This document shows, piece after piece, positions 1-64,000 of a stretch of DNA of 64,000 nucleotides; positions within the stretch are counted from its first letter, which is position 1; each line of letters begins with the position of its first letter. The translations under genes were made by a program, and so were the position numbers. The stretch covers positions 256,001-320,000 of the forward strand of contig JAHQWK010000001.1 of assembly GCA_029856145.1 (NCBI GenBank). Direction: 5' to 3'. The notes beneath the pieces were generated by a model. The model ran no database searches. It had not been told where the DNA came from and saw only the letters and a program-made list of their open reading frames with translations. This DNA is from Promethearchaeia archaeon (GTDB lineage: Archaea > Asgardarchaeota > Lokiarchaeia > Sigyniarchaeales > SOKP01).

Positions 1-1
1 C

Positions 2-1321
2 TTCATCAAGTTTTCCAATATCACCTGTTAAAACCCATTCTCCTTTCAATTGACCTGCAGTTTCTTCTGGTTTGTTCCAATACCCTTTAAAAACTTGAGG
101 CCCTTTAATCATTATTTCTCCTGCCTCACCCATAGGAACGATCTTAGTATAATCATCAATATCTACAATCTTTACTTCCGTATCTGGAAATGCTAATCCA
201 ACGGAACCAACTTTTCTGAGGCCATTTACAGGATTACTATGGGTTACTGGTGATGTTTCAGTCATACCAAAACCTTCAATAATTTTGCCTCCAGTTCTTT
301 CTTCGAATTCTTTAAGAACTTCAGGTGGCATTGGTGCTGCACCTGTATTACATACTCGTATTGATTTTAGGTATTTAGCATAATCTTCAATATCATCTCT
401 TTCTAAGAGACGCATATACATGGTTGGTACACCAGGAAAATACGAAGGGTTTGTTGCTTTAATAATTTCAAAAAGAGATTTTTGATCTCTTGCGTCAGGA
501 TTCAATGCTAATGTAGATCCGGAATATATTTGAGTATTCATACATACTGTCATACCATATATATGAAATAAAGGCAAATTAGTAAGCATCGTTTCTTTGC
601 CTCTCTTTATGTCAGGTCCTACCCAAGTAGCAGTTGCAATACTATTTGAAACGATATTATAATGAGTCAACATAGCTCCTTTAGGTAAGCCAGTTGTTCC
701 TCCGGTGTATTGCAATATTGCGATATCCTCTTTTGCATTAATTTCAAAATCTTGAATATTTGGTTTAGTTTTCTCAATTATATTTAGGAATTGTATTGTT
801 CCAACGATTTCCGGTGGATTTTTTGAACCCATTGGAGCATAATCAAAGACATTAGTAATAATAATATGTCTTAATTTCGTTCGGTCTTTGATCTTATTAA
901 TTTTATCAAGTTGAGAATCCCATGCTATTATTATTTCTACACCAGAATCATTAAGTTGATAAGCTAATTCGTGTTCTGTATGTAGCACACTACAAGCTGT
1001 GACAATTCCACCTGCTTTCAGAATACCATAAAAACTGAATAGAAATTGTGGAAAATTTGGGATCATTATAGCTACAACATCTCCTCTCTTTACTCCTAGG
1101 TCCACTAAAGCTGTTGCTAATCTATCTGCAATATCCTTGAATTTTTTATAGGAAATCTTATTCTTCATGAACCAAATTGCTGTTTTACTACTAAATTCTT
1201 CAACGGTATTGTCTAATAATTTATATACATTCATTTCAGGATATTCAATATGCTCTGGAACACCCTTATCATAATGTTTTACCCAAGGTTTTGCTGCATA
1301 TGGATTTTCAGTTTCATTCAT
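2..1321 (-). CDS. fadD: Long-chain fatty-acid--CoA ligase (partial, runs off the window start)
   Basis: Manual translation from ATG at 1321: MNETENPYAAKPWVKHYDKGVPEHIEYPEM; AMP-binding motif ILQYTGGTTGLPKGAMLTH, plus EGFGMTE and GEIMIKGPQVFKGYW. Absent from the ORF track because there is no stop in the window. Confidence 0.93.
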   Translation of the reverse strand, partial: MNETENPYAAKPWVKHYDKGVPEHIEYPEMNVYKLLDNTVEEFSSKTAIWFMKNKISYKKFKDIADRLATALVDLGVKRGDVVAIMIPNFPQFLFSFYGILKAGGIVTACSVLHTEHELAYQLNDSGVEIIIAWDSQLDKINKIKDRTKLRHIIITNVFDYAPMGSKNPPEIVGTIQFLNIIEKTKPNIQDFEINAKEDIAILQYTGGTTGLPKGAMLTHYNIVSNSIATATWVGPDIKRGKETMLTNLPLFHIYGMTVCMNTQIYSGSTLALNPDARDQKSLFEIIKATNPSYFPGVPTMYMRLLERDDIEDYAKYLKSIRVCNTGAAPMPPEVLKEFEERTGGKIIEGFGMTETSPVTHSNPVNGLRKVGSVGLAFPDTEVKIVDIDDYTKIVPMGEAGEIMIKGPQVFKGYWNKPEETAGQLKGEWVLTGDIGKLDE

Positions 1322-1524
1322 TTTTACTATTAACTCAAACTTATATTTCTCATTATATAATTAATATATATTATCTTTATATGCTAATAAATGTTTAATT
1401 GTTGTAATATAACTATTTTTTGTACATAAAATTAAAGAAATCAAAAATTCTAAGTTTTATCATAATTAAATTCTTCAAATTTAAAATTGAAGTCTATTCT
1501 GGAAAAAATTTGAAGTGAATTGAT

Positions 1525-2868
1525 TTAACTCACTCCTAATCTCTCTAATGAATCAAGAGCAATTGTAACTACAAGATCAGATTTATCTTCTAATAATTTC
1601 TTTAAAGAGGGAATAACATTTGGATCATCTGGTTTAATTTTAGCTAACGCCTCAGCAGCTCGCCATCTAATTTCTGCCCTCTTATCATTTAGAGCATTAA
1701 CCAATTCAGTACTAACTTTTGAAGCTGAAATTCCAATTTTTCCTAATGCAATAGCCGCTTCACTGCGAACTCTTAATTTTTGGTCGTTCAAAGCTTCTGC
1801 TAATGCAAAAACGGAATCACTAGCTACTGATCCAAGATTTCCTAGGGCTCTTGCAGTTTCAACACGTACAATAGTCTTAGGATACTTTAACATTTTAATA
1901 ATTTCTGGAATAGCTTCTAATGCATCATCTCCCATTTTTCCCATAGCCCAAACTACCAAACTGACTACATTTTTATTAGGATGGTTTAAAGCTTCGATTA
2001 ACGTTTTTATTGCTGGTTTTCCAATACTTCTTATGGCATCAGCAGCTCTACCTCTTATTCCTTTTTTCCTATCGTCAAGAGCTAAGGTTAATTTTTCTAA
2101 TATTTCAGAATCTGCAAGTTTCATCTCTCCAAATGCTTCTATGATGCTTTTTCTTACAATAGGGGAATAATGCTCAATATAAATCAAAAGGGTAGGAACT
2201 GCATTTGATCCCATTTCACTTAGGGTATATATTACAGCTTTTCTTACTCTCCAATCTTTATCTTCTAATGCTTTTAGTAGAACAGGTAAAGCATTTAATG
2301 CATCCTTACCTACTTGTGCTAAAGTATTAACTGCAGCTGTTCTGACTGCCCAACTATAATCTTTAATTGCATTTATCAATGCTGGAATTGCTATATATGC
2401 TTCAGATTTAAAATAACCCAAGGAATTAGCTGCCTCTGTTCTAACTTCTTCATTTTTGTCTTTTAAGGCAGTAATTAAAGCTGAAATTGCTTCATCGCTA
2501 ATAAATCCGATTTTTCCTAGAGAAATTACAACTTCTATACGAATCGAAACTTCATCATCTTTAACTAGCTTTGATAATTCCGAAATTGCATTTTCCGCGA
2601 CATTTCCCATTTTTCCTAAAGTCCTTACTGTTTCTCGACATATACTCCAATCATTATCTGCTAAGCATTCAATTAATTCTGAAAGAGCAGATTCAGATTT
2701 TTTCCCTAATTCACCTAAGACTAAAATAGCATTGAATTTAATTGATCTAATATCGCTATTTAATTGTTCTATTATATCATTAATTACATTTGGATCTTTC
2801 TCAACTCTAGCTAAAACCAAATCAATTCTTGCATCCCTTAATAATTTTTCTAACGACGCTGAAATCAT
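1525..2868 (-). CDS. HEAT-repeat (PBS-lyase HEAT-like) solenoid protein
   Basis: About 12-13 repeats of ~31-33 aa, e.g. ALKDKNEEVRTEAANSLG and ALEDKDWRVRKAVIYTLS; GGTGA SD at 2872-2876; 8 nt downstream of livF. Confidence 0.9.
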   Translation of the reverse strand: MISASLEKLLRDARIDLVLARVEKDPNVINDIIEQLNSDIRSIKFNAILVLGELGKKSESALSELIECLADNDWSICRETVRTLGKMGNVAENAISELSKLVKDDEVSIRIEVVISLGKIGFISDEAISALITALKDKNEEVRTEAANSLGYFKSEAYIAIPALINAIKDYSWAVRTAAVNTLAQVGKDALNALPVLLKALEDKDWRVRKAVIYTLSEMGSNAVPTLLIYIEHYSPIVRKSIIEAFGEMKLADSEILEKLTLALDDRKKGIRGRAADAIRSIGKPAIKTLIEALNHPNKNVVSLVVWAMGKMGDDALEAIPEIIKMLKYPKTIVRVETARALGNLGSVASDSVFALAEALNDQKLRVRSEAAIALGKIGISASKVSTELVNALNDKRAEIRWRAAEALAKIKPDDPNVIPSLKKLLEDKSDLVVTIALDSLERLGVS

Positions 2869-2876
2869 AAATCACC

Positions 2877-3617
2877 CTATATACCTAAATAGATTTTTCT
2901 AATTCTCGGTTCTTTTTCGAGTTCTTCTTTTGTTCCTCTCATCTCAATTTTTCCTTCTTCTAACACATGAAGATATTGAGCAATATCAAAAGCAAGCACT
3001 GCATCTTGTTCAACTAAAAGTGTAGTGGTTCCTTTATTTTTAATATGATTAATTGCTTCGAATATTTTCTTTTTGAATAATGGAGCAAGACCTAATGAAG
3101 GTTCATCAAGTAAAAGAACCGAAGGATCTGATACAATTGATCGAGCTAGAGCTAACATTTGTTGTTCACCTCCACTGAGTGTTCCTGCCCTCTGCTTTTT
3201 TCTTTCTTTAAGCCGTGGAAAGAGTTCAAAAATATAGTCTAAAAGTTCTTTATATTTTTTTCTATCTTTTAGTGAATAAGCACCCATTTCAATATTTTCC
3301 ATTACAGTCATATCATAGAAAAGTCTACGACGTTCAGGACAATGCGCAATTCCCATTCTAGCTATCTTATATGCATCAAGTTCATCTATTCGCTCACCTC
3401 TGAATAAGATTTTACCTCTATCTATTTCCTCCAAACCTGAAATCACTCGAAGGAGTGTAGTTTTTCCTGCTCCATTTGGTCCGATAACGGCTTCAAGGCT
3501 TTGCTTTTCAAGCTTTAGATTGAGTTCTTCAAGAGCTTTAGCTTTACCATAATAATGGTATACTTTCTTAAGTTCAATAGAATCTTCTGATTCTTCATTA
3601 ATCTCATTATTTTTCAT
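2877..3617 (-). CDS. livF: Branched-chain amino acid-type ABC ATPase LivF
   Basis: GPNGAGKTT, LSGGEQQMLA, LLLDEPSLGLAP, LLVEQ. Confidence 0.93.
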   Translation of the reverse strand: MKNNEINEESEDSIELKKVYHYYGKAKALEELNLKLEKQSLEAVIGPNGAGKTTLLRVISGLEEIDRGKILFRGERIDELDAYKIARMGIAHCPERRRLFYDMTVMENIEMGAYSLKDRKKYKELLDYIFELFPRLKERKKQRAGTLSGGEQQMLALARSIVSDPSVLLLDEPSLGLAPLFKKKIFEAINHIKNKGTTTLLVEQDAVLAFDIAQYLHVLEEGKIEMRGTKEELEKEPRIRKIYLGI

Positions 3618-4350
3618 TATTTTGACCTCTTCCTAAATATGCTTCATGTACAATTTTTTCTTCAACTACTTCTTGAGGAGGACCATCAGCAATTAATTTC
3701 CCTTGATGCATTACAAGTACTCTCGGTACTAGTGCCATTAATTCCCTTAATACATGACCAGCAATAATAATTGTATAACCTTCATTATGTAATTTTTGAA
3801 TTAAATCGACAATCACCATTTGTTCTTCATAAGACAATCCACTAAACGGCTCATCAAGAAGCAATAATTCTGGATTTGAAGCAATTGCCCTAGCAATCTC
3901 AAGTTTTTTCAGATCACCAAAAGGTAGAATTATAGGGGGAATTCGAGCTCTATCTATCAAACCAACAGAAGTAAGTATAGTACTAGCCATTTGATTAACC
4001 CCGAAATCCTCACTTATTGCTTTTCCTCTTGGAGACATACATCCTACAATGACATTATCTAAACAAGTTAAAAATTTTAGTGGTCTTACTATTTGAAAAG
4101 TCCTTGTAATACCATATTTGACTCGTTTGTATATACTAAATCTTGTAATGTTCACACCATCAAACCAAATAGTACCTCGATTCAAATTTTCAAATCCAGA
4201 TATTAAATTAAATAGAGTTGTTTTACCAGCTCCATTTGGGCCAATTAAACCAACAAGAGACCCACGTTCAATATCAAAACTCACATCATTTACAGCAGTT
4301 AATCCACCAAACCTTTTGGTTATATTTTTTACTTGTAAAATAACACCCAT
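3607..4350 (-). CDS. livG: Branched-chain amino acid-type ABC ATPase LivG
   Basis: KRFGGLTAV, GPNGAGKTT, RTFQ, LLLLDEP, EAYLG; overlaps the livF start. Confidence 0.92.
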   Translation of the reverse strand: MGVILQVKNITKRFGGLTAVNDVSFDIERGSLVGLIGPNGAGKTTLFNLISGFENLNRGTIWFDGVNITRFSIYKRVKYGITRTFQIVRPLKFLTCLDNVIVGCMSPRGKAISEDFGVNQMASTILTSVGLIDRARIPPIILPFGDLKKLEIARAIASNPELLLLDEPFSGLSYEEQMVIVDLIQKLHNEGYTIIIAGHVLRELMALVPRVLVMHQGKLIADGPPQEVVEEKIVHEAYLGRGQNNEK

Positions 4351-4384
4351 AGTTTATCTACCTCTAAATTAATTGAAATTTTAT

Positions 4385-5542
4385 TTATTTGCCTAGTAAT
4401 AAATCCCATAAATTTTTTGATTGCTCTATAGCTGGAGTCATTAACCCACGTTCAGTAAATCTCACTACCAATAATAATATTATAGCGAATATAAATACAG
4501 AAATATTAGTAAACAAATCGCTGAAAGCTGGTAAGAAAGTTGATATTACTTCTTCTAGAATTTGAATTAAAACAATAAAGAAATAAGCCCCAAAAACAGC
4601 ACCAGAAATCAGTGCTATACCTCCTATACATGCCATAATAACGGGATAAAATGAGTAATTGAGCGAATAAATTTCTGGGGCTACTTTTGTTTGATCAAGG
4701 ATATATATACTACCTGCTATTCCTGCAAAAAAAGCACTAATCATAAACGCATATATCTTGTACTTAGTAACATTAATTCCAGATGCTTCTGTTGATTTCT
4801 CATCATCACGTATAGCTTGGAATATAGTGCCCAGCCTTGAATTATATACCGCAAGCATTATGGCTATTGAGACAATCATAATTAATAATACAAATATAAA
4901 TCGCAATCTAATATCTATAAACAAAAAATCCAGAATCGGTGGAATTCCTTCCCCTCCGTAGAATATAAATCTTAAAGAACTCATACTAAATAGTAGACTC
5001 AATAATAAACTAAATGTCAATGTGCCAAGTGCGAAATAGGGGCCTCTAAATCTAAGACATGGAATTGCTATTAATAATCCAAACACAACCGCATAAACTC
5101 CTCCCAACATTACTGCCCAGAACCAATTTAAATTATTAAAATAAACCCATGCACCACATGCATAAGCTCCAATCCCCCAAAACGCAGCATGCCCGAAACT
5201 CACTTGTCCGGTGACTCCAGATAGTAAATCCCAACTAGCAGCATAGATTGCATAGATCATAGCAAGCATGAACATTCGAAAATATAAAGCTTCATTTAAA
5301 ATAAGGGGGATAAAAGAAACTAGAATTAAACACATTAGAATTATTACTCCCCTGAATGATGTTACCCAAGATTTGAAATTACTCTGAGAAGCTGGAATTT
5401 GATATTTTACAAATAATTTAAATTTTTTAGCGATTCTATGAGTAAAGTTCTTAATTGGCGCCCCAATGGGTCTTTTAGTCTTAACAGATTCGATTTCATT
5501 ATCTAAAGCTTGTTCTACTAATTTTTCTTCTTTTTCAATCAT
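4385..5542 (-). CDS. livM: ABC permease LivM
   Basis: GQVSFGHAAFWGIGAY, LRFRGPYFALGTL, AIRDDE..GIN. Confidence 0.92.
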   Translation of the reverse strand: MIEKEEKLVEQALDNEIESVKTKRPIGAPIKNFTHRIAKKFKLFVKYQIPASQSNFKSWVTSFRGVIILMCLILVSFIPLILNEALYFRMFMLAMIYAIYAASWDLLSGVTGQVSFGHAAFWGIGAYACGAWVYFNNLNWFWAVMLGGVYAVVFGLLIAIPCLRFRGPYFALGTLTFSLLLSLLFSMSSLRFIFYGGEGIPPILDFLFIDIRLRFIFVLLIMIVSIAIMLAVYNSRLGTIFQAIRDDEKSTEASGINVTKYKIYAFMISAFFAGIAGSIYILDQTKVAPEIYSLNYSFYPVIMACIGGIALISGAVFGAYFFIVLIQILEEVISTFLPAFSDLFTNISVFIFAIILLLVVRFTERGLMTPAIEQSKNLWDLLLGK

Positions 5543-5582
5543 TTATAAATCACAAATTGAATTTTTATTATTCTTTAATATA

Positions 5583-6473
5583 TTACACTCTTTCTTTCTT
5601 TCCTAGAAGACCTCTAGGTCTAATTATCAATACTAAAAGGATTATCCCTAGATGGATTATACCAGTAAACTGAAATCCGAATTGGAGATCAATATATATA
5701 AATGTAAAACTTCGTGCATAAGAAATTATAAAGGCGCCTATAACACTTCCTGGAAGACTTCCCATACCGCCTAGAATCACAACAGACATAGATAATAATA
5801 GATATTCCCAACCAGAATATGGAACTACAACTGTTTGGGGAACATATAACATAGCTGCACATCCTGCTAATAAAGCAGAAAAAGCTACAGTTACCATTAG
5901 AATTCTATTAACATTTATTCCCATTAATTGAGCAGCATCTTTATCTTGAGATACTGCTCTAATTGATTTACCCAATTTTGATTTTTTAATAAAAAGGATT
6001 AAAAGCGTTAAAATACATATCGCCGTAATTATAATAAGCAAATCTTGATAAAATACATTTACTCCAAAAACTTCAAAACTACCAGAAATAAATGGTTCAA
6101 TTGTTATCGCTTGTAGTTCACCAACTTTTGCACTTTCATAAAGCAATATTCCTTGTTCTATGAAAAATGCTAAAGCAAACGTAACAATCATAACGGCAAT
6201 TTCACTATGCTCGTGAGTCGGCTTTATTAAAGCATAATATGTTACGGCCCCCACGATTGTAATTAGGATTAATCCAACTACAATTGCTAATGGATATACT
6301 AAAATTCCGCCTTCAATAAACCAAAATATCATATATGCTGTTAAAAGATAAAAAGCACCATGTGCTAAATTAATAACTCCACCAACACCATAGACTAATG
6401 AATATCCACTTGAAAGTAAAGCTAACATTGAGCCAAAAACAGCACCACTTATTAAAAATTGGATAAATGACAT
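5583..6473 (-). CDS. livH: ABC permease LivH
   Basis: GVINLAHG, GKSIRAVSQD..AAQLMGIN, VILGGMGS, RPRGLLG. Confidence 0.92.
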   Translation of the reverse strand: MSFIQFLISGAVFGSMLALLSSGYSLVYGVGGVINLAHGAFYLLTAYMIFWFIEGGILVYPLAIVVGLILITIVGAVTYYALIKPTHEHSEIAVMIVTFALAFFIEQGILLYESAKVGELQAITIEPFISGSFEVFGVNVFYQDLLIIITAICILTLLILFIKKSKLGKSIRAVSQDKDAAQLMGINVNRILMVTVAFSALLAGCAAMLYVPQTVVVPYSGWEYLLLSMSVVILGGMGSLPGSVIGAFIISYARSFTFIYIDLQFGFQFTGIIHLGIILLVLIIRPRGLLGKKERV

Positions 6474-6584
6474 ATTTAATTAGTCTCCATTTATTTTTTT
6501 ATGATATGATTTTGAAAATTATAGAATAAAAAAAAATATTTAATTTAAAATTATTGTTTTTGATTATGCTTTTTCTTGAGGTAC

Positions 6585-8009
6585 TTACCACCACGGAGGA
6601 AATATCAAATGTGATTTCGAAGCTAAAGGGACATAGTTTGCCCAAGGATATAACCCTCCTGAGGGAATAAGCGGTAGCGATCCATCCGGATGATATTGTC
6701 TGAAAGGAGCAGAGAAGAAACCATCACGTATTCCAGGTATAGTTTGAAGTACATCATGATTTGCATCAAAACCAATTAAAGCTCCAATTCCAGGGTATGG
6801 ATTTGCTTCATCAAATGCTTCTAGACCTGCCACAATATCTGTATTTATTAAGGATTGTTCATTGGTTATTGCTGTAACTAAAAGATTTACGGCATCGCTT
6901 CCTCCAAGACCAGTATAAATTGGTTCAAATCCCCATGTACCGGTAAAATTATCATACCACTCTAATGTTCTTACTGTCATGTTAACCTTCGCAATACCAT
7001 GGATGGTGACTTCATAAACACTTTGTCCTGATGTACTTGGCCAATAATAACTCGTCTGAGCGGCTACATTTATTCCTGCGACAAGGGCATTTGGTTGAGT
7101 AATGTTATAGAAACTACCGAAATAAAATCCATAGTAAATATCAGAAATTATTGGGATAATCAATTGAGTTCCATCTGCAGCCATAGTACCCCATAATCCT
7201 GCAAATTCTGCAGGTGTCCAAGCAGTAAGGCCTGTTCTTTTTGGGATTTTTTGAGTAGTTATATTTGCTGCCCCTAAATAGTTTGGAAATGACGCATTAA
7301 GGGTATCCAATAATGCTTCTTTTATATCTTCTGTCCAAATAAGGTCTTCGTAAACGATCCACGCATTGTCTACATTAAACCCTTGGTGGTCTGTAATATT
7401 TGGAATAATATAATTACTTAATATATAACCTAGATGTTCTCCTAAATGATCAGAATTGATTGGCATACACCTAAATAACCACTGATAAAAGGCTCTTGTA
7501 TAGGGATCTCCAAGCCATTCTTGACAGAATTTTGGAGAGGCCGTCCCAGTTATCATAAATGGGATATCAGCTTCCATAATTCTTGATATATAAATTTCAA
7601 ATGTTTCAGAACGAAAACCTCCTAAACAAGCGTCAGGGTCATAACTGACCATTTTTATTGCAGCAGCAAGAGCAGCTTCATTATCATATGAAGCCTCTTT
7701 AGTATCTTCTTTCACAAGACCGACATAATACATCGTTCCATTAATATCTACTCCTCCTGCTAGATTAATATCTCTAGCAGCCATCCAAGCTCCACGCCAA
7801 CTATAAACACCTGTTTGAGCCATATCATCAAGAACTCCAATCTTAATCGTTTGAGCAAGAGGCATTTTTTCATCACCTAATCCGGGATATTCATAGGGAT
7901 TAACTGTAGCTTCTGGAGCAGCAAGAAAGAACCACGCTCCAACCCCGATGCCCGTTCCTATGACAGCAATAAGTACAATCGCTAAAATTCTTTTTGTCAT
8001 TTGTTCCAT
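6585..8009 (-). CDS. Membrane-anchored ABC substrate-binding protein (LivK-like)
   Basis: N-terminal TM anchor, IKIGVL, AARDINLAGGV, WLFR; first gene of the liv cluster; many N-x-S/T sequons. Confidence 0.88.
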   Translation of the reverse strand: MEQMTKRILAIVLIAVIGTGIGVGAWFFLAAPEATVNPYEYPGLGDEKMPLAQTIKIGVLDDMAQTGVYSWRGAWMAARDINLAGGVDINGTMYYVGLVKEDTKEASYDNEAALAAAIKMVSYDPDACLGGFRSETFEIYISRIMEADIPFMITGTASPKFCQEWLGDPYTRAFYQWLFRCMPINSDHLGEHLGYILSNYIIPNITDHQGFNVDNAWIVYEDLIWTEDIKEALLDTLNASFPNYLGAANITTQKIPKRTGLTAWTPAEFAGLWGTMAADGTQLIIPIISDIYYGFYFGSFYNITQPNALVAGINVAAQTSYYWPSTSGQSVYEVTIHGIAKVNMTVRTLEWYDNFTGTWGFEPIYTGLGGSDAVNLLVTAITNEQSLINTDIVAGLEAFDEANPYPGIGALIGFDANHDVLQTIPGIRDGFFSAPFRQYHPDGSLPLIPSGGLYPWANYVPLASKSHLIFPPWW

Positions 8010-8207
8010 TTATTAGATCACTTCTTTTTTAATTTTTTTTAATTTAATATGTATGTTTATTTTTAAATTTACAATAATTAGTTCATTTTAACATATATTT
8101 AAACTTTTCAACTTTTCATATTCGAAATCAGCTGATGATAACAAAAATGTGTTAAAATTAGTAACAAAAAGTAGTTATATAATAATCTAGTTAAGATCTC
8201 TAGTTTT

Positions 8208-11200
8208 TTATAAGACGAAATTAATAATTATCTGAATAGCTACTATTATTCCTAAAACTATAAGAACAATAATCAAGATAATAAGTGTATAAAATCTCCA
8301 CTTAATTGAAATATTTTCACTTCTTTCTTTAAATCTTATATAGGGTAATAATATTACTCCAATAATCCAAATTGATATCCAAATGGTGAAAACATACCAA
8401 ACTGGTGTTATAACAGTAAATAAAAGCGTAATAATACTACCCCAACTGATAATTAGTCGATACATTCGACGTCTAAACATTACATTGACATCATCAGATT
8501 TTTTGGAGGGGATAAGAGAGTATAGTATTCCAAAAATAGGAAATATTAGAAGGATTGAATAGGTCCAATCTAAATAATTAAACATAGCCGGTGATAAGGA
8601 GATACCAATTAAAGCAGCTATGAAAATGCTAAATACTATCCAGAGCGATTTATAATATATCTTTATAAAGTGGTAGATTTTAATGAACATATTCTTAATT
8701 GCTAATTTAAGAGATCTAAAGAATTTTGAAAGAAAATCAATAAAATTATTGATAAATCGTTTTAATTCTTCTAAAAGAAAGATAAATGGATAAAGTAAAA
8801 TTCCAAAGCTAAGAACTGTAATACCTAAACCTACGAAAGAAACGCGATAGACTATTAAAAATAATAAAATAAATATCACTAACCAAAACAGAAACGCGAT
8901 AGATGCGAAAGATGAATGTTTTTTGAATGGTTTTAAATGAATTGCTAAAAATATTACAAAAATTAACGAACTACTACTTAAATTTAAAATTAAATCAAAG
9001 TTTGGAATTCCTCCTAATATTAAAAATGAATCAATAGATAATAAGGCGCCAATTATTAGAAATGAGGAAGATCTCAAGGATTTTCGTAATTTTTCATTGA
9101 GCATTTTATCCAATAGAGTTATTAAAAACATGATGATAAAAGAAGCTAACACTAAATTAAGATTGGCAAATTGATCCAAACTAGAGAAATATAAAGGCCA
9201 TGTTATGAAATTGAGATATGAAATTATTATCAAACCAGACTTGATTTTCTTTTTATAGGTATCAACAATTTTCCAAAAAGCTAATAATTTAAAAAGGTAA
9301 GCAAACTCAAGAATCAGTATAATAATGATAAAAGGAATTACTGTAAAAAAGAAAGCTATAAAATAAGTACTGTAAATCCATATTAAGTAAGTTGATGTAA
9401 ATATCATAATCAAAATCCAAGAAATTGATTTGATATAATCAGTAATTTTTCCTAAGAATTTGAATAGAAAGCTATCTATAATCATTAATACATGGATTAC
9501 AAGGCTTAAAATCAATAAAATCAATTGGACATTAAACCCTTGCAATGTTAATGGTTGTATTATAGAAAAACATAATGTAGCATAAAAACCCATACCTAAA
9601 AGTCGGTGAATATATGTTTGAGCCTTATTATAAACATCTTTTTTATCAGGGAAAAATAATTTTAATGCTTTAAAGAAAGAATAATTTGTATAAAATTGCA
9701 TTAGTAGAAAAATGAAAATTTCTAAACTAAATAAGAAGGGATATTGAAATACAAGATTGTGTAAAAATAGAAATAAATTTAACGACAATATAAAATAACT
9801 AATAGTATGAACTAAACTTGCATAACTTTTCTTTACTTTTTTTATAGAATAAATATCTAATAATGTCAAAACAAATAATATTGACAGAGCTACCATGATA
9901 CTTTCAAAAATTCCTATAAATGTATTCACTAAACCATAGATCAAGATACTTATTTCAAAATATAGTATCAATACCATTAATGAATGCATTTTTAGCAGAA
10001 AGTTTGGATATTTTTGCTGTGCTATAATTGTATTAAAATATTTTATAGATACGAATGAAAGGCATATTTCTATAAAAATCATTGAATTAATTGAAATGAA
10101 ATTTAAAAAGCCAAACAATATGAAGATGTAAATCAAGTTAATGGCCAATAATCCTTGAAATACGATGAAAAGAATAAATTCGATCCTATTTTTTATATTT
10201 TTTTCAATTTTAACGAAAATAAGACTTAAAACATACAATAAGAGTGATGAATTTTGGAATAACAATAAAAAGTATCCAAATCCTCTTAATTGGTCAAAAA
10301 TAAGTATCAATCCATCAGAAATTAAAGATGCTAGAAAAAAAGAACTCCAAATAAATGAATTATAAATAAGTAATAACCGAAGCTTTGAAATAGTTTCTTT
10401 TGAAATATCCATATGAGATAAGAAATGTAGAGAAATAAGATTTAAAACTGAAAACATCAATACTAAGAGGAAAATGTTTAAATGAAACAAAAATATAAAT
10501 AAAGACAATGTATTACAGAAAATAAACCAAGACCATAGTATAAATTTGTTTCGGGTTGAAGTAATTAAAAAATTAAATATATTCTGATCAATAAATGCAA
10601 CTTCAATAAAAACTACAGCACTTATGGCTAATAGAACCAAATAAGTTGAAATTACTAAATTGGCATTAATAAAAACAAAATATAGAAAAATATTGATACC
10701 CAAAGCTATAGGAATAAAAAGATATAAAATACAACTTAAGATGTTGAAATAACGTAATAGATCCTTTATCTTTAAGTCTAACTCCGATTTTTTTACATAT
10801 TTCATACAAATTAAGAATAAAAATGGCCAGATTATTAGAAAATCACAAATCTGATAAATTAATAAAATATCAGTGAATAATATCTGCATAAATAAATTTG
10901 GTAAAATAATTGCAAGAAATAGAGATATACAAACTGAATTTATTAGAAAACATGCAAAATTGAGCCATTTCAATTGATTTTTATCCTGATAAAGTTTAAA
11001 CATACTATTTTTAATTTCAGCTGTGTCATCTTTTACAGAACTCTTGAATATATTAATTAGAATTTGAAAAGTAATAAGATAAAGCATTGGCCAGGTTAAA
11101 AAGGCAAAAATCCAATTAGGGTAAATTATGTCAAGTGTTAATAACCATTCTAAAATAGGAGAAATTATAGGGATTGGAATAGCAAACCAAAGGATATATC

Positions 11201-14200
11201 GATATTCGGTGAATATAAAATATAAGAATATAATAAAAACTGTAGAAAATGTAGAAATTAAAACACCTGTTGGTGCTTGAAATAGAATGGAGGTTAGAGA
11301 AGTAATTGATAAGGATGCTCCAACTGCCACTGTTAAATATGGAATTATTTTATTAATGGATATTCTCATTTTATAACGATTAAATATGAAAAAAGAGCAT
11401 CCAAAAACAGTTAGAGCTAATGAAAAAGCAAAAATTATAAAACCCGGAAATAAATTGAATGTATTGAAGGTCAACCATGAAAAATTGATGATTAAAATCC
11501 AAGAAAGGCATAAATCGATTACTCTTTTAGGTAATTTTAAGTATTTTGAGGAAAAGAGAGTGAATCCAAATACGAGTAGACTAATATTTAATGAAAATAT
11601 TGGGTGTTGTATTATCGAATAAAGAATAAAATAGAGAGTTAAGAAAATACCTAATAAAGTTATGATATATGCGCTTATTAAAACAATACCTATAGATCTA
11701 ATATTCGGGAAAAACGAGTACACAATTAAAAATAATCCAATAACTAAGATATCAATGGAAATCGTAATTTCTAATGAGAGACCAATTGAAATCAAATAAA
11801 ACAACAAAAATGATGCATTAATAATTGTTAAAGGAAATACCCAAAAAATCGAAATAACTTTCCAGAATTTAAATATTGCTAACAATGGCATCACTAAAGT
11901 CACTGAAAACATAATAAAAAATAAATTTCTCAAAAGAAAATCCGTTACAAATAAATTCTGACTAAACCAATAAAGTAAAAATAGACTTTCCCCCCATACA
12001 ATAAATATAATTAGAGAAAAATATTTCTTGATTTTACTATACACCACTGGTAGGAAAAATAAAGAGCAAATTATTATAGATAAAATAAATGAACCACTAG
12101 CATCAAATATTCCAAAACTCAATGAACTTGTAAAAACATCAATCCCAGTTAGACTTTGATAGATTATAAACCAATTTGCAATGGGTAAAATGTTCCAAAT
12201 ATACCATCCTGATTTCCAAATCGCCCATGATATTCTCCATTGATAAATTCCAATAGATAAATAAAATAGAAAGACTCCAAAGTTAATTGCAACTATTAAA
12301 GGGACTAAAGACCATAAAGGCATAGACAACGCAGCAATTATAAGAAAATATAAAAAGGTTGGAAAAGAAAAAACTATTGATATCAATACTACATAGAACG
12401 ATTTCTTCCTAAATCTTGCTGGCGCATCATTATACAAAAGAACAAATGCAAAACCTGTCATACTCAAAGTTAATGTGAAAGTCAAAATAGGATTGTATTC
12501 TCTAAAAATTGGGTGAGAAAAGAGCCAAGAATATGATAAAAAGCTTATGAAATCAAAAACAAATAGAATTACGCAAGGATTTATAAACCATTTATATCTC
12601 TCATCTTTTTTACGATAAAAAGAGATTCCCAAAAATAATAGAAGTATGAAAAGAGAAATTGTTATGTTATAAATAAGTAAAATTTTCGTAAATAGGCTGA
12701 GAAAGAAAAAAGACAAGATAGAAATGAGAGAATATAATGTAAATTTTTCTAAGGTGTTATTTTTTTTAATATTTAGCAAAATCGAGAAAAATAAAACACC
12801 ACCCATAGATAAGAGGTAAATTATAGTAAAAATACCTATTAAAGCTATATCAAATCCAGTTATAATTCCATAAAAATTTAAAATAACTAGGATTTCGACG
12901 AAGGTAACATAGCTCAATAAGAAATAGGATAAAAATCGAAAAAGGGGAAATATACTCCTTTGAGAAAGAATAAGTGACCATATTATTATAATAAGAAACA
13001 GTGATAAAATAGAGCTGAAATAAAGAAGACTTATAGATAATATGAAAGATAAACAGTAAAATCCAAATAATTTCAAAACAGCATCTTTTTCAACTATTTT
13101 ATTAAACCTTATAGAATAATAGAAGAAAATTAAAATTAGGTTAATTATTAGAGTTCCTACATGAAACGAAGGATTCTGATAGAATATAGGGATTTGAGTT
13201 GTCAAACTTAAAAGAATTTCAAGATATAAACTTGATAATGATGTTGTAAATACTATTACAGTGATTCTTTTTATTATAAATTGATTTTTAGAGGATATAT
13301 ATTTCAAATTCTTTAAAATATATAGACTTAGAGGAGTTAAAAAGGCAAACGTTAAAGAAAATAAAGTAATTTTGTTTAAAATAAAGAATTGATACACAAA
13401 ATAATCAATTAGAGAAAATAACAAAATACAAATTATGATCTTAATGACTATCCATGCTGTTAACTCAATAATAGTCTTTACTTGAGTTAATTTCATTTCA
13501 TTTAAATTGTTACAGACAATAAGAAACACAAGAAAAATTATAAAAAAGAACCCTACTATTATTGAAATTTTAAATAATATCGGTAGTGTGTTAAGAAATG
13601 CAAAAAGATTAGTTGAGAGGCTTAAAAAAGTAAATATCGATGATATTGAGATAATTATTCCATAGATAAGTATATCCTGAAAATTGCTTAAATTTGGCAG
13701 TCTTGTAAAAATATTAGATGCTAGGCTTAGGGTGTATAAACTTAAGATAAAAAATACAAAAAAACAACAGCTTAATATTAAAAATGTAATGGGGGTCATC
13801 TCTATTGTAATGATAAAGATAGACGCAATGTAATATGATAATAGCAATGTAAAAGAAAACCAAGCGACTAATCCGGATGATTTGAAACTTTTGATGTAAT
13901 TATCTTTTAATTTAATTTTTATACTAATAATTTCAGAAATCTTCAAAAAACAAAATAATATAAATACGGTTATCGTAATTATAAGAATTAAATTTGGTAC
14001 TAATCCAATTCTTGCTAATTCTAAACCAATTACTGTCGGTATCGAAACAATTAAACAAGATAATGCAATAAAATTATATATTGTTAATTTTTTAATCCAT
14101 TCTAAGTTGAAATACTCTCTTTTATAAGAATAATAAAACAAGAAAAACCATGAAAAGAGTAATGCGATTAAAGGTAAGATTATCCCATAAAAAGTCCCAA

Positions 14201-17168
14201 ATAGCAATAAAAGTGGATAAAAGAAGACTGTTGTGACAGAAATACTAAATAAAGTAATTATCTGAAGCTGTTTCAAAAATAAGACAAAATTCTCTTTTAC
14301 TTTAAATTTGTTTGATACTCTTATGAGAATTGAAATAAATAGATAGAAAATATACACAGAAGAATTTAATATATTCAGTATAAAAAGATTTAAATCAAAG
14401 ATTAAACCTAAAGTGAGTAAATTTATACCATCTATTATTGGAATTGAAGTAAACAAACTTGTTAGAATCAAAATATTTGAAATTATAACTCTTTTTGTTG
14501 ATTCTAAATTGAAAATCTCTTTCTTGTAAGAATAAAAGAAAGGGATAAAGAGGAAGCTGGAAGTAAGAATTAATGGTAAAATTATGCAATATAAAGTATC
14601 AATTAATAAGAAAAGGAGATAATAGAAGACTGTTGTAAGGCTTATACAAATTGCTATTATTACTTGTGATTTCAATAAGAATTTAACTCGTTTTTCACCA
14701 CTATTGAATTTCATTGATGCGTAGTAATAAATAGCAAAAATTGTGAACATAATATACAAGGTAAAATTAATTACTGTCATTAATAAGAAAATTAAATCGA
14801 AATAAATGCCTAAATAGAATAATTCTAATCCTATAGTAGTTGGGATTAGTGATATTGTCACTGAAAATAATATACTATTTATTTTTATTGATTTAGATAT
14901 TAAAGTTGGGTATATCCTTTTCAATCTTAAATATAAAAGCGGAAAGAATAGAATTATACTTGAAACCATAAGAGGAATTATAAAAACATATAGGGTATCA
15001 AATGTAAGCATTAAAAAATAGTAAAACGCTATTAATACGCTATATAGTAAAACAAAAACGTTTATTTTGATAAAGAGGTCTTCAGAAAAGATCCCCTTTT
15101 TCGAAAATAGGTTAATTATCGCACAAACTACTGCTAATGATAAAAATATTGAATAGATTATGTTATCAAACAGTGAAAGAGCTTGAAAGACTGAATAAAA
15201 TAATGTAAAAAACAAATATAAAAGCTCAACTGTTATCAGGTAAGAATTGACTTTAATATATTTTTTAAACTTAAGTTCATTCACGCGTCCTAATTGTAGT
15301 CCAAATTTTAAGAGAAAATAATAAAAAACAGAAGCAATAAGGAAATCAAACGCTAAAATAAGAAAGTAAGTAGTAAGTAAAGAGATAATCAGTAGAGATA
15401 TAAATAAATCACTTAATAATATCCAGAGAGAAAAATAACTATGCTTTAATAAATATTCCTTCGGAAACACATGAAGACCATAATTTAAATAAAGAAAAAC
15501 TAGGAAAATAATAGGGAAGCAGATCAATGAGATACATATTACTTGTAAAAATGGAATAAGTTCGATTAAAAAATAAACTCGAAAAATAATGAAAGCAAAA
15601 ATTAATAGTTCGATTAAAAAGCTATTTACTAATACAACCCTTCTAAATAATCTGGGGCTCTTAGCATGAAAATATCTAATGCTTAATACATAATGTGAAA
15701 TTAACAATGTTACTAGAATAAATACTGAGTGTAATAGAATATTTGAAACTAAAATTACTATAGGGTCCGAGGTAAAAGTTGTGTATTCAAAAATAATTGC
15801 TGGAAAGAATGTATATAGAACTAAGGAAAAACTTGCCACAGCAAGTAAATTTTGGTATACGATAATATCTTCTTTAATAAAATATTTTAATTTAACAAAT
15901 ATTTGTAGAACAAAATACAGAGAAAGACAAAACACTAAGAAATTTAATAATATGGTCTCTATTAACAGGGGAATTATACAAAAAGAGATATAGATCAAAA
16001 TCGCAATTGAGTTTAACAGAACCACAAATTTATTATATATCTTAGAACATAGACCTGCCTTCTGTTCATAATGAAGAAGGATATAGATAAATGGAAGAAT
16101 AATTAAGATTAATAGAGGAATTCCAGTTAAAAAGGAATATAAAGATATTAATAAAATTAAAATACCAGATAAAAACGAATTGTATTTTTGGTACTTGATA
16201 TTTTCCAGGGAAGTATTTTCATTAGAATTTTCTATTTTTTCAGACTCATCATACAACTTAAGCTTTGAAGTATAATGAAAACTGACATAAAACATAGACT
16301 TAAAATAAAATAAGATAAAGATTAGGACTAAGAAAAGGTTGTTTAGTACTTCTAAGCTCAAAAAAGAAACACCCGAAAGAATGCGTGTAGCAATCACAAT
16401 AAAAGGCATTTGGATTAAGAGAATAAAAATTAAGCCTATTTGAGAAGCCACAAATCGCCGTTTAAATCTTGTTAAATCTTTTAGAATGGGTTTTTTCTCA
16501 TTAATAGAATCTCGAATATTATTAACCTGACTCTTTGTACTTGTTAAGGTGATAATATAAATAATTAGGTTTGTTATAAGAGCATAAAGCCAAGCAAAGT
16601 TAGTAGGTGCAGTAACGGTTAAGAAAATAATGTGAATAAAGTAATTAGAAACTATCAAGAAATTGTAAGGTTGTTTAATCATCAATTCCAAACTTTTTGC
16701 ATGTTTGAATTCTTCTTCTTTTAAGTTAAAAAAGTCAATCGGTTGGAAATAATAATAATAATAAATAACATTGTAGAGAATCGCATAACTAATCAGTGGA
16801 AGTAGAATAAATGAGTCGAATGGTGAAATAAATATAAAAATAGGAGTTGTAACAAAGGATACGATAGAAATCAGAAAAAGCACATGAATTCTAGCGGTAA
16901 GATTATTCTTTTTATTAAGAAAAAAGGGATTATCTCTGTATTTATCAAAAGCTTTATAAAAAAAAAGTAAAGCAAACATAAAGCCTACAACTGAGAAAGA
17001 TAATATAATGAATAATCCAATTCCAGCAAAATTAAAAATTGAAAAAATAGCAATCGCTACTATTAAAGGAGCAATAATTAAAAAAAATGAAAACCACCAA
17101 AATTTATGAAGTAATTCTGTGGCTTTCTTAATTCTCTCTTGTGAGTTATCACTATTTTTTGATTTCAT
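8208..17168 (-). CDS. Giant polytopic membrane protein of unknown function (~2,986 aa)
   Basis: Uninterrupted ~9-kb ORF in AT-rich DNA; near-continuous hydrophobic helices joined by short Lys-rich loops; internal repeats. ATG at 17168 preferred over TTG at 17180. Confidence 0.85.
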   Translation of the reverse strand: MKSKNSDNSQERIKKATELLHKFWWFSFFLIIAPLIVAIAIFSIFNFAGIGLFIILSFSVVGFMFALLFFYKAFDKYRDNPFFLNKKNNLTARIHVLFLISIVSFVTTPIFIFISPFDSFILLPLISYAILYNVIYYYYYFQPIDFFNLKEEEFKHAKSLELMIKQPYNFLIVSNYFIHIIFLTVTAPTNFAWLYALITNLIIYIITLTSTKSQVNNIRDSINEKKPILKDLTRFKRRFVASQIGLIFILLIQMPFIVIATRILSGVSFLSLEVLNNLFLVLIFILFYFKSMFYVSFHYTSKLKLYDESEKIENSNENTSLENIKYQKYNSFLSGILILLISLYSFLTGIPLLILIILPFIYILLHYEQKAGLCSKIYNKFVVLLNSIAILIYISFCIIPLLIETILLNFLVFCLSLYFVLQIFVKLKYFIKEDIIVYQNLLAVASFSLVLYTFFPAIIFEYTTFTSDPIVILVSNILLHSVFILVTLLISHYVLSIRYFHAKSPRLFRRVVLVNSFLIELLIFAFIIFRVYFLIELIPFLQVICISLICFPIIFLVFLYLNYGLHVFPKEYLLKHSYFSLWILLSDLFISLLIISLLTTYFLILAFDFLIASVFYYFLLKFGLQLGRVNELKFKKYIKVNSYLITVELLYLFFTLFYSVFQALSLFDNIIYSIFLSLAVVCAIINLFSKKGIFSEDLFIKINVFVLLYSVLIAFYYFLMLTFDTLYVFIIPLMVSSIILFFPLLYLRLKRIYPTLISKSIKINSILFSVTISLIPTTIGLELFYLGIYFDLIFLLMTVINFTLYIMFTIFAIYYYASMKFNSGEKRVKFLLKSQVIIAICISLTTVFYYLLFLLIDTLYCIILPLILTSSFLFIPFFYSYKKEIFNLESTKRVIISNILILTSLFTSIPIIDGINLLTLGLIFDLNLFILNILNSSVYIFYLFISILIRVSNKFKVKENFVLFLKQLQIITLFSISVTTVFFYPLLLLFGTFYGIILPLIALLFSWFFLFYYSYKREYFNLEWIKKLTIYNFIALSCLIVSIPTVIGLELARIGLVPNLILIITITVFILFCFLKISEIISIKIKLKDNYIKSFKSSGLVAWFSFTLLLSYYIASIFIITIEMTPITFLILSCCFFVFFILSLYTLSLASNIFTRLPNLSNFQDILIYGIIISISSIFTFLSLSTNLFAFLNTLPILFKISIIVGFFFIIFLVFLIVCNNLNEMKLTQVKTIIELTAWIVIKIIICILLFSLIDYFVYQFFILNKITLFSLTFAFLTPLSLYILKNLKYISSKNQFIIKRITVIVFTTSLSSLYLEILLSLTTQIPIFYQNPSFHVGTLIINLILIFFYYSIRFNKIVEKDAVLKLFGFYCLSFILSISLLYFSSILSLFLIIIIWSLILSQRSIFPLFRFLSYFLLSYVTFVEILVILNFYGIITGFDIALIGIFTIIYLLSMGGVLFFSILLNIKKNNTLEKFTLYSLISILSFFFLSLFTKILLIYNITISLFILLLFLGISFYRKKDERYKWFINPCVILFVFDFISFLSYSWLFSHPIFREYNPILTFTLTLSMTGFAFVLLYNDAPARFRKKSFYVVLISIVFSFPTFLYFLIIAALSMPLWSLVPLIVAINFGVFLFYLSIGIYQWRISWAIWKSGWYIWNILPIANWFIIYQSLTGIDVFTSSLSFGIFDASGSFILSIIICSLFFLPVVYSKIKKYFSLIIFIVWGESLFLLYWFSQNLFVTDFLLRNLFFIMFSVTLVMPLLAIFKFWKVISIFWVFPLTIINASFLLFYLISIGLSLEITISIDILVIGLFLIVYSFFPNIRSIGIVLISAYIITLLGIFLTLYFILYSIIQHPIFSLNISLLVFGFTLFSSKYLKLPKRVIDLCLSWILIINFSWLTFNTFNLFPGFIIFAFSLALTVFGCSFFIFNRYKMRISINKIIPYLTVAVGASLSITSLTSILFQAPTGVLISTFSTVFIIFLYFIFTEYRYILWFAIPIPIISPILEWLLTLDIIYPNWIFAFLTWPMLYLITFQILINIFKSSVKDDTAEIKNSMFKLYQDKNQLKWLNFACFLINSVCISLFLAIILPNLFMQILFTDILLIYQICDFLIIWPFLFLICMKYVKKSELDLKIKDLLRYFNILSCILYLFIPIALGINIFLYFVFINANLVISTYLVLLAISAVVFIEVAFIDQNIFNFLITSTRNKFILWSWFIFCNTLSLFIFLFHLNIFLLVLMFSVLNLISLHFLSHMDISKETISKLRLLLIYNSFIWSSFFLASLISDGLILIFDQLRGFGYFLLLFQNSSLLLYVLSLIFVKIEKNIKNRIEFILFIVFQGLLAINLIYIFILFGFLNFISINSMIFIEICLSFVSIKYFNTIIAQQKYPNFLLKMHSLMVLILYFEISILIYGLVNTFIGIFESIMVALSILFVLTLLDIYSIKKVKKSYASLVHTISYFILSLNLFLFLHNLVFQYPFLFSLEIFIFLLMQFYTNYSFFKALKLFFPDKKDVYNKAQTYIHRLLGMGFYATLCFSIIQPLTLQGFNVQLILLILSLVIHVLMIIDSFLFKFLGKITDYIKSISWILIMIFTSTYLIWIYSTYFIAFFFTVIPFIIIILILEFAYLFKLLAFWKIVDTYKKKIKSGLIIISYLNFITWPLYFSSLDQFANLNLVLASFIIMFLITLLDKMLNEKLRKSLRSSSFLIIGALLSIDSFLILGGIPNFDLILNLSSSSLIFVIFLAIHLKPFKKHSSFASIAFLFWLVIFILLFLIVYRVSFVGLGITVLSFGILLYPFIFLLEELKRFINNFIDFLSKFFRSLKLAIKNMFIKIYHFIKIYYKSLWIVFSIFIAALIGISLSPAMFNYLDWTYSILLIFPIFGILYSLIPSKKSDDVNVMFRRRMYRLIISWGSIITLLFTVITPVWYVFTIWISIWIIGVILLPYIRFKERSENISIKWRFYTLIILIIVLIVLGIIVAIQIIINFVL

Positions 17169-17392
17169 CGCCCAACACAATTTTAATTGTATCTTGAGAT
17201 TAATGAAAATGTTAGTTTATAAATGTATCAGAATTATATTTACTAGTTTGTTAAGAATACTTAAAAGCTTTTATCAAATTTGAACATTTTCTTCAAAAAA
17301 ATTTCGGAAAAGAGCAAAACTAAGACGTTTTTTGACAATTTTGATAATCCTATAAAACTTTTAAATTGGCTAAATCGGTGAAAATCCATTGA

Positions 17393-18724
17393 TTATTTGA
17401 AGTTCGGTAAAAAGCTTTTTTGAGCTTCAATCATGTCGTTAAATATGTTTTCTGCCATTTCAAAATTTCCCACATTCGGATCGATTGCTAAACTTGCAAT
17501 TGCAATTTCTTTTGATTCTTTTAGAACTGCCTCAACACACAAATCTTGTACTGACGCTTCAATACGGAGTAATGCGGCAATATTCCTGGGTAAAGCTCCT
17601 ACTTTTACACCTTGAACCCCATTTCTATTAACCGTTGCGGAGCATTCTAAAACTAAATCTTGTGGTAAATTATCAACTATATTATCATTAGGAATATTCA
17701 CTGCTGTCTCATATGAGTTCTTATCATTAATTATCGCTTCGATTATTGGAACTCCCCTTTCTCCTGAGGGTACATTATATAAAATTCCTTTTTTAGGAAA
17801 TTTTCCTCTCTTAAGCCTTTTGTGATAATTCAGATACCTCTTATAATAAAATTCACCTTCCTTTTCAATAAAGTCTAACCAATCTAACATATCTTGAGTT
17901 TCGGTGAATTCTTCTCCAAATTGGAGATATTCTCCTAGGTGATTATCACCTACGTATGGAAAATGCCCAAATCTTTTATATAATTCAAAGGTAAGCTTTG
18001 AAAATTCGAATCTATCCACATGTTCTTTAAAATAATTCATTGATTTTTTGTTAAACTCAGGCATCATGTCTGTACCTGATTTTAAATTTTCAAGACCAAT
18101 CAAGAATGCAAAGTGATTTAGACCTTGTACCTGTATTTTTATTTCATTTCTAGGTTTATTGAATAATTTAGGTAAATGCCTTACCATAAATCTTATTTGA
18201 TGGCATAAACCAACAAATTTTAATCTTTTTACGCTTCTTTTAATTGCTAGGCATACCCGCGACATTGGATTAGAGAAGTTAATGAAAAACGCATTAGGAC
18301 AAATTTTTTCGGCATCTTTAACAATCTCAACAATTGGAGGAATTATTCTCCAAGCATGAAATGTGCCACCTGGCCCTCCACACTCACCTAAGATTTGTGT
18401 AGAACCATGTCTTCTTGGTATTTCATAATCTTGACGCCATAGTTCCATACGATCTCCAACTTCGATTGAATTAACTATGAAATCAGCATCTTTAAGTGCT
18501 TTAATTCTGTCAATTGTCCGTTCAAGAACGAACTTGTTATTGTGTATTTCATTTTCAATCATTAAAAGTTCGTAAATCATCTCTAACTTATCTTTATCAA
18601 TATCATGAAGTGCTATTGTTGAACCTTCCAATACATCACTTAAATAAATATCATTAAACATAGGAGGCCCAAATGATGTTGAACCTGCTCCAATCAACAC
18701 TATCTTTTTATTCATATAGATCAA
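17393..18724 (-). CDS. Glycoside hydrolase family 4 (NAD/Mn-dependent alpha-galactosidase/glucosidase)
   Basis: IVLIGAGS, GECGGPGG, NFSNP, GLCH, GLNH. Confidence 0.93.
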   Translation of the reverse strand: MIYMNKKIVLIGAGSTSFGPPMFNDIYLSDVLEGSTIALHDIDKDKLEMIYELLMIENEIHNNKFVLERTIDRIKALKDADFIVNSIEVGDRMELWRQDYEIPRRHGSTQILGECGGPGGTFHAWRIIPPIVEIVKDAEKICPNAFFINFSNPMSRVCLAIKRSVKRLKFVGLCHQIRFMVRHLPKLFNKPRNEIKIQVQGLNHFAFLIGLENLKSGTDMMPEFNKKSMNYFKEHVDRFEFSKLTFELYKRFGHFPYVGDNHLGEYLQFGEEFTETQDMLDWLDFIEKEGEFYYKRYLNYHKRLKRGKFPKKGILYNVPSGERGVPIIEAIINDKNSYETAVNIPNDNIVDNLPQDLVLECSATVNRNGVQGVKVGALPRNIAALLRIEASVQDLCVEAVLKESKEIAIASLAIDPNVGNFEMAENIFNDMIEAQKSFLPNFK

Positions 18725-18917
18725 GCCTAGTTATTAGCAAATTATCTAATATTATGCTAAAAGTATAATCGGCTTAATAGGTTTTTATAGATTTCATCCA
18801 AGTTTTCAATATACTTACTTGTCAAATTACACGTCTTAATAATCTGACAAATGGGAAAGGAATGGGAAAATTTATAAGGTGATTCTATCTTATTTTATAT
18901 AATGAGTTTTTCACAGT

Positions 18918-18984
18918 ATAATACTACAGATTATTGGTGTGGCTTACATTTCTATGTAAAGCCAGTATTTATCAGTAGTATTAT
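18918..18984. other. Long imperfect intergenic hairpin (candidate structured RNA or regulatory element)
   Basis: ATAATACTAC/GTAGTATTAT outer stem and TGGCTTACAT-TTCT-ATGTAAAGCCA inner stem. Confidence 0.45.
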
Positions 18985-19142
18985 TAAGAGAGAATAGATC
19001 AAACCTCTTAACCTTTTTCCTATAATATTTACTGATTTGTTCTCTTTTATCATTACATCTCAATGAAAATTATTCGAAATAGGTTAATATTAGATTTATT
19101 TCCCCCAATGAAGGACTCAATTAAAATTAGAGGTGAAAAAAA

Positions 19143-19328
19143 CTGAAAGAAGAATCAGATAAAATAGATCTGATATTAGATTATTATCAAGATTGGGACT
19201 CTTATAAAAGTCCAGTTATGATGTCATTAAATGCCCCAAATGAATTTTCTGAAAGTCTTGAGGCTGAGGATGATAAAAGGCTGAAAGCTTTGAGACAGAA
19301 GATGAGAAAAAGACTGGGATTAAAGTAA
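19143..19328 (+). CDS. Small 61-aa protein, probable CTG start
   Basis: GAGGTGA SD 6 nt before CTG; translation (L/M)KEESDKIDLILDYYQDWDSYKSPVMMSLNAPNEFSESLEAEDDKRLKALRQKMRKRLGLK; followed by a T-rich tract. Confidence 0.6.
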   Translation: MKEESDKIDLILDYYQDWDSYKSPVMMSLNAPNEFSESLEAEDDKRLKALRQKMRKRLGLK

Positions 19329-19370
19329 TAAAAAGGTTGAATAATGTCTAAACTTTTTTTTTAATTTATT

Positions 19371-19466
19371 TTAATTTAATAATGGTTTTATTCTTTTTAT
19401 TGCTTCAGTTAACCTTTCTTCTGGTTGTGTTAAAGCAAATCTTACAAAACCTTCTCCTATGTGAAA
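19371..19466 (-). pseudogene. 3'-end relic of a class I/II PLP aminotransferase (DapL-like)
   Basis: FHIGEGFVRFALTQPEERLTEAIKRIKPLLN*; in-frame stop directly upstream and no start codon. Confidence 0.75.
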
Positions 19467-19561
19467 TTAATCATTATAAAATGATAAAAATTTTTCGAAA
19501 AGAGGGATTAAAATAATTAAAAAAGTAAAATTAATTAAAAAAAGAATTAATTAAGAGTCTC

Positions 19562-20875
19562 TTATGCACTTCTTTCGATGTTTATCTCATAATCTTTAGG
19601 ATCCAATGTAAAAAAGGGAATTAAACCAATATTCATGACAATAGCCATAAACAAGAAAATAATAGCATAGATCCAAAATGCTTGTAGTCCTGCTAAAACT
19701 CCAATTAATATACTTGTTAGTTGTAATCCGATAGTTGATCCTAAATTTGAGAAAGAATTACATGTTGCATAATAAGTACTATCCATCTCAGGATATTGTT
19801 GTGATTCTTGGCCTATAACAGCAGAAAACGCAGAATTTCTCCAACCAGCAGAAGATCCTAATAGTAAGGAGAATATCATTAATACAGGCCAACTTATTGG
19901 TATTATGAATAACAAGAAAGAAATTGTTGTTAAAATGAATGATATATAAACACTTCGTTTTCTAGATTGCAAATCTGCTATTCTCCCTCCAATAATAGCA
20001 CCAATAATTACCCCTAAACCAATGATAAAAGCAACTAAAGCTTGTGGAGCGTATAAATCTGGTCGCGTTGGATCTCCGATAAGATCCATTGTTGCTCCAG
20101 TAGCAACGACTAAACCCCATTGAATAAGTATAAAAAGAGGTACAAGAACGAAAACTATTCCATCACAGAACGCATTAAATAAAGAGAACGCATATACTTT
20201 CCAATTCTTTCTTTTTCCAAAAATTACCTTTAGATTCTCTACTGCATTTATTTCTATGTTTTTTACAGTTTCTTTAACCATTAATGTAGTAAATGAAAAA
20301 ATCATCATTGCAATACCTAATCCTATAAAAATTAATTGTACAAATCCTCCTAGTAATAATATCAGCACAATTAACAATGGTCCACCAGCTATTATACCTA
20401 CAGATCTAAACCCCCAACATATTCCTTGCACACGTCCAAGTCTTTCCTTAGGATATAGGTCTAAGATTAATCCATCAATGGCAGTATCACCCATTGCGAC
20501 TCCTATTACAATTAAAACACCTAGAAATGTTACTAAACTCATTGCATTACTTGCGGTTAATATAAATGGAAATAATATCCAAATTAAACCTGAAACTATA
20601 GAAGGGCCGATTATCCAAGGTTTTCTCCTACCTAACTTTTTAAAGCCAAATTTATCTGAAAGGATTCCATAAATAAATTTCACCCCAAAGGGAAGAAGGA
20701 CAATTGACATCATAGAGGCAATTTGAGCCGCATCCACGGGTGCAGGAGATAATAAATAAAATAAAAATATAGGTATAATAGTTGTAAACATCGATTGATT
20801 GATTCCTTGAACAAAATAATTAAGTGAAAAAATTCCAATATACGATTTCTTTAATTCTACCACACTTTCTCCCAT
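19562..20875 (-). CDS. MFS transporter (AmpG/BT1-like)
   Basis: About 12 TM; LPFGVKFIYGILSD, GRRKPW, DTAIDG, GGRIAD. Confidence 0.88.
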   Translation of the reverse strand: MGESVVELKKSYIGIFSLNYFVQGINQSMFTTIIPIFLFYLLSPAPVDAAQIASMMSIVLLPFGVKFIYGILSDKFGFKKLGRRKPWIIGPSIVSGLIWILFPFILTASNAMSLVTFLGVLIVIGVAMGDTAIDGLILDLYPKERLGRVQGICWGFRSVGIIAGGPLLIVLILLLGGFVQLIFIGLGIAMMIFSFTTLMVKETVKNIEINAVENLKVIFGKRKNWKVYAFSLFNAFCDGIVFVLVPLFILIQWGLVVATGATMDLIGDPTRPDLYAPQALVAFIIGLGVIIGAIIGGRIADLQSRKRSVYISFILTTISFLLFIIPISWPVLMIFSLLLGSSAGWRNSAFSAVIGQESQQYPEMDSTYYATCNSFSNLGSTIGLQLTSILIGVLAGLQAFWIYAIIFLFMAIVMNIGLIPFFTLDPKDYEINIERSA

Positions 20876-21064
20876 AATAATAACCCAAATTTTTTTAATA
20901 TTTTATTAAAATATGTAATTTAAAAAGTAATATTGTTTTTATTTTTATAAATGTTTACGTGAAATTCAAAGTGTGATTAAATGATATTAGATAAAAATGA
21001 CACTTTGAGCTACTTTTTTTGAATAAAAAGCATGAAAAACAAAAAAAAACAGTTTTTAGAGTTT

Positions 21065-21238
21065 TTATATGGGATAATCTCTCCGTATTTGGAGTTCATG
21101 TTTATAATAATTAATTTGACTTTTTATAAACCTAAGTGGTCGTGGTTGTATGAGGTGTTCGTATTTCTGTAGATGATCTTCTAAAAGTTTGATCGTAAGT
21201 TCCAGTTTATTTATTCTCTCTTGAGTTTGTCTCATCAT
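21065..21238 (-). CDS. Small 57-aa helical protein (not in ORF track)
   Basis: GAGGT SD upstream; MMRQTQERINKLELTIKLLEDHLQKYEHLIQPRPLRFIKSQINYYKHELQIRRDYPI*. Confidence 0.6.
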   Translation of the reverse strand: MMRQTQERINKLELTIKLLEDHLQKYEHLIQPRPLRFIKSQINYYKHELQIRRDYPI

Positions 21239-21446
21239 AACTTTCTCTTACCTCAAACCCTTAAATTCATGTTAATAAAAGTTTAAGAACAATAAATTAA
21301 AAAAACGTCAGAGGCCTTAGATTTTATGGATTTTTACTATGATTTTAGACTGTTATTATTAAATAATCTCATAATATAATTAAATCATGAATTTTTTTAT
21401 CAATTAAAAACCGTTTAAGGAATTTCCAAATTAGGGAACAAATAAA

Positions 21447-22550
21447 ATGAATGATAAATTTTGGTATAAACTTTCACGTGTAATTGTAAAAGCAGGAAAT
21501 ATGCCATTTCCAATAACTGGTACTTTAATCGAATTATTACAGAGTATTATTTCCGAAGAACAGGCCGAATTTATAATTAAAGTCTATAATAGAAAGCCTA
21601 ACATGAATTTTGATGAAATTAGAAATAAATCCGGTTTAGATGACGATTCTTTGATGAAATTGTTGGATGATCTACAATTTAATGGAGTAATAGTAGGTAC
21701 AGAAAGCAAGACAACCGGAATTACTGTTTACCGGTTGCAACCTCCATTTCCTGGATTGTTTGAGTTTCAGCTAATGCGTCCTAAGGAGGGAGAACGTGAA
21801 AAAAGGCTTGCTCGATTATTTGATACGCTATTCGGAGAATGGGGGCAACTAACATCTAAAAACTATGACTCTTTAATTTCTCAGTATAAGAACTTTCCTC
21901 CAATAGATCATGTAGTACCAGTAGAGAAAGAAGTGGATTCTGGGGCAGATATTATTTTATCAAGAGAAGATGTAAAAAAGATCATTGATAAATATGATAA
22001 TATTGCTGTGGCTCTTTGCTATTGTCGTCATGAAAAAGATTTAATTGATGAACCTTGTAAGATAGATGCTCCAAGAGAAAATTGCTTTCTTTTTGGAAAG
22101 ACTGCTAAATTTTGTATTGAAAAGGATTTTGCTAAACCAATAACAAAGGATGAGGCTATAAAGGTTTTACGAGAAGCAGAAGATGCTGGTTTAATACATA
22201 AAGCATTTCATATACACCAAGACCCAGAAAGAGGTTTAGAGGCGATCTGCAATTGTTGTAATTGTTGTTGTGGTATATTTCAATTATTTGACAGAGGAGT
22301 AATGCCATTTTATACAATATCTAATTATCTGGCTGAAGTGAATGAAGATGCCTGTATTGGGTGTGGTACTTGTGAGGAAAAATGTCCAATGCATACCATT
22401 GATATAGAAGATGCTATAGCAGTTGTAAAAGAAGAAAAATGTATTGGGTGTGGTGTGTGTGCTCATCATTGTCCTGAAGAAGCTATACATCTGAAAAGAC
22501 TTGGTTCTAGACACGTTTTTATCCCACCAAAAAAAATTGAAGTAGAATAA
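21447..22550 (+). CDS. 4Fe-4S dicluster-domain protein with N-terminal wHTH-like region
   Basis: CYCRH, CNCCNCCC, CIGCGTCEEKCP, CIGCGVCAHHCP. Confidence 0.9.
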   Translation: MNDKFWYKLSRVIVKAGNMPFPITGTLIELLQSIISEEQAEFIIKVYNRKPNMNFDEIRNKSGLDDDSLMKLLDDLQFNGVIVGTESKTTGITVYRLQPPFPGLFEFQLMRPKEGEREKRLARLFDTLFGEWGQLTSKNYDSLISQYKNFPPIDHVVPVEKEVDSGADIILSREDVKKIIDKYDNIAVALCYCRHEKDLIDEPCKIDAPRENCFLFGKTAKFCIEKDFAKPITKDEAIKVLREAEDAGLIHKAFHIHQDPERGLEAICNCCNCCCGIFQLFDRGVMPFYTISNYLAEVNEDACIGCGTCEEKCPMHTIDIEDAIAVVKEEKCIGCGVCAHHCPEEAIHLKRLGSRHVFIPPKKIEVE

Positions 22551-22585
22551 TTAAAAATAAATTTTTTAAAATCTCATTTTAATAA

Positions 22586-23389
22586 TTGAAGATCCCAAAA
22601 TTGGTTGTACGGATAACGTATCATTGTAATAATGAAGTTCTGGAATGGATGTGGAGTTCAGATAACCCTCTGATGCCTTATCCCTACTGGACATCATGTT
22701 ATCTAGTTGACGGCCTTCTCATTGATTCTGGTGCTCCTGGGGGAGAAAATGATCTTAGAGAATTTGTAAAATCACTCAATCATACTCAATTGATTGAAAA
22801 ATGTTTTATTACACATACACATGAAGATCATGCGGGTGGAGCTCATATATTAGACAATGAATTCGGAATACCGATATACACAAGTAAAAAAGCAATAGTT
22901 CTTTTAAAAAAGGGTAATACATATCCTGAATATCGTCAAATGGCTTGGGGACCAAAATTATTACCTGTTCATGCTAAAATTATTGATGAACCAATTATAA
23001 CAAAATCAAAAAAGTATAAATTTGAATTACTCTCTATGGAAGGACATGCTCCAGAATTAGTTGCTTTAATCGAAAAAAATCAGCAATGGGCTTTTGTAGC
23101 TGATGCTGTAGAGCCAAAATACAAAATGATTTTTGGTAGGAACAGCGATATCCAAGAGGATATCTCACTAATATATCAATCTCTCTCTAAACTATATGAG
23201 TTTCCAGATGGCATGGATAATTTATTAATTTTTTCTGCTGGGAATGGAGTACTACAGGGGAGAGAAATTATAACAAAAAAAATGGAAGAGATTGAAAATT
23301 TACATGTAAAGGTTCATGAATCTCATAAAAAGCTTCAGAAAGAGGGATATTCTGGAAAAAAATTAATAAGAATAATAATAAAAAAATGA
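22586..23389 (+). CDS. MBL-fold metallo-hydrolase
   Basis: LIDSG, THTHEDHAGG, GHAPE, VADA; start codon uncertain. Confidence 0.85.
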   Translation: MKIPKLVVRITYHCNNEVLEWMWSSDNPLMPYPYWTSCYLVDGLLIDSGAPGGENDLREFVKSLNHTQLIEKCFITHTHEDHAGGAHILDNEFGIPIYTSKKAIVLLKKGNTYPEYRQMAWGPKLLPVHAKIIDEPIITKSKKYKFELLSMEGHAPELVALIEKNQQWAFVADAVEPKYKMIFGRNSDIQEDISLIYQSLSKLYEFPDGMDNLLIFSAGNGVLQGREIITKKMEEIENLHVKVHESHKKLQKEGYSGKKLIRIIIKK

Positions 23390-23472
23390 TTAGTAGAAAA
23401 ACAAATCAAGGTTTTTTTAATTAGCTGATCTTTATATTTTGGTCTCATAGATCATCCAGTTGATTTGTTGGG

Positions 23473-24477
23473 CTAAACTAGATTATTTATTATACTTTCA
23501 GAGATGTCTCCGGCATATTCTCCTGTTCTTCTAATACTCTCAATAATATAACCTATTGCAATTGATAATTCTGCACTATTTGTTGTATCAAGGGAAATTT
23601 TTTCTGTAGTTAAAATTAATTCCTTTATTCCTTCTATATTTTCATTTGCTAGTAAAATACTTTTTTGAAGCCATGCATCAAGGCTTTTATCTAACAAATC
23701 TAATGATATCTTGCTAGCATTTAAAAGGTTCTTAATCAATTCTTTGTCAATCTTCTTGTAATCTATTAATAACACATTCTTAGCTATTCTTACAGCATGA
23801 TCTCCTATACGCTCCAAGAATTTACTCATTGAATGATAATGGCTAGCCTGTTCTAAGGTTATCCCCATTTTCTGGCATAATATGATATCTCTCAGCACAA
23901 TATGAGATTGACGACCAATTAACCAAAGTAATCTATCAACATCATTATCTCTCTTTATAACTTCTTTAGCTAAGTCTGTATCACCAGTTTCAAAGGATCT
24001 AATGGCATCAAAATGCATATCATGTGCAAGAATATACATTCTTTTTATGGTTTTCTCAAAAGGCATTTCTGTTGGATTAAGCAAATCTTTAACTACTATG
24101 AAATTATTGGATTCTTCCACAACCTCAGGGCCTATAGCAATTTGAGTAAAATTTATAATGCAGTCTCTTATGAAAGGCTCAAATTTTTTGCTGGATTTAA
24201 TAACGATTTTAGAAAAACCCATAATATACGCTCCAATTAAAATGCGGAATAAATAGTTATCATCCTTGAAATCATCTACAATTATCTCCTTTATTTTGAT
24301 CATTTTTTCAGTATCTATCTGAGGAGTTATAAGTAAATTTCCATCAGGTTGACTAAGGATACCTAATGTATCGTGATTTTTAACACCATGTTTGTCTATC
24401 CATACTTTAGGCAATGAAATTATATAACTTGAACCACCCGTCTTTTGAACTTTTCTTGTTTCTATATGAAATGACAT
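23473..24477 (-). CDS. phoU: Archaeal phosphate-uptake regulator (AbrB-like N-terminus + PhoU domains)
   Basis: ETRKVQKTGGSSYIISLPKVW; DNDVDRL, ERIGDHA, RRTGEYAGDI. Confidence 0.92.
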   Translation of the reverse strand: MSFHIETRKVQKTGGSSYIISLPKVWIDKHGVKNHDTLGILSQPDGNLLITPQIDTEKMIKIKEIIVDDFKDDNYLFRILIGAYIMGFSKIVIKSSKKFEPFIRDCIINFTQIAIGPEVVEESNNFIVVKDLLNPTEMPFEKTIKRMYILAHDMHFDAIRSFETGDTDLAKEVIKRDNDVDRLLWLIGRQSHIVLRDIILCQKMGITLEQASHYHSMSKFLERIGDHAVRIAKNVLLIDYKKIDKELIKNLLNASKISLDLLDKSLDAWLQKSILLANENIEGIKELILTTEKISLDTTNSAELSIAIGYIIESIRRTGEYAGDISESIINNLV

Positions 24478-24519
24478 AATCTAATCCTAATTTTTTTCTA
24501 ATTATATAAAACAAATAAA

Positions 24520-24620
24520 CAATATATTTAAATTCTAATCTATATATTCTATATATTTTCTTCTTCTTTTGCTTATTTTTACTCTATTTTTCTAAAGAAA
24601 TACCGATATTAAATATATAG
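24520..24620. promoter_or_regulatory. C(T/A)ATATATT repeats upstream of phoU (candidate pho-box)
   Basis: CAATATATT at 24520, tandem CTATATATT at 24540 and 24549, inverted copy at 24612-24620. Confidence 0.4.
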
Positions 24621-24698
24621 ATCAGATTTTAATGAATCAGGATAAAGGAATTTCTAGTTAAATCTTATCGATAAATTTGGTTCAAAATTTAAAGTTCT

Positions 24699-25391
24699 TT
24701 AAATTCCTTTTTCACTGGTTAATAAAACCAGTATATAATCTGCGACACCTTCAATTGAATCGGAAATTGCTTCAAGAATATCGAAAATATTACCTGCAGT
24801 AAAGATCGTGAAAAAATTGACATCAAAATGAGTTTCTTGGAGACTTTTTCTGAGTTGTATGTTCAGAAGATCAACTTTATGCTCATATTGATTTATTTGC
24901 TTGGCAATATCTTTCACATTTTTTCTATCTTCTACTAAATCCATGACAATTTTATCCAGGAACTCACCACACTCAACAGTAGTTGTCATAATTTGACTGA
25001 CCAAACTTATAGTTTCCTCACTACATTGTTCCCAAAATTTAATTGGTATTGTAGCAATCCTGCGAGCAACACCAGTACAGCAGTTTGCAACATCATCCAT
25101 CCTCTTAACTAAATGAGATAAATTTTGTCTTATACTGGGATCCAATTCTCCTCTGGAAATATCTTGTTGTATTTTTCTTCTTAGTTTATCTGCTTCCCTT
25201 TCTAGGACATCAACGTTATGAAAAATATCATATGATTTTTCAAGACTTTTTTCTTTAAGAAGCATTTGCAATCCAGTATCTAACTCTCTTACACACTCTT
25301 GTACTTTTTGGGCGTGCTTTATAGTTTTTTCTAATGCATTTAAAGCAGTTTCCCGTTTCAAATATTCAATTAAAGACCCCATTTTTACCAA
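24699..25391 (-). CDS. DUF47 / PhoU-like PiT accessory protein
   Basis: LEREADKLRR, DDVAN, EHKVD, ISDSIEGVAD; adjacent to PiT. Confidence 0.88.
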   Translation of the reverse strand: MVKMGSLIEYLKRETALNALEKTIKHAQKVQECVRELDTGLQMLLKEKSLEKSYDIFHNVDVLEREADKLRRKIQQDISRGELDPSIRQNLSHLVKRMDDVANCCTGVARRIATIPIKFWEQCSEETISLVSQIMTTTVECGEFLDKIVMDLVEDRKNVKDIAKQINQYEHKVDLLNIQLRKSLQETHFDVNFFTIFTAGNIFDILEAISDSIEGVADYILVLLTSEKGI

Positions 25392-25465
25392 TTTTTTTTT
25401 ATTCTACCATTTAATGTCTATTTAGAATATATAGAAATAAATATCTTTTTATTATTAATAATTTA

Positions 25466-26497
25466 TCAAGAAAATCCAAACATACTTAATCCAAAATAGA
25501 TAAAACCGGCTAATACCGCAGCTATTGGAAATGTTAATACCCAATAGATTCCCATCTTTCCTAAGGATTTTTTATCTACTTCTTTTTTCTGCGCTATACT
25601 TAATCCTATTATGCAAAAAACTATAACATGACTATGAGAAATTGGTAAACCGAATAAAGTTGCTATCATCAATATTATCGCTGAACTCGATTGAATAATA
25701 AACCCTTCACTTGGTCGTGAATCAACCATTTGAGACGCTAAATTTCGGATAACATATCTAGCTGCAAAATATATTCCAAGACATGCAAAAATTCCACAAA
25801 TCAAAGTAAAAGTAAAATATTGTGCCAAGTTCAAGAAACCACTATCTAAAAGGCCAAAAAGAATTCCTAAAGCCTCACCGGAATTAGCACCTACCCAAAT
25901 TTCAGCAAATATAACAGAAACAAGCAATAACCATTTAAAATTCTTTTCTGATTTTTCAATTTGATTTAAACCTTTTAATCGAGATAGAAATAATTTTGCC
26001 ATAATCCTAAATAATATAAACGTAATTAATAATCCAAATATCGGTGATAAAAACCAGCTAAGGACCACATTACCTAATTTACCCCAATTTAAAGCAGTTT
26101 CAGGATTAACAGTTCCTTGAAAAAGAGCATAAACAATTAAAACACCAAAAACGCTACCTATTAAAGAATGTGTACTGCTTAATGGGATACCCGCAAAACT
26201 CCCTGCCACCAACCAAATGATACTACTAATTAAAACTGCTAATAACATATACTCAGTATATTGAACACCTTCACCGAGTATATCTGCTCCAACAGTTTTA
26301 GCTACAAATCCCCCACTAAAGAAAATCATCCCACTCCCTAGTGCTATTCCCCCTAACAATAAAGCTATTTTAAATTTCAGAACTCCTGCTCCAACCAATG
26401 CTGACAATGTCTCATCGTTAGCACCAATAGAAAAAGCAAGAGCAATTGCCAATATTATTAAAATTATAACTAAAATAGAGCTTAAGCCATCAGCCAT
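25466..26497 (-). CDS. pit: PiT-family inorganic phosphate transporter
   Basis: GANDE, PLSSTHS, GANS, PISHSH. Confidence 0.92.
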   Translation of the reverse strand: MADGLSSILVIILIILAIALAFSIGANDETLSALVGAGVLKFKIALLLGGIALGSGMIFFSGGFVAKTVGADILGEGVQYTEYMLLAVLISSIIWLVAGSFAGIPLSSTHSLIGSVFGVLIVYALFQGTVNPETALNWGKLGNVVLSWFLSPIFGLLITFILFRIMAKLFLSRLKGLNQIEKSEKNFKWLLLVSVIFAEIWVGANSGEALGILFGLLDSGFLNLAQYFTFTLICGIFACLGIYFAARYVIRNLASQMVDSRPSEGFIIQSSSAIILMIATLFGLPISHSHVIVFCIIGLSIAQKKEVDKKSLGKMGIYWVLTFPIAAVLAGFIYFGLSMFGFS

Positions 26498-26514
26498 ATT
26501 AAATCATGATTTTT

Positions 26515-27177
26515 TTAATCAAAAATCAAATATTTTGTTGCTAAAAATTGAATATACTCTGAGAAGTTTTTAATATGATCAGCCAACATCATAATATCTT
26601 CAAGCAAATCTTTCAAATATATAAATGTCCTAGATAGATAATCCATATCATAATTATAAAGACGATTTAATAGTTGCCATTCTTCACTTCTCATTTTTCT
26701 TCTTTCATCCTTAATTTCTTCACATTTATCATGGGCTTTACTAAGATCAGAACCAATTAATTTAACAGCACTTGCTAATTTGTTAGAGATCATTTTCAAA
26801 GATTTGAGGATGCTTAAAATATGAGATTTAAATATATCATCAGGGAACACAGCCTTATAAAGGAGCATTTTATTTGCTAAAAATTCTCCGATATTTTTAA
26901 TGTCGTTTATTTTCGTAAATAGCTTTAATCGATCAGCTTTAGAGAACATTAATTTTGATTTGAATATTTTAGATTCAAATTTTTTTTTAATTTGAACCTC
27001 AGTATGCGTTTCTATAACGTAATTCATATTATTACGAAATTTATCAAAATCTTCTTTAACAAGAAATTCAATCCCTTCTATAAGTTTTAAATTTTGTTCA
27101 TTTATGTTATCCATGAATAAATGTGTTAATTCATCAATCCCCAGTTTTTTTAGTTCCTTATCCTCAATCTCTCTCAT
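26515..27177 (-). CDS. Divergent DUF47-like protein
   Basis: All-helical; FSKADRLKL, LADHIKNFSE; directly upstream of PiT. Confidence 0.7.
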   Translation of the reverse strand: MREIEDKELKKLGIDELTHLFMDNINEQNLKLIEGIEFLVKEDFDKFRNNMNYVIETHTEVQIKKKFESKIFKSKLMFSKADRLKLFTKINDIKNIGEFLANKMLLYKAVFPDDIFKSHILSILKSLKMISNKLASAVKLIGSDLSKAHDKCEEIKDERRKMRSEEWQLLNRLYNYDMDYLSRTFIYLKDLLEDIMMLADHIKNFSEYIQFLATKYLIFD

Positions 27178-27355
27178 TTTCTTAAAAATTCCATTCTATA
27201 TTGTACAATATATTTCTATTAAGTCTCAATAATTAATTTAATTTTTAGGAATAAATTATTAACTTTAAAATATTTCTTTTTAAGGATAAAAAATTTAATC
27301 CTTGAATAACTTTACTATATACCCTATATAGAGATATATAGCTTAAAATCATTAA

Positions 27356-28930
27356 TTATAATAAACTTTCGCCCATGACACTTTCATGTGGTCTTTTTCC
27401 TAAAAGTTTTAATAATGTTGGAACTATATCAGTGATTTTACAATAGGGAATTTCTTTTTTAGGAATTTCCAGAGACCCCCCTATAATTAGAGGAACTGCC
27501 ATGCATTTCCGTAAACCTATATCATGATCATATAGATTATTACTTTTTTGCTTTCCATGGTGAATTCCAAATTTTATTGTCTCATCATTACATAGGATTA
27601 TATCCGCGCTTCTGGGGTTCTTTAAATGGCGAGGTATTAAATCTGGATGCATAGTATAATCCAAGTGGTATGTAGCTTCTAACCATTCTTGAGTTGAGTG
27701 GAATTTATTATCCAATAATCGACTTGCCATGGTATCATTTGTAAAATTAAAAATATCTGTATTATTATCTTCTGAGATATAACGCGTTTTGTATTCTTTA
27801 CCAATACCTTCATATTCAATCTTTCCTGTTATTATTTTACCTGTGTCTTTAATTTTTCTTTTAAGATGAATTGTACCTTTATTGTATATATTCGTTTCAT
27901 CTCTATAATACATTAAATGGCTTCCATTAATTTTAAATAATTTTTCCAAGATGTTTATTCTTTTTGAACCATAATTCTCAAGTTCTTTAAGAGTAGGGCG
28001 AGTCCAACTATTTTTAATATTTGAATTATTAATACCTTTAAAATAAAAAAATCCTACACTCGCATAATAAGCAAGATCCATATTTCCTCTTAGGTTTTTA
28101 AGAGGATGATAATTGGTTAAACTATTTTTCTTAAAAAAGTTGTTTAAATTTCCAATCTTATTAGCTTTATAATTTCCATGATCTGACGTAATTGCAATAG
28201 CTGTTTCATTTAAATAACCCAATCTCTCTAAATTTTCAATTAATACTCCGATAACTTTATCAATGTGAAGTAAATTCAATTTATAAAGATATGAGTCATA
28301 ACCATACTTATGCATTAATAGATCTGATGACATAAACCATATTGAAGAAGCGATTGGTGCCTCTGAGTTATCAAAAAATTTCTTTGGTTTTTCAAAAACC
28401 TCTATTAATTTTTGTGCAATAACGGAATTGGATCTAATCATCCTCCTTTTTACGCTAGGAAAGTATTTTAAAAAAAGATAAAACATAGTAAGTTTTGTTT
28501 TTCTCTCTGGAAAAATATAATCTGAGCCTCTGTTAATAAATTGAGCTATACTCGCTTTATTACCATCGCCCACCATTTCAAGAATGGTTCTACAATTATT
28601 TCCCATCTCCTCATTTATCTTATAAATTTGTAAGTTTTTAGAAGCGTACTCTCTTAATATGGGTGGAGCCACATCGCGATCCATCCAATTTAAGAGAGGA
28701 ATCCCATGAGACGGTTCTTTCCTAAAATCTCCTGTATAGGTTCCTGTGATTAAAGATACTTGGGTAGGGTATGTAATAGGAGGAAAATCAGTTATACAAT
28801 TTTCGCTATAAACTCCATTCTCCATTAATTTCTTTAGATTAGGAAGTAATCCCTTGTTTATGTAATCAAAGAAGTGTTCCGCTCTAACGTCATCAATGAT
28901 ACAAAGAATTATCCTATTAATCTTGTTTAT
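27356..28930 (-). CDS. Alkaline phosphatase / nucleotide pyrophosphatase superfamily enzyme (extended to probable ATA start)
   Basis: In-frame upstream extension INKINRIILCIIDDVRAEHF..LPNLKKL supplies the first metal-ligand strand; FPPITYP, SDLLMH, TSDHG, DIVPTLL; GGTGA 6 nt before ATA at 28930. Confidence 0.85.
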   Translation of the reverse strand: MNKINRIILCIIDDVRAEHFFDYINKGLLPNLKKLMENGVYSENCITDFPPITYPTQVSLITGTYTGDFRKEPSHGIPLLNWMDRDVAPPILREYASKNLQIYKINEEMGNNCRTILEMVGDGNKASIAQFINRGSDYIFPERKTKLTMFYLFLKYFPSVKRRMIRSNSVIAQKLIEVFEKPKKFFDNSEAPIASSIWFMSSDLLMHKYGYDSYLYKLNLLHIDKVIGVLIENLERLGYLNETAIAITSDHGNYKANKIGNLNNFFKKNSLTNYHPLKNLRGNMDLAYYASVGFFYFKGINNSNIKNSWTRPTLKELENYGSKRINILEKLFKINGSHLMYYRDETNIYNKGTIHLKRKIKDTGKIITGKIEYEGIGKEYKTRYISEDNNTDIFNFTNDTMASRLLDNKFHSTQEWLEATYHLDYTMHPDLIPRHLKNPRSADIILCNDETIKFGIHHGKQKSNNLYDHDIGLRKCMAVPLIIGGSLEIPKKEIPYCKITDIVPTLLKLLGKRPHESVMGESLL

Positions 28931-29128
28931 TAAACTTCACCACGTACTATTCAGTTATATATTTACAAATTCTTTGAACCTAATAAATAATATTGAAAAT
29001 GCTAACTTGAATGACACGTAAATTTTTAGAAAATCTGAGAATCTTAAACTTGAATATTCAGCAAGATTCAAATATTTAATGAAGTTTGTAATATTAATGA
29101 AGTTATAAGGTATTTAAAGTGAATAATA

Positions 29129-30232
29129 TTGAATAGAAAAGAGATTTTTGAGATAATTAAAACGTTTTCATCAGCCAGAGCTCCTTCTGGATTAGAAAAA
29201 GCTCGTGGTGAATTATTTAAGACGGAAATAGAGAAAATTCTTGCTAATAAAGATATCAAAATAAATACTGATTCATTAAGTAACTATTTTGTTAAATTTA
29301 ATGGAAAATCGAGTAAGAAAAATATTGCTATACTAGCTCACTTGGATGAAATTGGAGGAACCATTAGAAAAATAAAAAAGAATGGCACTTTAGAGTTTTC
29401 TAAAAGGGGGGGATATGAAGGTAGATGGCTTGTTTCAAGAAAGGTATCAATTCTAAATAAAGAAGGAAAATGGATTAGTGGAGTCATAGGAGGAAGATCC
29501 CCTCATGCTACCCCTCAGAAATTAAGAGGTGAAGAAAAAGTTGAACCACATGAAATGGAAATATTTATTGGAGCAATAGATAAAGAAGAAGTAATTAATA
29601 CATTTAAAATTCATATCGGTGCGCCATTTGTATTTTCTGGAGAATTTGAACTGTTAAATGAGGTATTTAATGACAATATTATTTCTGGGTATTCAATGGA
29701 TAACTTAGTTGCATTAACAGGACTAATTCTATTAGTAAAAAAAATTGTTAATAATCTTTTAGATGAGTCAGGAAACTTAAAAAAACCATTTGATTTATAC
29801 ATTGTTGCAACCACAAGAGAGGAAATTGGCACTGAAGGCTCTTTATTCTTTGCCAGAAATAATCCTATAGATGAGATTATTGCGTTAGATATAGGACTGG
29901 TTGAAGATTTTCCAGGAACTGTAAGTTCAGATATTAAATTAAATGCTGGACCTGTAATCGTATGGCAAGAAGCGAGTGGTACGGGTGTTTTCGATTATCA
30001 ATTATGTAGAACCTTAGTAAAAGTAGCAGAACAAAACAATATAAAATACCAAGATGGAGTGTTGGAATTTTATGGCTCGGATGCTGGTAAAGTGCAAAAA
30101 TGGTTAGGTATCCCATCAGCTTTAGTTGGAATTCCCACCATGTTTGCTCATAATGTTCCTGAAATTAGTACTTTAAATGGTATTGAAGAAGCAGCGGAAT
30201 TAATTTATCAGTATCTAAAAAATCAAAATTAA
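29129..30232 (+). CDS. M42-family metallo-aminopeptidase
   Basis: AHLDEIG, MDN, REEIG, LDIG, GSDA, AHNVPE. Confidence 0.9.
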   Translation: MNRKEIFEIIKTFSSARAPSGLEKARGELFKTEIEKILANKDIKINTDSLSNYFVKFNGKSSKKNIAILAHLDEIGGTIRKIKKNGTLEFSKRGGYEGRWLVSRKVSILNKEGKWISGVIGGRSPHATPQKLRGEEKVEPHEMEIFIGAIDKEEVINTFKIHIGAPFVFSGEFELLNEVFNDNIISGYSMDNLVALTGLILLVKKIVNNLLDESGNLKKPFDLYIVATTREEIGTEGSLFFARNNPIDEIIALDIGLVEDFPGTVSSDIKLNAGPVIVWQEASGTGVFDYQLCRTLVKVAEQNNIKYQDGVLEFYGSDAGKVQKWLGIPSALVGIPTMFAHNVPEISTLNGIEEAAELIYQYLKNQN

Positions 30233-30258
30233 GAAAAAAAATCTAATATTAATAATAA

Positions 30259-30363
30259 TGGAGCCCCCGGTGGGACTTGAACCCACGACCTGCAGATTAC
30301 AAGTCTGCTGCTATACCGCTTTGCCAAATAAAGCGCTTATCATTATTTTTAAGCCACGGAGGC
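30259..30363 (-). tRNA. trnT: tRNA-Thr(UGU) with encoded CCA and a 30-nt D-loop intron (30320-30349)
   Basis: Acceptor GCCTCCG/CGGGGGC-TCCA; anticodon arm GCAGA-CTTGTAA-TCTGC; T arm GTGGG-TTCAAGT-CCCAC; removing the intron gives a 75-nt tRNA. Confidence 0.92.
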
Positions 30364-30544
30364 AAATATAGATTGAAAATCCCAATATCTATAATTATAT
30401 GAAACTATTATAAATTTTTAATTTTGTGGTTTTAGAACTAATTAAAACATTAAATTGTATCAACACAAATAGTTAAAAGGCTATTTTTCTTTTTGTTAAT
30501 CAATTACCTTATTATTGATTTTATAGTTAATTGGATAAATAAAA

Positions 30545-30568
30545 TAACCTCTGAAATCGCGGAGGTTA
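30545..30568 (+). promoter_or_regulatory. Stem-loop upstream of the 30614 ORF
   Basis: TAACCTCTG-AAATCG-CGGAGGTTA, 9-bp stem with one G-U pair. Confidence 0.35.
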
Positions 30569-30613
30569 GCTAAAATAAAATACTCGGAAAATTAACACCA
30601 CGAGGAAGAAAAA

Positions 30614-30955
30614 ATGACCATTAATAAAGAAGAAATTACAAAATTGGCATTCAAGATATATAAAGAAAATCAGCCTCTTGAGAAGTCTATTTGGAGACTT
30701 GCCGAATTATGCGTCACGATAAATAGAAACGTTAAAAATGGATTTGATATTAAACCGTTGGAAACAGATAATCTAATTCTTTTAATACGAGAGGACGTTG
30801 ATGGTGTATTAATTTCACCTTCTGAAATTGAAATTAGAGAAGTCGCAGAAATTATATTTAATGAAGGTCCGTCAAAAAGCGAGCTGGATTGGTATATAGC
30901 TGAAAAACAACTTCTTTTAGAAGAATTAAAGAAAATTATTGATAATAACAGGTAG
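30614..30955 (+). CDS. Hypothetical protein with two DUF2934-like helical motifs
   Basis: EEITKLAFKIYKE..SIWRLAE and EIREVAEIIFNE..ELDWYIAEKQL; GAGG SD. Confidence 0.7.
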   Translation: MTINKEEITKLAFKIYKENQPLEKSIWRLAELCVTINRNVKNGFDIKPLETDNLILLIREDVDGVLISPSEIEIREVAEIIFNEGPSKSELDWYIAEKQLLLEELKKIIDNNR

Positions 30956-31119
30956 TAGCTGAGTTTCATATATATTAATCGGTTTGTTCTCTTTTCTTTG
31001 TAAAATCATTTTATATTAATTAGTAAATTAAATATTAAAGAAGGACTAGTCGGTATTAAAATAAATATTATACTAATTATTTATAATAGACATTAAGATA
31101 TTATTTTTTATTGGTATTT

Positions 31120-33999
31120 ATGCCGCCTCCAAAAAAGAAAAAGCTTGACGATAAGGAACAAACTTCGCTTTTCTCCTTTGTTGATAAGAAAGAAGAGAAA
31201 AAAGAAAAATCTCCAGAAACAACTAAAGAACCTAAAATTGAAAAGTCTAAAGAAGAAAAAGTAATAAAAGTAGCACCCCCTAAAGTAGAGGAAATCACAA
31301 AAGATTTACCTTCAAAATTGTATTTCAAGGGAAATGATGAACCCTTTGGTTTAAAAGCAGGAAATATCAAATTACCTAAAGTTTTACGAGAAAGTGTGTC
31401 TTCAACATACCTTCGATACTTGATTGAAAAAGGAGAAATAGTAGAAGATATGGAACGAGGATTGTTACTTGATGTTGATTATGATGGTGGACAAAACAAA
31501 GCATATTGTAAATTTTACGATTTAGAAACTGATGATATAAAGATTTGGATTGACACTACTGATCATGAGCCTTATTGTTTAAGCAAAGAATCGATAAATG
31601 AATTAGAAAACATTATTGAATTAAAAGATTATGAAGGATTCACTAGATTTGAAGAAATCGAGAAATTAGATTTGTTAAAAGACAAAAAAATACCAATGAC
31701 AAAAATTTATGGTAAAACACCTTCGGATATTGGAGGTTCTGGTACAAATATCAGAAATATTTTAAGCAAAAACAATAAAAAAGCTTGGGAAGCAGATATT
31801 AGATATCATTTAAACTATATTTTTGATAGACAACTAATTCCTGGATTAATTTATAGTATTCAGGGTGGTCAAATCAAAAAGTTAAGTTTTGAAAAGGATT
31901 CAGAAGAATCAAAGAGAATGGCAAAAGAATTACGTGATCAATTTAAAGATGAATCTCCAGAAATCCAAGAATTCTCGGAAAAGTTTTTGGATATATTGCT
32001 CACTCCGATTCCAGATGTGAAAAGGTTAGCTATGGATATCGAAGTAAATATAGGATTAGAAGATTTTGTTATTCCAGATCCTCGGCAGGCAAAACAAGCA
32101 ATTATCAGTATATCATTTGTGGCTTCGGATGGACTAAAATTAGTTTATGTACTAGAACGAGAAGGATTTGCTTTTCGTGGACTTCATAAAAAATTTCCAT
32201 CTGATGCAGAAGTTATATTCTTTAAAAGCGAAAAGGAATTATTAACAGAATCCTTTCGTCTTTTATGGGAATATCCTGTAATTATCACATTCAATGGTGA
32301 TAATTTTGATTTAAATTATATGTTTCATAGAGCAAATAAGTTAAAAATAAATAAAGATTTAAATCCCATCCATGTTAAGAGAGGTTTTGGTTTCTTATCA
32401 AGATCTGACTGTGATCTAAGAAAAGGAATCCATCTTGATCTATTTAATTTCTTCTTTAATAGAAGTATTTCAGGATATGCATTTAGTGGAGCATATGAAA
32501 GCAGTTCATTAAATGCAATAAGTGATGCGTTATTGGGAGAAAAGAAATATGAACATGAAGAAGAAATACACGAAATGGAATATGATATCCTTACTTGGTA
32601 TAATCTAAAAGATTCAATCCTTACATTAGAATTAACAAAATTTAACAACTCCTTAGTATGGAATTTAATTCTATTATTATGTCGAATAACTAAGATGCCT
32701 ATTCATGAAACTGTAAGGCGCCAAATTTCTACTTGGATACAAAATATATTTTATTTTGAACATAGAAGAAATAATTATCTTATTCCTCGCCGGTCTGAAA
32801 TAGCTGAATTAAAAACAGGGGGATACTCAAAAGCTGTCATCGAAGGAAAAGCATTCGCTGGAGCATATGTCGTTCCACCTGTTCCAGGTATTCATTTCGA
32901 TGTTGTTGTTATGGATTTTGCCTCACTATACCCTTCTATTATTAAGGAATATAATCTTTCATATGAAACAGTTTTATGTCCTCATAAGGATGATGAAGAT
33001 AATCTTGTTAAAGGTACTCCTTATCATATATGTACTCAAAAAATGGGAATCTTTGCGTATGTTGTAGGCTTTTTCCGAGATATAAGAGTTAAATATTTTA
33101 AACCAAAATCAAGTGATAAAAATCTAACAGAAAAACAGCGAAGTTATTATCAAACAATCCAACAAGCATTAAAAGTATTTATTAATGGAAGTTATGGTGT
33201 TTTTGGTTCCAAGAATTTTCCTCTTTTTTGCCTTCCGGTGGCTGAAAGTACAACTTCAATAGGACAATATTCAATAAAGCAAACTATTAAGAAATCAGAA
33301 GAAATTGGTGTAAAGGTTTTATATGGAGATACGGATTCTGTTTTTCTTTTAAATCCTACAATTGATCAGATGAAAGAGATATCAGATTGGAGTAAAAAAG
33401 AATTAGATCTTGATTTAGAAGAGGAAAAGACTTACCAATTTTTAGCACTCTCTGAAAGAAAGAAGAATTATGTCGGTATTTATAAGGATACTAAATATGT
33501 AGATATAAAAGGGCTTGTTGCTAAAAAGAAAAACACACCTGGGTTCATTAGAACTGTATTTAATGAAATGATTGAAATCTTGAAAAAAATTACAAATAAC
33601 GATCAATTTTTAAAAGCTAAAGATAATATCATAGAAATCGTGAGAGATAACTTAAAGAAAATAGGAAAGCCAAATACTTTTTCTTTAGAAGATTACATAA
33701 TTAACATTACCCTACAAAAGGATCTTAAAAGCTATATAAAAGTAGTTCCTCAACATGTTCGAGCTGCGTTAGAATTAAGAAATGTTACGGGAAGAGAATT
33801 TCAAAAAGGTGAAACAATAAGTTTTATCAAAAGTAAAGGGGCGATCGGAGTAAAAGCACTTGAACTTGCAAAACTTCAAGATGTCGATATTAAAAAGTAT
33901 AGAGAACTTTTAATCTCTGCCTTAGAGCAAGTGCTAGATGCCCTTGGTATTACATATGAAGAAATTAAGGGGATTAAAAAATTGGACGCATTTTTTTGA
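31120..33999 (+). CDS. polB1: Family B DNA polymerase, PolB1 type
   Basis: LLDVDYDG..KAYCKFYD, exonuclease DIE and FNGDNFD, DFASLYPSII, KVFINGSYG, YGDTDS, C-terminal KKLDAFF; ATG at 31120. Confidence 0.95.
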   Translation: MPPPKKKKLDDKEQTSLFSFVDKKEEKKEKSPETTKEPKIEKSKEEKVIKVAPPKVEEITKDLPSKLYFKGNDEPFGLKAGNIKLPKVLRESVSSTYLRYLIEKGEIVEDMERGLLLDVDYDGGQNKAYCKFYDLETDDIKIWIDTTDHEPYCLSKESINELENIIELKDYEGFTRFEEIEKLDLLKDKKIPMTKIYGKTPSDIGGSGTNIRNILSKNNKKAWEADIRYHLNYIFDRQLIPGLIYSIQGGQIKKLSFEKDSEESKRMAKELRDQFKDESPEIQEFSEKFLDILLTPIPDVKRLAMDIEVNIGLEDFVIPDPRQAKQAIISISFVASDGLKLVYVLEREGFAFRGLHKKFPSDAEVIFFKSEKELLTESFRLLWEYPVIITFNGDNFDLNYMFHRANKLKINKDLNPIHVKRGFGFLSRSDCDLRKGIHLDLFNFFFNRSISGYAFSGAYESSSLNAISDALLGEKKYEHEEEIHEMEYDILTWYNLKDSILTLELTKFNNSLVWNLILLLCRITKMPIHETVRRQISTWIQNIFYFEHRRNNYLIPRRSEIAELKTGGYSKAVIEGKAFAGAYVVPPVPGIHFDVVVMDFASLYPSIIKEYNLSYETVLCPHKDDEDNLVKGTPYHICTQKMGIFAYVVGFFRDIRVKYFKPKSSDKNLTEKQRSYYQTIQQALKVFINGSYGVFGSKNFPLFCLPVAESTTSIGQYSIKQTIKKSEEIGVKVLYGDTDSVFLLNPTIDQMKEISDWSKKELDLDLEEEKTYQFLALSERKKNYVGIYKDTKYVDIKGLVAKKKNTPGFIRTVFNEMIEILKKITNNDQFLKAKDNIIEIVRDNLKKIGKPNTFSLEDYIINITLQKDLKSYIKVVPQHVRAALELRNVTGREFQKGETISFIKSKGAIGVKALELAKLQDVDIKKYRELLISALEQVLDALGITYEEIKGIKKLDAFF

Positions 34000-34042
34000 A
34001 TTTTTTCAAAAACTTTTTTTAAAATGTCAAAAATAAAAGAAT

Positions 34043-34657
34043 ATGGAAAAACCAGTAAAAAAATCTAACAAGCTTCCCTATTTTGTAATTTTGGTATTCA
34101 TATTATTAGTTGGTTCTATTTTAATACCGTTTATATTAGTCAATGCAAACCAAACTGGAAGTTGTTTGCATCATTTAGAAGAAGATAATGGAATCCTTTG
34201 GGTGATAGGCAGAAGTTTTGGATTTACAACCTTCATTTGGTTCATAATAAGTACATTATTCGGTATTACCACAAAAAAGCTTGCACAATCTTTTAACTCA
34301 TATAAAAATGCTAGAGATCTTCACTGTTTAAATGCTGCAATAACCATTGTGGTTTTTCTAATTCATATTGGTACTCTCCTTGGATCTGAACCATGGGGAG
34401 ATTTAATATTCAATGGAGAATATAACCATATTCCTTACCCTTTATTTTTGACCAAATTATTAACAGGTGTTCTTTTTGGGATTATAATGGTTTCAGTGAC
34501 AGGAAGTGCTTTTTATTTTAGAGATATGAACAAAATGAAAAGGTTTGGATATAAAAGATTTATAAAATTACACTATGTTATGCTCTCCTTATCTGTAATT
34601 CTAGGGATTCATATTTTTCTGATAAATACTGAAATATTAATAATATTCTGGGGTTGA
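34043..34657 (+). CDS. Ferric-reductase-like / cytochrome b transmembrane protein
   Basis: About 5-6 TM with spaced His pairs RDLH..LIH and KLHY..GIH. Confidence 0.65.
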   Translation: MEKPVKKSNKLPYFVILVFILLVGSILIPFILVNANQTGSCLHHLEEDNGILWVIGRSFGFTTFIWFIISTLFGITTKKLAQSFNSYKNARDLHCLNAAITIVVFLIHIGTLLGSEPWGDLIFNGEYNHIPYPLFLTKLLTGVLFGIIMVSVTGSAFYFRDMNKMKRFGYKRFIKLHYVMLSLSVILGIHIFLINTEILIIFWG

Positions 34658-34661
34658 TTCC

Positions 34662-34943
34662 ATGAAAAAACTTTTATTAATTATTTTAATCGCTTTTATT
34701 ATCGTTTCAATATTTACAATTGTGTTTACCATTCAAAGAAGCAGCACATTCACTAATTTTACTGAGGATAATGGAGATAACGGGGATGATTATTTTAGTT
34801 TTAATAATCTGAATATACTTCAAGATGTAGCTGTTAATAAGATAGAAAATATTTTGCTAACAGATAATAAAAACGTAATTCCTCAAATTTATAACCTCAA
34901 ATTATCCTACGTGTTTTCATTATTTCTAAATGATATAATATAA
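34662..34943 (+). CDS. Small membrane-anchored hypothetical protein
   Basis: MKK + hydrophobic helix, 4 nt after the preceding gene. Confidence 0.5.
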   Translation: MKKLLLIILIAFIIVSIFTIVFTIQRSSTFTNFTEDNGDNGDDYFSFNNLNILQDVAVNKIENILLTDNKNVIPQIYNLKLSYVFSLFLNDII

Positions 34944-36023
34944 TAATCCCATAATTGAAGCACATAAAATTGGATTCAAAATATTATCGTCGATTTTGAG
35001 ATTTAGAATATCAATAATTAGAAATGCTAATGCTCCAATAAATCCTATTATTATTATTTTCGAAATATTTAAAGAATAATGCTCAAATAACCATAAAACT
35101 ATAAAGCTGATTCCAAAAGATACTAAGAATCCAGATATATATCCAATTAATGTTTTATTTGAAGATTTTGGAATATGAATTCTACCAAATCTTAATCCAA
35201 ATATAGACGCTGCACCATCTCCTAAGGTAGCTATTAATGCGACAGCAGTAAATACTCCGAAAGGAAGAAAAAGTGTAGGTATAAGTGATAAAACCAAGGC
35301 AACTGGTCTTGTAAATTCATAGATCTCGTTTTTCTTTAAAGTTTTGCCTAAAGTATTGGAAATACAAGTAGGAAGTAAATGATAAATACTACTTTTATTA
35401 AAAATATGAGATAGACGAATGTAATCTAAAGCAGCAAATATGATAATTCCTGTATAGCCAACTACCAATATTAAAAATATCCCATATTCTGTCCCTGAGA
35501 TTCCCCAAAATTGATCAGCATCCCACATAGCATCCCAAATATAGACAGCAAAAAGCCATAAAAAAATAATAATAACTGCAGGTAATAAATGGAATGCTTT
35601 TCTATGAAAATCAGTTCTTAAAGCATCTTTTCTATTATTGAGATTTTTTATATCCATTAAAGTAAAATGATCTATAAACTTCTCTATAGTTCGATTATCT
35701 CTTAAATGTGTTTTTTTCTTCAATACAAATTGATACTGGTAATATAAAATAAAAAAAATCAACAACGGAGCATATATACATATAATTTGTAGAGCTAATC
35801 CTTCAAACCATCTTACTTGACTTGTATCTCTTATAAAGAATAACGGATAAACTATACCAGCTACAATCCATAATATAAATATCAATAAAGAATTTATAAA
35901 ATTATGATCTGGATACTTCTTTCTCAACTTTAGAGCATAATAAAGGTGAATAAACCCATTACCTATATAAAAAATTGTAACTGATAAGGTGAGACAGTTA
36001 TAAACCATAGTATAACTAAACAA
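34926..36023 (-). CDS. CTP-dependent polyprenol/diacylglycerol kinase (dolichol/phytol kinase family)
   Basis: RKAFHL, LGDGAASIFG, NKTLIG, IDDN; extra N-terminal TM helices. Confidence 0.85.
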   Translation of the reverse strand: MFSYTMVYNCLTLSVTIFYIGNGFIHLYYALKLRKKYPDHNFINSLLIFILWIVAGIVYPLFFIRDTSQVRWFEGLALQIICIYAPLLIFFILYYQYQFVLKKKTHLRDNRTIEKFIDHFTLMDIKNLNNRKDALRTDFHRKAFHLLPAVIIIFLWLFAVYIWDAMWDADQFWGISGTEYGIFLILVVGYTGIIIFAALDYIRLSHIFNKSSIYHLLPTCISNTLGKTLKKNEIYEFTRPVALVLSLIPTLFLPFGVFTAVALIATLGDGAASIFGLRFGRIHIPKSSNKTLIGYISGFLVSFGISFIVLWLFEHYSLNISKIIIIGFIGALAFLIIDILNLKIDDNILNPILCASIMGLLYYII

Positions 36024-36094
36024 TGATTTTAAAAATACGTTATGAAAAAAATGAAAAGAAGAATTTAGAATAAAAAATTAAATAATAAATAAAA

Positions 36095-36382
36095 TTAGAG
36101 CCCTAGAAGTAAAAATTCATCAAGAGCTTTATGAAGTTTCTTTAAATTATCTTCTCCAAGGGCTTTATCTACTTGAATCTTTAAATCAAAAGCGGTACTA
36201 AACGCTTTAAAAAACGTGTTTTGAATGACATCGTTAAACTGAGACTTATCTTTCTTTTGTTCCTTAAATTCATCTACTCGCCTAATCATAGCTTCTTCAT
36301 AAGTTTTGTCAGTAACAGTTCTTAACTCTGCCAGTTTACGGATTTTCATTCCATCCCTATCTTCAACATATTCTTCAGGCAT
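36095..36382 (-). CDS. Small hypothetical protein coupled to tes
   Basis: ATG immediately follows the tes stop; GGAGGAGG SD lies inside the tes 3' end. Confidence 0.75.
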   Translation of the reverse strand: MPEEYVEDRDGMKIRKLAELRTVTDKTYEEAMIRRVDEFKEQKKDKSQFNDVIQNTFFKAFSTAFDLKIQVDKALGEDNLKKLHKALDEFLLLGL

Positions 36383-38119
36383 TTATTCCTCCTCCTCCTT
36401 CTTAATCCCACCATTACGGGCGATTTCTTGTTCGATTTCTTCCACAGCTTGACCTGTAGTGGTGTCGAACTCATTTTTAATTTTTGGTGTTATCTGTTTT
36501 GCTATTTGTTTCTCAATAATAGGTCTATGAATTGTGTTCATTGTACAAAAGCTTATTTCCTTTACACTTCCATCTGGCATTGCGACGCCAAAATGTACTA
36601 TACATCTCTTTGTTCTCTCAATGTCCATGTTATAAGCGTCTTGAAAATGCATACTGGAAAGCAACAACGCACCATAACTAAAAGAGCTTACACTCTCCCA
36701 ATCCCCTCGCATTAAAAGTCTTGAAAACATTTCCATGAGTTTTCCTGGTTTTTTCATGTATTGTAACACACCTAAAAGGAATCTTGCTCGGAGTTGGGTT
36801 TTGTCCAGAAAATTCAAACCATTATCTAGAGTTTTACCAAAATCACCTAGTAAATCTTCAAAAATTCTAAGCTGTTTCTTTTCTTTATGTTTAATTTTAG
36901 CCCAAAAACGGTTAGCAAAGTCTATAACTTTTAAAGGGTCGAAATATTCCATTATTGGCATCATTTCGCCCGAATCAGGATCTACTACCATATAACTTGC
37001 AAAACCACAGTCGGGATGACAAGTAAATTCTATTGGTTCAACATCCGCCAAATAGGCTATAACTCTGCCAAATTCCACGATAGTGCTCAAAGGATACCAA
37101 GCATTCTCCATTCCGATCTTCCCACCTGTTTGTTCCTCAATAATTTTAAGTATATCTGCATTGGTTATTCGAAGATCTTGTCGTTCTTCATAAGCAATTC
37201 GGCCACATAGAGAAACCGGCTGAAAAGTTATACCACGAACAACATCCACATTGTCAATAGCATATTGAATGATGTTTCCAACCTCAATATCAGTAACTCC
37301 CTTAGCAATTGTAGCAACCAATACAATGGAATCAAGTCCAGCCTTACGACAATTATCGATAACCCTCTGTTTGTACGCCATGAGATTCTTAATCCCCCTT
37401 GTTTTTTCATATGTGATATCGTTGATGCCATCGAACTGGAAATAGAGTGTATCTAATCCCGCTTCTTTTACCCTTTTGGTCCATTCGAAGCCACCTTTTT
37501 TTCGAGACATCCCATAACCATTCGTAGCTACAATGACTTCCTTAAATCCATTATCTTTTGCCATTTTACAAATTTCAGGAAAATCTTTCCTAACTGTAGG
37601 TTCTCCACCAGTAAACATTATTGCAATTGCTGGAATAGGTTTGCTTCTGAAATGTTTCATAATTCTATCAATTTCTTCCAACGAGGGTTCGACTAAATAA
37701 CCAGATTTTTGTACATTTGCATAACAGAAATTACAATTAAAATTACAACGATTTGTCAAGTCGATTAACGCTAAAGAACAAGTTGATAGGTGCTCTGGAC
37801 ATAAACCACAGTTATAAGGACAACCTCTTGGATCTTCACCAACACAATCAGGAGGATTTGACTCACCATCTTTATCAAATTTCCAAATAACGTTTCCACC
37901 TTTATCTTTTACTGCCCAATGTGTCCATTTATAATATTTAGCAGAGCTACTAATCTTATCTTTGAATTGACCGTGCTCTTCGCAGGTTTTTCTCATCCAG
38001 ATTTCATCATTCTCTTCATAAACTTCGGCACCAATTGGTTCCAAACATTCTGGGCAAACGCTTCCCGTTTTTCGATAATATGGTGTATTTAAATATTCAT
38101 CATCGTCTAAATGATACAT
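36383..38119 (-). CDS. tes: Radical SAM tetraether lipid synthase (Tes / GDGT-MAS, MJ0619 family)
   Basis: SVCPEC..KTCEEHG, CPYNCGLCPEH, CNFNCNFC, CHPDCG, HFQDAYNMD..RCIVH, FCTMN. Confidence 0.9.
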   Translation of the reverse strand: MYHLDDDEYLNTPYYRKTGSVCPECLEPIGAEVYEENDEIWMRKTCEEHGQFKDKISSSAKYYKWTHWAVKDKGGNVIWKFDKDGESNPPDCVGEDPRGCPYNCGLCPEHLSTCSLALIDLTNRCNFNCNFCYANVQKSGYLVEPSLEEIDRIMKHFRSKPIPAIAIMFTGGEPTVRKDFPEICKMAKDNGFKEVIVATNGYGMSRKKGGFEWTKRVKEAGLDTLYFQFDGINDITYEKTRGIKNLMAYKQRVIDNCRKAGLDSIVLVATIAKGVTDIEVGNIIQYAIDNVDVVRGITFQPVSLCGRIAYEERQDLRITNADILKIIEEQTGGKIGMENAWYPLSTIVEFGRVIAYLADVEPIEFTCHPDCGFASYMVVDPDSGEMMPIMEYFDPLKVIDFANRFWAKIKHKEKKQLRIFEDLLGDFGKTLDNGLNFLDKTQLRARFLLGVLQYMKKPGKLMEMFSRLLMRGDWESVSSFSYGALLLSSMHFQDAYNMDIERTKRCIVHFGVAMPDGSVKEISFCTMNTIHRPIIEKQIAKQITPKIKNEFDTTTGQAVEEIEQEIARNGGIKKEEEE

Positions 38120-38370
38120 TTTTTGTGTACTCCAAATTTTAATGTTTTAATAAAACATACGTTTATACAAAATTATTTTCCTTTTTTAAAAACATTTTCT
38201 TACGTTTACTACTTTTGATAATATTATTTGTTAATAAACATAAAAACTAATCTTTCTCCCTTCTTACTATTAATTCACGAAGATTTTCAATTTTAGTTAG
38301 ATTAAAAATATAATGTTTATAATTAACAAAATAAAGTAAATACTTAGAGAAAATTTTTGGTGAGACAAAG

Positions 38371-39750
38371 ATGAATGATATGAACTCTGGTTTTGTAAAC
38401 GATTTAAACATGATTTTAGCCACTGATTTTTATCAATTGACAATGGGTGCTGCCTATTATCAATACAATCTCGAGAACAATATTACTGAAGAAAATGATA
38501 TTGCTACATTTGAATTGTTTATTAGAAAATTTCCAGAAAATCGCAATTATTTAATTTTTGCAGGATTAGAACAAGCAATTCAGTATTTACTAAATGCTAG
38601 ATTTACAGAACGAACAATCAAATTTTTAAGAGAGAAGGAAGTTTTCAAAAAAATTGATCCAAGCTTTTTCGATGAGTATTTACCAAATTTTAAATTCAAT
38701 TTGGATGTATGGACAATGAGAGAGGGAAATTTCTTCTTCCCAAATGAACCTATACTGAGAGTACAAGGTCCTATGTTTCATGCGCAAATTGTCGAAACAT
38801 ATCTACTTAATGTAATTAATTTTCAATCTCTAATTGCGTCCAAAGCCTCAAGAATTAAAAATATTGCTCCTAATAAAGTACTTCTTGAATTTGGTACGAG
38901 ACGATCTCATAGTCCTCTTGCGGGAGTCTATGCTGCCAGAGCAAGTTATATTGCGGGATTTAACGGTAGTAGCAATGTGGTTGCGGATCTTGAATTAGGA
39001 ATTAACTCCTCTGGCACTATGGCTCATAGTTTCGTACAGAAATTCGATGATGAGTTAGATAGTTTTGACTTATACTATAAAATCTATGGTAAGAATTCTA
39101 TATTTTTAATAGATACATATGATACTGAAAAAGGAGCTCAGAAATCTTGCAAATATGGGAATACTATATGGGGAGTAAGAATAGATTCTGGCGATCTCAT
39201 TGACCATGCTAAAAAAGTTCGAAAAATTCTTGATGATAATGGCTGTGAAAAAGTATTAATTGTAGCTAGTTCAGATTTGAATGAATATAAAATAAAAGAA
39301 ATTATTGATAAGAATGCTCCCATAGACGTTTTTGGAGTAGGAACTGAATTGGCAACTTCTCGAGATGATCCGACAATTGCGGGAGTATACAAATTAATAG
39401 AATATAATGGAGAGCCAAAAATAAAAATTAGTGAAGAAAAAGTAACTTATCCCGGAATAAAGCAAGTACATCGAATTTACGATAGAAATGGTATGTTTAA
39501 AGAAGATATATTATCACTTGCATATGAACCTGCCCCTTCTAATTCTGAAACACTATTAATTCCAATTATGAAAGATGGTGAATTAATCACGAAATTACCA
39601 AAATTGGATGACATTCAAAAGTTTTATTTAGATAATATTAAGAAATTACCTAAAACCTATAAGAAATTAGAGGAAGTTGATATCTTCGAATTAAAAATTT
39701 CAGAAAAATTAAGGCATCTTACAGATTCTTTAAAACTCAAATATACTTAA
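38371..39750 (+). CDS. pncB: Nicotinate phosphoribosyltransferase
   Basis: TDFYQLTM, EFGTRR, GTMAHS, LIDTYD, RIDSGD, FGVGT. Confidence 0.95.
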   Translation: MNDMNSGFVNDLNMILATDFYQLTMGAAYYQYNLENNITEENDIATFELFIRKFPENRNYLIFAGLEQAIQYLLNARFTERTIKFLREKEVFKKIDPSFFDEYLPNFKFNLDVWTMREGNFFFPNEPILRVQGPMFHAQIVETYLLNVINFQSLIASKASRIKNIAPNKVLLEFGTRRSHSPLAGVYAARASYIAGFNGSSNVVADLELGINSSGTMAHSFVQKFDDELDSFDLYYKIYGKNSIFLIDTYDTEKGAQKSCKYGNTIWGVRIDSGDLIDHAKKVRKILDDNGCEKVLIVASSDLNEYKIKEIIDKNAPIDVFGVGTELATSRDDPTIAGVYKLIEYNGEPKIKISEEKVTYPGIKQVHRIYDRNGMFKEDILSLAYEPAPSNSETLLIPIMKDGELITKLPKLDDIQKFYLDNIKKLPKTYKKLEEVDIFELKISEKLRHLTDSLKLKYT

Positions 39751-40631
39751 TTTTTAAGATCTACATTTGTTAATTTAACGCTCACATCCCATAGCTGTTT
39801 AGCTACATTTTTATCATATGAGATTTTAACAGATTTCGCTTCTTTTCTCCTTTTAAAGTATTTTCCACTTGTACCATCTACTTCGGGAGAAGAAGCTAGG
39901 TATACTGAAGTTTTTGCCCCTCGCTTCGGTGTTAACATGAATAAGCCAATTAAATGGTAAAAATATTTAACAAATGGGCGAAATTTTCGTATCATATTTG
40001 TTTTTACAAATCCAGGGTGAAGACAATTCACTGAAACTCCTGTTCCCTCTATCTTTCTAGCAAACTCATAAGTAAAGAGTACAACTGCCAATTTTGATTG
40101 TGAGTATGCTTTTAATTGGCGATAATGATTATCTCCGTTTAAGTCATCAAAATCAAAAGATTTTGCTTGAATACTTGATGCTAGGTTTACAATACGCGCT
40201 GGAACGCTATTCTTTAATGTATCTAACAATAAATTACATAACATAAAATGGGCTAAATAGTTTAATGCAAATGTTGTTTCTACGCCATCTTTTGTTAAAG
40301 TCTGTTTGTGTAAATTTACCCCTGCGTTATTTATTAGAACGTGCAAGTTATTATATCTCTTTTTAAATTCTGATACAAGGTTATGAATTCCTTTCTGAGA
40401 AGATAAGTCAGCTAGTATTAAATCAATTGACTCATTTCCTGTTTTTTCTTTTATTTTTTTTATTGCCTTTTCAGCACGAGTTTGATCTCGGCATACCAAT
40501 ACTAATGAAGCCCCTAGTTTTGCTAAACTGATGGCAGTTGCTTTGCCAATACCAGAATTAGCGCCCGTAATCATACAAATTTTTCCATTCAGCATTTTAG
40601 ATTTATTATTCACCATTTTAGCCATTACCAA
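39747..40631 (-). CDS. Short-chain dehydrogenase (retinol dehydrogenase-like)
   Basis: TGANSGIG, NNAG, YSQSK, HPGFVKT. Confidence 0.92.
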   Translation of the reverse strand: MVMAKMVNNKSKMLNGKICMITGANSGIGKATAISLAKLGASLVLVCRDQTRAEKAIKKIKEKTGNESIDLILADLSSQKGIHNLVSEFKKRYNNLHVLINNAGVNLHKQTLTKDGVETTFALNYLAHFMLCNLLLDTLKNSVPARIVNLASSIQAKSFDFDDLNGDNHYRQLKAYSQSKLAVVLFTYEFARKIEGTGVSVNCLHPGFVKTNMIRKFRPFVKYFYHLIGLFMLTPKRGAKTSVYLASSPEVDGTSGKYFKRRKEAKSVKISYDKNVAKQLWDVSVKLTNVDLKN

Positions 40632-40709
40632 TATCTAATAGGTCACTTAATTTCCTAATCATAAGAACTAGAGTAAATAGGAAAATAATGTAATATTAAT
40701 AAAACCTAC

Positions 40710-40910
40710 TTATAGGCTGTTAAAATTCGTGAGATTAGTAAACACATCCCAAAGTCTTATTGCAATAGACTCATCATAAGTAATATTGTTTGATTTTCTT
40801 TCTTTTTTGTCAATAAAATATTTTCCAGATATATTTTTCACATCTGGAGATGATATGAGGGATATTGAGGTATCTGCTCCTTTTTCTGGGTTTTTAGTAA
40901 AACAAAAAAA
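40710..40910 (-). pseudogene. 3'-end relic of an SDR paralogue
   Basis: PEKGADTSISLISSPDVKNISGKYF..YDESIAIRLWDV aligns with the C-terminus of the adjacent SDR; Rossmann fold and catalytic motif are missing. Confidence 0.8.
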
Positions 40911-40911
40911 A

Positions 40912-41859
40912 TTATTTCCTTGTAACCTTTCTAACATTCTTAACTGTGTAACCCCAAAAATTATCTTTTACAAGTTTTCCACTTAAACTAATTTTATCTC
41001 CTTTTATGAAACTATTTTCATTTTGTAATTTTTCACTTATTCGTACTTTTAAATTTTCAACAGTATCGGTATCTTCTTCACGATAATCGCTTACTTTTTT
41101 TAATTTAGGCCCAAATTTGAGATTTTCAAGTGAAGTCATATAATATTTTGTTATATTTCCTTGAAATTCGGATTCCCTTTCAACAATTTCTGTAATAACC
41201 GCTTCATGTACAGTTATCGAAGAATTAAGATATTTCATTAGTTTCGCACCTGAAGATGACTCATCAATTAAAACTGCCATTCTTTGTTTCTCATCACTTT
41301 CCTCCCCCACTTGAGCTTCAGCAAGTTTGATTGTCTTAATTTTTTTTTCAAAATCATCAGGTAGAACTGTTAAAGTCCAATCATCAAGTTTAAACCAATT
41401 TTGCTTTAAAGAATAGATGAATCCAATCCAGAAATGACTACAAAACCCCATATTCGCCCCTATTCTGCAATCGCAGTCACGCTCAGGATTCCCTATATTT
41501 TTTGGATTAATCGATAAATAAGATTGTGCTTCCCAACTCCATCCTTTAAATTTTAACTCAATTTCATGCTTACTCGGATTTACAATCTTAATTTCAGCAA
41601 CACTCTCTCTATCTTCACCATTAATCTTCTTTATTGCTACTTCTATTCCATTAGATATTATTTCAATCTCTTTTTGCTGTAAGAGCTCTTTAAATTCTTC
41701 TTCTGCTAATGAATCAAGAATAAAATCGATTAACTCTGATTTCTTAAATTTTGAAAATCCTTTTATTTCAAAATCTCGACATATTTGTTTCAAATCATCA
41801 TTGTTTAAGTACTGCAAAAGATATTTCAAATAATTACTATCATCAATTTCTCTATTCAT
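40912..41859 (-). CDS. SAP/Rho-N-like + SWIM zinc finger + OB-fold-like protein
   Basis: LNNDDLKQICRDFEIKGFSKFKKSELIDFI; CDCRIGANMGFCSH (CxCxnCxH); beta-rich C-terminus KGDKISLSGKL. Confidence 0.7.
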   Translation of the reverse strand: MNREIDDSNYLKYLLQYLNNDDLKQICRDFEIKGFSKFKKSELIDFILDSLAEEEFKELLQQKEIEIISNGIEVAIKKINGEDRESVAEIKIVNPSKHEIELKFKGWSWEAQSYLSINPKNIGNPERDCDCRIGANMGFCSHFWIGFIYSLKQNWFKLDDWTLTVLPDDFEKKIKTIKLAEAQVGEESDEKQRMAVLIDESSSGAKLMKYLNSSITVHEAVITEIVERESEFQGNITKYYMTSLENLKFGPKLKKVSDYREEDTDTVENLKVRISEKLQNENSFIKGDKISLSGKLVKDNFWGYTVKNVRKVTRK

Positions 41860-42063
41860 TTTATGTCAAGCCCAATAAATTTAAAATGTGAATTCTCCAA
41901 GTATAATTTGAATTTATTGCTTATAATTATAACTGTTGAAAAAATTTTTTCATTCCATTATTATTAGAAAACCTAATTACAAAATAGCTGATATATAAAG
42001 AGAATCTTATAAAAAAGATAATTACACTAAATTCAAATTAAAATAAAGTAAAACTAAACGTTC

Positions 42064-42678
42064 CTATTTTGTCATTGTCCCCCTAGAAAGAAATGCGGTT
42101 AAATTATTAACAAGCTCCTCCTCTTCCGGTTCAAAATCACTCCGAATCCACCATGTAAAGACTCCAAGTACCGTAGATGTCCAAACTCTAGCTGAGATCT
42201 TAGGGTTTTGAGGTCGGGCTCCAAATTCTAATAACTTTATAATGATTTTTTCTACTTCTTTGGTAAAATTATCAATTATCTTATTTCTCTTCGCTCTATA
42301 TTTTGTGTTAATGCCTCCCATTTGCTCAAAAAAGATAAGAAACGTTTCCTTTTTTGCTTTAAATATTCTTGCATATCCTCGAAAAAGATTCTTAACGGCA
42401 TAGATTGGAGGAATTTTATTATCTTTAAAATAGACAAACAGTTCTTTAAATTTGCTTATCATGAGTTCAGCTATTCCGCTAATTATAACTTCGAATATTT
42501 CTTCTTTACTTTTAAAGTAATTATACAGGTTTCCCACGCTAGTATTAGCCCTTTTTGTTATATCTTTTATTCGGGTATTATTAAATCCTTTTTCTTCAAA
42601 AACAGAGAGAGCTGATATTATAAACAGATTTCTTTTTTCCTTCTTAATTATTTCAGACTTTTTTTTCCTTAGAGACAT
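42064..42678 (-). CDS. TetR/AcrR-family regulator
   Basis: FEEKGFNNTRIKDITKRANTSVGNLYNYFKSKEEIF. Confidence 0.93.
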   Translation of the reverse strand: MSLRKKKSEIIKKEKRNLFIISALSVFEEKGFNNTRIKDITKRANTSVGNLYNYFKSKEEIFEVIISGIAELMISKFKELFVYFKDNKIPPIYAVKNLFRGYARIFKAKKETFLIFFEQMGGINTKYRAKRNKIIDNFTKEVEKIIIKLLEFGARPQNPKISARVWTSTVLGVFTWWIRSDFEPEEEELVNNLTAFLSRGTMTK

Positions 42679-42966
42679 TTAGAGTCAACTCAAAAAAAAT
42701 TATTTAAAATTTATCCATCAAACAATTCATTAAAAAAGACTATACATTTTAAGAAAATATGCTAAAATTTATTACTTTTTAATTTTCAAATACCAATAGA
42801 TTTATTAAATTTATTAGAAATCTGGAAGTAAGTAAAGAATTGCTATTTAAGGAGACTAATAAAAACAAATTATGAAAAGCGGGAAAATGATGGGAATTTT
42901 TAAAAAGTGTTATTTTTATATCTTTTCTTTATTATTTCCTTGAATAATAAAGATAACAACTTAATA

Positions 42967-42990
42967 AATGAACGTTCATTCAGTGAATGA
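42967..42990. promoter_or_regulatory. Two overlapping palindromes, candidate TetR operator
   Basis: AATGAACGTTCATT (42967-42980) and TCATTCA-G-TGAATGA (42976-42990) in the divergent intergenic region. Confidence 0.55.
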
Positions 42991-43100
42991 GGATTCGGTA
43001 AAAAACAAGAAATTTTCACCATTGCAAGTGTAGGAAAAGATTTATATAGTAAATTATCTTCTCTTTATAAAAGCAATTATTTAATTAATTAAAAAAACAT

Positions 43101-43337
43101 TTGAATAAAACAAAACAAAATAATGGTGATTACTACTCTATGATTGAAATATTGAAATATTTTGGTGAAATTAAATTTGCAGAACATAATAGTCTAGCAA
43201 TTAATGATTTTGAACTTGCCTTAAAGAAATATTTTTCCGGGAAGTCAAAATTACCCCGTGGACGTTATAAATTCGGTGAAATTGACAATTCATCAGTAAA
43301 GGATTTTACAAAATCATTTATGAATTATTTCGAATAA
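43101..43337 (+). CDS. Small hypothetical protein (start may be ATG at 43140)
   Basis: Protein-like ORF; GGTGA upstream of the internal ATG. Confidence 0.55.
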   Translation: MNKTKQNNGDYYSMIEILKYFGEIKFAEHNSLAINDFELALKKYFSGKSKLPRGRYKFGEIDNSSVKDFTKSFMNYFE

Positions 43338-43454
43338 ATAAATTAACGAATTATTGGTTATATATTTTCTAATTTTTATCCTATTTTTATGGTATTGTTC
43401 TTTTTATAATCAAATTTCATTAAATATTAAATAACTTTTTACATTCCAACAACT

Positions 43455-44294
43455 ATGGCAATCCTAAATAAAATAGAAGAAGTGTTTATTGAAACCAATG
43501 GGATAAAACTTCATACTATAATTGTTGGATCTGGAGAACCTTTGATTTTGTTACATGGCTTTCCAGAATTCTGGTATTGTTGGTCAAAAGTAATTCCACT
43601 ACTTAAGGATGATTTCAAATTAATAATCCCGGATATGAGAGGGTATAATTTATCTGACAAACCGAAGGGTGTGGAAAACTATAAAATAGAAATTCTTGTA
43701 GAAGATATTAAAGGATTAAGCGAAAAATTGGGACTAGGAAAGTTTAATCTTGCGGGACATGATTGGGGCGGAGCTGTAGCCTGGATTTTTGCCGAAAAAT
43801 ATCCGGAGCTATTAAATAAGTTGATTATATTAAATTCTCCTCATCATAAAGTTTTCTCTCAAAAATTAAGAACAGATAAAGAACAGCAAAAAGCAAGTTT
43901 CTATATTTTTGAGTTTTATAAACCTAATGGAGAGAAGTTTATAATTGAAAATAACTATGAACAATTGAGAAAATTTGTCTTTACAAAAAACTTTAGTGAT
44001 TTTGATAAGGAAAAATACATTGAAGCGTGGTCTCAACCTGGAGCAATAGAAGGAGAAGTGAATTATTATAGGGCAAATCGTAGTTTCAAAGAATGGACAG
44101 GAATCATTGAAGTTCCTACCTTAGTACTTTGGGGAATGAAAGATTTATTTTTAACTCCTCAATTATTAGATGGATTGTCCGACTATATTAAGGACTTACG
44201 AATAGAAAGGAACGAAGAATCTTCCCATTGGATAACTCATGATGTTCCGGAATTTGTATCTTCTAAAACTCGAGAATTCATTCAAAGTGAATAG
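43455..44294 (+). CDS. Alpha/beta hydrolase, epoxide hydrolase-like
   Basis: HGFPEFW, GHDWGG, NYYRA, SHW. Confidence 0.92.
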   Translation: MAILNKIEEVFIETNGIKLHTIIVGSGEPLILLHGFPEFWYCWSKVIPLLKDDFKLIIPDMRGYNLSDKPKGVENYKIEILVEDIKGLSEKLGLGKFNLAGHDWGGAVAWIFAEKYPELLNKLIILNSPHHKVFSQKLRTDKEQQKASFYIFEFYKPNGEKFIIENNYEQLRKFVFTKNFSDFDKEKYIEAWSQPGAIEGEVNYYRANRSFKEWTGIIEVPTLVLWGMKDLFLTPQLLDGLSDYIKDLRIERNEESSHWITHDVPEFVSSKTREFIQSE

Positions 44295-44510
44295 TCTTAA
44301 AGGAAAACTTTTTATTTATACTTTAAATATCTTTTATGCAAGTTCTTCTTAAAATAGTAAAATATCTTGAAATAATATCTTATTTTGAATATTATGGATT
44401 AAAATCAATAAATTTATAAGGCTCATTGATTGGTTATAATATAATAATCTTTGAAAAAAGTTTATTTCTTACCTTGAATTTTATCAATTATAAAAACTAA
44501 CTTTTAAAAG

Positions 44511-44969
44511 ATGGAAGAAGACAACAAACAATTATCTTGGGCTGCAAAACTCGATTGGTTAAATATATTATCAATGCTAAATCTTGAGAGTATAAGTCAG
44601 ATTCCAAAATTCAAAAAGGAGAAGGCACTTAAAAGGATTACTAAGTTCTATAGTCCAGAAGCACTTTTAGAATTTGAACCAGACTATTTAGATAAGCTTG
44701 TAGTAAATGAATTACAGGAATTAATGAAAAAAGAATTACTTTTGAATGAAAGAAAACAAGAGAGAATGGAGAAAGAACTTCGCGATAAAATAATACCATT
44801 AAAAAGTGGTGGTATCATAAAAATAGATCCTCGAGATCTCAAAGATTTTAAGGGTAATCCAGAGGATATGTTAAAATATTTTTATAAGAAATTTCTCGGA
44901 AAAGATGACGATGACAAAGATGATGACAATGATAATTACAAGGAAGACAATACTCACTACTATATTTAA
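44511..44969 (+). CDS. Hypothetical helical protein with Asp-rich tail
   Basis: 152-aa ORF ending KDDDDKDDDNDNYKEDNTHYYI. Confidence 0.75.
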   Translation: MEEDNKQLSWAAKLDWLNILSMLNLESISQIPKFKKEKALKRITKFYSPEALLEFEPDYLDKLVVNELQELMKKELLLNERKQERMEKELRDKIIPLKSGGIIKIDPRDLKDFKGNPEDMLKYFYKKFLGKDDDDKDDDNDNYKEDNTHYYI

Positions 44970-45049
44970 AATATTGTTTTAGATTTAACTCCTTACTTTA
45001 TATTGAATGTATAAAACTACTTATCATAAGGAATATGATCTTCGATTTT

Positions 45050-46663
45050 TTAAATGATTTTAGTTTTTAAAAACCGTAAATTTGTCTTTTTAACTTTTCG
45101 GTATATTAAAAATATTATAATATATCCCATAGTTGACCAAAGTATCCAAGATAAAGCTTGATAAGCATTTATATTTAAAATATAATTAATAAAATCCTCT
45201 AAAACGTAAAATCCAAAATCATTCAAATCACCTGGGAAATCTACTACTTTGGGATTAAGAACAATAGCAATTACTTGATGAGTATTTTTATTTAATGTTT
45301 CAAAAATATTTGTTATGGTTAAATTTGTTGGATCATCCAGCCTCATTTTAATGAAAGTATTTAAATCTTCATTTGTATGGATATCCGATCCTCCTATACA
45401 TGTTAGATTATTATCAAGACAAAACTGTCGTATTTGTAAATATTTCCCCAAATAACTTCCTCCGTTAACAATCTCAAATCCATCAACACCCCAATCTCTT
45501 AATTGAGTCAATGTATATGGAGCACCAAAACCACTTTTGGGATTAGGTTCATAATTATAATGATTGACCGTAATATATCCTCCATTTGCTTTTACATAGC
45601 TTATTGTATCTGAGGCGTTCAAGGCTATAGGTCCACCTGGAGTGTATGATTGAAGGGGTACAATTTCTTCAGCAAGGCCAAAATAATTCATATGGAGTTT
45701 AGGTTTTATTGCGTTATTAGTCCATTCTTCCGCTATTAGAACCACAAAATCTAAATTATTATCCTCAACATATTTTAGAGCCATTGTAGCACCTCTAATA
45801 TTGTCATGATCAGAAAAAGCAGCACCCGAAATTCCTTGCTTTATATACCAGTCAATTCTTTCTTCAACAGTTAACCAACCATCGCTAAAGGTAGTGTGAA
45901 CGTGGAAATCGAATAAAAACTCGTCATCTTCGAGTGGTATTGCCGGGATTATTTCATGAGTGGGAAAAGGAGTAGATATAAGCACAATATTGGCACTGAG
46001 TAGTATCACACCGATTCCAATATAATACACAGTTTCTCGCTTTATAGCTTGTTTTTTTGACTTTCTTTTTGGTTTTCGGTTTAATAATTTCCTAGATAAG
46101 TTAAGCGACAGTTTTGGATGAAAAAATTTGAGAATAGTGTACCCAATCTTGATGAAAATGAGAATCATACTTAAATGAACCGCTATTTGAACTGGTACCA
46201 TAAAATATCTACTCACAAAAAAATAGCCTTGAGCAATAAATCCAACAAGGATATAAATCCCAACTGTCAAAATAGAAAGACTCAACACTTTAAAAGAAAA
46301 ATAAATGATATCTGCTATTGGGTAAGTAATATATCTATATTTATCTGAACTAAACATCCCCCTTTTCTTTAAATACAAATAGATTCCTCTTAGAATTGGA
46401 TAAAATATTAAGAAAAGAAACATCCATGTGAATTCCATTTCTAAAATGTAAGCAAGTACATAAAAAGGCTCGACAAAATATCTCAGTAACGACAATTTAC
46501 TTGAGTATTCTGATGAAACATCAACTTGTCCAAGAGCATCATAGAATATTACCGTTCTTTGTCCAAAAATAGATAAAATTACAAGGAAAACAAGCCACAT
46601 TAGGAAAGCAATAGAAAGAATCGTGAAAAATTTATTTTTTTTTATTAAAGATTGAATCTTCAT
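45050..46663 (-). CDS. Membrane-embedded PHP-domain phosphoesterase
   Basis: About 5 N-terminal TM; DFHVHTTFSDG, SDHD, EEW, HMN, NH, GGSDIH; C-terminal TM. Confidence 0.88.
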   Translation of the reverse strand: MKIQSLIKKNKFFTILSIAFLMWLVFLVILSIFGQRTVIFYDALGQVDVSSEYSSKLSLLRYFVEPFYVLAYILEMEFTWMFLFLIFYPILRGIYLYLKKRGMFSSDKYRYITYPIADIIYFSFKVLSLSILTVGIYILVGFIAQGYFFVSRYFMVPVQIAVHLSMILIFIKIGYTILKFFHPKLSLNLSRKLLNRKPKRKSKKQAIKRETVYYIGIGVILLSANIVLISTPFPTHEIIPAIPLEDDEFLFDFHVHTTFSDGWLTVEERIDWYIKQGISGAAFSDHDNIRGATMALKYVEDNNLDFVVLIAEEWTNNAIKPKLHMNYFGLAEEIVPLQSYTPGGPIALNASDTISYVKANGGYITVNHYNYEPNPKSGFGAPYTLTQLRDWGVDGFEIVNGGSYLGKYLQIRQFCLDNNLTCIGGSDIHTNEDLNTFIKMRLDDPTNLTITNIFETLNKNTHQVIAIVLNPKVVDFPGDLNDFGFYVLEDFINYILNINAYQALSWILWSTMGYIIIFLIYRKVKKTNLRFLKTKII

Positions 46664-46732
46664 AATAGGTATTTTAATTGAATTTACTAATAAACTTTTT
46701 AAAAAAAGTAATTATAATCCAATCAAAAATTT

Positions 46733-47923
46733 TTAGGTTAATATATAATTATCTAAAGTTTTAAGTGATTTCACAAATTTTTGATAAATTCTGACATCTA
46801 CAATAGGCAATATTTCACAAATCTTTATTCTTAGGTCTTTTTCGTTAATTCGACATAATTTTGAGGGCTCTATCCCTTTTAAGATCAAGTATAATATTGG
46901 CATTTGAGGAGTAGATGGATGAAAATCATAATTTAGATATCTTACTGAGGATTTTAATTTATCAATTATGAATTTTTCAATTTCATGCTTATTTCTCATT
47001 TCAAAATTGATATAAATTGTTTCCCATAAATATTTTCGGTTTACTAATTGAATTATTTCGACTTTTTTTACAAATCTATCAAACCTTCTTGAAATTTCTA
47101 CTAAAAAAACACCTCGTTTATAGGAATTATCCATTGAACATACAGCTTCTGAAGAACCCGGGTTATAGATCCAATCTTCTAGTATAAATTGTTTATGAAA
47201 ATGACCTAAAGCTAAATAATCTATTCGATGTCGTAGGGGTTGAATATATTCTAATTTAATACCTGGAACATTATCCATCTGACCTTCAATGCCAAAATGC
47301 TGCAAAAGAATGTTAAATAGTTCACTTTTTTTAATTATCGCCTTTCTTATATTTGAAAGAAAAGAAATTGGTTGTTCCCCAAGGTAACGAGTACCATAAA
47401 TCACTATATTTTTGATTTGTATTTTTCCACCTTTATTAATATCAAAATTATAGGGTTCGAAGATTTCTTCTTGGGGTGCTTCTAAATCAGCATCAAGGAG
47501 GATTATCAATCCTAAGCTATTTAAAAGTTTTAACCATGACTGACCTCGTCGTTCGAATCTGATTCCCCTTGAAAATTTTCGGATATCATGATTACCCTCT
47601 ATTGCTATAATTAGAATTGATCCATTTGTAAATTCTTTGAAATCTCTCAATATGTCAACAATTTTAGTTAGATTTCCAGGGAGCATTTCTAGAGAGGTAA
47701 ATACATCACCACCCAGTATAATAAAATTAACATAATGCTTAATTGCTAATTCCAATATTTCTTGAAATGCTCGAATAAAATCATCTGACCGGAATTCATT
47801 TCTATACTGATGACTTCCCAAATGGATATCGCTTGCATGAATGAATCGGGTAACAATTTGAGTATTAGTAGATTTATTATGAAAATTCTCAAATTTAGCT
47901 TTAAATTGATTATTTGAAATCAT
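46733..47923 (-). CDS. mre11: Mre11/SbcD-like metallophosphoesterase nuclease
   Basis: HASDIHLG, GGDVF, EGNHD, YLALGHFH, YNPGS. Confidence 0.85.
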   Translation of the reverse strand: MISNNQFKAKFENFHNKSTNTQIVTRFIHASDIHLGSHQYRNEFRSDDFIRAFQEILELAIKHYVNFIILGGDVFTSLEMLPGNLTKIVDILRDFKEFTNGSILIIAIEGNHDIRKFSRGIRFERRGQSWLKLLNSLGLIILLDADLEAPQEEIFEPYNFDINKGGKIQIKNIVIYGTRYLGEQPISFLSNIRKAIIKKSELFNILLQHFGIEGQMDNVPGIKLEYIQPLRHRIDYLALGHFHKQFILEDWIYNPGSSEAVCSMDNSYKRGVFLVEISRRFDRFVKKVEIIQLVNRKYLWETIYINFEMRNKHEIEKFIIDKLKSSVRYLNYDFHPSTPQMPILYLILKGIEPSKLCRINEKDLRIKICEILPIVDVRIYQKFVKSLKTLDNYILT

Positions 47924-48075
47924 TTGTTTATAATATTAGATTTAAAATCGAAATAATATGTTATTTATTTTATTCAAATTTTTAAATGATAAAAGCCTGA
48001 AGATGTAGTGAAAAAAACACAATCTGATAAAATTAGTTAAAAATTTAATTATGTGAAAATAAACCTACTATAATA

Positions 48076-48645
48076 ATGCTAGAGAAAAATGTTAAATATG
48101 AACAAGGGGTAATTCATGGTAGATTCCAAGTATTGCATAATGATCATATCAAATATCTCTTAGCAGGTAAACAATTATGCAGGCATCTCGTAGTAGGTAT
48201 TACTAATCCTGATCCTTCCTTGACAAGAGATTCAGAAGCAAATCCCCATAGAAGCTCTCCAATAGCTAATCCATTAACTTACTACGAACGCTATTTAATG
48301 GTACAAGCAGCACTATTAGAGCAAGGCTTAAAATATTCGGAATTTTCTATTGTTCCTTTCCCTATCAACGTTCCAGAATTACTTAAATATTACATTCCGA
48401 TAGATGCTGTTTTCTTTCTAACAATTTATGATGACTGGGGTAGACAAAAAAAACAATATTTTGAATCTTTAGGATTAAAAATTCATGTCTTATGGGAAGT
48501 AACACTCGAGAATAAAGGACTTAGCTCAAATGATATTCGTGAAGATATGATTAAGGATAAACAATGGGAACAGTATGTACCTATAAGTGTGGCAAAACTC
48601 ATGAAAGATTGGGATATTATTAAGAGAATTAAAAAATTCAGTTGA
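48076..48645 (+). CDS. HIGH-class nucleotidyltransferase (NMN/NaMN adenylyltransferase-like)
   Basis: HGRFQVLHNDH, NPLTYYER, SSNDIR, VP. Confidence 0.85.
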   Translation: MLEKNVKYEQGVIHGRFQVLHNDHIKYLLAGKQLCRHLVVGITNPDPSLTRDSEANPHRSSPIANPLTYYERYLMVQAALLEQGLKYSEFSIVPFPINVPELLKYYIPIDAVFFLTIYDDWGRQKKQYFESLGLKIHVLWEVTLENKGLSSNDIREDMIKDKQWEQYVPISVAKLMKDWDIIKRIKKFS

Positions 48646-48752
48646 GAAAATTGGAGAAAAAAAAACTATGAACTTTCGGCATATTTTAAGGCCAAATATA
48701 GGTAATAACAAATAATTATTAATATAACTCTGACTATATAACTATTTAATTA

Positions 48753-49520
48753 TTGGTTTTTGGTGGATACATAATCACTTTATTTATAATTAATCTTGAT
48801 AGAATTCTTGTAATTTACTTAACTCAAGGAATATTGGTAATCTTTTTTTCATTGCTAGCGTATCGAATATTAAAAAGAAAAAGACAACGATTAAACCTAA
48901 TTTTCAGTCTATTCTTTATATGTACAATTATCGGCACTATTTTTAATATGATTTATGCTCCTTTAGATCCAATACAACATGAACCAATTATCAAAATTCT
49001 TAATTTTTTCGCTAATTTCTTTGTTTTTTTTGCTCCAATCTTTATGGTCATTGTTAATTTTATTATATTAGAATCAACTCTAATATTCTCGGTAAAAAGG
49101 CAAAACAGGTATATTTTCTTTTATGGATTTTTAATTTTCTCCGGAATGTTAATATTAATCTTAATACCAGATCCACTAAACATTTTAGGAGTTGCAATTA
49201 CAGATGAGGGAAGACCAGAATGGGGTATAGTTTTTTTCATTTACATGGTTTCAATGCTTACGGGTTTTACATTCATCCCTATCTTTCGCACATCTTTAAA
49301 GATATACAATAGTTTAGAAACAAAAGAATTAAAGAAGAAATGGGTATACTATTTTATTGGTACTTTAGGAGTATTTAGTTGGGGTTATTTTATTTTTATA
49401 ACGAATTACTTTGGACATTATTTCGCCATCTTAAGGTCAATTTCATCAATATATGGAATTTCAATTATTATCTGGGTCTGTTTGATGTATTATGGAATTG
49501 GGTTTAAGTTAAAAAATTAA
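48753..49520 (+). CDS. Stand-alone 7TM receptor-like membrane protein, copy 1
   Basis: Seven hydrophobic segments by eye; paralogue of 50963-51724 (KRKRQRLN, ILESTLI.SVKRQNRY, MYYGIG). Confidence 0.75.
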   Translation: MVFGGYIITLFIINLDRILVIYLTQGILVIFFSLLAYRILKRKRQRLNLIFSLFFICTIIGTIFNMIYAPLDPIQHEPIIKILNFFANFFVFFAPIFMVIVNFIILESTLIFSVKRQNRYIFFYGFLIFSGMLILILIPDPLNILGVAITDEGRPEWGIVFFIYMVSMLTGFTFIPIFRTSLKIYNSLETKELKKKWVYYFIGTLGVFSWGYFIFITNYFGHYFAILRSISSIYGISIIIWVCLMYYGIGFKLKN

Positions 49521-49612
49521 TCGGATTCTATACAAGCTTGTCTTTTTGATATCAATAGTTTGCTTTTTAAATTCAGTTATTCTGAATATAAAATTTACTG
49601 ATAAGATTTCTA

Positions 49613-49630
49613 TTTTTTCACGGGACAAAT
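49613..49630 (+). promoter_or_regulatory. Degenerate palindrome TTTTTTCACGGGACAAAT upstream of GNAT copy 1
   Basis: Same position relative to TAGAAAA and a TATA-like box as the perfect copy at 51800. Confidence 0.5.
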
Positions 49631-49695
49631 TAGAAAAATATTAAATATGAAAAGAATTAAACAATAAATGAAAAACTGCTAACAATAGGGAAATT

Positions 49696-50799
49696 ATGCA
49701 AACAACTAGTGAAAATTATTTATTAGACCAAGAAAAACATACTTATTTTCATAGATTTATTGCAAAAAATGGAGAAGAATTTGGATTAAGATTTGGAACT
49801 CCTCGTGATGCAAAAGCTCTTTCTATGATTTTTAAAGAGGTATATGGCTATAAATATGCGTATCCTATCGTTTATGATATAAATCATCTAAAAAGGGAAC
49901 TATCAAACAAAAATAAATTTTGGATTGTAGGTGAATTAACAAATAATCATGAAATTGCTGGTTTTGGATTAATAGAAAAAAAAAGATATATTGCTCATGC
50001 TAGCCAAGCTGTTGCAAAGAAAAAATTTCATGGTTTAGGAATTTTAGCAAAACTTGGTGCGGCCGGTGTGATATATGTTATAAAGATGCCTCAATTCAAA
50101 GATGTGCTAAGACTTGATGGAGAAACTCGAGGATTGAAAATTGGCGCACAAAATCTTATTCGAAATGCAGGGGCGTTTCCTTATGGGTTAATTCCTGCAT
50201 ACATTAATTATGGAGACAAGAGGAAATTTAAAATTGATGAAACGACACCAGTCCCACCACTAAAAGAAGAAGCTGCGTTTCTTTATTCAATTATATTTAA
50301 TAAATTATGGCGTAAAAGAGATAAAAACGTCTATTTATTAAATAATGGGGATTTCATCTTTTTTTATAATTACGTTAAAAAAATGTCTAATAAAATGAAA
50401 AAAGACCGTCTGAATTTAGAAAGGGGTAAGAAAGATAAAGGGTATGAACTTTATGGGTTTTCCAAGGATCTCTATGAAGGGAGAGTGAGTTTGTATGGAT
50501 ATATTAAAGAAAAATCATTGAATAATTTGCTTAAAACTTATCACAATTGGAGAATTTTAGTATGGAGAATCCCTACCACTCAAAATGGGATACATTCAAT
50601 GTCCCTTGCTCTTGAAAAAGGATTTAATATAGTTGGATATGATATAGGTTTTAATAATATAAATTGGACTTTATTTGATTCAGTTATACTCGCATACTAT
50701 CCCAACGGGGGCTCTCACGTTTTAAAAGTAAAATGTATGGATGAGAATAGACCTCTTCTTAATAAGATTAGAGAAATATTTTTTTCTCGTGTCAATTGA
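49696..50799 (+). CDS. GNAT-fold acyltransferase-like protein, copy 1
   Basis: GLRFGTPRDAKALSMIFKEVYGYKY, motif A KKFHGLGILAKL; paralogue of 51885-52982. Confidence 0.7.
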   Translation: MQTTSENYLLDQEKHTYFHRFIAKNGEEFGLRFGTPRDAKALSMIFKEVYGYKYAYPIVYDINHLKRELSNKNKFWIVGELTNNHEIAGFGLIEKKRYIAHASQAVAKKKFHGLGILAKLGAAGVIYVIKMPQFKDVLRLDGETRGLKIGAQNLIRNAGAFPYGLIPAYINYGDKRKFKIDETTPVPPLKEEAAFLYSIIFNKLWRKRDKNVYLLNNGDFIFFYNYVKKMSNKMKKDRLNLERGKKDKGYELYGFSKDLYEGRVSLYGYIKEKSLNNLLKTYHNWRILVWRIPTTQNGIHSMSLALEKGFNIVGYDIGFNNINWTLFDSVILAYYPNGGSHVLKVKCMDENRPLLNKIREIFFSRVN

Positions 50800-50962
50800 T
50801 TACGCCTTTAATTTACTTAATCATTAAAATTTCTGTTATATATAATTATAGCGATTTTTTGAATTAAAATTTGGTTAAATATTTGTTATTAAAGCGATTA
50901 GAATATAGTTATATATTTATGAGCAAATATTATACTACCTATAAAAATTAATAATAATCTTA

Positions 50963-51724
50963 TTGGTGGAAAAAACGTCATATCAAGCTGAAATACCGAG
51001 AATTATAATGGTTTATGTGTTTTTGGGAATTTTAGTACTCTATTTTTCAATAATTACTTATAAAGTTTTAAAGAGAAAAAGGCAACGTTTAAATTTTGTT
51101 ATTAGTGGTTTTTTTGTCAGTATATCCATTGGGTTTATTTTAAATATGGCATATGCAGCCATGACTGATAGAATAACTATTCTAATTCTTAATTTCTTAA
51201 CTAATTACTTCATATTTTTTGGACCAGTCTTTCTACTTATTGTAAATATGATAATATTAGAATCAACTCTTATTTATTCTGTAAAAAGACAAAATAGGTA
51301 TATATTATTTTATGGAATCTTGCTCTTCGCAGGGATGTTAATATTAGTCTTATTAGGAGAAATATTTGATACTCCTAATGTACCATTTTTAGGAGTCCAA
51401 ATAATTAATAACGCACCAAAATGGGGGCCTTTATTTTTTGCCTATGTAGTTTCAATTATGTCTATTTTTACACTTATTCCAATAAATTATACAAATTTTA
51501 AAATCTACTTCCAGTTTGAAACAAAGGCATTGAAAAGAAAGTGGTTTTTCTATTTATTTGGCTTTTTAGGATTAACAGTGATTTTATATTTTAGTATTAT
51601 ATTTAATCTTTTGGATGCTATTATTTATGCTGATGTTAGATTAATAATAACTCTATCAATAAGTAGTGTAATAATCTGGGGTTATATGATGTATTATGGG
51701 ATTGGAATTGAATTAAAGAAGTAA
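50963..51724 (+). CDS. Stand-alone 7TM receptor-like membrane protein, copy 2
   Basis: Seven hydrophobic segments; paralogue of 48753-49520. Confidence 0.75.
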   Translation: MVEKTSYQAEIPRIIMVYVFLGILVLYFSIITYKVLKRKRQRLNFVISGFFVSISIGFILNMAYAAMTDRITILILNFLTNYFIFFGPVFLLIVNMIILESTLIYSVKRQNRYILFYGILLFAGMLILVLLGEIFDTPNVPFLGVQIINNAPKWGPLFFAYVVSIMSIFTLIPINYTNFKIYFQFETKALKRKWFFYLFGFLGLTVILYFSIIFNLLDAIIYADVRLIITLSISSVIIWGYMMYYGIGIELKK

Positions 51725-51799
51725 TGCCTTAACCTTTTTTCTTGAATTTAATAATTCGCGTTATTTTTCAGAATCTTTATTCTGTAACTTATTTTTAAT

Positions 51800-51817
51800 T
51801 TTTTTCACGTGAAAAAA
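51800..51817. promoter_or_regulatory. Perfect 18-bp palindrome TTTTTTCACGTGAAAAAA upstream of GNAT copy 2
   Basis: Read directly; just upstream of the TATA-like TTTTATAT. Confidence 0.6.
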
Positions 51818-51884
51818 TAGAAAATTTTATATTATGCTCCGAGAAGAATTAATTAACTAGTTAAAAATAGATCGGGATATTAGG

Positions 51885-52982
51885 ATGGCAACCATCATTA
51901 AAAAAGGATTAGATCTTCAAGAAGAGGATGCTTATTTTCAAAAATCTAAATTTAAAAATGGACAGGAATATGGATTAAGGTTTGCTATTCCAAAAGATGC
52001 TACAATTATCTCATCTCTGTTCAAAGAAAGCTATAATTATGAATATCCTTATCCTTATGTTTACGATATCGAACTTTTAAAAAAGGACATTTCAAAACCT
52101 AATAAATTTTGGGTCCTAAGCGATTTATTAGAAAATAAAGTGACTGTTGGCTGTGCCTTAGTCGATAAAGAAAGATACATCGCCCATGCTGGGTGTTTAA
52201 TTGTGAAGAAAGATTTTCGGAGGCAAGGAATTACAAAAAATTTGGCAGCAGCAGGGCTTTTAACAGTTACAAAAATGCCTCAATTTAAAGATGTTTTAAG
52301 ACTTAATGTTGAAGTTCGTGCTCCATTAACTCAAGTTCAAACTTCTGCTCAAAATGCGGGGGCAATACCTTATGGTATAATACCTAGTCACATTAAATTA
52401 ACAGATAACAGATATTTTGATATTAATGATAATAAGCCATGTTCCCCCCAAAATGAAGAATTCAGTACAGTACTTTATTCAATGATTTTTAGAAACCTAT
52501 GGAAGAAAAGAGACAAAAATGTGTTTCTATTAGATAATGAAGATTTAATCTTCTTATATGAATATATTAGAAGTCAAGCTAAAAAAATGAAAGACGATAC
52601 ATTAATCCTTAAAAACAAGAAAAGGAGTAAAGGATATGAACTTTATGGTGTTTCTAAAGATTATTATTTGGCACATGTGAAATTATTTGGCTATATTAAA
52701 GAAAAATCTCTTAATCATTTATTAAATACTTATAGGAATTGGCGAATGATCCTATGGAAAGTTCCGACTACTGAAAATGGAATATCTTCGATGTCTATAG
52801 CCTTAAAAAAAGGATTTAAAGTGGTGGGTTATGATATTGGGTTTAATAACATAAATTGGACCTTATTTGATTCAATTATACTAGCATACTATCCTAATGG
52901 AAATTACGTGTTGTCAGATATAAATTGTTCAGATACAATAAAACCTCTTTTTAACAGGATAAAGAAACAATTTAAGACTTAG
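51885..52982 (+). CDS. GNAT-fold acyltransferase-like protein, copy 2
   Basis: Motif A VKKDFRRQGITKNL; shares VGYDIGFNNINWTLFDS.ILAYYPNG with copy 1. Confidence 0.72.
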   Translation: MATIIKKGLDLQEEDAYFQKSKFKNGQEYGLRFAIPKDATIISSLFKESYNYEYPYPYVYDIELLKKDISKPNKFWVLSDLLENKVTVGCALVDKERYIAHAGCLIVKKDFRRQGITKNLAAAGLLTVTKMPQFKDVLRLNVEVRAPLTQVQTSAQNAGAIPYGIIPSHIKLTDNRYFDINDNKPCSPQNEEFSTVLYSMIFRNLWKKRDKNVFLLDNEDLIFLYEYIRSQAKKMKDDTLILKNKKRSKGYELYGVSKDYYLAHVKLFGYIKEKSLNHLLNTYRNWRMILWKVPTTENGISSMSIALKKGFKVVGYDIGFNNINWTLFDSIILAYYPNGNYVLSDINCSDTIKPLFNRIKKQFKT

Positions 52983-53087
52983 ATTTAACAATTACCAACT
53001 GTTAATTAAAATTCTCAAATGAACTTATTAAAAAATTATCAAAAAGTACTGAAAAATAGCTGATCTCGTTAAATTTTCATTCTTTAA

Positions 53088-53543
53088 TCATGATAATAGC
53101 GAAATCACTTTTTCTTCAAAAGTTTGAGTACCTGTTCCAAAAATTTTAGTGAGGGATTGTTTAAAAGGTTCAAATTGGCCAACTTTCGTAAGATTAGAGC
53201 CATCAAAATGAGAAATAAATCTTTTTAAAAACTTTTCCAATAAGGGTAAAATTGATTTTTTTAAATACTTCTCAAGTCTATAATCTTTATCCAAAACTAT
53301 GAAAGCAACAATTTCCTGAACATCTCTAAATAAATCTTTTATTGTACCTTTCTTAAAAATTATTGAATATTTATCACTTTCAAAATATTCTACTGGTTCC
53401 ATCAAACATTCGGCAAAACTCAAGAGCCCACTCATTAATCCACTTGAACAAACTAAATTAGTTTGACTTTTACTAGCTCTATGATAGCTGATGAATATAA
53501 TGGGAATTCCATGGAAGATTATACCGGCTTCTCGAATCAACAT
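53088..53543 (-). CDS. Stand-alone longin-like domain protein
   Basis: Pattern consistent with beta-beta-alpha-beta-beta-beta-alpha-alpha: IREAGIIFHGIPII, SGLMSGLLSFA, VEYFE..SIIF..AFIVLD, LLEKFLKRF, QFEPFKQSLTKIF. Confidence 0.7.
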   Translation of the reverse strand: MLIREAGIIFHGIPIIFISYHRASKSQTNLVCSSGLMSGLLSFAECLMEPVEYFESDKYSIIFKKGTIKDLFRDVQEIVAFIVLDKDYRLEKYLKKSILPLLEKFLKRFISHFDGSNLTKVGQFEPFKQSLTKIFGTGTQTFEEKVISLLS

Positions 53544-53584
53544 AATGAATTCTGAAGTAAATTAAACCAAATCGCTGTTACGGA

Positions 53585-53600
53585 TATTCTTATAAGAATA
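53585..53600. promoter_or_regulatory. Perfect 16-bp palindrome TATTCTTATAAGAATA over a TATA-like box upstream of the longin gene
   Basis: Read directly; ~40 nt upstream of ATG at 53543. Confidence 0.4.
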
Positions 53601-53811
53601 CTCCTAATATTCGACAAAATTCTCATATATAAATATAAGTCTTTTCGAACATATTTCGTCGCGATAGTACAATATTAATGCTAAACAGAAAATACGTCGA
53701 ATAAAAAAATTCTCTCAATAAAATATCTCTGAAAAGAATTTTATAGGATTTTAAAAAAAATTTTGTTTCAAATTATACTAAAATAGGGTTTTATTGCAAC
53801 TAATAGCACAT

Positions 53812-54942
53812 TTATGTTGAAAAAATCTCATCAATGATATTTTTAACTGGGTAAAATACAGTTAAATCTCCATTCCAATTAATCAAAATGTTATTATATA
53901 TTTCTTCAACCTTCAGAACTAATCTTTTTAGATTATATGTAAAATATTTCAATTCCTCTTTACTAATTAAAATTCCTGTAATATAATTGGCAGAAAAAAC
54001 ATTTACTATTTTTCTTTTTTTCTTTATAACAGAAATTTCATTAGGTTTGCCATGAATCAATTCATTAAGCATGATATTCATAGAAGCTAAAGCTCCAGAT
54101 ATAAATTGCTTTTCTAAAATTTCAGTATTCTCCATAAAGGAATAATTATATAAACAAATTCCATTTTTATTCAAGATATATATACTTTCAATTTTATCTT
54201 GCCAGTCATATTCAAAGAATGAAGGAATTTTTCTAAAAAAAATGAAGATAAAGCCAATAGCTATTAGTTGGAGGAGGATTCCTATAAATCGAACTAAAAG
54301 GTTTAAATTTTCAAGAAGTAGATCCATCGAAAGAATATATCCCACTAATATAAGTAGGATTGTAAGTGTCATTTTTAGGGCTCCCTTAGGGAGTATATTT
54401 TGTTTTTTCGATTTTTTACCAAAATCTATAACATAAATTATAAAAAACAAAATAAATAAAGGAAAAGACAGAAATGAAAGCACATTAATGATTTCTAAAT
54501 TAATGAAGAATATGACTATAAAAATTAATAATTGAATTAAAAAACAAGTGGTAAAAAAAAATCTTTTGAATAAGAATTTTTTATATTTTTCCATGAATAA
54601 CGTAAAAAATAAGGTACTTAACATTATTGATAGAAATCCAAAATTTAATAAAAGACTTCTAAAACTCCCAATGGTCCATAGAAAAAAAGGAGAAATGATA
54701 AGATCACTAGAGTAGTAGTCACCTAATAAAAAGAAGAACCTCATTAATGAAAATCCGCTAAATAATGCGAAAAATCCTAAATCTTGAGAATTTTTAAGTG
54801 GCTTTGGCTGTTTTTTATATTTGATTAAAAATAGTAGACCTAATTCAAAAGATAAGAATATGAAAATCCAATCCATTACTAAGGATAAAAATCTATGTGG
54901 ACCAATAATAGGAAATTCTGTAAATAAAATATTAATCATCAT
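53812..54942 (-). CDS. 7TM + C-terminal longin fusion protein B
   Basis: Seven TM, linker PSFFEYDW, then IESIYILNKNGICLYNYSF..FISGAL..WNGDLTVFYPVKNIIDEIF. Confidence 0.78.
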   Translation of the reverse strand: MMINILFTEFPIIGPHRFLSLVMDWIFIFLSFELGLLFLIKYKKQPKPLKNSQDLGFFALFSGFSLMRFFFLLGDYYSSDLIISPFFLWTIGSFRSLLLNFGFLSIMLSTLFFTLFMEKYKKFLFKRFFFTTCFLIQLLIFIVIFFINLEIINVLSFLSFPLFILFFIIYVIDFGKKSKKQNILPKGALKMTLTILLILVGYILSMDLLLENLNLLVRFIGILLQLIAIGFIFIFFRKIPSFFEYDWQDKIESIYILNKNGICLYNYSFMENTEILEKQFISGALASMNIMLNELIHGKPNEISVIKKKRKIVNVFSANYITGILISKEELKYFTYNLKRLVLKVEEIYNNILINWNGDLTVFYPVKNIIDEIFST

Positions 54943-54945
54943 CCA

Positions 54946-56091
54946 TTATTGTAAAATTCTATTAATAATAACTTCAAAACTCGAAAATAATTTTCCTTGA
55001 TCGCCCTTTAAATCCTCCAAATCTAATAAAATCTCTTTAAAAAAAGACTCAAATTTAATTCTTATAGATTTTAGAAGATGATGAGTACTACTTAAATCCC
55101 TTTTTACAACTAAAATATATGTTATATGAGAAGGATTCAATCCATATTCTAAGAACATATGAAAATCTCCTTTCTTTATTTTATTTATTTTTTCTTTTAT
55201 GGTACCTGTGATAATTGTAATAATACTTTCGATTCCCATTATTCCTTTAGAAAACAGTATCTCATTATTATATAAATGATTTTGACTTATTTTACTATTA
55301 TTTTCAAGTTTTTCAATAAAATTATAACTATAAATGCAACTTTTGTTGTGTTGATTAATTATAAATAATTTTAAGAGGTTGTTTCTCCATTCAAATTCAT
55401 AAAATGGAGGAAAGTCATAAACAGAAAAGAAGATAATAATGAAACCCGTCAATAATTCACCTACTCCTGTGAAATATATTATTTCATTAATAACTGGAGG
55501 TAAAACACCCAAACCAACCAATGAAGCAAAAACTAATGCAAATAAACTTACAATTGCTCCAATGAGAAATAATTTAAACTTTTTCCTGATACTACCTATT
55601 GATTTTTTAATCAAAATTAATTGAAATCTGATTATATATAATCCATTTAAAACAACAAATAAGATGCTTAAAATAAAAATTGGTGAACCTAGGTAAGGTA
55701 CTAATAAAATCATAACAATAGGTATGATATTAAAGATCATCAAGATTTTAGCAATATTTAGATTTATTATAATTGAAAAATCCTTTCTAATTATGAAAAT
55801 GGAGACGCTAAAAGTAGAAAAAAAAGCAAAAAACCAACCCATTCTTGAAAAGAGTTCATATAAAATTCTATCTTCAATGAAATTCCTTGATATTTGTATT
55901 AGTAATGGACCTAAAATTATGAACAAAACAAATGACCCAAATGCTAGTAATACTCTATTTAAGGGAAGAGTTATATCTTGAATTTTGCGATATTGGAAAA
56001 AAAAGTATAAGGCTAATTGAATACCTATAATTACCGGTACCAGATAAGCCAGAAATTGCAGTTCTTTACTAATTTCAATTTGAGAAAGCAT
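54946..56091 (-). CDS. 7TM + C-terminal longin fusion protein A
   Basis: Seven TM, linker PPFYEFEW, then LLKLFIINQHNKSCIYSYNF..LFSKGIMGIESII..KFESFF..LFSSFEVIINRIL; stop is 3 nt from the ATG of B. Confidence 0.78.
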   Translation of the reverse strand: MLSQIEISKELQFLAYLVPVIIGIQLALYFFFQYRKIQDITLPLNRVLLAFGSFVLFIILGPLLIQISRNFIEDRILYELFSRMGWFFAFFSTFSVSIFIIRKDFSIIINLNIAKILMIFNIIPIVMILLVPYLGSPIFILSILFVVLNGLYIIRFQLILIKKSIGSIRKKFKLFLIGAIVSLFALVFASLVGLGVLPPVINEIIYFTGVGELLTGFIIIFFSVYDFPPFYEFEWRNNLLKLFIINQHNKSCIYSYNFIEKLENNSKISQNHLYNNEILFSKGIMGIESIITIITGTIKEKINKIKKGDFHMFLEYGLNPSHITYILVVKRDLSSTHHLLKSIRIKFESFFKEILLDLEDLKGDQGKLFSSFEVIINRILQ

Positions 56092-56220
56092 TTTTTATAT
56101 TTACGTAAAAAAATTAAACTGAATTTGAATTTTTTAATATTATTTTCCTGAAAGCACTATAAATATTATTCTCTTTTTCTTAAATTCAATAATTAATATT
56201 TAAACAGAGTATTTAACCAT

Positions 56221-56754
56221 TTATATTAATTGAAAATCTTTTAAAATTCTTTTCAATAAAGATTCGAATATATCTTCCACGTTTTCCCCTGTTTTGGATG
56301 AACATTCTATATAATCAAAGAAATTATATTGATGTCTTATTTTTTCTGCTTCCTTCTTTGAAACTGCTATTTGATCCTTAAGATCTAACTTACCTCCAAC
56401 CAGTATGATTGGAGGATTTTGTTTTCCAGGAGATAAACCCTTTTTAAAAGTATCCAACCATTCTTTAACTCTAATTAATGTTCCATATCTAGTAAGATCA
56501 AACATAAAGATGCCACCAGAAGATCCCCTTGAGTATAATGGTAGTAAAAAATGAAACTCTTTTTCACCACCAAAATCCCACACTTGCAATACTATTCTTT
56601 TATCTTCAATTTTTAGAAATTTTATAAAAATTTCTGCTCCCATTGTAAGCTTAATGTCTTCATCAAAATACCCTTTAAGAAATCGCTGAGCTAATGTAGT
56701 TTTTCCTACACCACTTTCTCCAAAAATGCAAATTTTGTAAGCTAATTCTCCAAT
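56221..56754 (-). CDS. Rab-like small GTPase (extended to probable ATT start)
   Basis: In-frame upstream extension gives YKICIFGESGVGKTT (G1) and KLTMG (G2); WDFGGE (G3), GGKLD (G4), CSSK (G5); no ATG/GTG/TTG before G1; no C-terminal Cys. Confidence 0.9.
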   Translation of the reverse strand: MGELAYKICIFGESGVGKTTLAQRFLKGYFDEDIKLTMGAEIFIKFLKIEDKRIVLQVWDFGGEKEFHFLLPLYSRGSSGGIFMFDLTRYGTLIRVKEWLDTFKKGLSPGKQNPPIILVGGKLDLKDQIAVSKKEAEKIRHQYNFFDYIECSSKTGENVEDIFESLLKRILKDFQLI

Positions 56755-57021
56755 AATAGGCTCCCTCTTTTCTACATTTTATGATTAATAACTATCTGAA
56801 TTCGATTCTTTTAGAAATCGAAAACCTCAACCGAATTTATATTATTAAAGAGAAAAATGCTTGTTCTATTTGAAAACTCGAAAATAAAGCTAAGGCGAAT
56901 TTTCTTTTCTCTATTGTATTAAATAAAATCTTAAATATTTAAATCTATTTTAAAACCTTCTGATAAATCGAGAATTAGTTTTCCAAAATTGTTAAAATTA
57001 AAAAAAATTTTAAAAAAAAAT

Positions 57022-58458
57022 TTACTTCCTCTTTCGCTTAGGTTCAATTTTTTTAATAATTATTGATTCTGCATGGACTTTGCAATTCTTCAAAATTATT
57101 TTGAAGCCACCCGCTCCACCAACACCAGGGATAGTCATTCCTACAGTTCCCATTGGAACCATCGCACCTTCTTCTTCCCATTCCTCTTCCTCTTCTACGC
57201 CACCAGCAGCAGCTTTATATTCTTCAGTTTCTATAATTGGGTGGCCAACTTTTTCTAACCATGCCGGTAATTCACTTAGATCTGAAACCTCATCTTCAGT
57301 TGCAATTTTATCTCTTAGATCTTCTGGAAGGAATTCATAAACTCTATCTTTAACGGTTTTACCCATCCATACGATAGTGTAAATCCCTGCCTCCAATCCT
57401 GATTTTATACCATCATATTTTTGGTATTTAGGTGATATAATATATTGTATGCTTATGCCATTAAATCCTGGCATTTGTTTACCTCCACCCGTCTGATTTG
57501 CCATCGCACTAAAAGGTAGCCCATTGATAGCAACTCCATCGTGATTTCGATCGATTATTCCATGACCTGCTCCTGTCTCAGGAATAAAGAAATCTATTGC
57601 TTCAAAGCAGCCGCAACTAGTATGAGGGAACACCATTCCGCTGTAGAGATAAATTCTATCTATGTCTCCAAGTGAACGCTTTTTTATCATTTCATTAACT
57701 CCTTGGAACTCACCTGCTAATTCGTTTAAACACTCACCCATAGGTACCTCGAACAATGGCCCTTTCGGATCAACACGCGCAGCAGCTCTTGCATCAAACC
57801 ATGAGATAGAACCGCATAAACTCATTCGATTTGGTGTTATACAACATGCATGAGTAGGAGCAAAACTCTGGCATAAAACACAGCCATAAAACATATCTAC
57901 ATCTTCATCGTTTATACTACGAGCTCTTTCGTCTCGTTTATTGTATATTTCTAAGGCAAAATCATAGGTCTCTTTAATTTTATTTGGATCTGTATAGAAT
58001 GTAACTTGGGCTTTTTTAATGATTGGAAGTTCAGCTTTATACAGTCTAATTAAAATAGTTCCAAGCATCTGAAAATTATCAAATCCTTTTTCTACAGCAG
58101 CTTTAGAAATTCGCATCCAATTAGTATATCTTTGGTTCAAATGCATTATTCCATTTACAAAATTGCAAAATTCATGAACTCTACGTTCGAACACGGCCTC
58201 GAGGTCTTCTTCAAGCTCAGGGCCAGCTACTTCTACTAAAATTCCTATAGGGTGTCTTGATCCTACTTCCATGTCTTTTATATCGGGACCGATAAGAGTT
58301 ACTTTTCCATCTTCAATTTCCTTATCTTTTTTAACCCTCACGAGTTCATAATGTTTCTCAACTTTTGGACCACCAAGCTCTACATACATTTGGTTTCCTC
58401 GAATTCTTTCACCTTCATATACTGGTCCAACATCTACAGGCATATCTGCAAAACTCAT
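57022..58458 (-). CDS. cdhC: Acetyl-CoA decarbonylase/synthase beta subunit
   Basis: PVDVGPVYEGERIR, CVLCQSFAPTHAC..LCG, A-cluster PHTSCGCFE. Confidence 0.96.
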   Translation of the reverse strand: MSFADMPVDVGPVYEGERIRGNQMYVELGGPKVEKHYELVRVKKDKEIEDGKVTLIGPDIKDMEVGSRHPIGILVEVAGPELEEDLEAVFERRVHEFCNFVNGIMHLNQRYTNWMRISKAAVEKGFDNFQMLGTILIRLYKAELPIIKKAQVTFYTDPNKIKETYDFALEIYNKRDERARSINDEDVDMFYGCVLCQSFAPTHACCITPNRMSLCGSISWFDARAAARVDPKGPLFEVPMGECLNELAGEFQGVNEMIKKRSLGDIDRIYLYSGMVFPHTSCGCFEAIDFFIPETGAGHGIIDRNHDGVAINGLPFSAMANQTGGGKQMPGFNGISIQYIISPKYQKYDGIKSGLEAGIYTIVWMGKTVKDRVYEFLPEDLRDKIATEDEVSDLSELPAWLEKVGHPIIETEEYKAAAGGVEEEEEWEEEGAMVPMGTVGMTIPGVGGAGGFKIILKNCKVHAESIIIKKIEPKRKRK

Positions 58459-58496
58459 ATTTAATTTCTCCTCTTATTTTTTTTTTCAATAATATT

Positions 58497-59036
58497 TTAT
58501 AATTTTTCAATCAAATTTTCTAAAAATGTTTTCCATTCTTCCTCGTTTAGATTTGGTAAACTAAATCTAGCATTTGGATGAGAATATTTATCTAGATCAA
58601 TTGTTCTTAACCAGTTTGTAAAGTTTTTGAGCCGTGATAATGCTTGAGAAACATAGAAAACTATGTGTCCTCCAAATATAGCCATTGAATATTGTCCTTC
58701 TCCATCTAAACCTGCCCAATCTTTATCAGATAAACGGTTTGTAATATTTATCAAAGACATATCATATAATTTATGATCTGCTATCTTATCTTTTAAATAA
58801 CTGTATGCGTGTCCTGTAGAAACTACATGACAATCAAATTTATTTGCTATTTCTATGAAGTAGTCCGCAACTTTTTTACCATCAAGCTCCCAATTTAAAG
58901 ATTCAGCACCAATAACGAAAACACTCTTCTTAGGAGTTTTAAGTAAATTCACCATCACCATTGGATCTGAAACAGAAGTACCCATCTCAGGGCCTGGGAT
59001 ATTAGCTTTTTGATATGGACGTGCCATTTCACTCAA
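58497..59036 (-). CDS. cdhB: ACDS/CODH epsilon subunit
   Basis: PYQKANIPGP, WAGLDGEGQY, YSHPNARFSLPNL; upstream of cdhC. Confidence 0.9.
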   Translation of the reverse strand: MSEMARPYQKANIPGPEMGTSVSDPMVMVNLLKTPKKSVFVIGAESLNWELDGKKVADYFIEIANKFDCHVVSTGHAYSYLKDKIADHKLYDMSLINITNRLSDKDWAGLDGEGQYSMAIFGGHIVFYVSQALSRLKNFTNWLRTIDLDKYSHPNARFSLPNLNEEEWKTFLENLIEKL

Positions 59037-59180
59037 TTTCCTCTGTTTTTATTTTTAGCTAGAACTTTTAAAATAATTGTTATACTTAGAATTATTAAGG
59101 ACAATTTAAAAAAATTGTTTTTATTAAGTTTAACTTAAAATGAGTTGATTTATGAATTTTACAGAAGTGAAAAAGTAATT

Positions 59181-59480
59181 ATGTGTGAATTTAAAATAAT
59201 AAATGAAACTGATGGTTCTCAAATAGGAGAGGATGTTTTAATATTATTCTATACAGATGATAATGAATTAGTTTTTAAGGATGTATTAGGTATGGGTGAA
59301 AAATTGGAATCTGCGTTAATATTGGATGTAAATACCTTAAACCAAAAGTGTATAGTTCTACAACATCCATTAATTAAAGAATTTATTAGTTTAATAAAAA
59401 ATATCACTAATAATAAAGTAGAATCAGAGCAAATTGAAAATTTTCAGAGGAGCATTGAAAAAATAAAGCAAAACATTTAA
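59181..59480 (+). CDS. cooT: CooT-like nickel chaperone with C-terminal helical extension
   Basis: Starts MCEFKII (Met-Cys), EDV, DVLG, LDVN; divergent from cdhB; ATG at 59181. Confidence 0.75.
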   Translation: MCEFKIINETDGSQIGEDVLILFYTDDNELVFKDVLGMGEKLESALILDVNTLNQKCIVLQHPLIKEFISLIKNITNNKVESEQIENFQRSIEKIKQNI

Positions 59481-59495
59481 AATAAAAAAAAAGAT

Positions 59496-61265
59496 TTATT
59501 TGGTTTTTTTCTTTGAGAGAGAGCGTTTATAATAGATTGAAGTTATGCATATAAAGCTTAGAATAATAAAAGAAATTCCAAAGACATCATATCCGGCTAT
59601 TGAGTCCGAACCCTCATATGGTGGTAAGGTTACTTGATAGGGAAGAAATCCATTTTTGCTAGCAGTAAAAATCTTATTATCTATTTCTATTTGAGAGAAA
59701 GGTACTTCAATCGTTCCATTTTCGTTTGTTTCACCTTTCCAGAGAAGGGTATTATTATCAGTATATGTAATAATAGCTCCTTGAACTGGATTTTCATTAG
59801 CAGTTACATTAAGAGTCATTGTATTTGTATTGTTGTTAAATGGTTGATCAATGCTTACATTAAGTTGTTTAGGAATTGAGAGCCAAATTGGAACTTCAGG
59901 GTCACCAAGTAAATTATATTGCTTAAGAGTTTTATTTCCCCATTCTGGATATTCCCTGGGTTCAGGAGAACTAAGTCTGTCTGATGCGTAATCTGCTTTT
60001 GCCAATGCCAATGCTTTACCTGGTTGATTAGATTGGAAAAGTTGTTCCCAGAATCGAAATCCCAATCCTTCAATGAACCAACCTCCATGATCACGTTCAT
60101 ACCATTGATCTTCACCCCAAACCACATAACTTCCTGCTACACAACCAATTGCAGCATTTTTTAAGAAATTTTCAGCAACACAATCCTCTGTGTAATCAAA
60201 CGTACCTACGGAACAACTACCAAAAAAATATATTCCTAATTGATCCATTTTTATATCAAGTAAATTTGTTTCAAATAGAATATTCCAGATCATTTCATCA
60301 ATTGCAGTTCCTCCTCCTTCGAAAGGATTCGCAGTATAATCAAATCGCATATCTCCATCATAATCTGTAACCCATTCAGAAATACTCATTCTATATTCCC
60401 TACCATGAGCTAATATAGTGCCAATACTAACTCCTTGAGTAATAGCATCTCTAAGATTATTATATCCTATTTTTGCATCACTATAATAATCAGAGCCTTT
60501 AACACCTTGAGTCTGAGCAAGAAAGTAACTAGTCCAATTATCTGGTAATAAAGTATTGTTTATATAATTATTGACTCGATTTCCATCACATTCTCCGTAA
60601 TCTATTTCATCGCCACCACCATCATTGAAATCCATATCATATTGAAGTATATCAGCAGCAAATAATGCATGTGTCATCCACTCCCCAATCGGAGGATTTT
60701 TTTCATAATCCAATATTTTTTGGACTAACTTATGCATTTCAGCTCCGTTAAATGCTGTTAACCGTCCTACATAGACCTCTGCTTCATAATCGAAATTATT
60801 TTCAAGCCAATCATTATCCATATCTCCGTAAAAAGAATCACAACAAACCACATCACCATCACCGGGATAACCATCATCACATGTTATATATTTGGTAGGG
60901 ACGTGATTTTGATCTCCTGCTAAAAGAACCCATTTTGTATTGTTATTATTATAATAACTCATAATACAATTCTTAATTCTTCTGGGAAGACCAGTTCCTG
61001 GATAATTGTCGACTATATCACTTATAGTTTCTATTTTCGATACTACTCCTTTCTGTGTTTTCCATTCAGCTAAGGGTTCAAGAAGTGGCTTAAAATACTC
61101 AGTAGTAATAATTAAATAATCTATATCCCCATTAATAGCGGAGTTGTTAAGAGAATAAGATTTTATATCATGTAGTTGGTTTGTGGTATTAGTTATATTA
61201 AAATTTACAGTGCAACTCATAAAAAAAATAGTTAAAATTAATAGTGTGGGTTTTTTAACTGTCAT
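59496..61265 (-). CDS. Secreted C25 (gingipain-like) cysteine peptidase with Loki-CTERM-like anchor
   Basis: Signal peptide, YLIIT, VLLAGD..VP, VYVGRL, AHG, GSCSVG, NLLGDP; C-terminal IAGY + TM + basic tail. Confidence 0.88.
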   Translation of the reverse strand: MTVKKPTLLILTIFFMSCTVNFNITNTTNQLHDIKSYSLNNSAINGDIDYLIITTEYFKPLLEPLAEWKTQKGVVSKIETISDIVDNYPGTGLPRRIKNCIMSYYNNNNTKWVLLAGDQNHVPTKYITCDDGYPGDGDVVCCDSFYGDMDNDWLENNFDYEAEVYVGRLTAFNGAEMHKLVQKILDYEKNPPIGEWMTHALFAADILQYDMDFNDGGGDEIDYGECDGNRVNNYINNTLLPDNWTSYFLAQTQGVKGSDYYSDAKIGYNNLRDAITQGVSIGTILAHGREYRMSISEWVTDYDGDMRFDYTANPFEGGGTAIDEMIWNILFETNLLDIKMDQLGIYFFGSCSVGTFDYTEDCVAENFLKNAAIGCVAGSYVVWGEDQWYERDHGGWFIEGLGFRFWEQLFQSNQPGKALALAKADYASDRLSSPEPREYPEWGNKTLKQYNLLGDPEVPIWLSIPKQLNVSIDQPFNNNTNTMTLNVTANENPVQGAIITYTDNNTLLWKGETNENGTIEVPFSQIEIDNKIFTASKNGFLPYQVTLPPYEGSDSIAGYDVFGISFIILSFICITSIYYKRSLSKKKTK

Positions 61266-61350
61266 TTAATTTAAATTTACAATCAAATATTTATATATTT
61301 CCCAACTTTTTAATGAAATTCAATAAATTCGGATATTATTAAATATTTGA

Positions 61351-61527
61351 ATTAAACAATATGCAACTGAATGCGTGGCAAAATTAAGTAAACTCCTCTT
61401 AAAAGAGGGAAATAAATACTGTTTCCTATTTACAGATTTAAGCAATCCTACATCAAATAGTATTTATCAAAAAATAGGGTACCATCCTGTCATTGATGAA
61501 AATCATTATAGATTTATTTCAAAATAA
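61351..61527 (+). pseudogene. 3'-end relic of a GNAT acetyltransferase
   Basis: YATECVAKLSKLLLKEGNKYCFLFTDLSNPTSNSIYQKIGYHPV..SK*; in-frame TGA at 61348. Confidence 0.78.
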
Positions 61528-61601
61528 TAGGTTTTTCAAAAAATAAAAAAAAGAAGCGAGAAAGTCTCCTGATTTTCTCCTGATAATTTTTAGTAATTTC
61601 T

Positions 61602-61886
61602 TTATTTCTTTTTTGGCTGAAGGATTTCAATCTCAATAGATGAGACATTGCTATCAGTTCCATCTCTATTTGTAATCGTTTCAGTGCCAATCAGAATTTC
61701 GCCATAGCTACTTCCTGATACAAATTTATTCATTAAAATTTCAGCTACGTCTACAGCCCGAGAAATAGACTGACCTCGAGCTAATAATCTCACCGGCTTT
61801 TCGCTTAAAACAACCATAGCAGCCATCACATAGGCCATTGATCTCTTTTTGCCAATAAAAACTTTTGAATCATCATCTTTAGGCAA
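61602..61886 (-). CDS. albA: Alba chromatin protein
   Basis: VFIGKK..YV, ARGQSISRAVDVAE, VSSIEIEI; TTG start with GGTGA SD 6 nt upstream. Confidence 0.95.
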   Translation of the reverse strand: MPKDDDSKVFIGKKRSMAYVMAAMVVLSEKPVRLLARGQSISRAVDVAEILMNKFVSGSSYGEILIGTETITNRDGTDSNVSSIEIEILQPKKK

Positions 61887-62140
61887 ATTCTATCACCTTA
61901 TTGCTAGTTAGATTAAATTTTTCTTTTTTATAGTTAGATTCTTTTGTTTTCCTTAATTACAGTTTATCTTAGGTCAATTATCTATAGATAATTAAGTTGA
62001 ATAAACTAAGTTTAGATTTTAATGTTATGCAATTTGATTTTATTTTTCTTAATTCATTGTTATAAGTAATGATTAAAAACTAAAATAAAAGAATAATTTA
62101 AATTGATTGAATAAAAATGATTGACTAAAAAAATGATATA

Positions 62141-62917
62141 TTAGCAGAATTTTTTTCTAAAGTTCTTAATATATTGTTCTTTATCCTCATACTCATACCA
62201 AGCTGAGCCAATTTTCTCTAGCTCATATGCAGCATTATAAGCTTTATCACCCAAGTGATTGCTACATAGCTTAATTGCATTCAATACTGTTTGATTTTTA
62301 GTAAACAGAAATTTTGCCTTATCCAACGCAACTTTCATTAATTCTTCTTGGTTTTCTACTATTTGGTCTATTAAGCCGATTTCTAATGCTTTTTCAGCAC
62401 TAATTTTTTCAGCAAACATAAGTATCTTTTTTGTCCAAGGGATTCCAATGACTCTTGTCATCAACACTATGATACCCGTACCCGGAAAAACTCCTAAATT
62501 TATCTCAGGCATCATAAAAAAACAATCTCTAACGGCTATTCGATAATCAGAACATAACGTATACGCTACACCATCACCCATTGCTTTACCGTTAATTGCA
62601 CAGATGACTGGTTTTCCATAATAGAACAATTCTTGGATAGACGCTGCTGTTTTTTCATAGTCTTTTACAGCGGTCTTATCACTCCCATCAATTTCATTAA
62701 TATCCATCCCTGTAGTAAAAGATACTCCATTTCCAGTTAATATTATCCCTCTTATTTTTTCTGAACTTTGGCAAAATTCGATAGCCTTTTTTAGATTCTT
62801 TGCCATTTCAGTCGTAATTGCGTTTCCTCTATGGACTCGATTCAAATTTATGATTCCAAACTTCTTTTTTATCGAAAATTCAATAAATTCTCCAAATTCT
62901 TTATTTTCTGATGACAT
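62141..62917 (-). CDS. Enoyl-CoA hydratase/isomerase family, copy 2
   Basis: FTTGMD, KPVICAINGKAMG, DYRIA, MPE. Confidence 0.88.
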   Translation of the reverse strand: MSSENKEFGEFIEFSIKKKFGIINLNRVHRGNAITTEMAKNLKKAIEFCQSSEKIRGIILTGNGVSFTTGMDINEIDGSDKTAVKDYEKTAASIQELFYYGKPVICAINGKAMGDGVAYTLCSDYRIAVRDCFFMMPEINLGVFPGTGIIVLMTRVIGIPWTKKILMFAEKISAEKALEIGLIDQIVENQEELMKVALDKAKFLFTKNQTVLNAIKLCSNHLGDKAYNAAYELEKIGSAWYEYEDKEQYIKNFRKKFC

Positions 62918-62940
62918 TTTTTATTCCCATATAATTTTTC

Positions 62941-63717
62941 TTATTTCAATTTTTTTCTAAAATTTTCTATAAATTCAATTTTATCTGAATATTCATACCA
63001 AGATGAAGCTTCCTTTTCTATATGATATGCCACGTGGTATTTTTTATCTGCTAAGTGATTACTACATAACTTTATTGCATTTAGAACTGTTTGATTTTTA
63101 GTAAATAAAAACTTAGCTTTATTTAATGCAGCTTTCATTAAATCTTCTTTATTATTTACAATTTGATCTATTAATCCAATTTTTAGAGCTTTTTGTACTT
63201 TTATTTTTTCAGAAAACATACACATTTTCTTTGTGTATGGAATTCCAAGGATTTTCGAAAAGATAACTAAACAACCAGTACCAGTAAAAATTCCTGAAAA
63301 GATTTCCGGCATTTGAAAGAAGCTTTCTTTGGTAGCAATTCGATAATCACAACACGCTGAATAGACAACACCCTCACCCATAGCTCTTCCATTAATAGCG
63401 CAAATTGCTGGTTTTCCATTATATATTAATTTACAAATATCTGCTGCAGTTCCTTCCAAATATTTCACAGCTTCATGATCACTCCCATCAATAGCTCCTA
63501 AATCTACTCCGGTACTAAAAGAAGTTCCATTGTTAGTTAAAATTAAACCTCTAATTTTCTCGTCCTTCTGGCAATATTTTACAGCTTGTTTTAAATTTTC
63601 GAATTGTTTAATATCAAAAGCATTTGACCTATGAAGTCTATTAAGTGTAATAATTCCAAATCGCTTTTTTATTGTAAAATCAATATATTCTCCAAATTGC
63701 AAATTATTTGAAGACAT
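62941..63717 (-). CDS. Enoyl-CoA hydratase/isomerase family, copy 1
   Basis: FSTGVD, KPAICAINGRAMG, DYRIA, MPE; shares KAKFLFTKNQTVLNAIKLCSNHL with copy 2. Confidence 0.88.
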   Translation of the reverse strand: MSSNNLQFGEYIDFTIKKRFGIITLNRLHRSNAFDIKQFENLKQAVKYCQKDEKIRGLILTNNGTSFSTGVDLGAIDGSDHEAVKYLEGTAADICKLIYNGKPAICAINGRAMGEGVVYSACCDYRIATKESFFQMPEIFSGIFTGTGCLVIFSKILGIPYTKKMCMFSEKIKVQKALKIGLIDQIVNNKEDLMKAALNKAKFLFTKNQTVLNAIKLCSNHLADKKYHVAYHIEKEASSWYEYSDKIEFIENFRKKLK

Positions 63718-63829
63718 AATTTACATTAATTTTCAATTAATAAAAAACAATAATAAATTGATTTATTATAAGTGAATTATAGAGAATTAAAAGTTGATAA
63801 AAAGCAAGAACTATTTTAATTAAAGATAA

Positions 63830-64000
63830 ATGCCCGTTCACATCACTGATTTTTTAGAGGAAAAATCTGGTGTTATAAAGAATAAAGACTTAAAGAAATC
63901 GCTAAACTTAAAGCAAGTTTTTACCTCAATTAATCAGCATTTATACGGAAAATTAAAATATACAGACACTGATACTAGGGCGCGTTCTAAGCAAATTATT
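63830..64000 (+). CDS. Partial CDS, possibly the N-terminus of an N6-adenine DNA methyltransferase (HsdM-like)
   Basis: MPVHITDFLEEKSG..LKQVFTSINQHLYGKLKYTDTDTRARSKQII, open to the window end; resemblance recalled from memory and no catalytic motif visible. Confidence 0.45.
   Translation, partial: MPVHITDFLEEKSGVIKNKDLKKSLNLKQVFTSINQHLYGKLKYTDTDTRARSKQII

Follow-up and report, generated by a model that had tools for sequence, protein, structure and literature searches.

Paired seven-helix membrane proteins with longin domains and a linked Rab-like GTPase in Lokiarchaeial archaea: a candidate module for GTPase recruitment and switching

How can a small GTPase without a lipid anchor be brought to the membrane of an archaeal cell and be switched there? 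This question is raised by a locus from a Lokiarchaeial genome, located in a stretch of 64,000 nucleotides that was analyzed as a whole and is referred to here as the window. The original prediction described four co-oriented genes, encoding a Rab-like GTPase, two divergent seven-transmembrane (7TM) proteins with a longin-like C-terminal domain and a stand-alone longin, and grouped them in one receptor-coupled module. All four genes are indeed located on the minus strand (Table 1), and the genes of the two 7TM-longin proteins, A and B, are separated by a gap of 3 nt (54942/54946). Three of the genes, i.e., those of A, B and the GTPase, form a trio that is conserved in Lokiarchaeial (Asgard) archaea. 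This trio is a candidate for the way in which these archaea recruit a small GTPase to the membrane and switch it.

Table 1. Features of the locus, with their positions in the window and the basis of their assignment.
Feature	Position	Strand	Basis
Ras/Rab-like GTPase, 177 aa	56221..56754	-	Pfam Ras, aligned motifs, clade membership
Shine–Dalgarno-like GAGGGAG (56767-56761) and ATT start codon (56754-56752) of the GTPase	56752..56767	-	Absence of ATG/GTG/TTG; ATG in orthologues
7TM-longin protein A, 381 aa	54946..56091	-	ORF, AlphaFold2 model, homologues
Seven-helix TM domain of A, residues 7-224, predicted N-out/C-in	55420..56073	-	DSSP helices, positive-inside count
Juxtamembrane linker FPPFYEFEW of A, residues 227-235, from TM7 to longin strand 1	55387..55413	-	Conservation in 50 sequences
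Longin domain of A, residues 236-381	54949..55386	-	Structural matches, complex model
7TM-longin protein B, 376 aa, full-length paralogue of A	53812..54942	-	hhalign, adjacency
Linker motif PSFFEYDW of B, residues 240-247	54202..54225	-	BLASTP alignment, consensus
Longin domain of B, residues 248-376	53815..54201	-	Alignment to the A longin
Stand-alone longin protein, 151 aa	53088..53543	-	AlphaFold2 model, Sec22b match; syntenic backbone, not part of the trio

In the AlphaFold2 model of A (pLDDT 79.6), seven long helices (residues 7–224) are followed by a β-β-α-β-β-β-α-α arrangement, and an extracellular domain is absent. A and B, described as divergent in the original prediction, are paralogues: hhalign reveals homology over the full length of both proteins (99.8%, E 4.8e-28, 352 columns). 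Across the alignments, the cytoplasmic loops of A contain 12.3 lysine and arginine residues against 3.6 in its outer loops, and those of B 15.1 against 2.9; these counts favor a predicted N-out/C-in topology for both proteins. The modeled helices of A and the residue counts of A and B thus agree with the expected 7TM topology with a cytoplasmic C-terminus, so that both longin domains would be exposed to the cytoplasm. The P-x-F-x-E-x-x-W linker reported to be shared by the two proteins is real. Among 50 sequences of A, F227, P228 and E232 never vary, and each of P229, F230, Y231, F233 and W235 is retained in at least 90%; 32 B sequences yield the consensus PxFSExDW. Within the helices, conserved polar residues are present as well (E10, Q12, Q25, N45 and R69 in A; E24, E33, R95 and E118 in B). 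Approximately 100 homologues of A, with 35–73% identity and unnamed throughout, occur in Asgard MAGs. No Pfam or NCBIfam family matches A, B or the free longin at E-values up to 1.

Structural comparison of the predicted model of A identifies its C-terminal domain as longin-like, as had been claimed, with subunits of longin Rab GEFs as the best matches. Residues 238–381 align with TRAPPC4 (Z 13.7, rmsd 2.7 Å over 125 residues), and further matches are Bet5 (Z 13.0), Fuzzy (13.0), Ccz1/Mon1 (approximately 12) and BLOC-3 (11.9). MglB, Ragulator-type and GATOR chains are found among the matches too, MglB ranking far below the longins. DSSP assigns strands to residues 239–246, 252–257, 304–307, 310–316 and 323–329 and helices to 270–295 and 334–350, with additional C-terminal helices. 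The longin topology β1-β2-α1-β3-β4-β5-α2-α3 is thereby present in A, as it is in the free protein, and the N-terminal helix of Roadblock proteins is absent. The longin of B could be aligned to that of A by both BLASTP and hhalign. A profile search of the PDB returned an Asgard longin, 8yqg, at an E-value of 0.26 only.

The stand-alone 151-aa protein also has the predicted longin fold. Its model (pLDDT 74.7) aligns with Sec22b (Z 13.2, rmsd 2.3 Å, 119 residues), and its 50 best matches are all of the longin type, with SNARE longins and AP sigma matching best. DSSP shows strands at residues 3–10 and 13–19, a helix at 35–44, three strands and helices at 90–113 and 121–135. Its proposed membership of the module was not borne out, as congeners without the trio keep the free longin at the same site. 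In six congeners lacking the trio, it is located between a 7TM + 367-aa cassette and cdhC. Its orthologues are almost genus-restricted (41 of 53 genomes), and in five of the 11 genomes carrying both, it adjoins the A/B pair on the same contig. Judged by gene order, the free longin is a neighbor belonging to the syntenic backbone and is excluded from the trio.

The GTPase matches Pfam Ras with an E-value of 2.6e-39 and displays the G1–G5 motifs when aligned with its orthologues, i.e., GESGVGKT (G1), the switch I Thr, WDFGGE (G3), GGKLD (G4) and SSK (G5), in accordance with its description as Rab-like; NCBI names the orthologues 'Rab family GTPase'. Two motifs are altered. In G3, Glu replaces the catalytic Gln (Gln61→Glu), and in G4, Gly replaces the Asn of NKxD (NKxD→GKxD; GKLD). 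As the original prediction stated, a prenylation Cys is missing: the tail of the protein ends in KDFQLI and lacks the C-terminal Cys motif of the strict eukaryotic Rab family. The GTPase does not have a long N-terminal helix either and would therefore have to be anchored by another protein in order to act at a membrane. Between the upstream stop codon and the P-loop, the reading frame contains no ATG, GTG or TTG. It is opened by an ATT codon, 6 nt past GAGGGAG, and the orthologues have ATG at this very codon. The ATT codon is covered by contigs of three studies, with no deviation from the window listed at this position. If this start were not used, the product would lose its P-loop.

The synteny that the original prediction expected across Lokiarchaeia is conserved within the A/B pair and, in about half of the loci, between the pair and a GTPase. 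B directly follows A on the same strand for 33 of 33 A genes, distributed over 31 Lokiarchaeial loci, mostly with a gap of a few nucleotides or an overlap. Gene order thus supports A and B as an obligate adjacent paralogue pair. A Ras-family GTPase is the immediate neighbor of the pair in 16 of the 31 loci, in four arrangements (co-oriented upstream, co-oriented downstream, divergent and convergent). In the genome of the window, 81 Ras matches in 3.55 Mb represent approximately 2% of the genes, by which only 1–2 adjacent GTPases would be expected on two flanks, and the GTPase content of the non-adjacent flanking genes does not exceed this background. Most of the linked GTPases, comprising ten distinct ones besides that of the window, belong to one clade (SH-aLRT 96), typified by Gln61→Glu and NKxD→GKxD. 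Of 53 GTPases tested from the genome of the window, just one other falls into this clade, whose linkage extends to A proteins from both deep branches of their tree. Four further GTPases, all of them linked, make up a second clade. None of 500 shuffles clustered the labels of linked GTPases to this extent, with the caveat that kin share labels. These comparisons support a linkage, well in excess of the background, between the A/B pair and a Ras/Rab-like GTPase clade dedicated to it. An adjacent GTPase is absent for 15 of the 31 pairs, and sister pairs differ in this respect (locus L040 vs. L041, L044 vs. L045). In three genomes with unlinked pairs, the GTPase closest to that of the window has 44–49% identity.

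A complex of A (residues 226–381), B (residues 238–376) and the GTPase was modeled, and in silico it has the confident interface with the GTPase switch regions that had been anticipated. The GTPase reached an ipSAE of 0.82, compared to 0.48 for the best of three controls, a score that refers to the interface of the GTPase with the longins; the ipSAE mark is attained by 58 of 80 solved complexes and by two of 110 mismatched pairs. Between the model runs, at least 98% of the contacts agree, with a partner pLDDT of 85 or more. In the model, the GTPase is docked on the α1 helices of both longins with its switch I, interswitch and switch II (residues 27–44, 55–59 and 66–79). It touches residues 250 and 278–293 of A, and in B its lowest-error contacts are with residues 259–263, 276–294 and 357–361, including the invariant G261 and the near-invariant G358. 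When A is swapped for an unrelated protein, the GTPase on B alone still scores 0.48. Because similar longin–GTPase complexes have already been solved, the model shows likeness rather than binding, and its pass may reflect memory of those structures.

Taken together, the proposed mechanism is that A and B act as a heteromer whose longins pair, bind the GTPase switches, hold the GTPase at the membrane and control its nucleotide state, to which we assign a probability of roughly 0.55. Herein, the cytoplasmic longins of the paralogous seven-helix proteins would join via their α1 helices and form a flat platform of the kind known from TRAPP Bet5-Trs23 and Mon1-Ccz1. It would bind the switch regions of the neighbor-encoded, soluble GTPase, which is free of a lipid anchor, keep it at the membrane and control its nucleotide state, while the linker FPPFYEFEW, presumed to be rigid, would pass conformational changes of the 7TM bundle to the platform. 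The folds, the pairing of A and B, the linkage to one GTPase clade and the confident modeled interface have all been obtained in silico; the heterodimerization, the direction of regulation and any signal dependence are inferred. Nucleotide exchange is the most likely, putative activity of the platform.

It is improbable that the platform is instead an off-switch, i.e., a GAP that confines the GTP-bound GTPase away from the membrane sites of the pair, in the manner of the MglB dimer on MglA or of the longin heterodimers FLCN-FNIP, Nprl2-Nprl3 and C9orf72-SMCR8. The known longin GAPs (FLCN, Nprl2, SMCR8) use an arginine finger, whereas the longin of A has no invariant Arg or Lys in 50 sequences and that of B has a single near-invariant Lys, K308, in 32 sequences. 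A conserved Arg or another residue suited to catalysis is missing from both longins, which therefore give no indication of either GEF or GAP chemistry. The top structural matches being GEF subunits also argues against a GAP, although fold rank does not decide activity, and MglB and Ragulator-type chains among the matches point the other way. So does the loss of the catalytic Gln in the linked GTPases (WDFGGE), which in other families is tied to GAP dependence. However, Ras Q61E hydrolyzes GTP faster than the wild type, so that Glu at this position need not require a GAP. Also in favor of a GAP, Roadblock and longin dimers have the same GTPase-binding geometry whether they act as GEF or as GAP (PMC10933270).

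To a similarly low degree, A and B could be a passive anchor, scaffold or effector, with the 7TM part, e.g., a transporter or channel, being controlled rather than sensing. The pair would then bind a single nucleotide state of the GTPase, or be regulated by the GTPase, and leave that state unchanged. The conserved polar residues within the helices would suit a path for transport or binding just as they would suit a sensor, A lacks an extracellular domain, and eukaryotic longins also serve as non-catalytic adaptors, such as the SNARE longins and AP sigma that best match the free longin. Against this, the modeled contacts span both switches and the interswitch, which is the mode of regulators, and the 7TM domain has histidine kinase input domains among its closest relatives in structure. 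Least likely of all, the adjacency is incidental in genomes crowded with small GTPases and the pair acts on something else. About half of the pairs and the more distant family members are without an adjacent GTPase, and Tran et al. found that the small GTPase genes of strain MK-D1 do not, as a rule, share operons with longin or roadblock genes (PMC10933270). This explanation is at odds with the 16 adjacent GTPases where 1–2 are expected, with flanks otherwise at background, with the grouping of the linked GTPases into two clades, unmatched in 500 shuffles (with the caveat that kin share labels), and with a complex model that passes its controls.

The membrane platform proposed here resembles the longin-heterodimer Rab GEFs (TRAPP Bet5/TRAPPC1-Trs23/TRAPPC4, Mon1-Ccz1, BLOC-3 Hps1-Hps4 and CPLANE Fuzzy-Inturned) in its two distinct longins encoded by paralogues, in the structural similarity of A (Z 11.9–13.7), in the modeled switch docking on paired α1 helices and in its Rab-like partner. 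Unlike these, it has no sequence similarity to them detectable with Pfam and no TRAPPC3/Bet3 partner in the A/B locus. Moreover, the eukaryotic GEFs are peripheral and recruited by lipids or other proteins, whereas A and B each have a 7TM domain fused to the longin. With MglA-MglB and the archaeal Roadblock-GTPase pairs, the candidate module shares a small Ras-like GTPase and a nearby-encoded platform of the Roadblock/longin superfamily, which in A/B would be a dimer that regulates the GTPase. MglB, however, forms soluble homodimers of the Roadblock type and carries an N-terminal helix, whereas A and B would be heteromeric and membrane-embedded, with a longin topology that has two C-terminal helices in the model of A. 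This topology and the membrane fusion set A apart from the MglB/Roadblock GAPs. In the lysosomal systems SLC38A9-Ragulator-Rag and GPR155/LYCHOS-GATOR1, a polytopic membrane protein and a Roadblock/longin platform set the state of small GTPases. A comparable coupling may exist in A/B, and Ragulator and GATOR chains are among its matches; the lysosomal transceptors consist of separate polypeptides acting on Rag heterodimers, whereas A/B combine both parts in one chain with a single Rab-like GTPase. Within Asgard archaea, longin- and Roadblock-GTPase fusions (LokiRagM) and an operon of a LAMTOR1-like protein, a Rab-like GTPase and DENN (Liu et al.) have been described, which likewise couple a small GTPase to a Roadblock/longin protein in an Asgard-specific way. 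These proteins are soluble, unlike A/B, and the texts searched do not mention a transmembrane longin. In the literature searched, Asgard GTPase-regulator texts included, no published description of a transmembrane longin or of the trio was found; the 7TM-longin pair with its dedicated GTPase thus appears undescribed, while longin-GTPase coupling itself is already known.

A more tentative proposal, doubtful at present, is that A and B are a true receptor, in which a small ligand, lipid or membrane state would act on the 7TM bundles and, via the invariant linker, on a longin GEF for a fast-cycling Rab-like GTPase. If so, the trio would represent an independently assembled, prokaryotic equivalent of GPCR-to-G-protein signaling, as well as a membrane-integral stage in the history of longin GEFs such as TRAPP and Mon1-Ccz1, which define organelle identity in eukaryotes. 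The analogy to GPCRs would be one of topology, its sole basis: seven helices, a predicted N-out/C-in orientation and a membrane protein proposed to act on a cytoplasmic GTPase. Like some GPCR classes, which work as obligate heterodimers, A and B are encoded as a pair, and GABA-B is among the structural matches. Unlike GPCRs, the pair has no sequence or Pfam relation to them (no Pfam 7tm family matches A), its partner is of the Ras/Rab type instead of a G-alpha, and coupling would occur via the fused longin and not via the cytoplasmic cavity of the helix bundle. The best match of the 7TM domain of A to a GPCR bundle, ADGRL3 (Z 12.4, rmsd 4.0 Å), is within the chance range, as Z-scores below approximately 13 are common among helical bundles.

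The architecture of a 7TM input with a cytoplasmic output is also known from HisKA_7TM kinases and 7TMR-DISM receptors, in which, unlike in A/B, the output is a kinase, cyclase or phosphatase instead of a longin; moreover, A and B always occur as heteropairs. A has no match to the corresponding Pfam family PF16927 (HisKA_7TM), and a feature search gave a cosine of 0.82, which is under the level counted as a lead. In the Atlas, the structural neighbors of the 7TM domain of A are stand-alone Asgard 7TM proteins (TM 0.74) and the 7TM domains at the N-termini of bacterial histidine kinases (TM 0.66–0.69 by query). In another Asgard family, single 7TM-longins adjoin DUF362 and DinB genes, and their vicinity contains no GTPase.

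Four genes lie between 53088 and 56754, all on the minus strand, as the original prediction had described: a Ras/Rab-like small GTPase, two proteins (A and B) that join seven transmembrane helices (7TM) to a longin domain, and a stand-alone or free longin. All four had been assigned to one receptor-coupled GTPase module. This interpretation is supported for a three-gene core of GTPase, A and B (the trio), based on linkage, GTPase phylogeny and a complex model, but not for the free longin. Judged by the labels of the nearest homologues, the host genome belongs to the Lokiarchaeia/Promethearchaeota. Near-identical DNA occurs in marine-sediment and subsurface metagenomes from three studies; among the public runs matching the window DNA, none is listed as RNA. 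Coordinates are collected in the table.

Coordinates of the genes and regions discussed, in the window, in loci of relatives (L) and on other contigs of the window's genome (C)
Feature	Source	Position	Strand
GTPase	window	56221-56754	-
GTPase ATT codon	window	56754-56752	-
A (381 aa)	window	54946-56091	-
B (376 aa)	window	53812-54942	-
Free longin (151 aa)	window	53088-53543	-
Trio region, variable within the genus	window	53544-57021	
Tandem duplicate of 7TM/367-aa cassette	window	48753-52982	
Stand-alone 7TM genes	window	48753; 50963	
cdhC and CO dehydrogenase subunit gene	window	57022-59036	
Clade GTPases with non-canonical start	window	56752-56767	
	L044	3102-3689	
	L054	7344-7910	
	L060	6320-6904	
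	L062	6245-6853	
~530-aa proteins flanking a trio	L040	2581-4170; 7429-9006	
Tandem of their paralogues	C1	30720-34077	
Free-longin paralogues	C4	22177-22644; 2014-2475	
745-aa ORF	C4	2510-4744	

A and B are separated by 3 nt. In BLASTP, their likeness is confined to the C-terminal 130 residues (26%, E 2e-9). At profile level (50 A and 32 B sequences), the alignment extends over 352 columns (99.8%, E 4.8e-28), which identifies A and B as old full-length paralogues. AlphaFold2 models A (pLDDT 79.6, pTM 0.66) with seven long helices followed by the order beta-beta-alpha-beta-beta-beta-alpha-alpha, and Lys plus Arg counts over the alignments favor an N-out/C-in orientation for A (12.3 vs 3.6) as well as B (15.1 vs 2.9). 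A 7TM topology with a cytoplasmic C-terminus is thus predicted, in agreement with the original proposal. The linker motif that the two proteins were said to share is real (FPPFYEFEW in A, PSFFEYDW in B) and, located after TM7, forms the most conserved stretch of the family. Conserved polar residues within the helices (E10, Q12, Q25, N45, and R69 in A; E24, E33, R95, and E118 in B) point to a small-ligand or ion site.

Neither Pfam nor NCBIfam has a family that matches A, B or the free longin. The A family comprises 531 clusters at 50% identity (E ≤ 1e-3) among 1.84 billion representatives; about 100 near-length relatives, with 35-73% identity, are all unnamed and come from Asgard MAGs, and full-length members are uniformly 360-390 aa. 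An A-type match at E ≤ 1e-10 is present in 134 of 400 genomes of the phylum. Strong matches are mostly found in the window's class, while two other families have weaker matches, to single B-like proteins.

Foldseek gave marginal E-values (4e-3) for the whole A model, and the fold of the C-terminal part was assigned by domain-level VIA alignment. The top structural match of A 238-381 is TRAPPC4 (Z 13.7, rmsd 2.7 Å, 125 residues), followed by Bet5 (13.0), Fuzzy (13.0), Ccz1/Mon1 (~12) and BLOC-3 (11.9), where Z differences below 1 count as ties, and at lower rank by SNARE longins, adaptor sigma/zeta subunits and SR-alpha. The expected longin fold is therefore borne out for A, and from this ranking its closest folds are the Rab-contacting longin subunits of eukaryotic exchange factors. 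The 7TM bundle of A matches adhesion and class C GPCRs with Z ~12 and rmsd 4-5 Å, a range that unrelated helical bundles also reach according to the tool's warning. In the ESM Atlas, its nearest structural neighbors fall into two groups: Asgard 7TM proteins that stand alone and form a large cluster (TM 0.74), and 7TM domains at the N-terminus of bacterial histidine kinases (TM 0.66-0.69 by query). This is a lead, no more, toward a possible sensor role.

An interaction between the longins and the GTPase was modeled with A 226-381, B 238-376 and the GTPase as scored partner, each with its own alignment. The three-chain model scored 0.82 and the best of three controls 0.48; the score mark, reached by 58 of 80 solved complexes and 2 of 110 mismatched pairs, is a rough guide here because of the own alignments and the three chains. 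Three runs agreed in at least 98% of contacts, with a partner pLDDT of at least 85. In line with the original prediction, the switch regions are contacted: the modeled interface involves GTPase residues 27-44 (switch I), 55-59 (interswitch), 66-79 (switch II) and both termini, and on the longin side the alpha1 helices (A 278-293, B 276-294) and B strand edges 259-263 and 357-361, including the invariant G261 and the near-invariant G358. The modeled docking is the canonical hold of a Roadblock/longin dimer on a GTPase. When A was swapped for an unrelated protein, the GTPase still scored 0.48, from which B bears most of the modeled interface. Altogether, the model supports rather than shows GTPase binding by the longins, and its score may partly be a memory of solved similar complexes.

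The GTPase could also be an incidental neighbor of the pair. According to Tran et al., small GTPase genes of strain MK-D1 generally do not share operons with longin or Roadblock genes, and genome layout is generally no guide to such pairings (PMC10933270). Neighborhoods were surveyed in 40 fetched loci and four assembly loci by six-frame scans with five profiles (TM part, longin part, free longin, B, GTPase). Each of 33 A genes, in 31 distinct Lokiarchaeial loci, is directly followed by B on the same strand, and 16 of these 31 loci have a Ras-family GTPase as immediate neighbor of the pair, with a gap of up to ~210 nt. The window's genome contains 81 Ras matches in 3.55 Mb, roughly 2% of its genes, so one or two such neighbors are expected by chance; farther out, GTPase content is at background only. 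Linkage is thus conserved in relatives, as had been anticipated. The GTPase may be co-oriented and upstream, which is the case in the window, co-oriented and downstream, divergent or convergent; these four arrangements indicate that adjacency was kept or rebuilt through rearrangements, although the relatives are not independent. Linkage is also often broken, as sister pairs differ in having a GTPase neighbor. In genomes with an unlinked pair, the best candidate for an orthologue of the window GTPase has only 44-49% identity (G224, G271, G161), or there is none at E ≤ 1e-45 (G123). In a tree of 53 GTPases of the window's genome and those of the fetched loci, the window GTPase groups with ten distinct linked ones in one clade (SH-aLRT 96), which takes in just a single further GTPase from the window's genome. 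Another, four-member clade consists of linked GTPases only, and four further linked GTPases fall outside both. On the A tree, GTPases of the first clade accompany both deep branches, so the partnership is old. These elements make the trio a clear exception to the uninformative layout of Asgard genomes.

In the proposed mechanism, the cytoplasmic longins of A and B would associate as a paired platform, which fourteen helices would fix to the membrane and which would bind the switch regions of the anchor-less GTPase, and the invariant aromatic-acidic linker directly after TM7 would couple bundle to platform. We favor the pair as a probable exchange factor (GEF). A fold is no proof of activity, and the pair might also be a GTPase-activating protein (GAP), or a passive anchor or effector of the GTPase, which, as noted originally, lacks a C-terminal cysteine for prenylation. 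The GEF role is preferred to these because the closest folds are GEF subunits, and because no arginine finger is conserved in the longin domains of the 50 A and 32 B sequences. Other conserved catalytic residues were not seen in these domains either. An additional argument comes from the GTPase. The first clade has WDFGGE, with Glu at the position of the catalytic Gln61 of Ras, and VGGKxD, with Gly for the Asn of NKxD, features also found in its nearest paralogues. In Ras, Glu at position 61 speeds intrinsic hydrolysis and changes of Asn116 loosen nucleotide binding, so exchange rather than hydrolysis would be the controlled step.

Asgard archaea have dozens of small GTPases and dozens of longin/Roadblock proteins, but no assignment of regulators to individual GTPases is known to us, nor a route by which GTPases that lack lipid anchors get to a membrane. 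The trio offers a defined GTPase clade, a defined regulator pair, a built-in membrane anchor and a confident interface model, with easily expressed soluble domains of ~140-180 residues, and is a first concrete, easily testable match of GTPase and regulator in these organisms. Should GEF activity of the pair be confirmed, the trio would provide their first matched GTPase-regulator system, a prokaryotic case of receptor-like input to a small GTPase, and a plausible ancestor-like form of the Rab-activating longin platforms of eukaryotes. The proposed working mode resembles that of longin-heterodimer GEFs and MglA-MglB, while A and B are sequence members of no described longin family. The likeness to GPCR signaling and to lysosomal transceptor-Ragulator-Rag systems is in logic only. 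The nearest architectural relatives are prokaryotic 7TM receptors with kinase or cyclase outputs, from which A and B differ by their new longin output. Published Asgard work describes soluble longin-GTPase and Roadblock-GTPase fusions (PMC10933270) and a LAMTOR1-like/Rab-like/DENN operon (Liu et al.); no description of a transmembrane or 7TM longin in Asgard archaea was found in the literature outside the asCOG supplementary tables of Liu et al.

Some surveyed loci have other arrangements. A-B-A'-B' tandems occur in two genomes (L047, G163:C50; L049, G274:C26), and L042 (G128:C11) has a head-to-head pair of modules, both of which include a GTPase of their own. In Asgard family f31, single or paired B-like 7TM-longin genes have no GTPase within 5 kb (L065, L066, L073, L074); their neighbors are a DUF362/4Fe-4S protein (~400 aa) and a DinB-family protein (~180 aa). 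In G268 (L040), a gene for a ~530-aa protein with a Ras-type GTPase domain at its center lies on either side of the trio; the paralogues of these two proteins form a tandem in the window's genome.

The free protein, proposed to be a longin, is one by structure: its model (pLDDT 74.7) matches Sec22b (Z 13.2, rmsd 2.3 Å, 119 residues), then VAMP7, Ykt6 and AP sigma, while a PDB sequence-profile search found nothing significant (best E 0.26). Its orthologues (68-91% identity) are almost restricted to the window's genus (41 of 53 genomes), and many of these genomes have no A-type match. In six congeners (L077-L082) it is located between a cassette of a 255-aa seven-helix protein and a 367-aa protein and cdhC (acetyl-CoA synthase beta subunit, 478 aa), which adjoins it or lies within ~2 kb, with no GTPase, A or B in between; one of the six, G224, has an A-B pair elsewhere, without GTPase. 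The trio is thus polymorphic for presence or absence at this site within the genus, and the free longin is part of the backbone. Given this shared site, its near restriction to the genus and its weak similarity to the B longin (hhalign 47%, E 2e-4), it was rejected as a fourth module component. A looser functional tie may exist, as L064 has a more distant free-longin paralogue after one paralogous A-B pair. Around the trio, a search for signs of a mobile cassette found only AT-rich chance repeats and no flanking duplication or repeats. A promoter/terminator scan found no more sites than in shuffled sequence, with a bacterial consensus that is uninformative for an archaeon.

The cassette beside the free longin is single copy in congeners and tandemly duplicated in the window. 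An 8-kb block read as one signaling island is unsupported by homology, as in profile comparison the stand-alone 7TM proteins are not similar to the TM domain of either A or B (hhalign probability ~1%). The cdhC and CO dehydrogenase genes after the trio are an ordinary Wood-Ljungdahl context, conserved in congeners. On contig C4 of the window's genome, ~2-39 kb, two free-longin paralogues are present, the one at 2014-2475 divergent from a 745-aa ORF whose C-terminus resembles the A longin domain, and seven Ras-type GTPase genes lie at 15-39 kb. Judging by gene content, this region may be a second GTPase-longin neighborhood.

The GTPase itself is a 177-aa member of the Ras superfamily (Pfam Ras E 2.6e-39; Arf only 1.5e-8). 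Its P-loop is reachable only from an ATT codon six bases downstream of GAGGGAG, since no ATG, GTG or TTG occurs between the upstream stop and the P-loop. In the L003 and L040 orthologues, the codon at precisely this position is ATG. Contigs from three studies cover the codon with no listed difference from the window, so ATT is no assembly error. The P-loop lacks a canonical upstream start codon in 5 of 12 members of the linked clade, in different genomes, and in only 2 of 55 Ras-type GTPases of the window's genome overall. In the five, ATT or ATA is found six to eight codons before the P-loop, with AGG/GGAG 5′ of it. This recurrence suggests deliberately weak initiation, by which GTPase dosage would be kept low at the level of translation. 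Gene callers shorten such GTPases to 140 aa (P0228, P0280).
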